From positions 1-37,671 of the forward strand of contig CALVQM010000003.1 of assembly GCA_944358125.1 (NCBI GenBank): a stretch of DNA of 37,671 nucleotides. Reading direction: 5' to 3'. The translations under genes were made by a program, and so were the position numbers. Below the pieces are notes generated by a model, which saw nothing but the letters and a program-made list of their open reading frames with translations, made no database searches and had not been told where the DNA came from. Of the stretch, positions 1 through 37,671 are shown one piece after another. The DNA is from an uncultured Bacilli bacterium (GTDB lineage: Bacteria > Bacillota_I > Bacilli_A > RF39 > UBA660). Every line of letters starts with the position of its first letter. Position 1 is the first letter of the stretch.

Positions 1-80
1 AGAGAAAACCCTTTTTTTTTTTTTTTTTTAAAACGCATGGATACATGATCTACATCAATCATTATTTCTTTTTTCTTCAT
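1..80 (-). CDS. ABC transporter ATP-binding subunit (Wzt/TagH-like), 5' fragment running off the window
   Basis: ATG at 80 with GGAGG RBS just after the wzm stop; reads MKKKEIMIDVDHVSMRF, a typical Wzt N-terminus; sequence then degrades into an 18-nt homopolymer. Confidence 0.7.
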   Translation of the reverse strand, partial: MKKKEIMIDVDHVSMRFKKKKKKGFS

Positions 81-89
81 GTTGCCCTC

Positions 90-884
90 CTATACATAAT
101 AGATAAATTTGTCTTGATTTTTCTTAAAGACAAATATACCAATAAAGAATATTACTAATGCTGATACGGCACATCCTGCAAACTGACCAATAGTAGGACA
201 GTTACCGTAAAGAATTATAGTTCTCGCAAAATTAATAAATTGATACATCGGATTAAACTTCATAATGAATTGCAAAGTTGGATTAATAATTTCGATATCG
301 TACATAATTGGAGTTAAATATGTCCAAATCGTTGTAATAATACCATAGATGTAAAACATGTCTCTTAAAAATACAGAAATGGTAGACAAAATAAAGCCCA
401 TTCCTACGGTAAATAGAAATAGACAAATAAAAGCAAATGGTAATAAGAAATGCCACCAGTTAAGTCCTGTTCCCGTTGCTATAATAACAATATATAAAGG
501 TATTAAAGTTAATAGGAAGTTAATACCTACAAATAAACATTTGGATAATGGAAATATATATTTTGGAATATAAACTTTGTTAATAAGTGAGAAGTTACTA
601 ACAACACTGCTCATAGCTAGGTTTGAAGCTTCATTAAAATAATTGAAGAGTGTTAAACCAATCATTAAATATGCTAAATAACTTACACCTGGAGTACTCA
701 TTCTAAAGACATTCGAAAAAACAATCGCCATAACAGCCATCATTAAAATTGGATATAATAAACTCCAAAGTATACCTAATACACTTCTTTTATATTTTAC
801 TTTAAAATCTCTTGATACTAATTGTTGTAACAAAAAGCCATATTTGATCCATGTATATTTAATATTATTTAAAAATTTTGACAT
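90..884 (-). CDS. ABC-2 type polysaccharide/teichoic acid export permease (Wzm/TagG-like)
   Basis: RDFKVKYKRSVLGILWSLLYP N-terminal motif, LINKVYIPK, RDMFYI..W.YLTPIMY, FNPM; about 6 TM segments. Confidence 0.92.
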   Translation of the reverse strand: MSKFLNNIKYTWIKYGFLLQQLVSRDFKVKYKRSVLGILWSLLYPILMMAVMAIVFSNVFRMSTPGVSYLAYLMIGLTLFNYFNEASNLAMSSVVSNFSLINKVYIPKYIFPLSKCLFVGINFLLTLIPLYIVIIATGTGLNWWHFLLPFAFICLFLFTVGMGFILSTISVFLRDMFYIYGIITTIWTYLTPIMYDIEIINPTLQFIMKFNPMYQFINFARTIILYGNCPTIGQFAGCAVSALVIFFIGIFVFKKNQDKFIYYV

Positions 885-906
885 ACTTCTTTGGCCTCCT
901 ATCTTT

Positions 907-947
907 ATTATAGCATATATTAGACGATATCTGCAATATCGTCTAAT
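907..947 (-). promoter_or_regulatory. sigma-A-like promoter for wzm/wzt overlapped by a perfect 12-bp inverted repeat
   Basis: Minus-strand TGCTATAAT extended -10 (907-915) and TTGCAG -35 (931-936); IR ATTAGACGATAT (919-930) / ATATCGTCTAAT (936-947). Confidence 0.55.
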
Positions 948-961
948 TATCTTTTTTTAAA

Positions 962-2170
962 TTATTTTTTATCTAGTAATAACCAATCAATTATATTCAT
1001 TACTTTAATTCCATTAAAATCTTGATTTATGGTTTTATCCATAGTTAAAATTATTTTTTCATAATTATCTTTGATATTTTCTAAACTTCTTATTTCTCTA
1101 TCTCTAACTTTTTCGTCACTTATACTGAGTGATACTTGTAAATATATTATTTCGTTAGGATTTTCAGCAACAAAGTCAACTTCATATTCATAATTTTTTC
1201 CAATGCTTACTTTATATCCGCGTCTTAAAAGTTCTAGATAAACTACATTTTCTAATAAATGGCCTTCATTTATATTTCTAAAGCCTAAAATAATATTTCT
1301 TATACCTGTATCAGATATGTAATATTTCCCTAAAGTTTTTAATACTGATTTATCTTTGATATCAGTTCTATCTGCTTTATATATTATATATGATTTTTCT
1401 AGCATATTTAGATAATTGTCTATTGTTTGATGATTACAATTTGGGGTAATTTTATTGCTATTAAGATAATTACTTATCTTAGTTGATGATATTGGGCTGC
1501 CTATATTATTAGCTAAATATTTGATAATATTTTCTAGTAAAGTGGTATTTTTGAGATTATTTCGATCTATAATATCTTTTTTTACAATTGAATTATATAT
1601 ATCATTTAAATAAGATAATACTAATTCATCATTATTTTTGATTAATGTTATGGCTGGTAATCCGCCATATTTTAAGTATTCATTAAATTTGTCTTCTATG
1701 TTAATAGTATCATAATTATTAAATATTAAAAATTCTTTAAATGATAAAGGATACATTTTGATTTCAATATATCTTCCTGATAAGAGAGTGGAGAATTCGC
1801 TAGATAGCAAATAAGCATTAGAACCCGTTATATAAATATCTATATCAAAATCAACTTTAAAAGAATTTATGGCTTTTTCCCATGATTCTACATTTTGAAC
1901 TTCGTCTAACAATAAATATATTTTATCTTTTCTTATTTTGTCTTTAACAAATTGATATAAATCTTTATAATTTTTTATGTCATCATACATAGCTGACTCA
2001 AAATTTATATAAATTATATTGTCTTCTTTAACTTGATTATTAAGCAAGTAATCTTTGTACATTAGCATTAAAGTAGATTTTCCACTTCTTCTAAGACCAG
2101 TTATAACTTTTATAAACTCTGTATCTTTTAGCATTATCATTTTATTAAGATATTTTTCTCTTATTATCAT
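962..2170 (-). CDS. AAA_14 ATPase with DUF4143 (COG1373 family)
   Basis: Walker A GLRRSGKS, Walker B LLLDEVQ, ITGSNA, LSGR, YGGLP, KYYISDTG, LENVVYLEL, EVDF; start moved to ATG 2170 (MIIREKYL) after a GGTGA RBS. Confidence 0.9.
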   Translation of the reverse strand: MIIREKYLNKMIMLKDTEFIKVITGLRRSGKSTLMLMYKDYLLNNQVKEDNIIYINFESAMYDDIKNYKDLYQFVKDKIRKDKIYLLLDEVQNVESWEKAINSFKVDFDIDIYITGSNAYLLSSEFSTLLSGRYIEIKMYPLSFKEFLIFNNYDTINIEDKFNEYLKYGGLPAITLIKNNDELVLSYLNDIYNSIVKKDIIDRNNLKNTTLLENIIKYLANNIGSPISSTKISNYLNSNKITPNCNHQTIDNYLNMLEKSYIIYKADRTDIKDKSVLKTLGKYYISDTGIRNIILGFRNINEGHLLENVVYLELLRRGYKVSIGKNYEYEVDFVAENPNEIIYLQVSLSISDEKVRDREIRSLENIKDNYEKIILTMDKTINQDFNGIKVMNIIDWLLLDKK

Positions 2171-2275
2171 AATATTCACCCATCTACATAATATCATATG
2201 TTAAAAAGTTTTGCAAGTGTATTTGCTAAACTTTATTTTTTTTAACTTTTTGCAAGTGTGTTTTAAAAATTATTT

Positions 2276-3679
2276 TTACTTTATAAAAGTTATGCTTGAT
2301 AAAAATAGCAAAGGAATAAAGATAGCTATTTGGCTAAATATGTTTCCGGTTAAATAGGCGATAAGCAAGAAAAGAGTAATGGATGCAGTAATTAAAACTT
2401 GAAAATAATTGAAATTTTTAATCATTTTAATAATACTTAACACCCATAAACCTGCATACATACCTAAAAATAAGATACAGCCAAGAATACCAAAGGCATA
2501 ATATTGTAAAACGTAATCTCGTTCAATATTAAAAATATTTTGAATGCGGTCATTTGTTATACCAAGCCAAATATCTTTTTTATTATCATTTATTTCTACT
2601 ACTCTTTTAACCATACTAATTTCTAAATAACGATAATCTGCTCTTTTATTAATTGGCTCATTTAAAATATCTAGCCAAAACTCTGGGTCATATTCATATG
2701 GATAACTATGTAAAATGAAATTTTCATTAATCAGTTTTTCTTCATAGTGATTTTTAATATATTCTATATCACTAATATAAGTATCTGCAGTAGATGCAAC
2801 TAGACCTTTAATACTTTTAGGCATTAAATAATCATATACTTCATATCTACTAAAAGTTGGTGAAAACGGAAGAAGAGAAGCATAAACTATTATGATTATG
2901 CCACAAAGTCCGAGTTTTTTCCATTGCAATTTTTCTTTCTTAAGAAAACTTAAAAACATGTAAGCTAGGATTGAGGCAATAAGAACCATTATACTACCTA
3001 AATTTGATACTCTTGTTCCAAGCATTAGGGCAGCAAGCATAATAATAGCTACATACAAAATATTTAGTTTATCTTTAAAGAAAAAATAGCTAGCTAAAGG
3101 AATTAGTACTACTAGAAGACATGCGATTTGATTAGCATACATAAAGAAGCCTTTACTAGCTAATTCATTATAAATATAGTTATTGCTAAACCAGCTAAAG
3201 ATACTTCCTTTTATTACTTCATTATTATAACTACTTAGGGATATGCCAAGGATATTTGTAATAATAATACTGCCACCTATGATAATAATCCAAGATTTTA
3301 TTACTTTCCGGTAATCTTCTTTTTCTAAATTAGAATAATACATTAAATAAATAAAGAATACGGGAATACTCATTTTTACTAAGTAAAGGATTTCATCTAA
3401 ATAGTTATAGTTAAAATTTTCCGGAACTAGTGAATGAAAATCTAGAGCATTCAAATGATGAAATATACCATATATAAGCAAAAAGATTGTATAGATGATA
3501 AGATATTTAATACTTTTTCGGGACTCTTTGTTAATAAAAAATGTCCATAGCAAAAAAATTGCTATGAAAACAATTTGAATTAAAGTAGCATAGTTGTTAT
3601 AAAATATTTCTAGACTAAATACAGGATAGATACACAATAATATCAATAGTAGTCTTTTATAATTTTTAATTTGTAACAT
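2276..3679 (-). CDS. O-antigen ligase/Wzy-like polytopic membrane protein
   Basis: 10+ TM segments; KGFFMYANQ, LMLGTRV, ERDYVLQYYAFGILG motifs; glycan-cluster context. Confidence 0.75.
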   Translation of the reverse strand: MLQIKNYKRLLLILLCIYPVFSLEIFYNNYATLIQIVFIAIFLLWTFFINKESRKSIKYLIIYTIFLLIYGIFHHLNALDFHSLVPENFNYNYLDEILYLVKMSIPVFFIYLMYYSNLEKEDYRKVIKSWIIIIGGSIIITNILGISLSSYNNEVIKGSIFSWFSNNYIYNELASKGFFMYANQIACLLVVLIPLASYFFFKDKLNILYVAIIMLAALMLGTRVSNLGSIMVLIASILAYMFLSFLKKEKLQWKKLGLCGIIIIVYASLLPFSPTFSRYEVYDYLMPKSIKGLVASTADTYISDIEYIKNHYEEKLINENFILHSYPYEYDPEFWLDILNEPINKRADYRYLEISMVKRVVEINDNKKDIWLGITNDRIQNIFNIERDYVLQYYAFGILGCILFLGMYAGLWVLSIIKMIKNFNYFQVLITASITLFLLIAYLTGNIFSQIAIFIPLLFLSSITFIK

Positions 3680-3680
3680 A

Positions 3681-4745
3681 TTAATCCTTCAACTTCTTCT
3701 TTTTGTGTTTAGAATGATCATATAATATATCGGTTTTTAAAACAACAAATAAGAGCAAAATCATTAAGGCAACATAAATCGCTATAGCTATTTTATTATC
3801 GCCTAAAACATAAAATATGGATACAGCCGCAAATAAAATGTTAATAAAATAAATGATTAATATGCTTTTGGTTGGTGAATAACGCATTTTTAATAATTGA
3901 TGATGAAAATGCTCTTTATCAGCTTTACCAATATTTTGATGTTTTAATAATCTTCTTAAAATAGCAAAGGCTGTATCGAATATTGGTATAGCAAGTATAC
4001 ATAATGGAACAATTAAGGATGTAATAGTAGTTATTTTAAATCCTAATAAAGCTATAATAGATATCATATATCCTAAAAATAAACTTCCGGTATCACCCAT
4101 AAATATTCTAGCTGGTGGAAAATTATAGAGTAAGAAACCTAGAGTTGATCCTAACATAATTAAAGATAAAATAATGTCTAGACCACCTATTTGATTAAGT
4201 AAAAAGGCAATAATGGCAATAGTTAAGAAATAAATGGAAGATACTCCGGCGGCTAGGCCATCCAAGCCATCAATAAAATTGATGGAGTTTGTTATAGCTA
4301 CAATAAATAAGGTGGATATAAAATAACTTACATATTCATTAATGTAGAATTTCATACCAAACAAACTAATTTCTGTAAAATAAACTTCACCATAAATTAC
4401 TACTAATAAAGCAGCAGCAATTTGAGCAATTAATTTGTATCTAGCTTTTATCGGTTTAATATCATCAAATATACCTGTTAATATTAAAATAAAACCACCT
4501 ATTAATATTGATATCATTTGCGTATTTATTTCGCCAAATATGGCATATCCAATTAAGAAAGCACCATATATAGCTAAGCCACCTAATCTAGGCATAGGTT
4601 TTTTATGTACTTTTCTTTCATTTGGATAATCTAATGCACCGATGTGAAGAGCAATTTTTTTGGCTAATGGTGTTAATAGAGCACTAATTAGAAAAGTTAT
4701 TGCTACTATTAAAAACACATTAAAACCATTTACTTCTAAGTTCAT
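3681..4745 (-). CDS. tagO: Undecaprenyl-phosphate GlcNAc-1-phosphate transferase (glycosyltransferase family 4, TagO/WecA)
   Basis: RKVHKKPMPRLGGLA, GIFDD, NSINFIDGLDGLA, NFPPARIFMGDTGS, DKEHFHHQL. Confidence 0.9.
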   Translation of the reverse strand: MNLEVNGFNVFLIVAITFLISALLTPLAKKIALHIGALDYPNERKVHKKPMPRLGGLAIYGAFLIGYAIFGEINTQMISILIGGFILILTGIFDDIKPIKARYKLIAQIAAALLVVIYGEVYFTEISLFGMKFYINEYVSYFISTLFIVAITNSINFIDGLDGLAAGVSSIYFLTIAIIAFLLNQIGGLDIILSLIMLGSTLGFLLYNFPPARIFMGDTGSLFLGYMISIIALLGFKITTITSLIVPLCILAIPIFDTAFAILRRLLKHQNIGKADKEHFHHQLLKMRYSPTKSILIIYFINILFAAVSIFYVLGDNKIAIAIYVALMILLLFVVLKTDILYDHSKHKKKKLKD

Positions 4746-4810
4746 ATTACCACCTTATAATTCATTATATCAATAAAAGTTGAATTAGTAAAAGCATTTT
4801 TTAGCATTTT

Positions 4811-4840
4811 AAAAAAGAATGTCCAATTTTTGAACATTCT
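4811..4840 (-). terminator. Intrinsic terminator after the cysS-yugP-like pair
   Basis: Minus strand AGAATGTTCA-aaaat-TGGACATTCT followed by a T-run. Confidence 0.65.
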
Positions 4841-5465
4841 ATCTAAAATAATTAATAAAACTATAGGGCATGGTAGCTATCTTTGTTAAAGAAATTAGAA
4901 GACAATATTTTTTATAATTTTCTATTGGTTTAATTAGACGCTCTTTTTCTATTTGCTCATATAGCTTATCTAATTCTTCTTTACTTTTAAATAAGCTTGC
5001 TAGTAAAATAAATTCTATAATAAAAGCTACTATAAATATAAGTGTACCTAAACGAATTGTAAATATATGATGAGTAATACTTCCTAGAATGATTAATACA
5101 TAACTTATTAGTACTAAAAAAGCATTTATTTTACGAGCTAAAGAAATATTCTTCCGGTTTGGATCAGCTTCTAAAGCAGTGTTTATGGCTATAATCCCTG
5201 CATAAGCATTTTCACCGTCAAAGACATCAGGTGATAATTTAATTACATTACGTTCTTTGTTATAATGATCTAAATATTTACCATTTTTCTTAATAATATG
5301 TGGTTCTTCTTCACAATAAACACTTGTTAGTTTTCTTGCTATTTCAAAGCCTGATAAATTAGCTTTATTTTTTAGTTCTTTGGTCGTTTCGGCAACAGTT
5401 CTAATAAGAATATTTATTAATACTAATAATATTAAAACAATAATAAACAAGATATCTATAATCAT
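4839..5465 (-). CDS. YugP-like (Zn_peptidase_2) membrane protein lacking HEXXH
   Basis: LSGFEIAR, G.YLDHYN....IKLSPDVF match the YugP N-terminal half; the expected AAHExGH is replaced by IAINTALE; overlaps the cysS stop by 1 nt. Confidence 0.6.
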   Translation of the reverse strand: MIIDILFIIVLILLVLINILIRTVAETTKELKNKANLSGFEIARKLTSVYCEEEPHIIKKNGKYLDHYNKERNVIKLSPDVFDGENAYAGIIAINTALEADPNRKNISLARKINAFLVLISYVLIILGSITHHIFTIRLGTLIFIVAFIIEFILLASLFKSKEELDKLYEQIEKERLIKPIENYKKYCLLISLTKIATMPYSFINYFR

Positions 5466-6850
5466 TATTTTACCTCATAGATGGTTCCTTCACGAGTATC
5501 TTTTAAAATAATTCCATCTTTTTCTAATTTACCTCTTATTTCATCTGCTAAAGCAAAATCTTTATTCTTTTTAGCTTCACTTCTTTTTTCAATCATTTCT
5601 AAAATATAAACTTCATCTATATTTTTCTTTTCTTCTTTAAGTAAATCTAGAGATAAGACTTTATCCATTTCTTTAATTATTTCTAGTTTTGTAAGATCGC
5701 TAGTATCCTCTTTTAGAATATCATACAATAAAGTTATGGCATTAGCTGTATTTAAATCGTCTTCTAGACATTCTTTAAATCTGGTAACATATGTTTCTTT
5801 TAGCTTTTCATCTAATATACCTTCTTGTTTTAAAGCTTTTATTCTTGCTTTTAATTTGTTATAAGCGTTCTGTGCACCACTTAAAGAGTCAAGAGAAAAT
5901 GTTAATTGTTTGCGGTAATGACTAAGTAAAACCATAAAACGATAGCTTAATGGATTAAAGCCATTTTCTTCTAAATAAGACACGGTTAAAACATGGCCTT
6001 TCGATTTACTCATTTTACCTGTGGCATCATTTAAGTGTTCCCCGTGTACCCAATATTTACACCATTCATGGCCAAGATAAGCTTCACTTTGCGCTATTTC
6101 ATTGGTATGATGAGGGAATATATTATCTACTCCTCCACAATGAATATCTAAATATTCGCCAAGATATTTTATCGAAATACCACTACATTCAATATGCCAA
6201 CCAGGATAACCTTTACCAAAAGGACTATCCCATTTTAATTCCTGGGAATCAAATTTTGATTTGGTAAACCATAAAGCAAAGTCAGTTTTATTTTTTTTGT
6301 TAGTATCTTCTTCTACAGTATCTCTAACACCACTAATTAGTTCTTCACCAACATGATTAGTTAGTTTGTAATAATCATCTAATTTAGATGTATCAAAATA
6401 TACGTTTCCTCCTGCCTGATAAGCATATCCTGTATCTAATAGTTTTGTAATAATTTTAATGTATTCATCTATGTTTTTGGTGGCTGGACTAACAATATCA
6501 GGTTTTTTAATATTTAATTTTTCCGCGTCTTTAAAGAATGCTTCAGTATAAAATTTAGCAATATCTAATACAGTTTTATTTTCTTTTTTAGCACTCTTAA
6601 CCATTTTATCATCACCAGTATCAGCATCACTTGTTAGATGGCCTACGTCTGTTATATTCATAACACGTGTTACATCAAATCCAATAAACCGTAATGTTTT
6701 TTCTAGTATATCTTCCATGATATATGTTCTTAAGTTACCAATGTGAGCATAACTGTAAACCGTAGGACCACAAGTGTACATTTTTACAACTCCCTTTTCC
6801 CAGGGAATAAAATTCTCTATTTTTCTAGTTAAAGTATTATATAATTTCAT
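5465..6850 (-). CDS. cysS: Cysteine--tRNA ligase
   Basis: MYTCGPTVY, HIGN, NITDVGH, DFALW, PGWHIECS, FPHHTNEIAQ, KMSKS; start taken as ATG 6850. Confidence 0.97.
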   Translation of the reverse strand: MKLYNTLTRKIENFIPWEKGVVKMYTCGPTVYSYAHIGNLRTYIMEDILEKTLRFIGFDVTRVMNITDVGHLTSDADTGDDKMVKSAKKENKTVLDIAKFYTEAFFKDAEKLNIKKPDIVSPATKNIDEYIKIITKLLDTGYAYQAGGNVYFDTSKLDDYYKLTNHVGEELISGVRDTVEEDTNKKNKTDFALWFTKSKFDSQELKWDSPFGKGYPGWHIECSGISIKYLGEYLDIHCGGVDNIFPHHTNEIAQSEAYLGHEWCKYWVHGEHLNDATGKMSKSKGHVLTVSYLEENGFNPLSYRFMVLLSHYRKQLTFSLDSLSGAQNAYNKLKARIKALKQEGILDEKLKETYVTRFKECLEDDLNTANAITLLYDILKEDTSDLTKLEIIKEMDKVLSLDLLKEEKKNIDEVYILEMIEKRSEAKKNKDFALADEIRGKLEKDGIILKDTREGTIYEVK

Positions 6851-7002
6851 ATGCAAAGTTTCCTTTCTTGCTATTATTATATTATAAAGTCAGATGAATT
6901 TAAAGAATTATATTAAAGAAAATGATTAATAAATTTGTGATGTCAATTATTAACATTGAACTTTTAAAAAAATAGAGAAATTTGGGGATATTCTTATAAG
7001 AT

Positions 7003-7035
7003 AAAAAGGATTATTAATAAGCATATTAATAATCC
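7003..7035 (-). terminator. Intrinsic terminator of the 171-aa hypothetical gene
   Basis: Perfect 11-bp stem GGATTATTAAT/ATTAATAATCC with a T5 tail on the minus strand. Confidence 0.7.
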
Positions 7036-7046
7036 AAAATTACAAT

Positions 7047-7562
7047 TTAATGACGAGCTTTATTTTCTGTTTCTTCTAACATATAGCCATATGAGGTATT
7101 TATAGCATCAATTAATTTAGTTGCTTGTTCTAAATTAAGATCTCCTTTTTGACATTTAGTTTTAATATTATTCAAGTGTTGTTCCATTTCCATTTCAAGT
7201 TCTTCTCTAGTTTTAGGTCTTGCTACTAAATGTGATTCACTTGCGTTACTTGCTAAAACGCCTTCCGTTATAACTTTATCTGATGGTCTGGTACCATAGC
7301 GATAGCTTAAATATTGATCAGCAGCCTTTTTAGCTTTTTCTTTTTCAATTTGATTTAAATAATCTTGATGTAGCATTTCTTCTATTTGTTTTAAATTATC
7401 TAGTCTTTCATAGCCTTTATCTACAGCTATTTGAATTGATGTACTACTCAAGGTAATTTCTCCTTGAACCCAGCGTTTCATTAGATCTTCTATTTTTTTC
7501 TCTAATTCCCATCTTTCAGAAAATGCTTTCATATAGCTTTCGTATATTTCTTGACTTTTCAT
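7047..7562 (-). CDS. Hypothetical helical/coiled-coil protein, 171 aa
   Basis: Open ORF with GGGAG RBS and its own terminator; no family recognised. Confidence 0.65.
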   Translation of the reverse strand: MKSQEIYESYMKAFSERWELEKKIEDLMKRWVQGEITLSSTSIQIAVDKGYERLDNLKQIEEMLHQDYLNQIEKEKAKKAADQYLSYRYGTRPSDKVITEGVLASNASESHLVARPKTREELEMEMEQHLNNIKTKCQKGDLNLEQATKLIDAINTSYGYMLEETENKARH

Positions 7563-7772
7563 AATAGTATTCTCCCTCTATTATTATTTTAACATTTTTT
7601 TCTTTATTAATATTTATTTTCCTTCTTGACATTTAATTGTCATAATATAAAATTGGCTTGGATTTTAATTTTATTATCACATTTTTCCATAGTTTTCCAT
7701 GTCTATTTTTCACAAAAATCTATAGTTTTTAAACTTTTGTTTTCACCTTTTTCTTATTAGCTAGAATATTTA

Positions 7773-9320
7773 TCATAATTCGTTATTCAGATTGTAGTTA
7801 ATCGATTCTTGTTGTTCATTAATAATCAAGCTTGTAGTTGTAAGTAGCATTCCCGCGATTGATACAGCATTTTTTAAGCTTGTGATAACTACAGTAGTGG
7901 GATCTATTACTTTGGTTTTTGATATTGTTTCAAATTTGTTTTCGAAAACATTATAAATTATATCAAAATCACTGGCTTTTATTTTATTATAAATATTACT
8001 TGGATTAATGCCGACATTTTCTAAAATTTGCATAAACGGTTTGTCTAATGCTTCTTTTAAAATGATTGAACCATTATTTTTTGTTTCTAAATTTTCTTTT
8101 ATTTTTAATAAAATTAAGCCACTTCCGGGAATAATGCCATTTGCTGCACAATTTAGAGCACAAAAGGCATCATCAAATCGCATCTTTTTTTCTCTAGCTT
8201 CCGTTGTAGTAGTAGCTCCCACATAAATAATACCTATTCCGTTGGTTAATTTAGATAGTCTATTACTCTGAAATTCTAATTCAAAGTCATCATCTATGGT
8301 GCTAATTTTTTCTTTTAAGTTATTAATGTATCTTTTTATAACTTTACTTTGCAAATTATTATTAATTGTTGCAAGTTCTTTCGTGATTTTTATTTCTTCG
8401 CACTTTCCTAAATTATTTAAGCTTAATTCATCAGATGATTTTGCTATTTTGGCATTGCTAATTATTTCTAAATCTTTTAAAACTTCCATTTGATGAAGGC
8501 CATATTCCGGTAATTTAAGTAAGGTAACGTTTGTTATTTTACTTAAATTTAAAGATAAAACCTCATTTATTACTTCTTCTGTATAATCAGTAGCTAGTAT
8601 TACAAGAGGTATTCTTTTTTCAATAGTATAATTTATGATTTCACTAATCTCTCCTATTTCGTTTACTTCTTTTAGCATAATTAAGATTAAACTATTTTTA
8701 TATATTATTTCATTTGTGTTATTAAAAAAGTAAGGAGAAGCTAGTAGGGGTTCAAAACTATAACCATTTATAATTTTAGTATAAGTTTCACTGGTTTTAC
8801 TTTCTTCTATCTTGATAGCACTACCCACTTTTAAATACATTCTGGTTATCAGTTTTCCAATGTTTTTGTTGCTAGCAGCGATACTGGCAATATTATAATA
8901 GTTTTCTTCCGTTGGAATTTTACTTTCTTTTTTTATTTCTTCTATTATATTTTCTAAAGCTTCATCTAATTCATTTTTTAATAGGTGAGGATTTAGACCA
9001 TCTTTAATTTTAGCTAATCCACTTTTAAATAGGCTTTCTAATAAAACTAAAGTTGTAGTGGTACCATCTCCTACAGTCTCATCCGTTTTAATAGACGCTT
9101 CTTTGGCAAGAGTAAGAATGGTATTGATCCGTTCATCTTCACTTTCTATGTTTCTAGCTATAGTTACACCATCATTGGTTATAAATGGACTAAACATGGA
9201 ATGATCAATAATCGCATTAGAACCTCTTGGGCCTAAAGTGTTTTTTACAGTACCACATAATAATTCAATTGCTTTTAACTTACATACATTTAATTCTTCA
9301 CCTGTTATTACTTTTTTCAT
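7773..9320 (-). CDS. Divergent group I chaperonin (GroEL/Cpn60 paralog)
   Basis: TLGPRG, ITNDGVTIA, GDGTTT, SPYF, EKKMRFDDA, VIDPT..SLKNAVSIAGMLLTT; no GGM tail; start probably ATG 9320, overlapping the upstream gene. Confidence 0.9.
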   Translation of the reverse strand: MKKVITGEELNVCKLKAIELLCGTVKNTLGPRGSNAIIDHSMFSPFITNDGVTIARNIESEDERINTILTLAKEASIKTDETVGDGTTTTLVLLESLFKSGLAKIKDGLNPHLLKNELDEALENIIEEIKKESKIPTEENYYNIASIAASNKNIGKLITRMYLKVGSAIKIEESKTSETYTKIINGYSFEPLLASPYFFNNTNEIIYKNSLILIMLKEVNEIGEISEIINYTIEKRIPLVILATDYTEEVINEVLSLNLSKITNVTLLKLPEYGLHQMEVLKDLEIISNAKIAKSSDELSLNNLGKCEEIKITKELATINNNLQSKVIKRYINNLKEKISTIDDDFELEFQSNRLSKLTNGIGIIYVGATTTTEAREKKMRFDDAFCALNCAANGIIPGSGLILLKIKENLETKNNGSIILKEALDKPFMQILENVGINPSNIYNKIKASDFDIIYNVFENKFETISKTKVIDPTTVVITSLKNAVSIAGMLLTTTSLIINEQQESINYNLNNEL

Positions 9321-10062
9321 ATTTCTCACTCATTTCCGTCATATATTTCCAATATTTCTTGGGCATAAAATTCATTTGGCAACGTTTGTTTCTTCTTTCT
9401 TTGATACCAATTGTATTAAAGAATGTTGTCCATAATTTTTTTATATTCTCTTCCTGCTCATTATTTTTTATTTCTAATATATTCATATTATTCCCAGATA
9501 TTAAATAGTATTTTTTCTTATCATAGATACTATACATATTTCTTCCTACATCCTTAATTATCCAATATTCATTTTTAAGACGTTTCTTAAAATGAATGGA
9601 TAATAATTCTAATACATTGTTGGTAGGACTAATTTCGGCATATAAGATATGATTTTCTAATTCTTGAAATCTTAAGAAACCTTTTAATTTATGATTTTCA
9701 TTACTGACATATTTGGATATTTTTAAGGAAGCATCTACACACTTTAAATTACGCATCGTAAATATTTTGTCTTGATATTTTAGAGCATTTAATAAGAAAT
9801 AATAAATAATTAGTTCTTTGTTTTGGTTATTTGATAAATAAATATAATAAATTGTTTTAATAATATTTTTGGATATCTGTATTTTATTAATATTAAAATT
9901 ATTATCCAGCTCTAATTCAATGGTTTCATCTAATAAAGATGGCTGATATTCATTTTTAGCACATATATTTAAAGGTTTCGTTTTGAATGCTAATAATTTG
10001 GTTATTAAATCTATTAAAGTAGAAAAATTACCGTCATATAAATAAATCTTATTACTTATCAT
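9298..10062 (-). CDS. TIGR03915-like putative DNA repair protein (DUF4130)
   Basis: YLYDGNFSTL, ENHKLKGFLRF, HFKKRL..EYWII.D, LWTTFFNTIGIKERRN..CQMNFMPKKYWKYMTE. Confidence 0.9.
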   Translation of the reverse strand: MISNKIYLYDGNFSTLIDLITKLLAFKTKPLNICAKNEYQPSLLDETIELELDNNFNINKIQISKNIIKTIYYIYLSNNQNKELIIYYFLLNALKYQDKIFTMRNLKCVDASLKISKYVSNENHKLKGFLRFQELENHILYAEISPTNNVLELLSIHFKKRLKNEYWIIKDVGRNMYSIYDKKKYYLISGNNMNILEIKNNEQEENIKKLWTTFFNTIGIKERRNKRCQMNFMPKKYWKYMTEMSEKYEKSNNR

Positions 10063-11270
10063 GAAAATAAGCTTAATTGTTCTTTATTATTTTCTACTTT
10101 GGGATTATCTTCTAAAATTAAATTAGCTTCAATAAAACTCTTTTTAAATAAATCACTATTAATAAAATACTTTCCATTACATGTAATAAAATATTTGGCT
10201 CTTTTTATGACTACTCCCATCTTTTTTAGATCATTAAAGGTTATTTTAAAGTTTTTCCGACATGCGATAATTCTTTTAGCTGATTTAATGCCAATACCAG
10301 GAACTTTTAACAAATCATAGTAAGATACTGTATTTATTTCTTTTGGGAATTCATTTAAATGACGTAAGGCCCAATTAGCTTTAGGATCCATTAAAATATT
10401 AAAATTGGGATTATCTTCATCTAGTAAATCTTTAACTCTAAAGCCATAAAAACGAAGAAGCCAGTCGGCTTGATAAAGTCTATTTTCTCTTACTAAAGGA
10501 GGAGTTTTAAGCATGGGTAATACTTTATCTTTATTTACAGGAATATAAGCCGAATAAAAAACTCTTTTTAAATCATAATTTTTATATAATGCTTCACTTT
10601 TAGTCATTATATCTAAATCCGTTTCTTTAGTAGCACCAATAATCATTTGAGTGCTTTGGCCGGCTGGAACGTAGGATCTATTGTGATTTTCCTTGACATA
10701 GGACATTATTTTAGTAACTTTATTTTCTTCTTTATTGGGAGCTAAAAGTTTTAGACCACTCTCTGTTGGTAATTCAATATTAGCACTTAATCTATCAACC
10801 AAATTTCCTAATTCTTTTAGTAAGTACTCGTTTGCACCAGGTATAGCTTTACAGTGAATGTACCCATGAAAATGATATTTATATCTTAACATTTTGATTG
10901 TTTTAATAAGTAGTTCCATCGTATAATCCGGACTTTTAATTATGCCGGAACTTAAAAACAATCCTTCTATATAGTTTCTACGGTAAAAATTCATTGTTAA
11001 CTCACATATTTCTTCTGGTGTAAATATTGCTCTTTTAACATTGTTGCTTCTTTTATTAATACAATATTTGCAATCAAAAATACAACAGTTGGTCATAAGA
11101 ATTTTTAAAAGAGAAATACATCTACCATCACTAGCAAAAGAGTGACATATTCCCGAGAAAGCGGCATTACCTATACCTCCTTCATTTTTTCTTGTGCTGC
11201 CACTTGATGAGCATGAGACATCATACTTGGCACTATCGGCTAAAATTGTTAATTTTTCTTTTAATGTCAT
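10059..11270 (-). CDS. TIGR03916-like putative DNA modification/repair radical SAM protein with HhH domain
   Basis: KLTILADSAKYDVSCSSSG, GICHSFASDGRCISLLK, CxxxCxxC (CIFDCKYC), RENRLYQADWLLRFYGF, HhH LLKVPGIG. Confidence 0.93.
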   Translation of the reverse strand: MTLKEKLTILADSAKYDVSCSSSGSTRKNEGGIGNAAFSGICHSFASDGRCISLLKILMTNCCIFDCKYCINKRSNNVKRAIFTPEEICELTMNFYRRNYIEGLFLSSGIIKSPDYTMELLIKTIKMLRYKYHFHGYIHCKAIPGANEYLLKELGNLVDRLSANIELPTESGLKLLAPNKEENKVTKIMSYVKENHNRSYVPAGQSTQMIIGATKETDLDIMTKSEALYKNYDLKRVFYSAYIPVNKDKVLPMLKTPPLVRENRLYQADWLLRFYGFRVKDLLDEDNPNFNILMDPKANWALRHLNEFPKEINTVSYYDLLKVPGIGIKSAKRIIACRKNFKITFNDLKKMGVVIKRAKYFITCNGKYFINSDLFKKSFIEANLILEDNPKVENNKEQLSLFS

Positions 11271-11288
11271 AAATAATCACCTAGCAAT

Positions 11289-11328
11289 ATTATAATACAA
11301 ATGTATGTGTTAGTCAAACAAATATTCG
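11289..11328 (-). promoter_or_regulatory. sigma-A promoter with overlapping LexA (SOS/Cheo)-like box
   Basis: Minus strand TTGACT (11312-11317), 17 bp, TATAAT (11289-11294); CGAATATTTGTTTG (11315-11328) resembles CGAAC-N4-GTTCG and overlaps the -35. Confidence 0.7.
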
Positions 11329-11359
11329 CTTCCAATATTTAACAAAAAAAGAATTATCA

Positions 11360-11782
11360 TTAAAGATAATCCCATATGCCTTTACCATTATCATAATCAT
11401 CTAAATTTTCCAAAAATTCTTCCATATTTTCCTTTATCGTAAAAGCTACAAGTTCATATTTTTCTTTATCGATGTATCCTAATTCGTTCATGCACTTGTA
11501 AAACTTCTTAATACTGGAAGCTGTTTCTTTAATACTACTTCTTGATGACCACATACATTTTCTAATAAACCAGTCTCCTAAAAAAGGATACACAGATGAG
11601 GTTCCTTCTTCCATGGTTTCACTTTCATAGTATGGCAAATAATTATTTAAATACAATTCCATGTTATTTTTATGTTTGTTAATTGTTTTGGTTGACAGAT
11701 TTTGTTTTTTTAACCAAGCTTTAAACTCTTGGATAAATTTTTCATTTCTTTTTTCATTTTTTTCAATTTCTAATTCATTCAT
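11360..11782 (-). CDS. Small stand-alone protein resembling the tyrosine-recombinase N-terminal SAM-like (core-binding) domain
   Basis: EFKAWLKKQNLSTKTINKH and SSIKKFYK patterns; no catalytic R-H-R-Y domain; GGAG RBS and TGGTATAAT -10 upstream. Confidence 0.55.
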   Translation of the reverse strand: MNELEIEKNEKRNEKFIQEFKAWLKKQNLSTKTINKHKNNMELYLNNYLPYYESETMEEGTSSVYPFLGDWFIRKCMWSSRSSIKETASSIKKFYKCMNELGYIDKEKYELVAFTIKENMEEFLENLDDYDNGKGIWDYL

Positions 11783-11857
11783 AATACTATCTCCTTTTTT
11801 GGTAATCTTATTATACCAAACTAATTATTTTTTTAAAGTATTTTAAAAGACAATCTT

Positions 11858-12589
11858 TTATTTTTGATCGTCTTTTAAGTTGTTATATATGTTCATAAAT
11901 CTTTCATATAATTTTTGACAGTTTTCGACATTCATTTCCGGAACATTTTTTAAGGGATTTTCTAATTTTAAATTTTCATATTTAGAAAAGCCTAAATGAT
12001 GGAAAGGCAAGAACTCTATTTTTTCAATATTTTTTATTTTTAACAAATAAACAGCTAATTCTTGTAAATAAGCATCATTATCCATCATGCCGGGTACTAT
12101 AACTTGTCTAATCCAGACTGGCTTGCCACTTCTATTTAAACATTCAATAAATTTTTCACTTTCCGAAATATCCCTACCCGTTAGTTTTTTATACCCTTCG
12201 TCATTAGGATATTTTATATCAAATAGGACTAAATCGATTAATGATAATATTTCTTCATATTTACCTATTCCCACACCGGCCGTATCTAAGGCAATATGAA
12301 TACCCTCTTCTTTTAGTTTCTTGCAAATATCTAGTAAAAAATCAATTTGTAATAAGGGTTCACCACCAGAGAATGTTACCCCACCATTGTTTCTTTTAAA
12401 ATAAGGTTTATTACGAAGTATCTTGGCTACTAATTCATCAACTGTGTAATTTTTATTACCCATATGCCACGTTTCGGGATTATGGCAATATAAACATCTT
12501 AGCATGCAGCCATTTAGAAAAATAACAGTTCTAATACCAGGGCCATCAACAAGGCCAAAGGTTTCAATGGAATTAACACTTGCTTGCAT
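11858..12589 (-). CDS. pflA: Pyruvate formate-lyase activating enzyme
   Basis: VDGPGIR, GCMLRCLYCHNPETW, GGVTFSGGEP, LPFHHLG; overlaps the pflB stop. Confidence 0.96.
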   Translation of the reverse strand: MQASVNSIETFGLVDGPGIRTVIFLNGCMLRCLYCHNPETWHMGNKNYTVDELVAKILRNKPYFKRNNGGVTFSGGEPLLQIDFLLDICKKLKEEGIHIALDTAGVGIGKYEEILSLIDLVLFDIKYPNDEGYKKLTGRDISESEKFIECLNRSGKPVWIRQVIVPGMMDNDAYLQELAVYLLKIKNIEKIEFLPFHHLGFSKYENLKLENPLKNVPEMNVENCQKLYERFMNIYNNLKDDQK

Positions 12590-14817
12590 TATATTTTCTC
12601 GTGGAAAGTTCTAGCAATAACTTCTTCTTGTTGACTCCTCGTAAGTCTGTTAAATCTTACGGCATAGCCTGATACTCTTATTGTTAATAGTGGATATTTA
12701 TCAGGATTTTCCATGGCATCAATTAATGTTTCTCTATTTAGTACATTAACATTTAAATGATGAGCGCCTTGGATGAAATAACCCTCTAATAAGCTAACTA
12801 AATTATCAATTTGTTCATCTTTGGTATGACCTAGAGCACTTGGAACGATAGAGAAAGTATTAGAAATACCATCACGACAACATTTTGCGTATTCTAATTT
12901 AGCAACAGAATTTAAGCTTGCTATAGCGCCACTTTCATCTCTACCATGCATTGGGTTTGCTCCTGGAGCAAAGGCAACACCTTTTTTTCTACCGTCGGGA
13001 GTTGAACCAGTTTTTGAACCATATACAACATTTGATGTTATAGTAAGGACAGATAAAGTTGGGTGAGCATTACGGTAACATTTATGTTTAGCAAGTTCTT
13101 CATAGAACTTTTCTGTCACTTCTTTTGCTATATTATCGACACGATCATCGTCATTACCATATTTAGGGAAATCTCCTTCTATTTCAAAATCAACAGCTAT
13201 ACCTTCTTCATTACGAATAGGTTTAACACGCGCATATTTAATTGCTGATAGTGAATCTGCTGCAACAGATAGTCCTGCTATACCATAAGCCATAAGTCTA
13301 TTTACATGGGTATCATGAAGAGCCATTTGTCCTGCTTCATAAGCATATTTATCATGCATATAATGAATAATATTCATAGCATTAGAATATACTTCGGCTA
13401 CTTTCTCAAGCATTTTGAAATAATTTTTCTTTACACTTTCATAATCTAGCACTTCATCCGTATTTTTTTCAAAACCTTCGATTACATGAGTACCTTTTAC
13501 TTCATCAATACCACCATTCATGGAATAAAGTAGAGCTTTGGCTAAATTACAACGAGCACCAAAGAATTGCATATCTTTACCCTCACGCATAGCCGATACA
13601 CAGCAAGCTATAGCATAATCATCACCATAAATTGGTCGCATAACATCATCATTTTCATATTGGATAGCATCTGTATCAATACTCATTTTGGCACAATACT
13701 TTTTAAAGTTTTCTGGTAAATGTTCACTCCATAAAATGGTCATGTTAGGCTCGGGTGCTGGATCAAGATTTGTTAGAGTATGAAGTAATCTGTAGCTAGT
13801 TTTAGTAACCATACTTTTACCATTTTCGGTAATTCCTCCAATAGATGCGGTAACCCAAGTTGGATCTCCTGAAAATAATTCATCATATTCAGGTGTTCTT
13901 AAATGTCTTACTAGTCTTAATTTAATAACAAAGTTATCAATAATCTCTTGGATTTCACTTTCGGTAATAGTTCCTTCTTTTAAATCTCTTTCAAAGTAAA
14001 TATCAAAGAAAGCATCCACACGGCCTAAACTCATTGCGGCGCCATTGTTTTCCTTTACAGCAGCTAAATAAGCAAGATAAGTCCACTCTACAGCTTCTTT
14101 ACTATTTTTGGCTGGTCTTGAAATATCAAAACCATAACGACTAGCCATTTTTTTGATTTCATCTAAAGCTTTAATTTGCATAGATACATCTTCTCTTAAC
14201 TGAATAAGTTCGTTATCCATTGGGCCTAAAAGACTTGCTAAATCACGCTTCTTTTCTTCAATTAAATAATCAATACCATATAAAGCTACACGTCTATAAT
14301 CACCAATAATACGACCACGGCCGTAAGCATCTGGAAGGCCTGTTAATAATCCGGCATGACGTGCCCGTCTAATTTCATCAGTATAGGCATCAAATACACC
14401 ATCATTATGTGTTTTTCTAAATTCATTGAAATATTTATCTACTTCAGGATTTAGTTTATAACCATAAGCTTCAAGCTCTTCTCTAACCATACGCATACCA
14501 CCATATGGGTTTACAATTCTTTTTAATGGTTTATCAGTTTGAAGACCTACGATACAATCATCTTCACTACATATATATCCTGGTTCAAAAGCATTAATTC
14601 CTGACATGTGATCTACATCAATATCTAATACTTTCTTCTTTAATTCCTCTTTTAGAAGTTCAGTGCAAGTATTCCATATTTTATCTGTTTTCTTGGTTGT
14701 TCCTTCTAAAAAAGACTCATCTCCATCGTAAGCATGATAATTATTTTTAATAAAATCGCTTACATTTATTTCTTTAGTCCAAAGACCATCTTTAAAATTA
14801 CGCCATTCTTCTTTCAT
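12589..14817 (-). CDS. pflB: Formate C-acetyltransferase (pyruvate formate-lyase)
   Basis: [23 protein letters not shown] (catalytic Cys pair), [10 protein letters not shown] glycyl-radical motif. Confidence 0.98.
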
Positions 14818-14946
14818 TTATAATCCTCCTAGCTAGAATATTATATCATTTTTTTCTGGTTATGTTTAGTAGTATTTTTTAATTATTGAGTTTTATTACA
14901 TGTTTATTAATTTGAAAATATAGCATACTAAGTGGTAGTGATTATT

Positions 14947-15777
14947 ATGAAATTAGAACTAAAAACAATGTATTTTAGCACCTTCATTAATATTGTTATT
15001 TCTATTCTTAAAATTGGTGGTGGTATCATGCTGCACACTTTTACCCTTACAATCGATGGTATTTATACATTTAGTGATTTGGTAACGGATGTTATCTCTT
15101 TATTTGGAATTAAAATCGGAAGAAGACGCGCTAATAAGAATCACCCTTTGGGATATGGCAGAGTCTTTTATATTATAGAATTATTCATGGGTATTCTGGC
15201 TTTTTTAGTTGGTATTTTCGTTATATATTTAAGTTTTAAAATAGATTATCAAAAGCCTTTATTATCCATTATTCTTTTAATTCTTTTTACAGTCTTCTTA
15301 AAATTTATTAGTGTACATAAATTAGCTAGTATGGGGCACTCTTTAAATAGTGAATTATTGCTTGTTTCTAGTGTGGAATCAAAGATGGAAGCTTATTCAT
15401 CAATGGCTTTAATACCCATTATTCTTTTAAGCCAAATTATTCCTAAAATTGATATGATTGGCGGTATTTTTATTGCTATGCTTTTAATTATCCAAGCATT
15501 AAAAATGATAAAACTAAATATTAATTGTTTGATTGGTATTACTGATGAAGATAAAAAAATTAAAGAGGCTATTAAACAGATTGTGGATAAATATAGAGTT
15601 ATTCACATTACCGATTCATCTATTATAAAGATTGGGCCGTATTATCAAGTTACTTTAACTTTTAAAGCGAAAAAAGATATGAAAGTTCATAGTTTAATAC
15701 GAATACAAAACAAAATAAAAAAAGAACTTAAAGCGAAAACTTTGGGCCTTAAGTTCATTTCATTTTATTTTGAATAA
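14947..15777 (+). CDS. Cation diffusion facilitator family transporter
   Basis: NIVISILK, D.IYTFSD, HPLGYGR, TM pattern plus C-terminal cytoplasmic domain; start GTG 14932 or ATG 14947. Confidence 0.85.
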   Translation: MKLELKTMYFSTFINIVISILKIGGGIMLHTFTLTIDGIYTFSDLVTDVISLFGIKIGRRRANKNHPLGYGRVFYIIELFMGILAFLVGIFVIYLSFKIDYQKPLLSIILLILFTVFLKFISVHKLASMGHSLNSELLLVSSVESKMEAYSSMALIPIILLSQIIPKIDMIGGIFIAMLLIIQALKMIKLNINCLIGITDEDKKIKEAIKQIVDKYRVIHITDSSIIKIGPYYQVTLTFKAKKDMKVHSLIRIQNKIKKELKAKTLGLKFISFYFE

Positions 15778-18700
15778 TTAATCATTACTGTAAGTAAGTA
15801 AATTTTTAATATCTTCTTCGTTTAGAGTTGCTAAACTTGCTTCCGCATTTCCTTCAATTAAATTTTCGCTTAATATTTTCTTTTTTGTTTGAAGTTCTAA
15901 TATTCGTTCTTCAATTGTTCCTTTGGTAATTAATTTATTAACAATTACCTTTCTTTTCTGGCCAATTCGATGAGCTCGATCGGTTGCTTGATTTTCTACT
16001 TGAGGATTCCACCATATATCTAGGTGAATTACAATATCAGCACTGGTTAAGTTTAATCCTGTTCCTCCTGATTTTAATGTTAGAAGGAAACAACTAGTAT
16101 TATCACTGTTAAATTTATCAATTAATGGAAGCCTATCTTTACTTTTAGTAGAGCCATCTATGCTGTAAAAACTTATTTTTGCTTTTTCTAAATCTTGTTT
16201 TAATAAATCTAAGATTCTTTTAAAACTAGAAAATATTAATATTTTATGATGTTCTTTTACATAGTCTTTAATCATTTCCAATATTTTTTCTGTTTTAATA
16301 CTTTCTCCTTCATAATTTTCATATAAGACATGGGGATTAATACATATTTGTCTTAGTTTGGTTAATAATTGGAGTATTTTGAAACGTGATGAAGCAAAAC
16401 CAGAGGTAGCGATTAATTCTTCAATTTCTTTTTCTGTTTCTTTTAAGACACTTACATATAACTGTTTCTGCTTTTCTGGTAAATCTAAATATATGTTATT
16501 TTCGATTTTATCAGGCAGATCTTTTACTACATCTTGTTTTTTCCTTCGTAAAATAAATGGCTTTATTTGATAATTTAGATTTGCCAGACGATTTAAGTCT
16601 TCTTCGGTTACATCACTAATATGGTATTTTTCTCGAAATTTCTCGACACTATTTAAATAGCCAGGCATTAGAAAGTCAAATATACTCCAAAGTTCAGTAA
16701 CTGAATTTTCTAATGGTGTTCCTGTTAAAGCAATTTTGGTATGGGCGTGTAGACTTTTTAGTGCTATAGTCATACGGGCTTGATAATTTTTCATGTATTG
16801 AGCTTCATCCACAATACATATTTCAAAATGCATATTGCTATATTCTTCCATATCATTCCTTAATAATCCATAGGAAGTTATAAATACATGGGCGTCGTTG
16901 TCATGTAATGCTTCTATTCTTTTCTTTTTAGAATCACTAATTACTCTTACTTTTATTCCTTGGCCAAATTTTGTAAATTCTTTTTCCCAGTTGTAAACTA
17001 ATGATGTGGGACAAACAATTAAAATTTTGGCATCTTTTTTATCTTTTAATACTTCTTTTATAAAACATATGGCTTGAATACTTTTCCCAAGTCCCATTTC
17101 GTCTGCTAAAATACCCCCTAAATCACATTTGTATAGAGTATATAGCCATTTTACACCCGTTTTTTGATAATCTCTTAGAGTTTCTTGGTCTTCTTTAGAA
17201 AAAGTTATGTCTATATCTTTATATTTGTTAAAATTAGTAATAAAATCATCAAATAAATTGTTTGTTTTGATATCATGATATTTATTTTCTTTTAGTGAAT
17301 CAATGTATAAGGCACGATATTTTGGAATTTCAATTTTGTCGTTTAAAGTGGATGGATCTAATTCTAAATCATCTATTAGAGATCCAAATTCTTGTAATTC
17401 TTTATTTTCTTCTAAATTAATTAAATTACCATTTTTTAGGCGATGATAAGTTTTTTTACTTTTTAAGGAAGCTAGTATACCTTTTAATTCCTCATCATTA
17501 ATATTGTCTAATTCAAAATTAAAAGACATGATACCATCATAGCCAATGCTAAAATCTTTGGTAATACGCGTTTTTTTAATTAAGTTTATTTTATCTAGTT
17601 TTTTACTTGTATATACTTCGTATTTATTTCCTAAATTAGTTAAATTATTTTCCAAGAAATAACCAATAGTATCAATATCATTCATTTCAAATTTGTTTTT
17701 ATTTATTATAAAACCAGCATTTATAATATCTTGCATAACTTCTTCTTCTAAGTCATAGTCTCTTGAGACACTAGTATCATTGCTTAACAGGTTAATTTCT
17801 ATTCCACTATAATTTAGCTTAATTTCACTAGTTAGTTTGTCTTTTAAAATATCTAAATAGATCTTAACACTTGGTTTGGTTATTTTGGTAATTTCAGTTA
17901 TATCATCTGCTATTTGTAGTTTATCGTTTATTACCTTTAAAATACCTTGATTAAATTTTTCTATGTTTTTGTTTTTAAATAATAAAGAGTTTATTTGTCT
18001 GTGATACAATTCTTTTAATAATTTTTGATAATTTTCAGGAATAATATATAAATTATTTCTATAAAGAATATATTTGCAGTTGCTTGTTAAAATATTGTAG
18101 TTTTCAAGATCTTCAATGGTTAAAGAAAAATCTTTTTTCCTATGATTTAGTATAAATTTAGTTGGCAAATCTTCGATAATTTCTGCTATTTTTTCACGAT
18201 TTATTTGTAATTTAGCAATATCAATATTGTGTATTAAATAATCTAAATCTCTTTCACTTAAATCAAAAGGATCTACACTATAATAATAATTGCTAGTTTT
18301 CTCATAATTTGCTAAATAATTAATAACTTTTGTATCTTCTTCATCAAAATAATAATTATCTTTATTATAAGTAAATTTAGTTCCTAATACGTCATCTCCA
18401 CCATTAAAATAAGCATCTAAAAATTTTTCGAATTTTGATTTATTATTTAAAACATATAATTTATTAGTACCAACACTTAATCGATATTGTATTTTATTAT
18501 CATAGAAAGTAATGTTTAGTTGCAATGATGCTTTTTCTTTAACGGACTTTTTGGGATTAGGATTATAAAATATATTTAGAATTTCACTTGTTTCTTCATA
18601 TAAATCCTTTTTTTCACACCTAATTATCGGATAATAATATTCATATAAACAAGCTATAACATGTTCACAAGATTTGTACTTTCTAAACTTTTCACAAGTA

Positions 18701-18906
18701 CATGTTCCTTCATATATTTCATCACCATTGTTTTTTATTATAACTTCATATTCATCCCATTCATTTTTGTCTTCTACTTGGAACTCATGAACATATTGCT
18801 TAGGTTCTTCATAAGATGTTAGATACTCTATTAAATAGCTAGGATATGTTCTTCCTTTTATTAATGCCTCTGCTCCAAAACTACGAACAAAATCAAAATA
18901 CTTCAT
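15778..18906 (-). CDS. SWIM-domain SNF2/SWI2 helicase
   Basis: SWIM CTC...CEH, LADEMGLGKS, DEAQ, LTGTPLEN, QATDRAHRIGQ; start ATG 18906 after GGAGG. Confidence 0.93.
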   Translation of the reverse strand: MKYFDFVRSFGAEALIKGRTYPSYLIEYLTSYEEPKQYVHEFQVEDKNEWDEYEVIIKNNGDEIYEGTCTCEKFRKYKSCEHVIACLYEYYYPIIRCEKKDLYEETSEILNIFYNPNPKKSVKEKASLQLNITFYDNKIQYRLSVGTNKLYVLNNKSKFEKFLDAYFNGGDDVLGTKFTYNKDNYYFDEEDTKVINYLANYEKTSNYYYSVDPFDLSERDLDYLIHNIDIAKLQINREKIAEIIEDLPTKFILNHRKKDFSLTIEDLENYNILTSNCKYILYRNNLYIIPENYQKLLKELYHRQINSLLFKNKNIEKFNQGILKVINDKLQIADDITEITKITKPSVKIYLDILKDKLTSEIKLNYSGIEINLLSNDTSVSRDYDLEEEVMQDIINAGFIINKNKFEMNDIDTIGYFLENNLTNLGNKYEVYTSKKLDKINLIKKTRITKDFSIGYDGIMSFNFELDNINDEELKGILASLKSKKTYHRLKNGNLINLEENKELQEFGSLIDDLELDPSTLNDKIEIPKYRALYIDSLKENKYHDIKTNNLFDDFITNFNKYKDIDITFSKEDQETLRDYQKTGVKWLYTLYKCDLGGILADEMGLGKSIQAICFIKEVLKDKKDAKILIVCPTSLVYNWEKEFTKFGQGIKVRVISDSKKKRIEALHDNDAHVFITSYGLLRNDMEEYSNMHFEICIVDEAQYMKNYQARMTIALKSLHAHTKIALTGTPLENSVTELWSIFDFLMPGYLNSVEKFREKYHISDVTEEDLNRLANLNYQIKPFILRRKKQDVVKDLPDKIENNIYLDLPEKQKQLYVSVLKETEKEIEELIATSGFASSRFKILQLLTKLRQICINPHVLYENYEGESIKTEKILEMIKDYVKEHHKILIFSSFKRILDLLKQDLEKAKISFYSIDGSTKSKDRLPLIDKFNSDNTSCFLLTLKSGGTGLNLTSADIVIHLDIWWNPQVENQATDRAHRIGQKRKVIVNKLITKGTIEERILELQTKKKILSENLIEGNAEASLATLNEEDIKNLLTYSND

Positions 18907-18922
18907 AAAACCTCCAAAAAGC

Positions 18923-18942
18923 AAAAAAGCAACATACGTTGC
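18923..18942 (-). terminator. Intrinsic terminator after secG
   Basis: GCAAC-gtat-GTTGC followed by T6 on the minus strand. Confidence 0.6.
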
Positions 18943-19161
18943 CTATTTTAAAAATAGTATTAACGAAATAATGAAAAAAAGAATTCCTAATATTAAGGTT
19001 AATCGGCTTATAAATAATTCAAATCCTCTTTCTTTCATATTTTGAAATAAGACATCATTGCCACCAGTAATAATTTGACCAGCACTGCTAGCTTTATTTC
19101 CTTGTAGTAAAACTACAACAATTAATAATACTGATATAATTAATAAAAAGGTTTCTAACAT
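18943..19161 (-). CDS. secG: Preprotein translocase subunit SecG
   Basis: LIVVVLLQ...GG..LF..KERGFE..ISRLT; two TM segments; start ATG 19161 after an AGGAAGTG RBS. Confidence 0.88.
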   Translation of the reverse strand: MLETFLLIISVLLIVVVLLQGNKASSAGQIITGGNDVLFQNMKERGFELFISRLTLILGILFFIISLILFLK

Positions 19162-19225
19162 AAAATTCACTTCCTTTGGTAAAACAAATATAGTATAACA
19201 TATATTTGGCATCAAAACAACAATT

Positions 19226-20599
19226 TTAGTTATTAAATTTTTGCCATGGGTCTTTTCTTTTTAATCTTTTGATTGCTTCTTCCATCGTTATTTCATCTGG
19301 CTTAATTTTATCAAGTTCATTCCATGATATGGGCATAGAGACCGTTAACTTTTTTCTAATTCTTAAAGAGTATGGGGCAACACTTGTCGCTCCTTTTGTA
19401 TTTCTCACCCAATCAATAAATATTTTACCTTTTCTTTTCGATTTTTTCATATTGCTGGTATATTTATCAGGCCATCTTGCTTCCATTAATTCTGCTATGT
19501 TTTTGGCTATAAGTCTAGCATTTTTCCAGGTTACTTTGGCATTTAGAGGAACAACCACATGATAGCCTTTACCACCACTCGTTTTTAGGAAAGATGATAG
19601 TTCATATTCATCTAAAATACTTTTTAAATCTTTTACCCCTTCTCTTAACCTTTTTAGACTTAATAATTCGTCAGGATCTAGATCAAAGACTAACATATCA
19701 GCATGAGATAAATCACTTGCTAGACAACCCCATACATGAAATTCATAACTATTCATTTGTACTTCACTAATGAGACCATTAATGTCTTTAATATAATAGT
19801 AATCATTTTGATGTTCTTTCTTACTTTTAATTCTTTTTAAACCTAAAAATTTATGTAAGTTTTCAAAATGCTTTTTAAAAAAACTAGAACCTTTTGAACC
19901 ACTTGGATAACGAATGGTACTTATAAGCCTATTTTCAATTAAAGGTAACATGCGTTTTGATACAGCTTTATAATAGTTTACAATGTCCATTTTGGTTACT
20001 TTTGGTTTTTTATAAATTATTTTATCAGGATTTGTTATTTCTATATGTTTTATATTATCTTTAATTTCATCCATGGTTCTATTTGTTTTAATACTAGTAT
20101 TAAATTCATTTATATTATCATATAAATGATATTCATCTTTATCCTTTATCAGTAACCAACTTGTATCATTATTTTTTAACTTAACTAAAGTCCATATTCC
20201 TTTTAGTCTTGAACCTTTTAAAATAAATTTTATAGGGCCTTCTTTAAAATTTGGCTTATATCCTTTTATTGGTTCCCAATAACCTTTATCCCATAGCATG
20301 ACTGTTCCACCACCATATTCACCCTTAGGAATTGTTCCTTCAAAATTACGATAATCTATGGGGTGATCCTCTACTTTAATAGCTAATCTTTTATCTTTAG
20401 GATTATAGGAAGGGCCTTTTGGTACTGCCCAACTAATTAATACTCCATTCCATTCTAAACGTAAATCATAGTGATCTTTTCTGGCAATATGATGTTGAAT
20501 ACAAAATCTTAATTTTTTTGTTTTTTTGCTTCTTTTACCCATTGGTTCTTTTGTTTTATTAAAATTTCTTTTTGCATTATATTTACTTAAACTTGACAT
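19226..20599 (-). CDS. LigD-like 3'-phosphoesterase plus primase-polymerase fusion without a ligase domain
   Basis: PE: IQHH.AR..HYDLRLE, SWAVPKGPS, RLAIKVEDHP; Pol: ITNPDK, FDLDP, KTSGGKGYHV, IFIDW.RN..GAT.VAPYSLR; no KxDG ligase motif; start ATG 20599. Confidence 0.88.
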   Translation of the reverse strand: MSSLSKYNAKRNFNKTKEPMGKRSKKTKKLRFCIQHHIARKDHYDLRLEWNGVLISWAVPKGPSYNPKDKRLAIKVEDHPIDYRNFEGTIPKGEYGGGTVMLWDKGYWEPIKGYKPNFKEGPIKFILKGSRLKGIWTLVKLKNNDTSWLLIKDKDEYHLYDNINEFNTSIKTNRTMDEIKDNIKHIEITNPDKIIYKKPKVTKMDIVNYYKAVSKRMLPLIENRLISTIRYPSGSKGSSFFKKHFENLHKFLGLKRIKSKKEHQNDYYYIKDINGLISEVQMNSYEFHVWGCLASDLSHADMLVFDLDPDELLSLKRLREGVKDLKSILDEYELSSFLKTSGGKGYHVVVPLNAKVTWKNARLIAKNIAELMEARWPDKYTSNMKKSKRKGKIFIDWVRNTKGATSVAPYSLRIRKKLTVSMPISWNELDKIKPDEITMEEAIKRLKRKDPWQKFNN

Positions 20600-20601
20600 A
20601 A

Positions 20602-20638
20602 TAAAAACCTCTAATATTAGTTTGGTGATATTAGAGGT
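20602..20638 (-). terminator. Hairpin/terminator between mcrC and the ligD-like gene, containing the ligD RBS
   Basis: ACCTCTAATAT (20607-20617) / ATATTAGAGGT (20628-20638) perfect 11-bp IR, then a T-run on the minus strand. Confidence 0.6.
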
Positions 20639-20648
20639 GATTATGTAT

Positions 20649-21713
20649 TTAACTATTTTCATCAGACATAAAATCATCCGCAATTGAGTTTAATTCTTTT
20701 TTAATATTTTCAAAACTTTGTTTTAAGTCGAGTATCTTTATAGACATTATATGATTCATTATTGATGTGGTGTAATTTTTCGCAAGTTCTTCATCTGTTT
20801 GGGCATATAATAGCATTCCTCTCACATCGTTATCTTTTTTCCAGGATTCATTCGCTACATACACATATAATTGATTCCAATTATCTCTATTAATTGTCTT
20901 CTTATCAAATCTACCTTTTTTTAAAATGCTTGCGTAAAATTTTGTATCTATTATTAAAATTCTTTTCTTATAGTATAAATTAATGTCAGTAATCATTTTA
21001 GGTAAAAACTCTATTAACGGATAATTTGAATCAATATTCCAATTAATTATTTTTATACTTGGATTTAATTGTGGATAATGTTTTTTATAATATTCTCTTA
21101 CGAATCTTTCATATATAGTTGATATTTTTTCTTCATCTATAAATTCTCTATACTTGATGCTTCCATCTTTCTGCGTAATTATTAAGGATTCCAAAATTAA
21201 ATAGCATATATTTATTATAACTCTGTAATCTTTATTTGTCTTATTTAAATATATATTATTCCAATATATTTTATTTATTTCCAATATGTCTATATTGTTT
21301 AAGTGAAGATATATTTTTTTTATTTCTTTTTTGTTTTTATTCTTCATTTTCTCAGATTTAATTAAATAAAATAATGTTGTTTTAATGATTTTATTTAAAA
21401 TAACATTTTCGCTATATTCATCATACTCACATACTATTTTCTTATTAATAAAGGTTCGTTTTTTAATTGATTCTGTGATTTTTATTTTACCACGCGTTAT
21501 GGCAGTTAATTCATCTGTTAATTTATAATCTTTATAGAATCCCTTTTTTATTAATCTATTAATTAAAAAGATTAACATACTTGAAAGCAAATCATATATA
21601 TTTGAGAAATCTTCTATATTTCCAAAAAAATCTTTTTTTTCGATTAATTTATCAAGTTTAAATGCGTATGCCAACATATAATATATGTTACTAATTCTAT
21701 AGTCTTTATTCAT
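20649..21713 (-). CDS. mcrC: McrC-like PD-(D/E)xK endonuclease subunit
   Basis: NIYYMLAYAF, RGKI, C.YDEYS.N..LNKIIK, YERFVREYY, TDI....IIDTKFY, QLYVY, GMLLYA. Confidence 0.88.
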   Translation of the reverse strand: MNKDYRISNIYYMLAYAFKLDKLIEKKDFFGNIEDFSNIYDLLSSMLIFLINRLIKKGFYKDYKLTDELTAITRGKIKITESIKKRTFINKKIVCEYDEYSENVILNKIIKTTLFYLIKSEKMKNKNKKEIKKIYLHLNNIDILEINKIYWNNIYLNKTNKDYRVIINICYLILESLIITQKDGSIKYREFIDEEKISTIYERFVREYYKKHYPQLNPSIKIINWNIDSNYPLIEFLPKMITDINLYYKKRILIIDTKFYASILKKGRFDKKTINRDNWNQLYVYVANESWKKDNDVRGMLLYAQTDEELAKNYTTSIMNHIMSIKILDLKQSFENIKKELNSIADDFMSDENS

Positions 21714-23385
21714 CTTTTAATGAATTAATAAGTTTCTCTTTCCAATCATTATATTTGCTTTCATCATCAAACCAATACTCTTTTAGCAATGGCAATATAT
21801 CAAATTCAACTATATCTTCTAATTCTTTTTTATATTCAAAATTTAAATTACAAAAATAACTGTGTCCAATTTCAAATCCACTACCTAATGACTCATCTTC
21901 ACATATAAATTCATTTAATTTTTTTATTACTTCTAATAATTTTTCAAGATTTTTGTTATCGAATTGTGTTATATAATTTTTAAATTTTTCATTATTAAAA
22001 GCTGGTTTGACTTTAAAGAAAGAGAATCTTCTTCTTAAAGCATAGTCTATTAATGTCAAGCTTCTATCGGCAGTATTTAACATTCCGATGATGTACAGAT
22101 TATTTGGAACAAAAAATTCTTCTCTAGAATAGGGCAATATAACTTTTTCCACCTCACGTTTATCAACTTCAATTAGCATCATCAATTCTCCCAATATTTT
22201 GCTTATATTCCCACGATTAATTTCGTCAATAATAACGTAATAACTATTTTCTTTATCATTTTGAGCTTTTAAGCAAAAATCTTTGAATATTCCATTTACT
22301 AATTCAAATTCATTATTTACCGGTCGAATTCCCTCAATAAAATCTTCATAAGAATAACTTTGATGAAATTGTATCGTTATCATTTTTTGATTATCCATAG
22401 ATCCAATCCTTGAATATGCTAATCTTTTTGCCATAAAAGTTTTGCCAACACCTGGAGATCCTTCTAAAATAATATTTTTCTTCTTATTTAAAAGATTGTT
22501 TAATCTTTCATAGTCTTCTTCATTAATGAAAATGTCATTTAAAAAATCCTCTCTTTTATAATCTTCTACATTTTTATTTAAGTTATCTTCAATAGGATTT
22601 TCATAAAAATTATTTTCGTCTAATAAATTTATATATCGATACAACATTTCTCCTAAAAAATATGGATGTTCTTTAGTAACTTCTGGTATCATTTCTCTTA
22701 TATATTTATTTATATCATAGGAAATTTTTTCTGGTGAATCACTATTTTTTATAGGGATTTTAAAATAGCTTGATATAATTATAAGTTTTTCTTTGGAACA
22801 AATATTTAAAAATTTTTCCGGATAATAAATTGAGGCTAGCTTGGTTAATACCATTGACATTCCTTTTAGTTTTGGATATTTGTCTTTAGCATTTTCCATT
22901 TTCTCTACATTTTGCAATGAACTCAGAAATGCAAATAATTCATTTCTAAAATCTGTCCAATAAATCTCGGGGTTATCTATTTCTTGATTATTTACTCCAT
23001 AGTATTTTTTTGTTTCTCTTTTTTTATATATTCCAAATTTAGCGGCTGATCCACCTCCAATTGTAATTCCAAGATTTTTATATTTACCATATTCTAATTT
23101 ATAGCTTAAGGACTCTTTATATCTATCTGTTCCTAAGGCATAATCGCCTAATTTGAGCTCATTTAATTTGCTAAGAGGATATTCATCCAAATATTCCTCC
23201 CTTCTTATGGCCCAATCATATTTATTTTTTATTTTTTCAATATTTTCTAAATAAAATTTTTTAAAATCATTAATATAATGGGTTCTATTTTCATCAAAAA
23301 TCGTTTCCTCAGTAATGTCTAATTTCGTTTTTATTTTATTTATGCTTTCTTTAATATTGTTTTTTAATATTTCTTCGCTATTCAT
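21706..23385 (-). CDS. mcrB: McrB-like AAA+ GTPase with an unrecognised N-terminal domain
   Basis: Walker A GSPGVGKT, QFHQSYSYEDF, IIDEINRG, NTADRS (NxxD), DYALRRRF, IGHSYF. Confidence 0.92.
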   Translation of the reverse strand: MNSEEILKNNIKESINKIKTKLDITEETIFDENRTHYINDFKKFYLENIEKIKNKYDWAIRREEYLDEYPLSKLNELKLGDYALGTDRYKESLSYKLEYGKYKNLGITIGGGSAAKFGIYKKRETKKYYGVNNQEIDNPEIYWTDFRNELFAFLSSLQNVEKMENAKDKYPKLKGMSMVLTKLASIYYPEKFLNICSKEKLIIISSYFKIPIKNSDSPEKISYDINKYIREMIPEVTKEHPYFLGEMLYRYINLLDENNFYENPIEDNLNKNVEDYKREDFLNDIFINEEDYERLNNLLNKKKNIILEGSPGVGKTFMAKRLAYSRIGSMDNQKMITIQFHQSYSYEDFIEGIRPVNNEFELVNGIFKDFCLKAQNDKENSYYVIIDEINRGNISKILGELMMLIEVDKREVEKVILPYSREEFFVPNNLYIIGMLNTADRSLTLIDYALRRRFSFFKVKPAFNNEKFKNYITQFDNKNLEKLLEVIKKLNEFICEDESLGSGFEIGHSYFCNLNFEYKKELEDIVEFDILPLLKEYWFDDESKYNDWKEKLINSLKDE

Positions 23386-24136
23386 TTTTTGTATCCTCCA
23401 TATTTTCTTTCAAAAGTTCATTGATTATTTCTATTTTATCATTATTTAGTTTAAAATTATTTTGATCAATTTTTTTTACTAAATTACCTTGCTCTTCTGA
23501 TAATAAAGCTATAAAATAGTTAAAAGAATTATTAGATTTATAGCTAACTTTCTCGTTATTGACGTTTATTATTTTTATAATAAATGAGTTTGGATTTTTT
23601 TTATATTTTTGAATATAATCTATTTCATCTAATTTATTTTGTTCACAATATTTTAAAATAAAAAACTGTTCTCTATTAATACTATTATATTTTTTTAAAA
23701 ATTTCAATATTTGACAATAGGAACAATAAAAATTATAGGCTTTTTTTTCCATGTCATTTAATCCCATTAAAATTATATCACTTTTAATTTCCTTCATATT
23801 AAAAACAATTTCATTTGATTTTTCCGATATTTTTTTTAAGGCTTTTATACACTCTATATATGCTTCCCCCAAAGACGTAAAAAATTGAGAAAAATCTACT
23901 CCTTCTTTGTAGTCATTAATAAATCCTAAATTATATAAAAATGGCATCAAAGATCTTATATAACTTCCTGTAAATATTTTATTATTAATCAAATATTCTT
24001 GAAATTTTTTATAAGGTAACTGTTTATTATTGTTTTCTAATATAATTTTTTCTATAAGCAATATTTTTTTATTTGTTTCTTCTGTTAAGCTTATTCCCGG
24101 ATTTGATATCTGATTTATAGTAATACATTTTTTCAT
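23378..24136 (-). CDS. Hypothetical protein between the MTases and McrB; candidate specificity subunit
   Basis: 252-aa ORF starting 4 bp after the MTase stop and overlapping the mcrB start; no motif recognised. Confidence 0.65.
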   Translation of the reverse strand: MKKCITINQISNPGISLTEETNKKILLIEKIILENNNKQLPYKKFQEYLINNKIFTGSYIRSLMPFLYNLGFINDYKEGVDFSQFFTSLGEAYIECIKALKKISEKSNEIVFNMKEIKSDIILMGLNDMEKKAYNFYCSYCQILKFLKKYNSINREQFFILKYCEQNKLDEIDYIQKYKKNPNSFIIKIINVNNEKVSYKSNNSFNYFIALLSEEQGNLVKKIDQNNFKLNNDKIEIINELLKENMEDTKNE

Positions 24137-24140
24137 TTTA

Positions 24141-25160
24141 TCATCCTATCTGTCGCTTTATTTCCTTAGCAATTTCATACGCTAATAGTGGTGGGACTGC
24201 ATTTCCAACTTGTTTATATTGACTAGTTTTAGATCCTAAAAATATAAAATCATCTGTAAAAGATTGTATTCTTGCCGATTCCCTAACTGTTGGAATTCTA
24301 TTTTCTCTATAGTGAAAGTAGTTTCTATGGCCAGTATCAATTGTATTTGATGGCTCATTTGAATTCATTCTTTGAAATGCTTTATTATATTTTCTTATTT
24401 TCCAATATTTTGCCGGAAGATTTGAAATTTTACCACCATCCGGAATCATATTAATTATTTTTATAGTTTGTTCTGTGTGTTTAGTAAATTCATTATTGTA
24501 TAATTTTATGTTATTTTCGCGCATTTTTTTTTGATATTCAGTATTTGCATCATGGGTGTATTCATTTTCTTTATCAGATAGGTCTGATATGGCTTCGTAT
24601 ACCCTTATTTTTTTTTCTTCTGTTTTTTTTGGAAAGCAAAATTTTTTCCCTTTTATTCCTACAAAAAAAACTCTATATCTGTTTTGTGGAACGCCAAAAT
24701 CAGCTGCGTTTAATAATTTATATTGTACATTATATCCTAATTTCGAAAATTTAGCAATAATGTCTTCTTTAAATTTTCCGTTATTTAATGTTAATAACCC
24801 TTTTACATTTTCTAAAACGAAAAACTCAGGGTTTAACATTTCTACGATTCTATAATATTGCAAATATAAATAATTTCTTTCGTCCCCTATGATACGTTTC
24901 CCAACGCTACTATAGCCTTGACATGGTGGACCCCCAATTATTCCTGCTATTTTTGTGTTTTTTAATTTAGAATTAATTAAATTAGAATCTAGATTTAAAA
25001 TATTGTCACAAATGGCAATAGCTTTTTTATGATTATAATTATAGGTTTTTATAGCATCCTCCCAGAAATCAATTGCCAATACCGGCTCAAACCCTGCCAT
25101 TTCAAATCCTTTACTTAATCCACCACATCCACAAAATAAGTCAATTATTTTATTATTCAT
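24141..25160 (-). CDS. DNA (cytosine-5)-methyltransferase (M2)
   Basis: DLFCGCGG, GGPPCQ, ENV, QNRYR, TVRESARIQSF, QVGNAVPP. Confidence 0.95.
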   Translation of the reverse strand: MNNKIIDLFCGCGGLSKGFEMAGFEPVLAIDFWEDAIKTYNYNHKKAIAICDNILNLDSNLINSKLKNTKIAGIIGGPPCQGYSSVGKRIIGDERNYLYLQYYRIVEMLNPEFFVLENVKGLLTLNNGKFKEDIIAKFSKLGYNVQYKLLNAADFGVPQNRYRVFFVGIKGKKFCFPKKTEEKKIRVYEAISDLSDKENEYTHDANTEYQKKMRENNIKLYNNEFTKHTEQTIKIINMIPDGGKISNLPAKYWKIRKYNKAFQRMNSNEPSNTIDTGHRNYFHYRENRIPTVRESARIQSFTDDFIFLGSKTSQYKQVGNAVPPLLAYEIAKEIKRQIG

Positions 25161-26193
25161 GTTTTAATACCTCCTTTAGTTCTTCAGCAATTGCTTTTGC
25201 TAATAACGGAGGAACCGCATTGCCAACTTGTCTATATTGAGCAGTTCTGGAACCAAAAAAAACAAAATCATCTGGAAAAGATTGAATGCGAGCCGCTTCT
25301 CTAACTGTTGGAATTCTATTAAATATCGGATGAAAATAATTACTATGTGAATTACCCGTATCTATGGTTACCGAGATATCATCCTCATTTAGCCTTTTAT
25401 ATGCTGATGAATGTCTATTATTTCTTTGATTTTCAAATAATTTTTTAGGTATAGCGCTCCAATTTTCACCTTGCTTCACATACGATATTCTTTCCTGAAC
25501 TATAGATGATGGATATTTTACCAAATGATTATAAATTTCTCGATTATTTATCTTAGGGATAAATTTTAAATCATTTTTTGCTCTTTGTTCAAATTGATAT
25601 AAATCTCCAATCGCATCTTTTACAGTTACTTTTTTCTTTACTTTCTTTAATTTTTCGAAATCAAAGGTTGTCTCTTTTGTTATAACAAAAAAATTTCTTA
25701 AGCGTTTTTGTGGAACTCCAAAATCGGCTGCATTTAAAACTTTAAACGTCACATTATATCCTCTATCAGAAAAAATTTCTTGAATATTTTTCTTAGCATA
25801 GCCCTTATTTTCTGTAACAATTTCTTTTACATTTTCTATTACAATAGCTTTAGGATGTATTAAATCAACAAATTTTACAAATTCAAAGAATAATTTATTT
25901 CTAGGATCATCAGCTATTTTATTCCTGTTTGCCGAAGAAAAACCTTGGCAAGGTGGTCCACCGATGATTACGTCTATCTTCTCTACATTTTTAAGCTTTT
26001 TTTTGATTTCTTCTTTACTTATATTTAAGATGTCATAGCAACTTGCTTTCGCATTTTTAAAATTATTTTCGTATGTTTTTATAGCATCTATATTATTATC
26101 AATACCATAAACAATATTATATCCTGCCATTTCAAATCCTTTGCTTAAACCTCCACATCCACAGAATAAATCTAAAACATTATATTTTTTCAT
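25153..26193 (-). CDS. DNA (cytosine-5)-methyltransferase (M1)
   Basis: DLFCGCGG, GGPPCQ, ENV, QKRLR, TVREAARIQSFPDDF, QVGNAVPP. Confidence 0.95.
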   Translation of the reverse strand: MKKYNVLDLFCGCGGLSKGFEMAGYNIVYGIDNNIDAIKTYENNFKNAKASCYDILNISKEEIKKKLKNVEKIDVIIGGPPCQGFSSANRNKIADDPRNKLFFEFVKFVDLIHPKAIVIENVKEIVTENKGYAKKNIQEIFSDRGYNVTFKVLNAADFGVPQKRLRNFFVITKETTFDFEKLKKVKKKVTVKDAIGDLYQFEQRAKNDLKFIPKINNREIYNHLVKYPSSIVQERISYVKQGENWSAIPKKLFENQRNNRHSSAYKRLNEDDISVTIDTGNSHSNYFHPIFNRIPTVREAARIQSFPDDFVFFGSRTAQYRQVGNAVPPLLAKAIAEELKEVLKHE

Positions 26194-26561
26194 TTTACAT
26201 CCTCCTTGTTTTCTTTACTATCTAAAGCTTTCTCCCACCCTGTTAATTCATTTCTTTTTATTTTTTCTCTAATGCATCTTTTTAAATTTTCGTTTGTTTT
26301 TATATATTCAACCATATCGTAAGGGACAAGGTTAACTCTGTTTTCTACGGCCAAGTCCATTAATTTATATACTTCACTTTCATTTAATTTAAGATTCTTT
26401 CCTATGCTTTTTAATATTTTAAAAGTCGGTACTCTTTTGTTTTTTTCTATATCATTCATATAGGCTGGCGATATATTGCAACTTATTGCTAGACTTCTTG
26501 ATGACATGTTTTTTTCTATTCTTTTATTTGTTATAAAATCACCTAAATTTAATTTTTTCAT
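26190..26561 (-). CDS. XRE-family HTH regulator (controller-like) heading the R-M operon
   Basis: GDFITNKRIEK.MS.RSLA....ISPAYMNDIEKNKRVP; 4-bp ATGA overlap with M1. Confidence 0.85.
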   Translation of the reverse strand: MKKLNLGDFITNKRIEKNMSSRSLAISCNISPAYMNDIEKNKRVPTFKILKSIGKNLKLNESEVYKLMDLAVENRVNLVPYDMVEYIKTNENLKRCIREKIKRNELTGWEKALDSKENKEDVK

Positions 26562-26685
26562 ATTTTCACCTTTGTTTACTATTAAGCTTATATGTTAATA
26601 TAATACACTATAACTTTAATTTTTTCAACTATTTTTTAACATTTATTACTCAGTTTTTAATAATAATTTCATAATTTTTGGGATA

Positions 26686-26722
26686 TAAAAAACCAGGATT
26701 TTTTGTTAAAATCCTAGTTTTT
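26686..26722 (-). terminator. Intrinsic terminator downstream of tRNA-His
   Basis: Minus strand AAAAACTAGGATTTT-loop-AAAATCCTGGTTTTTT. Confidence 0.7.
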
Positions 26723-26757
26723 ATAAAATAAAACCATAAGGTTTATATCCTAAAATA

Positions 26758-26834
26758 TGGGGCGAGATAAGGGAGTCGAACCCTTGCATAACAGAGCCAC
26801 AATCTGCCGTGTTAACCACTTCACCAATCCCGCC
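26758..26834 (-). tRNA. tRNA-His (GTG)
   Basis: G-1 plus GCGGGAT/ATCTCGC acceptor stem, anticodon arm GCAGA-TTGTGGC-TCTGT, T-loop TTCGACT, discriminator C and encoded CCA. Confidence 0.96.
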
Positions 26835-26928
26835 ATTTGAACATTATTAGAATATCAAACTTTTATAAAAAAATCAACTATTTTATGTATTTATTCCAAT
26901 ATTTTACTCATAATATTACAGATGTAAT

Positions 26929-28359
26929 ATGAAAAACACTAGTATTTGGATAAATAATCGAGAAAAAAGTAGTCAAACAATAAAACAAGATATGGAAGTA
27001 GATGTTTTAATTATTGGGGGAGGTATAACAGGATTATCTACTTTACTTGAACTTCAAAATAGTAATTTGAAGACTATTTTGGTTGAGAGAAATACGTGTG
27101 GTTATGGTGTAACTTTTAGAAGTACGGCTAAAATTACTTACTTGCAAGAACAAATATTCATGAATATTCGAAAAACTAGTTATGAGAATGCATTGTTATA
27201 TCTAGCTAGTCAAATTGATGCGGTAAATTGGCTTAAAAATATAGTTCATAGTTACCATATTGATTGCGATTTGAAAAAAGTATCTTCTTATCTATTTACT
27301 AATGAAGAAGAAAATGTAGCAAAATTAGAAGCTGAATATAATTTTTTATCCCAAAATCATGTAAAGGTCAAGAAAACTAAATTAGAGGGAATCAATAATA
27401 TTCTTGCTTTACAAGTTGATGATTCCTATACTTTTCATCCTTTAAAATATATTAATCATCTTAAAGCAATGTTTAGTGATTCTATTTATGAAAATTCTAA
27501 AGTTACTAAAATAGATAAAAAAGATGGCTATTATTATTCTTCTGTAAATAACTTGCAAATTAAAAGTAAATATGTAGTACTCGCTTCTCATTATCCTTAT
27601 TTTTTAATTCCCTTTTTAATGCCATTTAAAAGTCATGTTGAAACTTCTTATATTGGCGCTAAAAGGGTTAAACAATGTTTGGATATTAGTGCGATAAATA
27701 TTGATAAACCTTGTATATCGATGCGTTATTATGATGACGGTAACAATTGTTATTTAATTTATTTATATCAATCTTTTGCAACTTGCAATATTAAAAGTAT
27801 TAAAGATAATTTTGATGAGTTAAAGAAACTGCAAAAGTTTGACTATATGTGGAGTAATAAAGATATTATTACCAATGATTATATTCCCTATATAGGATGT
27901 ATTTATAAAAACGATGATACTTTTTTAATAGCTACTGGTTATAATACTTGGGGTATGACGAATGGGACTTTAGCTGGTAAAATACTAGCTGATATCATTC
28001 TAAAAAAAGACAATCTTTATATTTCTTTGTTTGATCCTCACCGTCACATTAATTTAAATAAAATTGTAAGATTGCCAATTGATCTTGGATGCAATCTAAA
28101 AGCTATAATTAAAAGTAGTAAAGGAAATGTTAATAACTCTAAAGTTATCTACACAAAAAAAGATGGAAGAAATGTTGCTATATATAAAGATGAAAAAGAA
28201 GTGGAACATATTGTTTTAAATAAATGCCCGCATATGAAGTGTGGATTAGTTTTTAACGAGGTTGAAAAGACTTGGGATTGCCTATGTCATGGTTCTCGTT
28301 TTACACTTGATGGTAAATGTATAGAGGGTCCTAGTTATTTTGATATTAGTTTTAAATAA
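26929..28359 (+). CDS. FAD-dependent oxidoreductase with C-terminal Rieske 2Fe-2S domain (YhfW-like)
   Basis: IIGGGITG, ATGYNTWGMTNG, CPHMKC...WDCLCHGSRF. Confidence 0.9.
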   Translation: MKNTSIWINNREKSSQTIKQDMEVDVLIIGGGITGLSTLLELQNSNLKTILVERNTCGYGVTFRSTAKITYLQEQIFMNIRKTSYENALLYLASQIDAVNWLKNIVHSYHIDCDLKKVSSYLFTNEEENVAKLEAEYNFLSQNHVKVKKTKLEGINNILALQVDDSYTFHPLKYINHLKAMFSDSIYENSKVTKIDKKDGYYYSSVNNLQIKSKYVVLASHYPYFLIPFLMPFKSHVETSYIGAKRVKQCLDISAINIDKPCISMRYYDDGNNCYLIYLYQSFATCNIKSIKDNFDELKKLQKFDYMWSNKDIITNDYIPYIGCIYKNDDTFLIATGYNTWGMTNGTLAGKILADIILKKDNLYISLFDPHRHINLNKIVRLPIDLGCNLKAIIKSSKGNVNNSKVIYTKKDGRNVAIYKDEKEVEHIVLNKCPHMKCGLVFNEVEKTWDCLCHGSRFTLDGKCIEGPSYFDISFK

Positions 28360-28383
28360 AATTGTGTTATAATTATTTTAAGT

Positions 28384-28418
28384 GCTAGTAAAGACTTGTG
28401 TTTTTGCTAGCTTTTTTT
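28384..28418 (+). terminator. Intrinsic terminator between the oxidoreductase and DUF2075 genes
   Basis: GCTAGTAAAGAC-ttgt-GTTTTTGCTAGC followed by T7. Confidence 0.75.
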
Positions 28419-28435
28419 ATAGGAAGTGAAGTTAA

Positions 28436-30292
28436 GTGATAATATTTTCGTGTCTTAAAAAAGAATTTGATTTATATGTAAAAGAAGGTATCATTAGTAA
28501 TAAGGTTTATGATGCTTATAAAGAAAAAATGGGTAAAAAAACAAAACTAAATCAAATTAAATCATGGGCTAATAGTTTACCTATGATGAGTTTTATATTG
28601 CAAGATTTACCTGATAATACTGGTATTAGTATTGAATTTAATATTCCTTTAACAAGTAAAAGAATTGATTTGGTAGTTAGTGGATATAATTTGAATCGCG
28701 AACCAGTTCTTCTTTTATTTGAACTTAAGCAGTGGGAAGTTATAAATGATGTTGCAAGTGAAGATGCAGTTATTAAAACAATAATTTCTAATAAAGAAAA
28801 GATTTCTTTACATCCTTCTTATCAAGTTCTGTGTTATGCTGAATTACTTTTAAATTACAATAAGTATATTGAAGAGAGTCATGTTCATGTTATTCCCCTT
28901 GTTTACTTACATAATTATTCTTTTAATAATGATGACCCCTTATTACTTAATAAATTTAAAAAATATTATACGAATGCTCCTATATATGGAAGTAACGATA
29001 AATATATGCTTCGAGCTATTGTAAATCACTATATTAAATTTGGAGATGATTTAAAATTAATAGAATATATTGATAATAGTGAAGTAAAGCCTAACAAAAA
29101 GTTATTGGATGCTATTGATAAAATGATCCAAGATAAAAAGGAATATACTTTACTTGATGAACAAAAAGTTATTGCGGAAGCTATAAAATGGGAAGCTAAA
29201 CAAGCATTCACTAATAATCAAAAAAGCGTTGTTATTGTGAGTGGTGGTCCCGGAACAGGTAAATCAGTACTTGCTATTAATTTGCTTGGGGAATTACTAA
29301 AATTAGGACTAATGGGTGCTTATGTTTCTAAAAATATGGCTCCTAGAAAGGTTTATAAAAATAGTTTGGTTTATAATAATGAAGTTAGTATTCATGAATT
29401 ATTTAAAAGTTTAGGTTATTTTTTTCGTGATCAAGAAAATAAATATGATTTTTTACTTGTAGATGAAGCGCATAGATTACAAGAAAAATCAGGTGTTCAT
29501 TATAATATTGGAGAAAATCAAATTAAAGAGATTATCCATGCTTCTAAACTTACTGTTTTTTTTGTTGATGAAGCTCAAATGGTTACTTTAAAGGATATTG
29601 GCACAATTAGTAATATAAAATATTTTGCTAAATTGGCGCATGCTAAAATATTAGAATATGAACTTACTAGTCAATTTCGGTGTAATGGAAGTGATTCTTA
29701 TTTAGATTTTGTTGAACATTTTTTATATAATAAAAAAGGAAGCTGTAAATTTCATTTTGATTTCCAGGTTCTTGATTCACCTAATGAATTAAGAGATTTG
29801 ATAAAGCTTAAAAATACTCATAATAACGCAAGGTTAGTTGCAGGTTTTTGTTGGAGGAGAGATGCACAGCAAGCGGATAATCAAGAGTTTATGGATATTA
29901 AAATTGGAGATTTTGAAGCTAGTTGGAATTTAAAACATGGGGAGCCATTTGCTACCAGAAAAAGTGCCATTAATGAGGTTGGTTGTATTCACAATGTTCA
30001 AGGATTAGAATTTGATTATATTGGCGTAATTATTGGGCCTGATTTGAAATACGAAAATAGAAAAGTAGTTGCTGATTATAAGAAGCGCGCTAATACAGAG
30101 AAATCATTATATGGACTTTATGTTTTAATGAAGCAAGATAAGGAATATTATGAACGTCTTGCTGATAAAATTATTCGTAATACTTACCGCGTCCTTTTAA
30201 CTAGAGGAATTAAGGGTTGCTATGTTTATGCCTGTGATCATAAATTAAATGAACATTTAAAGAAAATAGTAGAAAATAATTTTATTTCTTAA
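28436..30292 (+). CDS. DUF2075 (Schlafen group 3-like) helicase with N-terminal nuclease-like region
   Basis: SWANSL, RIDL...ELKQW, HPSYQ, Walker A GGPGTGKS, VDEAHRL, SQFRCNGS, VGCIH.VQGLEFDY, NTYRVLLTRG. Confidence 0.88.
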   Translation: MIIFSCLKKEFDLYVKEGIISNKVYDAYKEKMGKKTKLNQIKSWANSLPMMSFILQDLPDNTGISIEFNIPLTSKRIDLVVSGYNLNREPVLLLFELKQWEVINDVASEDAVIKTIISNKEKISLHPSYQVLCYAELLLNYNKYIEESHVHVIPLVYLHNYSFNNDDPLLLNKFKKYYTNAPIYGSNDKYMLRAIVNHYIKFGDDLKLIEYIDNSEVKPNKKLLDAIDKMIQDKKEYTLLDEQKVIAEAIKWEAKQAFTNNQKSVVIVSGGPGTGKSVLAINLLGELLKLGLMGAYVSKNMAPRKVYKNSLVYNNEVSIHELFKSLGYFFRDQENKYDFLLVDEAHRLQEKSGVHYNIGENQIKEIIHASKLTVFFVDEAQMVTLKDIGTISNIKYFAKLAHAKILEYELTSQFRCNGSDSYLDFVEHFLYNKKGSCKFHFDFQVLDSPNELRDLIKLKNTHNNARLVAGFCWRRDAQQADNQEFMDIKIGDFEASWNLKHGEPFATRKSAINEVGCIHNVQGLEFDYIGVIIGPDLKYENRKVVADYKKRANTEKSLYGLYVLMKQDKEYYERLADKIIRNTYRVLLTRGIKGCYVYACDHKLNEHLKKIVENNFIS

Positions 30293-30295
30293 TTT

Positions 30296-30320
30296 AAAAA
30301 AATGCAAAATTATTGCATTT
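30296..30320. terminator. Hairpin between convergent genes
   Basis: AAATGCAA-aatta-TTGCATTT preceded by an A-run. Confidence 0.45.
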
Positions 30321-31374
30321 CATAAGTTCTTTTATAGGTTGCTTCTTTTAAATCACAAGTTGGTATAAATCCAGGAGGTGCTAGAATAACATCAGGAATT
30401 CTATTTACAATATCAGCACAAGTAAGTTTTACCGTATCTGGTTTATTAATAGTTAAGGTAGTATTTGGTTCACCATAAATAGTCCATTCGTTTTTATCAT
30501 ATTCATTTTCACTATAAATTTTACCAATACATTCAGCTTCAATTATTATTCCTTCTTTTGTTTCTAGAGTCGTTATAGCACTCATACCAGTCGCATAGCC
30601 TTTTTGGATATTCATATTTAGAGTGTTACTAAATAAGTCTTCAGTGCTTGTTGTAGGAACACACTTTTGCGTTATTCTAATTGGGGTTAATTGCATTTTA
30701 TCTGCTATCCAACTAGCGGCATTCCACATGTAGGAAGCATTAAATTTTCTTTCCATTATTAGTTTGTGTCTTTCTTCATCACTTATATTATCCGAAGAAG
30801 CAATAGTAGCAGTAAATTCTTCTATTGATAATCCTGCACCATGAGCTTTAGCTAGAGCTAGACCATAATCTTCGACATTATAAGAGCTACTTCCTTTTAT
30901 TTTTGTAATATTATGCGTAGAAGCGGCTAAATTAGTTATTAAATTACCCCAAAAGATATCTTGATATCCACAACCTGTAATAGTTACACCATAGGATTTG
31001 GCTAGAATATTTAATTCTTTATAAAGAGTAGGATTGGAGCTTTCGGCATAAAAACATTCTTCAGCACTCGTAATAACATTTACGCCATTCATGATACACG
31101 TTCTTATTACACCTTCTATATCATTTAAATAACTTAATGTTGTAATAACAGCAATATCTGGTTTGGTATCTTTTAGTAAGGTATCTAGTTTTTGGGCATC
31201 ATTAATAATAATTTCTTTAGAATCAGTCCCTATAATTTTGCCGATATCATTTCCTATAATATCTTTGTTTATATCAACTGCCCCAACTACAATTCCTCCT
31301 AAATCATAAATATATTTCATAATATATTTACTCATTTTTCCACAACCAATTTGAAATACTCTAATTTGTTTCAT
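30310..31374 (-). CDS. NAD(P)-dependent dehydrogenase, 2,4-diaminopentanoate dehydrogenase/DapB-like family
   Basis: Rossmann [42 protein letters not shown]. Confidence 0.75.
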
Positions 31375-32275
31375 TTAAATCAACCCCTTCTTCTCTTATC
31401 ATATCTTTAAATTCTACTTTAAAACTTTCAATAGCTTTTAATCTTGCATCATCATAAATATTTTTGGCATTACATATAGCTTTATAAAAATGTTTTAAAG
31501 TTACGTTTTTTTTATTATCATATAAAGCAAAAGTAAAAGCATTAGATACAATGGTTAAACAAATATCTGGATAACGGGAAGCAATTTCATAAACTCTTTT
31601 GTACTCATCAGTCATTTCTACAATAAAACGCATTATTTTTTCTTTTACAAAATCGGTATATTCACATTTTACACCGGTAGTTGCTTCTATTTTAGGAAGA
31701 GTTCCCATTAAAATTTGGACTGTTGTATCTTTATCGGTTTCTAGGACTTCAATTTTTTGGAAACGTCTTAAAAAAGCTCGATCTCTTAAAATGTAGTGTT
31801 CATATTCTTCAGTAGTAGTAGCACCAATCATTTTGATTGTTCCACGATCCAGGCCAGCTTTTAACATATTAGCAAAGTCCATTCCGCCATCTTTATTTAC
31901 TAATAAATGAGTTTCATCAATAAAAATGATAGTATCTTTTTTCTTTGCTAATTCTCTTACTAATAAGTCAATACGATTTTCTTGACCTATTTCGCTTGAA
32001 GTACTGCCAATTAAACTAGAAATATTAATTTTAATTATTTGATAATTTAATAAAACATCGGGAACGTAACCTTTAATGATACGGTAAGCTAAACCCTCGA
32101 CAATGGCTGTTTTACCTATTCCTGGTTTACCTACTAAAAGAGCACTTTTTTCCGGAGTTAAAAGAGCTAAAATCACTTGCTTGATTTCACTGTCTCTTCC
32201 TATGGCGGGGTCAGTAATATACTCTTTTTCTGTTAAATTCTCACCGTAACGCTCTAACATACTAATTTCTTCCAT
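31361..32275 (-). CDS. Single-domain Clp/Hsp100-like AAA+ ATPase (D1 only)
   Basis: [51 protein letters not shown]; no N-domain, M-domain or D2. Confidence 0.85.
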
Positions 32276-32323
32276 ATTATGATCACCTATTCTATTTTTA
32301 TTATATCATTTTTTCTGAAAAAT

Positions 32324-32351
32324 AAAAAGCAAATCATAAGCGATTTACTTT
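32324..32351 (-). terminator. Intrinsic terminator after desulfoferrodoxin
   Basis: Minus strand AAAGTAAATC-gcttat-GATTTGCTTT followed by Ts. Confidence 0.6.
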
Positions 32352-32353
32352 AA

Positions 32354-32728
32354 TTATTTTATCCATAAGCCATGCAAATTGCAATAAGCATAGGCAGATA
32401 TTACGGATTCGTCTTTTAATAAAGCAAAATTAGCAATAGGTTCTTCACCAGGACGCAATTTTACTCTTTTTATACCATTTGAAGTTTCAAGATAAATCCA
32501 TTCAATATAATGAGCTTCTTCCATGGGATGAAGAACACTACCTACAGTGACTTTAACTATACTATCTTCTATTTCTACAACTGGTATATGTTTTTCAGTT
32601 GCAGCTTCTACACTATTAGGAGTAAGTTCGTTCATATCTGTTCCACAACAAATTGGTGTTACGCCACTATCGTTAATCATTTCAATTAAATTACCACAGC
32701 GACGGCATAATAAGAATTTACGTTTCAT
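32354..32728 (-). CDS. Desulfoferrodoxin / superoxide reductase
   Basis: CxxCGN...CCG centre I; EKHIP, HPM..HYIEWI, YCNLHGLW centre II. Confidence 0.95.
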   Translation of the reverse strand: MKRKFLLCRRCGNLIEMINDSGVTPICCGTDMNELTPNSVEAATEKHIPVVEIEDSIVKVTVGSVLHPMEEAHYIEWIYLETSNGIKRVKLRPGEEPIANFALLKDESVISAYAYCNLHGLWIK

Positions 32729-32880
32729 ATACTACCCTCCAATATAAGATTATCAAAGATAGGAAAAAAAAGCTAGAATAAAATTATACTCTTTACATTT
32801 TATAGTAAATTAAATTTTAACTATGATGTTTATATTTTGATAAATTTGTGGTAAACTAATAAAGATAGGAAGATTGATCT

Positions 32881-33189
32881 ATGAAAGCGAAAGTTTTAAT
32901 AGCATTATTAGTAGTTGTTAGTATTTTACTTATATATAGTATGATTTGTTATAATTTGCTTAATACAAGAATTCAAATAGATACAAAATATATTATTGAT
33001 AATTATTTACAGGTGAATTACCCAGAGATTGATACTTATGAATATGTGAAGGCTGTTAGTACTAAAAAAGATACATTTCAAGTTTTGATAAAAGCAGATA
33101 AAGATTATTACACTTTTTATTTTAGTAATATAAATAAAGCTTATCAATTACTTGATGTAGAAAAGAGAACAGCAAATTATAATATTTAA
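32881..33189 (+). CDS. Small hypothetical protein with N-terminal TM/signal segment
   Basis: MKAKVLIALLVVVSILLIY then a soluble domain; AGGA RBS. Confidence 0.65.
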   Translation: MKAKVLIALLVVVSILLIYSMICYNLLNTRIQIDTKYIIDNYLQVNYPEIDTYEYVKAVSTKKDTFQVLIKADKDYYTFYFSNINKAYQLLDVEKRTANYNI

Positions 33190-33195
33190 AAAAAA

Positions 33196-33780
33196 TTACT
33201 TGGTATTAGTAATTTTTTCATTCACTTTTAAATGTTTTGATAATTCTTTATAAATTTTTACTATTCTAATTAAAATTTCTTTATTATCAATTTCTAAATC
33301 ATTGCAAGCGATAAGAGTTGCAAGGCCATTAGCATATAACCAGACATTCATAAATAGCGTTTTAGCTTCATCAAAAGTAAGACTATGTTTATTTACGAGA
33401 TTAATAATGGTTGACTGATTCCATTTCTCATTTAAAACATCATCTATGCTTGTCCATTTTAAATTATTGGATAAAAACATACATTTAAAATAATTTTTGT
33501 GCATCTCGGCAAATTCGACATAGGCAACACATACCGTAATTAAAGCATTTTTGTTATCAACACGTTTCATGATAAATTCATCATATTCTTTTTTAATAAT
33601 TTCATTGATATCATTTTTTAATTCATCTAAACTTTTATAAATACGATAAATTGGTTTGGTAGATATACCGGCATTAGAAGCCAAGTCTCTAGCATTAATA
33701 CTTTCTATACCATCACTCTCTACCATTTTAATTGCAATTTTTAATAATGTTTTTTTGTCAATTATACTCTTTCCAGCCAT
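33196..33780 (-). CDS. TetR/AcrR-family transcriptional regulator
   Basis: GIESINARDLA...GISTKPIYR.YKS HTH; start ATG 33780 or GTG 33789. Confidence 0.9.
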   Translation of the reverse strand: MAGKSIIDKKTLLKIAIKMVESDGIESINARDLASNAGISTKPIYRIYKSLDELKNDINEIIKKEYDEFIMKRVDNKNALITVCVAYVEFAEMHKNYFKCMFLSNNLKWTSIDDVLNEKWNQSTIINLVNKHSLTFDEAKTLFMNVWLYANGLATLIACNDLEIDNKEILIRIVKIYKELSKHLKVNEKITNTK

Positions 33781-33803
33781 TTTCACCACCCTTTACTTTA
33801 CAT

Positions 33804-33849
33804 TGGTAACTTATGTTATCATTATAATAAAATTAACAGTTTTTGTCAA
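33804..33849 (-). promoter_or_regulatory. Consensus promoter with candidate TetR autoregulatory operator
   Basis: TTGACA (33844-33849), 17 bp, TATAAT (33821-33826); near-palindrome TGATAAC-ataa-GTTACCA (33804-33821) over the start site. Confidence 0.7.
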
Positions 33850-33877
33850 ATTAAAACAAATACAATTTTGTACTTGC

Positions 33878-35179
33878 TTAATCTTTTTTGACTTTAATAA
33901 TGAATTGATAGATATCATTTAAATCTGTTTCTTCTAATGAAATATTAAATCCTCTTTCTTCTAAAGCATCTTTTAATTCACGAACGGTATTAATCGCTGT
34001 TTTTAAATCAATGCCTAGTTTTTCTTCTTGTTTTTCTTCATAATCAGGATCAAGTGTATCGATTAAATTTACAGGATCAAATATTTCTTTGTTATTATCG
34101 GTTGGATTTTCACTCACTTGAGAACCAAAATTATTATTTAAAATGGGACTTGAAGGGTTTGGCTCTCTTTCTTCTGCTATTTTTTCCATAGGTTCAAAGT
34201 TAGATACTACATCTGGCTTTGCTTCTATAGATTCTGAAATGGCTTCTTCTTTGGTTTCAGGGGTAGTTTTAGGTAAATCAATATTTATAGCTGGTGTTTT
34301 TAAAACTGGTTCTTCCATATTCATATTTACTTTTTCATTTTCTAGGAAATTAAAGAAGTTTCCTTTAGAGTCATTCGTTGCTTGATCTACCGGAATGACA
34401 TCAGGATTAAACATTTTTTCTCTTTCAATTTCGCGTAACTTACGAGCTATATCACTTTCTTCATTCACACTTGGTATTTCAGTTGCATGTTTTCTTATGG
34501 CTTCAATATCAATATTTTTTACTAATGGCACATCTGTTTCGTCTTCTTCTTGACTTGTTTCTTCATTTAGTTTTTTTAGTTCATTATCAAGTTCTCTTAC
34601 TGTCATACGTTCATTAATAATTCGTTTTAACCATTTTCTTTGTTCTTCATGAGTTGGTAAAACAAGTAAGCTTCTGGCATGACGTTCACTAATTTTATTT
34701 TCGATTAGGGCTTGCTGAACTTCTTCATCTAAATTTAATAAACGTAATTTATTAGCTATAGCACTTTGAGATAAGCCCATTTTTTTGGCTAGTTCAGCTT
34801 GAGTTAAATATCCTTTATCTAATAAATTTTTATAGCTTCTCGCTTCTTCTATGGCTGATAAATCTCTTCTTTGAACATTTTCTACTATAGCTACTTCGGC
34901 ACTCTTATTATCATCAACATCAGCAATAACAGCGGGTACTTTAGTTAGCCCTGCCATAGTAGCTGCTTTATATCTTCTTTCACCAGCGATTATTTCGTAT
35001 TTATCATTTACTCTTCTTAATACTAATGGTTGAATAATACCATGTTGCTTAATGGAACTAGCAAGTTCTTCTAAACCACGATCATCAAATTGAAGTCGTG
35101 GCTGAAAACGATTAGGTATTATTTCATCAATTGGTACTTGTAAAATATTTTGTTCTAAATTCACTTTCATCAGCCCCAT
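33878..35179 (-). CDS. ParB-family CTPase, nucleoid-occlusion (Noc)-like, with a long acidic insertion
   Basis: PNRFQPR, IIAGERR, ENVQR, QSAIANKLRLL (Noc-type HTH), ISERHARSLL; Noc-like C-terminal domain AINTVR...GF....E......FIIKV. Confidence 0.8.
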   Translation of the reverse strand: MGLMKVNLEQNILQVPIDEIIPNRFQPRLQFDDRGLEELASSIKQHGIIQPLVLRRVNDKYEIIAGERRYKAATMAGLTKVPAVIADVDDNKSAEVAIVENVQRRDLSAIEEARSYKNLLDKGYLTQAELAKKMGLSQSAIANKLRLLNLDEEVQQALIENKISERHARSLLVLPTHEEQRKWLKRIINERMTVRELDNELKKLNEETSQEEDETDVPLVKNIDIEAIRKHATEIPSVNEESDIARKLREIEREKMFNPDVIPVDQATNDSKGNFFNFLENEKVNMNMEEPVLKTPAINIDLPKTTPETKEEAISESIEAKPDVVSNFEPMEKIAEEREPNPSSPILNNNFGSQVSENPTDNNKEIFDPVNLIDTLDPDYEEKQEEKLGIDLKTAINTVRELKDALEERGFNISLEETDLNDIYQFIIKVKKD

Positions 35180-35227
35180 TTGCTTATATTTAATTTTAAC
35201 ATTTTTTTAGAACATTTTCAACTAGCA

Positions 35228-35252
35228 AAAAGAAAAAGGGAGCTTAAGCTCC
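35228..35252 (-). terminator. Terminator overlapping the surface-protein stop codon
   Basis: GGAGC-ttaa-GCTCC followed by CTTTTTCTTTT on the minus strand. Confidence 0.55.
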
Positions 35253-36704
35253 AACTACTTTGAATGGATCAGAAGTACTGCCACTACCTGTCATAGCAAT
35301 GGCTGATTTCAGACTAATTACGGGGCTTACTCCATTCGGGAAAGCCACGCTATTGCTGCCAAGGACGCCAGATGAAGACACATAGAACACTAGAGCAGTG
35401 CCACCGCCAATGCAATACGGAGACATAGTCCAATAATTTTGCCCTGTATATAAATAACTATTCCCACTTCCTGCTAATACATATTCATCAAATGTTATTA
35501 AGCCTATTGGATTTGGTAGTTTTTCATTATCTTGGGATAGTATATCTTCACTATTGCATTGTAAACTTGCTTGACCATTCCTTCTATCAGATGGTGCATA
35601 ATCAAAACTGCTATCCGTATAGCTATCTCCGCTTGCCATATTTCTATCACTACAGAATCCTGTTCCTGTATCGATATATTTTGCTTCATAACTTGCTAAA
35701 TTACTGTTATACCAATTATTTAAGTTTGTCATTATTGTACTATTTTGGCCATAGCCATGTTGACTACTTCCATCGTACACCAACCCTACATAAGTTTTAT
35801 TATTGGATGAACTATTGAATGCACTAGTTCCTATTTGCGTTCCCGCTCCTGTTGTATTAGCTCTCGTTCCTTGATAGATCATTCTAATTGAACCGTCTCC
35901 ATTAATCCTTATAATTCGCCAATAGAACCCTGCAAAAGACACCCAGTTATTTGGATTAGCTCCAGTATAGTAATAAGTAACACCCAGTCCATTATTTGTC
36001 CAATCTGTTATTTGCCCTTGAGTAGGACTTGCTGATAATATTATATCACTCACTTTATACCCAATTGTAACCTCTTTACTTTGACTTTCAGAAACATTTC
36101 CGGCTGCATCTTCTACTCTTACTGTTATAGTATGAACACTATTCTTTTCTAATTCTTCAAATGTATAACTATTTTCTTCTGTTCTTATTTCTTCTTCATT
36201 ATCTAACTTATAATAGTAATAATATACCCCTATATTATCAGTAGCATTTAATTCAATAGTTACACTAGTATCATTATCGCTACTGCTATTAATAGTATTT
36301 ATTACTGGTTTCTCACTATCTGGTATTAAATCAAAATAGACACTACATTTTGTCCCTTTATAATTCATATTCATAAAGGATAAATTACCATCTTCATATA
36401 CTATTTCTCCTCCAGCATCTTTATCATTTACTTCACATGTAGATTGTTCTGTATTTAATGTATATCCCACATGGGGTGCTTTATCAGCACTTATAGTTTC
36501 TGTTCCTTTATTTAAATAAAAAGCTAATATATTAAAGTCAGATGGTGAAAAATTAATAGTTCCCTGTATTAAAGGAATACTTTCTGTAGTTCTATATTTT
36601 GCTCTTGTAAAATTAAGTATAATTGCACTAATCACTCCTACCACTATTAAAGCAATTATAATATTTCTCTTTAAATGACTTCTTTTTAATACCTCATATT
36701 TCAT
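35244..36704 (-). CDS. Membrane-anchored surface protein: N-terminal TM, Ig/Fn3-like domain, C-terminal CLec-like domain; putative DGR target
   Basis: KRNIIIALIVVGVISAIIL anchor; ATDNIGV..YYY...YTF.EL.....HTITVRVEDAAGN; WRIIRINGDGSIR; YWTMSP...GVSPVISL. Confidence 0.8.
   Translation of the reverse strand: MKYEVLKRSHLKRNIIIALIVVGVISAIILNFTRAKYRTTESIPLIQGTINFSPSDFNILAFYLNKGTETISADKAPHVGYTLNTEQSTCEVNDKDAGGEIVYEDGNLSFMNMNYKGTKCSVYFDLIPDSEKPVINTINSSSDNDTSVTIELNATDNIGVYYYYYKLDNEEEIRTEENSYTFEELEKNSVHTITVRVEDAAGNVSESQSKEVTIGYKVSDIILSASPTQGQITDWTNNGLGVTYYYTGANPNNWVSFAGFYWRIIRINGDGSIRMIYQGTRANTTGAGTQIGTSAFNSSSNNKTYVGLVYDGSSQHGYGQNSTIMTNLNNWYNSNLASYEAKYIDTGTGFCSDRNMASGDSYTDSSFDYAPSDRRNGQASLQCNSEDILSQDNEKLPNPIGLITFDEYVLAGSGNSYLYTGQNYWTMSPYCIGGGTALVFYVSSSGVLGSNSVAFPNGVSPVISLKSAIAMTGSGSTSDPFKVVGA
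35315..35435 (-). other. DGR variable-region-like segment
   Basis: 55 G/C in 35321-35420 by hand count, far above the surroundings; run of NNY codons between YWTMSP and GVSPV. Confidence 0.55.
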
Positions 36705-36779
36705 TCTTAAATCTCCTTTATGAAGTTCTGCTTCATTTATTTACCCATTAAAAAGTCTTACTATATTAATGAGTCTCCT

Positions 36780-36821
36780 AGCTTATAGTTAAATTATAAG
36801 CTTGGCTATGTCAAAAGTCAA
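36780..36821 (-). promoter_or_regulatory. Promoter of the surface-protein gene with a palindrome over the -10
   Basis: TTGACT (36816-36821), 17 bp, TATAAT (36793-36798); IR AGCTTATA (36780-36787) / TATAAGCT (36795-36802). Confidence 0.65.
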
Positions 36822-36885
36822 GAAAATTCTCATTATTAGGATACTTATTTTCAAATAGTAAATTGTATATGAGACAATTTTTACG

Positions 36886-37353
36886 GTGATGGAAATGATA
36901 TATGGCAATAAATTGAAAGTTTTAAGAGAAAGAACTGGATTTACTCAAGAAAAATTAGGTGAATATATTGGCGTAACAAAACAAGCTTTTAATCATTTTG
37001 AAAACGAATATACTATCATTCCTATTAAGCATTTGAATGATATATGTAATTATTTTGATGTATCATTGGATTATATTTTTAATTTGACTGAAATTAAAAA
37101 GTACGATAATTATAGCAAAGTTATTCATACAGATCTCATGGTAAAAAGGTTAAAAGAATTTCGTAAAGAAAACAAGCTTTCACAAGAAAAATTAGCAACC
37201 ATTTTAAATGTTGCTAAAGGAACTATAGGTAATTATGAAAGCAACAGAGGAATTATTGCTACTCCTTTTTTATATACCATTTGTAAAAAATATAACATTT
37301 CTGCTGACTATCTTTTAGGCAAAATTGATAGCCCTAAATATCTAAATAAGTAG
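36886..37353 (+). CDS. Tandem double XRE-HTH transcriptional regulator
   Basis: Two HTH_3 repeats: LKVLRERTGFTQEKLG...DVSLDYIF and LKEFRKENKLSQEKLA...NISADYLLG; divergent from the surface-protein gene. Confidence 0.88.
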   Translation: MMEMIYGNKLKVLRERTGFTQEKLGEYIGVTKQAFNHFENEYTIIPIKHLNDICNYFDVSLDYIFNLTEIKKYDNYSKVIHTDLMVKRLKEFRKENKLSQEKLATILNVAKGTIGNYESNRGIIATPFLYTICKKYNISADYLLGKIDSPKYLNK

Positions 37354-37381
37354 ATATTTTTTTGTTTTCGACACAGATGCC

Positions 37382-37412
37382 AAAAAGCGTCGGAATTTGT
37401 CGAACGCTTTTT
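37382..37412. terminator. Bidirectional terminator-like hairpin
   Basis: AAAAAGCGT-cggaatttgtcga-ACGCTTTTT. Confidence 0.6.
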
Positions 37413-37413
37413 C

Positions 37414-37442
37414 TTGATTTTTTAAGTACTATACTTCATAAT
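37414..37442 (+). promoter_or_regulatory. Candidate sigma-A promoter for a structured leader and small ORF
   Basis: TTGATT (37414-37419), 17 bp, CATAAT (37437-37442). Confidence 0.5.
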
Positions 37443-37542
37443 AGTAACTTGAGCATTGGGGCTAATGCTTTTACTTATATAATTGGCTATTTCTTACCTC
37501 CTTTACTCCTTGGGGTTTTGGTGAGTCGGAAAGGAGCTCTCT

Positions 37543-37602
37543 ATGGAGTTTCGGCTAGTAGTAATATTACCGTATAAAAAAACATTAGTCATAGTGATAT
37601 GA
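37543..37602 (+). CDS. Small hydrophobic peptide MEFRLVVILPYKKTLVIVI (type I toxin-like); 3' end supplied by the IS
   Basis: AAAGGAG SD 6 nt before ATG 37543; upstream anti-SD CTCCTTT; below the ORF-track length cutoff. Confidence 0.45.
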   Translation: MEFRLVVILPYKKTLVIVI

Positions 37603-37671
37603 ACCCCGTTTCTTGGACAAAAGAAACGAGGTTTTTATTTATATGAAACAACTAAATTATAAAGATAAAAT
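37595..37671 (+). mobile_element. Left end of an IS3-family (IS150-like) insertion sequence with the start of OrfA
   Basis: TG-initiated terminus TGATATGAACCCCGTTTCTTGGACA, hairpin covering a GAGG RBS, ATG 37643 MKQLNYKDK; window ends here. Confidence 0.65.

Follow-up and report, generated by a model that had tools for sequence, protein, structure and literature searches.

Organization of the Locus

As shown in Table 1, the minus strand of the window, that is, the whole analysed stretch of 37,671 nucleotides, carries three genes with end-to-end overlap behind a single TTGACT-17-TATAAT promoter; they encode a radical SAM protein (rSAM), its DUF4130 partner and a divergent group I chaperonin (Cpn60). 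The first two proteins reach the curated level of TIGR03916 and TIGR03915, whose cut-offs are 343.5 and 112.25 bits, respectively; the rSAM translation contains CIFDCKYC, a CX3CX2C cluster motif, and is matched by both Pfam Radical_SAM and HHH_3, while the third protein scores 148.7 bits with Cpn60_TCP1 (cut-off of 34.3). The ATGA at 10062-10059 combines the stop of rSAM with the start of DUF4130. The Cpn60 frame (7773-9329) opens with GTG, and its ATG lies 22 nt ahead of the DUF4130 stop at 9300-9298; the start of Cpn60 is likewise inside the 3' end of DUF4130 in 102 of the 107 loci.

Table 1. Genes and regulatory features of the rSAM-DUF4130-Cpn60 locus.
Feature	Coordinates	Strand	Remarks
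Radical SAM protein with helix-hairpin-helix domain, TIGR03916, putative DNA modification/repair	10059..11270	-	403 aa; profile search 626.5 bits
DUF4130/TIGR03915 partner protein	9298..10062	-	254 aa; profile search 217.2 bits
Divergent group I chaperonin (Cpn60/GroEL-like)	7773..9320	-	515 aa counted from ATG at 9320
Sigma-70-type promoter TTGACT-17-TATAAT	11289..11317	-	11/12 matches
LexA-box-like operator 1, CGAATATTTGTTTG	11315..11328	-	overlaps -35 hexamer; 16.4 bits
LexA-box-like operator 2, CATACATTTGTATT	11294..11307	-	from between -35 and -10 into -10; 12.2 bits

No terminator-like sites were found between the three genes, nor was any internal promoter-like site with more than 9/12 positions found 5' of the Cpn60 start, and the layout of the genes suggests that rSAM, DUF4130 and Cpn60 are co-transcribed as one message. 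Four metatranscriptome runs from one study contain short contigs that cover parts of Cpn60, for instance 7976-8206 (0 differences) and 8923-9162 (1 difference), from libraries that may contain DNA; a contig spanning the DUF4130/Cpn60 junction was absent among the matches listed. Meanwhile, contigs from the 5' end of rSAM cross the promoter into orf140 in three runs (11196-11614 and 11155-11414, 0 differences each), which could reflect either transcripts that read through from further 5' or library DNA. A UDG-like domain is frequently, though not obligatorily, fused or adjacent to TIGR03916/TIGR03915 pairs; a UDG-family gene was not found beside the pair here, the UDG-family matches of this genome being confined to contigs C42, C22 and C4.

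Promoter and LexA-Box-like Operators

The promoter is the joint-best match between 6800 and 12000, tied at 11/12 with a plus-strand TTGACA-16-TAAAAT at 7626-7653; promoter-like matches overall show no excess (34 versus a shuffle mean of 35.5). Among the promoters of relatives, the -10 element and the AGGTGA ribosome-binding site are conserved. Operator 1 differs by two mismatches from the SOS-box consensus CGAAC-N4-GTTCG; the identical 14-mer occurs in 17 of the 21 genus promoters, and the pattern CGAAT-N4-GTTT[G/A] in 19 of them. At the position of operator 2, relatives have CAAAC/CGTAC/CGAAC-N4-GTAT/GTTG, and ATACATTTGT is common to operator 2 and the lexA promoter.

A scan for the canonical Cheo box gave one site in the genome with at least 9/10 positions of CGAAC-N4-GTTCG; because the local box is AT-shifted, a matrix was built instead, trained on the operators of the operon and then run genome-wide. 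Operator 1 is the top-scoring site of the genome under this matrix (16.4 bits) but is itself in the training set. Other top sites in the same genome precede recA, recX, lexA (two sites), a Y-family polymerase gene and dnaX, and 13 of the 16 sites with at least 13 bits lie just 5' of an ORF. At a threshold of at least 11 bits, 45 sites were observed genome-wide versus about 73 in shuffled sequence, so that the support from the matrix lies in where the sites fall and in which genes follow them, and not in their number. Sites of at least 12 bits occur in 68 of 83 rSAM upstream regions outside the training loci, some of these regions coming from the genus used for training, versus 17 of 350 control upstream regions; the box is weak or absent in two loci (2.0 bits in G376 and 8.9 bits in G379).

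LexA is encoded in the host genome and probably represses the rSAM-DUF4130-Cpn60 operon via the two putative operators. It has been reported that SOS or LexA is tied to the TIGR03916/TIGR03915 pair, in the accessible text of PMC3765255, PMC3828012 and PMC12392091. CIRCE gave no match in the window when up to 3 mismatches were allowed. An earlier, sequence-only reading of this DNA had described a compact unit of three overlapping minus-strand genes, a single promoter and SOS-box control elements, and this description was borne out, the two operators at the promoter being conserved in the genus.

Distribution and Origin of the Cpn60

In the family survey, which covered 151 genomes from 150 genera, DUF4130 is present in 30 genomes and Cpn60 lies immediately 3' of it in all 30; neither gene occurs in 120 genomes, absences that are provisional because the genomes are MAGs, and one genome has a normal CIRCE-groES-groEL without DUF4130. 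Within the genus, Cpn60 is linked at 29 of 29 loci, and among the 37 genomes examined in both searches both genes are present in 30 and both absent in 7. The linkage holds in 74 of 75 informative loci; the exception, L131, has rSAM without either partner downstream, and it is also the one informative locus in which the adjacency of rSAM and DUF4130 is not kept. A search for the empty site upstream of cysS in five block-less genomes of the genus met unrelated genes, with no clean deletion scar definable.

Cpn60 is the sole Cpn60 of the 1.21-Mb, 93.6%-complete host genome, and no Cpn10/GroES was found in this whole genome; GroES occurs in a single genome of the 44 from the genus, where it belongs to a canonical groESL on another contig. 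The GroEL equivalog model TIGR02348 gives 338.4 bits versus a cut-off of 582.1, and since the score is far under the cut-off the label "divergent" is correct; the only subfamily model passed is NF009487 (357.6 versus 352). In two genera (G504 and G484), the order rSAM-DUF4130-groES-groEL persists, while G463 has CIRCE-groES-groEL with CIRCE located before groES. In a careful tree, all 23 linked Cpn60s form one clade (99/98), which is sister to the normal groEL of G463 (92/94). Because the linked clade is sister to a normal groEL and groES-bearing intermediates exist, Cpn60 is not a second paralog but a captured housekeeping groEL that was the family's own.

Much of what the sequence-only reading had said of the chaperonin stands, namely its divergence and the absence of groES, CIRCE and UDG nearby, and the linkage reaches beyond one genome. 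Its picture of a linked paralog distinct from a housekeeping groESL that the genome would also contain was not supported, as Cpn60 is the only copy and of housekeeping descent. The reading had also named a sole groEL that branches with housekeeping copies as an outcome that would count against it; the sole groEL was found, and, as the linked copies make up a clade of their own adjoining the housekeeping copy, the second part holds only halfway.

Proposed Client Relationship

The preferred explanation, to which we give about an even chance, is a LexA-repressed rSAM-DUF4130-Cpn60 operon with a captured groEL whose main or only client is the rSAM pair. The rSAM/DUF4130 pair is a widespread SOS-linked module, and in the ancestry of this family of gut Bacilli groES-groEL would have moved directly behind it and under its SOS promoter. 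Next, groES would have been lost, and the leftover Cpn60 would have diverged fast with its ATPase site kept; most of the family lacks the chaperonin wholly through loss, and it persists only alongside the rSAM pair. Cpn60 would function as a chaperonin powered by ATP and unaided by a co-chaperonin, its main or sole remaining client may be the rSAM/DUF4130 complex, and chaperonin and client complex would be produced from one message upon DNA damage. That rSAM/DUF4130 is a client of Cpn60, or, in the terms of the sequence-only reading, that the chaperonin is dedicated to the Fe-S radical SAM system, is consistent with their co-occurrence.

In this small-genome gut family, the usual GroES/GroEL has been lost except for a GroES-less GroEL inside an rSAM repair operon, which suggests a one-client chaperonin. 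A stricter form of the preferred explanation holds that the lineage purged its other GroEL-dependent proteins and that rSAM/DUF4130 remained as the one obligate client, so that GroEL was kept only in the operon of this client, GroES was dispensed with, and GroEL goes when the client goes; this form is tentative, and we place it somewhat below an even chance.

Linkage without dependence is a rather unlikely alternative, in which Cpn60 serves as a stress chaperone of general use, its place in an SOS operon is accidental, and the 3.5-kb block is deleted or transferred whole. As one event suffices to delete or relocate the whole trio, even perfect co-occurrence is no proof of functional dependence, and the neighbourhood is fluid, the 198 flanking ORFs falling into 118 clusters without conserved flanking genes. 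G376, from another family, also has the block, and its Cpn60 nests among the linked clade and apart from the GroELs of that family, so that it looks like a transfer of the whole block. When G000 (the host genome) is compared with G036, a roughly eightfold difference in dS separates DUF4130 from Cpn60, which suggests recombination at their junction. However, Cpn60 is the fastest-evolving of the three genes and yet shows no case of clean loss alone in 30 block-bearing genera and 74 loci, the overlap junction is retained in nearly all loci, and, since 120 of the 151 family genomes have no Cpn60 at all, a general chaperonin role is dispensable there.

Fold, Conserved Residues and Selection

The AF2 model of Cpn60 has a pLDDT of 91.9 and the three-domain GroEL fold, and it superimposes on the solved Cpn60 4v4o with a TM of 0.86 over 524 columns. 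The residues D52, D87-T91, D398, G414/G416 and D495 (E. coli numbering), which we take to be the ATP/Mg site of E. coli GroEL, are conserved in 68 of 68 crown Cpn60 sequences, except for T91 (63 of 68) and D495 (66 of 68); the G415 column is variable (S in 31 and G in 22 of the 68). The allosteric salt-bridge positions (E. coli R197, E386 and R268) and the inter-ring contact positions are not conserved. In the apical domain, positions 234 and 264 are now polar, while Y203, F204 and the hydrophobic positions 199, 237, 259 and 263 are largely retained; the roles of these allosteric, ring-contact and apical residues are presumed from the GroEL literature. A complex prediction of Cpn60 with DUF4130 gave a score of 0.00 (mark 0.32) and weighs neither for nor against an association.

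These residues bear on a second alternative, which we consider improbable, namely that Cpn60 has given up protein folding for a new job within the repair machinery, such as that of a remodeller driven by ATP or of a subunit associated with DNA. Such a change would accord with the lost salt-bridge and inter-ring positions, the polar apical positions, the absence of GroES, the invariant ATP site and the translational coupling with DUF4130, but the complete GroEL fold is predicted with high confidence, most of the apical hydrophobic positions remain, and the residue roles on which the argument turns are presumed ones.

The dN/dS is about 0.11-0.30 for Cpn60, 0.07-0.08 for rSAM and 0.19-0.20 for DUF4130. 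A decaying remnant, that is, a groEL being lost after the loss of groES and present by historical accident, is hardly credible: the gene does evolve faster than its neighbours (identity in the genus of 43-97% versus 64-93% for rSAM), scores under the GroEL equivalog cut-off and is disrupted in three cases (two TAA stops in G027, a frameshift in L143 and an early stop in G484), but the dN/dS is low, the catalytic columns are invariant in 68 diverse sequences, intact frames of about 500-525 aa occur in nearly all loci, and assembly errors in the MAGs could account for the few disruptions. The apparently split Cpn60 of G400 was rejected as evidence of decay, its gap being a run of 100 N.

Comparison with Known Systems

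As here, the SplB-like radical SAM and DUF4130 genes of C. acetobutylicum (CAC3343-CAC3344) form an adjacent coupled pair. It has been reported that a LexA-type operator is proposed upstream of CAC3343-44 (PMC3828012, accessible text), and SOS contexts are described more generally for the radical SAM/DUF4130 pair in the accessible part of PMC3765255. The pair has also been predicted elsewhere to be a heterodimer working on nucleic acid, and an AF3-predicted rSAM/DUF4130 heterodimer appears in the accessible text of a 2026 preprint (10.64898/2026.08.19.745780). Unlike known TIGR03916/TIGR03915 pairs, the present one has a chaperonin as the third gene and no adjoining UDG-like domain or gene. 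The accessible text of the cited literature on the pair makes no mention of a chaperonin, and no literature joining GroEL to TIGR03916/TIGR03915 was found, although supplementary tables might list such neighbourhoods.

In common with housekeeping groES-groEL under HrcA/CIRCE, the captured gene has the group I fold and the ATP-site residues, and the HrcA gene is retained in the host genome. Unlike the housekeeping system, it stands in a genome without GroES and lacks a GGM tail, and SOS boxes replace CIRCE, which is missing from the window; the captured gene falls short of the equivalog level, and its salt-bridge and ring-contact positions are changed. The family also resembles the Mollicutes in their loss of GroE (PMC5810989 and PMC13245659, accessible text), as a reduced-genome Bacilli lineage in which the chaperonin is missing in most members; in contrast to the Mollicutes, what survives here is not a normal groESL but GroES-less genes bound to a single repair operon. 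A term search of the accessible text of PMC13245659 did not find a GroES-less GroEL or radical SAM.

If the preferred explanation is true, the locus holds a natural group I chaperonin cut down to one client system without GroES, which bears on what makes proteins GroEL-dependent and on how far GroEL works alone; the stricter form would make this a group I chaperonin that naturally has one client and no co-chaperonin. A stress operon would also have taken over a housekeeping gene step by step, with the intermediates alive in the same family. In addition, the locus would offer a practical entry to the TIGR03916/TIGR03915 pair, which is widespread and SOS-linked: should the two proteins depend on a dedicated chaperonin for folding, producing them together with Cpn60 may make the pair tractable in vitro.

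That GroEL homologues can act without GroES or serve one pathway is an established idea, with examples such as the phage EL GroEL-like protein, chlamydial GroEL2/3, mycobacterial GroEL1 and the nif-linked groESL3 of rhizobia. These are extra paralogs beside a normal groESL, whereas Cpn60 is the only copy here. With Cpn60 as the query, the chlamydial GroEL2/3 models give 92-96 bits versus cut-offs of 600, and the phage EL protein (6tmt) matches at E 1.6e-22 versus 8e-82 for bacterial Cpn60; a phage origin of Cpn60 was rejected on the basis of this far weaker match.

Conservation of the three-gene unit

The radical SAM gene (rSAM), its partner gene DUF4130 and a Cpn60 gene lie tightly packed and, as judged from the sequence, make up a conserved unit of three genes that carries SOS-type operators. 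The overlaps and the single promoter described in the sequence-only reading held up: rSAM and DUF4130 share an ATGA, the DUF4130 stop comes 22 nt after the Cpn60 ATG, and no terminator-like sites were found between the three genes. The TTGACT-17-TATAAT promoter matches the consensus at 11/12 positions, the joint best score in 6800-12000; a plus-strand site ties with it, and promoter-like matches in this interval are as a class not commoner than in shuffles. The Cpn60 passes the Pfam model, yet its score against the GroEL equivalog model, 338.4 bits, falls short of the cut-off of 582.1.

Features of the operon and its upstream region in the window
Feature	Position	Strand	Remarks
rSAM, 403 aa	within 7773-11328	minus	with helix-hairpin-helix domain; TIGR03916, 626.5 bits (cut-off 343.5)
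DUF4130 protein, 254 aa	within 7773-11328	minus	TIGR03915, 217.2 bits (cut-off 112.25)
Cpn60, 515 aa	within 7773-11328	minus	from ATG at 9320; Pfam Cpn60_TCP1, 148.7 bits, passes
Shared ATGA	10062-10059		rSAM stop and DUF4130 start
TTGACT-17-TATAAT promoter	11317-11289
Plus-strand promoter-like site	7626-7653	plus	11/12
Box 1	11315-11328	minus	LexA-box-like
Box 2	11294-11307	minus	LexA-box-like
orf140, 140 aa	11360-11782	minus	directly upstream of operon
Promoter-like site of orf140	11837-11810
Pyruvate formate-lyase and radical SAM activase	11858-14817	minus	PFL-like and Gly_radical domains

The linkage extends well beyond one genome. Genus loci found through Cpn60 carry DUF4130 directly upstream in 29/29 cases, with rSAM also visible in 25 and the remaining 4 cut by contig ends; among the 37 genus genomes covered by both searches, 30 hold both genes and 7 neither. 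In the family set (151 genomes, 150 genera), Cpn60 occurs in 31 and DUF4130 in 30, and in 30/30 of the latter the next gene downstream, in the same orientation, is Cpn60; both genes are missing from 120 genomes. Within this family the chaperonin is thus found only where the rSAM pair exists, G463, a genome with a normal groES-groEL and no DUF4130, aside. In a class sample of 400 genomes, DUF4130 occurs in 8, comprising 7 of the window's family and G376 of another family. Searching by rSAM gave 80 loci, 5 of which end too early to judge, and the triple is present in 74 of the 75 informative ones. In 102/107 loci the counterpart of the Cpn60 start falls within the DUF4130 3' end. The neighbours of the triple are not conserved (118 clusters from 198 flanking ORFs), and since these vary while the triple persists, it is the three genes that form the conserved unit. 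A literature search, supplementary files aside, found no description of a chaperonin in an rSAM/DUF4130 operon.

The exceptional rSAM locus, L131, has an intact rSAM (187-1452) followed by unrelated ORFs; tblastn detected no DUF4130 or Cpn60 remnant there, and either the triple has truly been split in this relative or the contig is chimeric. The host genome (1.21 Mb, about 27% GC, 93.6% complete), of which the window is one contig, has as nearest named relative a MAG from chicken gut that bears the label Candidatus Caccenecus avistercoris (97% identity in Cpn60, 95% in rSAM), placed by NCBI in Bacilli incertae sedis.

A sole chaperonin derived from housekeeping groEL

The host genome encodes one Cpn60 and, at 93.6% completeness, no Cpn10 was found in it; the Cpn60 is its sole chaperonin and stands without GroES. 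No CIRCE was present in the window with up to 3 mismatches allowed, so the earlier remark that groES and CIRCE are missing beside this gene was borne out; HrcA is still encoded. Cpn10 was found in 1/44 genus genomes, namely G010, a MAG 70% complete, which besides its linked Cpn60 has a canonical groES-groEL pair on another contig, 27 kb long (C137; L153/L054). This GroEL forms a long branch near the tree base; it may be a housekeeping copy that was kept, or its contig may be mis-binned.

A careful maximum-likelihood analysis of 38 Cpn60s, with E. coli as the root, places all 23 linked Cpn60s in one clade (support 99/98), and the sister of this clade is the groEL of G463 (92/94), the only family genome with Cpn60 but without DUF4130, where an ordinary groES-groEL lies behind CIRCE-like repeats. 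At the base of the linked clade are G504, G376, G508, G468 and G547, above which stands a long-stemmed crown (100/100); a quick tree of 82 rows agrees. Two genera, represented by G504 and G484, have the order rSAM-DUF4130-groES-groEL; their small ORFs pass Cpn10 (48.2 and 52.1 bits, cut-off 21.1), in G504 the start codon of groES (ATG) overlaps the stop of DUF4130, and each operon is preceded by a strong SOS-type box (16.1 and 15.8 bits). Because of this tree placement and these groES-bearing forms, the linked Cpn60 is the family's housekeeping groEL and not an extra paralog, with intermediates of its descent alive today. On the question raised earlier, whether the linked copies form a clade of their own, the tree shows that they do, with a housekeeping groEL as sister; a linked paralog beside a housekeeping groESL was not what the host genome showed, its single Cpn60 descending from housekeeping groEL. 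The SOS operon captured groEL together with groES, which was stripped off afterwards.

The main rival explanation is that the genes co-occur merely because, being adjacent, they are lost and transferred as a block. The Cpn60 of G376 nests beside that of G504, apart from its own family's six normal GroELs, half of the sampled genomes of that family being without GroEL; this suggests that the whole block was transferred between families, the alternative being a mis-binned contig.

Predicted SOS-type control

Comparison of rSAM upstream regions across 21 genus genomes yielded two conserved 14-mers. Box 1, CGAAT-N4-GTTT[G/A], overlaps the -35 in 19/21 promoters, 17 of which have an invariant form, CGAATATTTGTTTG (12) or CGAATATTTGTTTA (5); box 2, C[A/G][A/T]AC-N4-GT[A/T][T/G], lies between -35 and -10. 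Because the canonical Cheo box is nearly missing from the host genome (just 1 site at 9/10 positions or better), a symmetrised matrix was built from 36 genus box sites. Genome-wide it gives no excess of sites (45 observed vs about 73 expected from shuffle at 11 bits or more), so the weight is carried by their positions: at 13 bits or more, 13 of 16 sites lie just upstream of an ORF. The genes behind the top sites include recA, recX, lexA (two sites), a Y-family DNA polymerase, dnaX, and phage-type ORF6N/Rha, RhuM and Bro-N genes. The genome encodes LexA, whose promoter has ATACATTTGT in common with box 2. Among rSAM upstream regions outside the matrix input, 68/83 reach at least 12 bits, compared with only 17/350 control regions upstream of other ORFs at the same loci; the 83 are not fully independent, since some belong to the training genus. 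These results agree with the SOS box proposed earlier, and computation supports SOS control of the operon in this genome. Such control is not new for the rSAM/DUF4130 pair, as PMC3765255, PMC3828012 and PMC12392091 already tie it to the SOS response or LexA.

Strong LexA-type boxes also precede C37:176-877, C39:8177-9202, C10:6183-7037, C84:505-1695, C56:2136-2483 and C15:4399-4842 in the host genome; the genes there include ORF6N/Rha-like, RhuM-family and Bro-N genes, a weak HipA-like match and two family-less small ORFs. As a group they resemble genes of mobile elements, or antirepressor genes, that belong to the SOS regulon. Next to the operon on its upstream side, orf140 resembles phage integrases in their N-terminal SAM-like domain only (PF13102, E 3e-5); a promoter-like site of its own precedes it, and two close relatives (L065, L068) also have this ORF before rSAM. 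The pyruvate formate-lyase and its activase, just upstream of the operon, constitute another radical SAM system at a distance of 0.6 kb from the first. RNA-library contigs of three runs (X1-X3) match 11155-11614 with 0 differences and extend from inside rSAM across the promoter and the two boxes as far as orf140; either transcription reads through from upstream or some DNA was left in the libraries.

Functional state of the linked Cpn60

Aligned with E. coli GroEL (K-12 record), the 68 crown sequences are invariant at D52, D87, G88, T89, T90, D398, G414 and G416 and retain T91 in 63 and D495 in 66; we take D52, D87-T91, D398, G414, G416 and D495 to be ATP-site positions. Apical Y203 is kept in 58/68 and F204 in 55/68; positions 199, 237, 259 and 263 are still hydrophobic, and 234 and 264 are now small or polar. 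Not kept are R197, E386 and R268, presumably salt-bridge positions, and R452, E461, S463 and V464, presumably inter-ring contacts. Three comparisons with unsaturated dS gave dN/dS of 0.11-0.30 for Cpn60, 0.19-0.20 for DUF4130 and 0.07-0.08 for rSAM, values indicating purifying selection on the linked Cpn60. AF2 models it with high confidence (pLDDT 91.9), and the model fits solved group I chaperonins in all three domains (TM 0.86, 29-33% identity); Gly-Gly-Met repeats are missing from the tail of the host translation. The gene appears disrupted in G027, L143 and G484; a split in G400 is only apparent, the gap being a run of 100 N.

In the proposed mechanism, LexA would repress the rSAM-DUF4130-Cpn60 operon, a single message would carry all three genes, and Cpn60 would work without GroES, with the rSAM/DUF4130 complex as its main or only client.

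Between the host genome and its closest relative, G036 (L034/L065; window 7773-11270), dS drops from 0.38-0.50 in rSAM and DUF4130 to only 0.057 in Cpn60, which points to recent recombination with a breakpoint close to where DUF4130 and Cpn60 meet; the DUF4130 gene of G036 carries a frameshift.

Follow-up and report, generated by a model that had tools for sequence, protein, structure and literature searches.

A probably frozen variable region in a lectin-like surface protein and the case for a distributed diversity-generating retroelement in small-genome gut Bacilli

The window analyzed here, a stretch of 37,671 nucleotides on contig C3 of an uncultured Bacilli genome, carries a gene for a protein of 486 amino acids (P0001; 35244..36704, minus strand) defined by its open reading frame and translation. 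The protein begins with a membrane anchor, continues with two Ig-like domains and ends in a lectin-like domain that includes a variable region (VR). Its first 36 residues (36597..36704, minus strand) contain a hydrophobic stretch, with a helix at residues 3-36 in the structural model, and are read as a signal-anchor, which would place the remainder of P0001 outside the cell. Residues 146-214 give weak matches to Big_13 and OmpL47, and the model of the full-length protein is confident for residues ~55-215 only. Divergent from this gene lies another that encodes a double helix-turn-helix protein of the XRE type (36886..37353, plus strand; HTH_19 and HTH_3, E 1e-23 to 7e-24). A paralog of this neighbor adjoins 14 of 24 members of the target gene family, and it may have a regulatory role. 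Among RNAs, a tRNA is the sole Rfam match in the window at the gathering threshold.

The C-terminal domain comprises ~270 amino acids (residues 215-486; 35247..36062, minus strand) and folds confidently when modeled alone with AlphaFold2 on an alignment of 60 diverse sequences (pLDDT 94.5, pTM 0.93). This model supersedes an initial one of the full-length protein, built on 22 aligned sequences, in which residues 216-486 had pLDDT values below 50. Structural neighbors found with VIA-align include 9qa6_A (Z 13.8), which is the N-terminal domain of IgAse and a CTLD in the words of its authors, 8q4e (Z 6.9), and the DGR target TvpA (2y3c, Z 5.2), and the other matches are mostly CTLDs. Foldseek against the PDB was less informative, with 9qa6 as its one match at E≤0.001 and only weak lectin matches, and the domain alignment, used as a profile against solved structures, gave no meaningful match. 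P0001 does not match PF19789 (DUF6273) at E≤1; this family is matched by 7 of 22 close relatives (best E 1.9e-5) and is the precomputed label of several of the matched proteins. The model is that of an enlarged C-type-lectin-like fold, probably related to DUF6273; a previous sequence-only reading of this DNA had named structure prediction for a CLec fold as a check. The VR occupies model residues 216-243, within the last strands of the predicted domain, and so sits at the protein C-terminus in the kind of fold that is typical of targets of diversity-generating retroelements (DGRs).

The composition of the VR is unusual for this genome, and the codon-by-codon account given in the sequence-only reading, with its richness in NNY codons, its excess of codons ending in C and its G+C content, was exact. 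Between the motifs YWTMSP and GVSPV lie 28 codons (35334-35417, minus strand), 22 of which (79%) are NNY, compared with 50% of the other 450 codons of the gene. Codons ending in C make up 36% of this stretch versus 7% of the remainder, and adenine content is 14% versus 39%. The G+C content of 35321-35420 is 0.55, while that of the window is 0.274 and that of the genome 0.284.

When the VR was compared with the genome by plain BLASTN, only paralogs were returned and no template repeat (TR) stood out. By using a scan that tolerates mismatches at adenines of the subject, supplemented by BLAST, we found four TR elements: one on C23 (~15716-15975, minus strand), one on C7 (~25522-25750, plus strand) and two on C52 (~4668-4939 and ~7006-7195, both minus strand). 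A genome-wide nhmmer search with a profile of the spacer that follows the TR recovered only these four elements and two weak partial matches on C21 and C18. Reading frames through the TRs stop within a few codons of entering the spacer. The elements are untranslated second copies, with differences concentrated at adenine sites, of the kind that had been predicted to exist elsewhere in the genome. The window itself was said to hold neither TR nor reverse transcriptase (RT), and this holds for the whole of contig C3, where the TR query matches the VR alone, the spacer profile matches nothing, and none of the three PF00078 matches of the genome is located.

The VR of the window (97 nt; 35330..35426, minus strand) aligns without gaps to positions 0-97 of TR_C52b, the best of the four TRs, and is mismatched at 21 of 30 template adenines and at 9 of 67 other bases (Fisher p 6.6e-8). 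Listed by template base, mismatches occur at A 21/30, C 4/22, G 2/20 and T 3/25. The adenine-site substitutions span 35339..35414 (minus strand), all fall at codon positions 1-2, and include all three possible replacements (A>G 10, A>T 6, A>C 5). Since the A-rich template positions are also the hypervariable codons, selection on the paralogs could add to this bias. Six of the nine non-adenine differences are at codon position 3. With nine such differences to the best assembled TR, the VR falls outside the A-to-N-only definition of Wu et al. 2018, in which minor exceptions are allowed, and a strict A-only criterion of this type would thus leave the pair uncalled. The four TRs also differ among themselves at non-A sites.

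The two edges of the VR are unequally preserved. Its 5′ boundary, TGGACTATGTCTCCGTAT (35415..35433, minus strand), is conserved and common to other VRs, and the portion ATGTCTCCGTAT is also present in three of the four TRs, the fourth (TR_C52a) beginning with TTG. The 3′ boundary, GGAGTAAGCCCC (35322..35333, minus strand; Gly-Val-Ser-Pro), is degenerate. At this IMH-like, GC-rich position it agrees with GGTGTGCGCCCA, the last 12 nt of TR_C7, at 8 of 12 bases, and a conserved Arg has become Ser. TR_C23 has 11 of these 12 bases, and the 12-mer is exact in 9 of 25 VRs, those on C44, C81, C57, C13, C38, C62, C37, C20 and C6.

Judging from sequence features, each TR appears to reside in its own small, structured and independently transcribed RNA gene. 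The elements share a TATAAT box just upstream of a leader and end in a terminal hairpin. Among 27 elements from 13 genomes, the 40 pairs of the proposed structure are 98% paired, 20 of them exhibit compensatory changes, and 0 of 500 shuffles were as good. A 10-bp helix that joins leader to spacer encloses the TR, and 2 nt separate it from a second helix at the 3′ end of the TR. Against Rfam, the TR-spacer elements gave no match at E≤0.1. Such elements occur in 22 of 24 genomes of the same genus, which argues against their being assembly artefacts, and some relatives carry tandem arrays and many more TR elements than the four assembled here.

The most plausible enzyme is encoded on another contig, C9, by a cassette with the order MSL-Avd-RT. 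The MutS-like (MSL) protein matches MutS_I (E 8e-5). The Avd protein matches bAvd PF22296 (E 6e-10) with 40.0 bits, exactly at the cut-off of 40, scores 37.9 bits against NF033474, below the cut-off of 80, and gave no meaningful match when compared alone with solved structures. The 370-aa RT (C9:16697-17806) matches RVT_1 with E 8e-20, and among solved structures its best relative is 8ub7_A (E 1.6e-24), which we take to be bRT, followed by a next match at 2.9e-12 and a best group II intron RT at 8.6e-12. A literature search on the PDB code 8UB7 found no paper. The motif [ILV]GxxxSQ is a hallmark of DGR RTs, and both IGNMTSQ and YMDD of the C9 protein align with the same motifs of 8ub7_A. The other two RTs of the genome are of the group II intron type by their motifs. 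A DGR-clade RT with adjacent Avd is therefore present in this genome, as had been expected from the VR alone, together with a MutS-like gene. Neither the TR query nor the spacer profile detects a TR-spacer on C9. A repeat pair near the RT was considered as a TR/VR pair and rejected, because it belongs to three tandem small genes.

This separation of RT from TR is not peculiar to one assembly. In 12 of 12 RT loci examined the order is MSL-Avd-RT, and in none does a TR-spacer lie within 1.5 kb; in G021, where both are on a single contig, the RT is at 139 kb and the TRs are at 1-3 kb. Strong RT matches (E 1e-100 or better) are found in 17 of the 24 genomes, and the two genomes that lack a TR-spacer, G004 and G015, lack a strong RT match as well. 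Five genomes (G011, G013, G014, G017 and G020) have a TR-spacer but no strong RT ortholog, three of them with only a distant RT (34-46% identity), and the RT reading frames of G009 and G012 contain stop codons. No TR adjoins the RT, and what ties the C9 RT to these RNAs is their co-occurrence and the likeness of the RNA layout to known DGR RNA. We infer from these two lines that the RT uses the TR RNAs in trans, with the priming geometry that the paired helices suggest, in which cDNA would start just upstream of the TATCCT/AGGATA helix.

The suggestion that the target gene might be one of many paralogs was correct, as it is one of ~30, with at least 29 paralogous C-termini in the genome. Adenine bias is evident at p<1e-3 in 16 of 29 scored paralog C-termini, and the cleanest VR, on C44, is mismatched at 16 of 30 A sites and 3 of 67 others; the VR on C81 also ranks among the cleanest. 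By BLASTN the paralogs are 60-79% identical in DNA over the VR stretch, and yet members that have otherwise diverged preserve in their DNA both the 5′ boundary and, letter for letter, the 12-mer GGTGTGCGCCCA.

Variation at the window VR was compared by means of contigs from other studies' runs and of protein alleles. A contig from run X2 shows 0 differences over 34900-35678, and one from run X3 shows 1 difference over 35180-35480. A contig from run X8 bridges 35270|35451 with 189 different nucleotides where the window has 180, and in run X6 the replacement of a whole block shows as contig breaks. The lack of cover at 35284-35411 in X6 and X8 was not taken as absence, and only the bridging X8 contig was used. 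Among the proteins, P0002 and P0003 are alleles in which the whole C-terminal block is swapped, and P0005 joins a different body (83% identity) to a C-terminal cassette identical to that of P0001. Because the swapped blocks reach beyond the TR-homologous part, they must derive from other paralogs rather than from TRs. No A-specific variation among alleles was seen in the contigs of X2, X3, X6 and X8 or in the protein alleles.

These observations suggest the following scenario. The templates would be small RNAs, transcribed independently, in each of which a 5′ leader and a structured spacer flank a TR with many AAC codons. The single DGR-type RT of the genome, encoded with Avd and a MutS-like protein far from any TR, would copy the TR with misincorporation opposite template adenines, and the cDNA would take the place of the homologous part of a target gene, with the boundaries ATGTCTCCGTAT on the 5′ side and GGTGTGCGCCCA on the 3′ side as guides. 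Whole C-terminal cassettes would in addition be exchanged between alleles and paralogs by recombination. That the window VR has its origin in a DGR is very probable. Those checks proposed in the sequence-only reading that were run all favored it. Thus the earlier proposal of a remote target of a chromosomal DGR, diversifying a surface protein, is upheld as far as origin is concerned, but current diversification finds no support in the nine non-adenine differences, the degenerate 3′ boundary, the recurrence of the same VR and the swapped cassettes. Rewriting of this VR has probably ceased or become rare. We read it as frozen because of its drift at non-adenine sites, its decayed 3′ boundary, and its recurrence in other samples and on another gene body. 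The full statement, that a DGR with remote templates and a remote RT wrote this VR and that it is now probably frozen, seems to us somewhat better than an even bet.

An alternative within the same framework is that the window VR is still active, and that its non-adenine differences are due not to drift but to a template absent from the assembly. With 105 contigs and a completeness of 93.6%, a TR cognate to this VR may simply be unassembled, and TRs are more abundant in relatives, some of them in tandem. The differences of the four TRs at non-A sites fit this alternative too, as do the intact 5′ boundary and an A-site signal (21/30) on par with that of the better copies. On the opposing side, the 3′ boundary is off at 4 of 12 bases with its conserved Arg changed to Ser, identical copies of the VR turn up in contigs from two other studies and on another gene body, and the third-position excess among the non-adenine differences (6/9) is what drift predicts. 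The identical VR in X2 and X3 could, on the other hand, represent one clone that is spreading instead of inactivity. We consider continued activity possible, although less probable than a frozen VR.

A different type of explanation dispenses with reverse transcription. Silent donor cassettes that alter an expressed gene by gene conversion are known from antigenic-variation loci of other bacteria, and the TR elements could be donors of this kind for the expressed C-terminus. The whole-block swaps in P0002, P0003 and the X8 contig, the reuse of one cassette on the body of P0005 and the tandem arrays of elements in relatives would all be expected if recombination were the only process. However, gene conversion would copy AAC codons unchanged, whereas the differences between elements and VRs are specific to element adenines, which are replaced by all three other bases. 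Against it also stand the covarying RNA structure that surrounds the elements, their upstream TATAAT box and terminal hairpin, and the conserved presence of a DGR RT with Avd; the blocks that are actually swapped exceed the TR-homologous part and so come from paralogs. Recombination alone is therefore improbable. More improbable still is that the signal is due to ordinary divergence of paralogs under selection or to compositional chance (Gly, Ser, Cys and Val content), even though the stretch does encode many Gly, Ser and Val residues and the 60-79% DNA identity is what ordinary paralogs might show. Neither would account for non-coding copies with an A-specific pattern, for boundaries preserved as DNA in diverged paralogs, or for C-ending codons at 36% versus 7% in the same gene.

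Extended to the genus, the preferred reading is that of a distributed DGR in small-genome gut Bacilli, in which a TR-less MSL-Avd-RT operon serves a library of free-standing template RNAs (4 assembled here, and arrays of ten or more in relatives) and rewrites the lectin-like tips of ~30 paralogs whose cassettes are shuffled by recombination. We hold this, on balance, to be slightly favored. To our knowledge, DGRs are the only natural machines for targeted protein hypermutation in prokaryotes. The closest parallel in target organization is the chromosomal DGR of Treponema denticola, which, according to Wu et al. 2018 (PMC5758913), has seven surface-protein targets away from its RT, the most in that survey. 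Its targets are likewise C-type-lectin-like, and TvpA (2y3c) aligns with the window domain at Z 5.2 over 125 residues. As described there, however, the T. denticola system has one TR beside the RT and an HRDC accessory gene, whereas here the RT cassette is TR-less, its accessory genes encode Avd and a MutS-like protein, the TRs, four at the least, are on other contigs, and the bias is seen in 16 of 29 candidate VRs. The cassette resembles instead the 'Architecture D' MSL DGRs of the same survey, among them the Legionella DGR, in which a small MutS-like gene, avd and RT are reported together. The survey describes TRs as usually directly adjacent to the RT, with the reservation that its supplementary tables might list exceptions; this differs from the 12 of 12 loci here with no TR within 1.5 kb.

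A likeness to the DGR of Bordetella phage BPP-1 is seen in the RT, through 8ub7_A, and in the RNA. According to one report (bioRxiv 10.1101/2023.10.23.563531), the Bordetella DGR RNA forms a 'cPRT stop' duplex that halts cDNA synthesis beside a template:primer duplex; in the RNAs considered here a segment upstream of the TR pairs similarly with the spacer, so that the TR is looped out and the two duplexes are 2 nt apart. The BPP-1 RNA is part of the phage avd-TR-brt transcript and serves one target, unlike the apparent free-standing RNA genes of these Bacilli, which have several to many copies unlinked to avd and RT. Incomplete loci and remote targets have also been described in Thiohalocapsa PB-PSB1 (PMC10907252), where an RT and/or TR located elsewhere is given as the best explanation. 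There, nine loci are said to derive from four complete DGRs with their own RT and TR, the incomplete ones being degraded by transposons, unlike the separation of RT and TR described here, which is a conserved state across a genus. Our literature search brought up no relevant account of a natural DGR that has several TRs, a TR array or orphan TRs, although survey supplementary tables may hold exceptions, and the two DGR papers that speak of 'multiple TRs' mean by it several strains in one person and engineered templates.

The organization proposed here would thus depart from the published compact cassette in that enzyme and templates are unlinked and the templates are multiplied as separate RNA genes. 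If this is true, a genome of only 1.2 Mb would command a combinatorial surface repertoire, its targets being one of its largest paralog families, and one RT programmed by many templates would be a natural example of a design sought in engineered DGR mutagenesis. Standard finders that require a repeat within 1 kb of the RT, as the pipeline of Roux et al. 2021 does, would miss the whole system. Should the RT indeed act in trans on many template RNAs, then DGR censuses undercount such systems, the RNA alone must bear what the enzyme needs for recognition, and reduced-genome gut bacteria devote a sizeable share of their coding capacity to a variable surface. On a smaller scale, the window suggests that a VR can outlive its own activity, if it is indeed frozen, as is probable, and it illustrates that a compositional signature noticed by eye can flag a true VR. 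Islands in which G+C over 100 nt is at least 0.50 number only 61 in the 1.21 Mb genome, and comparison of this list with the paralog coordinates places ~18 of them on the C-termini of target-gene paralogs and one on a template repeat.

The gene that carries the variable region (VR; 35330-35426, minus strand) in its 3' end comprises 486 codons (35244..36704, minus strand). Its 28 codons between the YWTMSP and GVSPV motifs (35334-35417, minus strand) are worded exactly as transcribed in the sequence-only reading, and the biases claimed there are present: 22 of the 28 are NNY, versus 50% in the gene's other 450 codons, 36% end in C versus 7%, and 35321-35420 has a G+C content of 0.55, compared with 0.284 for the genome. 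Adenine accounts for 14% of the bases in the 28 codons versus 39% in the other 450. Islands with a 100-nt G+C content of at least 0.50 number only 61 in the 1.21-Mb assembly (105 contigs, 93.6% complete; the window is contig C3), and comparison with paralog coordinates identifies about one third of them as the equivalent stretches of paralogs. The compositional observation holds and is far from what chance would produce.

Ordinary BLASTN of this region, the check originally proposed for finding a template copy, gave paralogs only, but such copies do exist in the genome. A scan tolerating mismatches at subject adenines found non-coding stretches on contigs C23, C52 and C7, and BLAST with one of these yielded four template repeat (TR) elements in total, at C23:~15716-15975 (minus strand), C7:~25522-25750 (plus strand), and C52:~4668-4939 and ~7006-7195 (both minus strand). 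A spacer profile search of the genome likewise found only four full TR-spacer elements assembled. In each, the TR core is 103-118 nt long and rich in AAC; it starts with ATGTCTCCGTATAAC in three and with TTG in the fourth (TR_C52a), and its translation in the VR frame gives MSPYNFNNGNANVFYVNSSGNLNNNNVDW..GVR, with the frame stopping a few codons inside the spacer. The VR aligns without gaps over 97 nt with its best template, TR_C52b, and mismatches occur at 21/30 template adenines versus 9/67 other positions (Fisher p 6.6e-8; by template base, A 21/30, C 4/22, G 2/20, T 3/25). At template adenines the VR has G (10), T (6) or C (5) instead, and none of these 21 changes lies outside codon positions 1-2. 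Taken together, the mismatches have the pattern that adenine-mutagenic retrohoming leaves.

The suggestion that the target protein, P0001, might be one of many paralogs is borne out by TBLASTN, which matches all or part of it on more than 30 contigs and its C-terminus 31 times. Two short matches, on C5 (16-213) and C91, were left out beforehand and the remaining 29 were scored against the four TRs; 16 exhibit adenine bias at p<1e-3, the cleanest VRs being those on C44 (16/30 adenine sites versus 3/67 others) and C81 (22/31 versus 6/72). Boundaries were counted in the 25 of these 29 C-termini that could be anchored. All 25 have a 5' boundary resembling TGGAC.ATGTCTCC, and nine carry the exact 3' 12-mer GGTGTGCGCCCA, with 60-80% likeness otherwise. 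To judge from these alignments, an exact 12-mer kept amid such divergence suggests that this site is overwritten repeatedly or constrained by homing.

A divergent double-HTH (XRE-type) gene lies 160-310 nt 5' of 14 of 24 paralog starts in the genome, and at least three of the ten starts lacking one lie at contig ends. These genes could control which paralogs are expressed. The example in the window (36886-37353, plus strand) is divergent from the target gene, and 3' of it, at the contig end, 37362-37600 is somewhat richer in G+C (0.39-0.42) and contains a 71-codon ORF of odd composition; nothing in Rfam matches this segment, and it lacks a TR-spacer element, unlike the position after the equivalent HTH gene on C52.

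We aligned the four TR elements of this genome with 23 more from 12 related genomes (27 in all). Each has, 5' to 3', a TATAAT box, a conserved GGTTAATCT leader just a few bases further on, the TR, a ~140-nt spacer and a terminal hairpin, often with a T run after it. The consensus fold has 47 pairs, of which 40 were tested for covariation after exclusion of two TR-internal helices; 98% are paired and 20 have changes on both sides. None of 500 shuffled controls reaches any of the measures, and sliding the partners lowers pairing to 35-46%. The elements are genes for structured RNA, and an Rfam search with them matched no family. In helix 1 the leader pairs with AGATTAACC in the spacer, and the TR is therefore looped out in between. 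Helix 2 (TATCCT/AGGATA) begins directly after the last TR bases, GCGCCCAA, and two nucleotides separate its 3' strand from that of helix 1. A cryo-EM study of the Bordetella DGR RNA describes the same arrangement of two duplexes, with a two-nucleotide gap between an upstream:spacer 'cPRT stop' duplex and the template:primer duplex, and the same preprint predicts similar duplexes in 207 other DGRs (bioRxiv 10.1101/2023.10.23.563531). By analogy, priming would start at the end of AGGATA and copying would begin with the 12-mer GGTGTGCGCCCA at the TR end. YhcG/DUF1016 PDDEXK-nuclease genes (E 1e-35) stop exactly at the starts of two TR elements, with the last codons overlapped by the TR leader; they form a tandem pair on C52 (4896-5822 and 5902-6828 of fetched stretch L007, minus strand) and occur singly on C23 (7933-8475 of L005, minus strand).

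A PF00078 search of the genome found three reverse transcriptases (RTs). Those on C94 (1798-3066, minus strand) and C30 (5653-6921, plus strand), each of 422 aa, have group II intron-type motifs; two such genes are present within a 1.2-Mb genome. The third, of 370 aa (C9:16697-17806), is preceded by two small genes, whose products match MutS domain I (135 aa, E 8e-5) and bAvd (117 aa, E 6e-10, at the Pfam cut-off). Its best solved relative is 8ub7_A (E 1.6e-24; next match 2.9e-12, best group II intron RT 8.6e-12), which we take to be the Bordetella bRT entry, and the motifs IGNMTSQ and YMDD of the two proteins align. A repeat search near this RT, BLAST with the TRs and the spacer profile revealed no template-like repeat on C9. 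The only repeat near the RT arises because three tandem paralogous small genes (145, 156 and 142 aa; 4422-5882 of L004, G000:C9:9000-20000) stand ~1 kb 5' of the MutS-like (MSL)-Avd-RT cassette. With TRs on C7, C23 and C52, this cassette on C9 and the adenine-site p of 6.6e-8, the interpretation of the VR as a remote target of a chromosomal DGR is supported.

Among 24 genomes of the same genus, strong RT matches (E 1e-100 or better) occur in 17, at 58-90% identity, and a TR-spacer element in 22; G004 and G015 have neither. The element is present without a strong RT ortholog in five genomes (G011, G013, G014, G017 and G020), three of which have a more distant RT. No comparable RT or TR-spacer match was found in 16 genomes of other genera. 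Stop codons interrupt the RT match in G009 and G012, and the system may be decaying in these species; each ortholog (G009:C43, G012:C50) has several stops, and both species keep TR-spacer elements. All 12 fetched RT loci have the order MSL-Avd-RT, and none has a TR-spacer element within 1.5 kb. For example, on one contig of G021 TRs lie at 1-3 kb, whereas the RT is at 139 kb. A 3.2-kb tract of G016 contains about eleven elements head to tail, with differing TR cores (L032, G016:C20:22870-26078), and similar tandem runs are found in G003:C17, G018:C25, G002:C15 and G022:C49.

Remote targets, MSL and Avd proteins and the CLec fold are known DGR features, with MutS-like accessory genes in 16 of the 372 DGRs of Wu et al. 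2018 (PMC5758913). However, TRs are described there as usually directly adjacent to the RT, whereas here the two are systematically separated and, in contrast to the DGR descriptions consulted, the TRs have multiplied as free-standing RNA genes. The pipeline of Roux et al. 2021 demanded that one repeat lie no more than 1 kb from the RT (PMC8144416) and would therefore skip the RT on C9. Trans activity described in the pink-berry study is attributed to loci that it calls degraded (PMC10907252), whereas separation is conserved in this genus. Our literature search for natural multi-TR or orphan-TR DGRs found none, though supplementary tables of surveys may hold exceptions. This genome combines a DGR-type RT with the template RNAs, and adenine-specific differences link these RNAs to VRs. 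The system around the window VR is unusual and worth an experiment.

Residues 1-36 of P0001 are modeled as a helix that includes a hydrophobic stretch, and residues ~55-215 as two Ig-like domains, with weak Big_13 and OmpL47 matches. The C-terminal 272 residues have no Pfam match, and DUF6273 is matched in 7 of 22 close relatives. A prediction of this domain from a 60-sequence alignment reached pLDDT 94.5 and pTM 0.93. In a structure search independent of Foldseek, the model matched the N-terminal domain of the Thomasclavelia ramosa IgA peptidase (9qa6_A) at Z 13.8 over 201 residues, the C-terminal domain of Legionella Lcl (8q4e) at Z 6.9, TvpA, a DGR target of Treponema (2y3c), at Z 5.2, and dozens of C-type lectin domains at Z 4-5. 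These C-type-lectin-like neighbors have Z values that are modest singly, but the list is uniform and favors the C-terminal CLec fold that had been proposed. The closest solved fold to residues 215-486 is the domain of the gut-bacterial IgA peptidase; its authors describe this domain as a C-type-lectin-like core of double size that is dispensable for cleavage (PMC12237041). The VR encodes model residues 216-243, within the last strands. At E<=0.001 the domain family comprises 5049 cluster representatives, some of which contain as many as 11 copies in one protein.

The proposal that a DGR diversifies a surface adhesin at the window VR stands as to the adenine-specific signature, but the window copy itself is probably retired. 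It has nine non-adenine differences from TR_C52b, six at third codon positions, and its 3' boundary, GGAGTAAGCCCC, matches at 8/12 positions and replaces Arg with Ser. We also compared contigs, in which rare variants are invisible, from four runs of four other studies over 34900-36800. Run X2 is identical to the window over 34900-35678 and run X3 has one difference over 35180-35480; in run X8 a 4005-nt contig links 35270 to 35451 with 189 other letters replacing 180, and contigs of run X6 break at the same two places. The related proteins P0002 and P0003 are near-identical to P0001 until about residue 414; beyond it, their C-terminal block differs, is longer by three residues and contains the canonical GVRPVIN. 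P0005 combines a different body (83% identity) with exactly the C-terminal block of P0001, VR included. The exchanged block spans ~60-70 residues (window 35271-35450), with one body bearing different cassettes and one cassette on different bodies. Recombination therefore transfers whole cassettes between alleles and paralogs, and, since P0005 carries the identical VR on another body, the window VR has remained unchanged through such a move. These sequence comparisons suggest that it is probably inactive, or rarely active, as a DGR target; it is an ordinary family member, probably retired.

A second TR/VR class is present on C83 (VR at 2391-2580, TR at about 2930-3120) and on C91 (minus strand). 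Its paralogs have the same N-terminus and a different body, ending QWTLTP...GVRPS. An A-rich copy lies ~370 nt 3' of the gene, lacks the main-type spacer, is preceded by a small ORF and is followed by ~100 nt of near-identical 3' sequence; in 60-nt windows, 12 of 22-23 adenine sites are mismatched versus 3 non-adenine sites.
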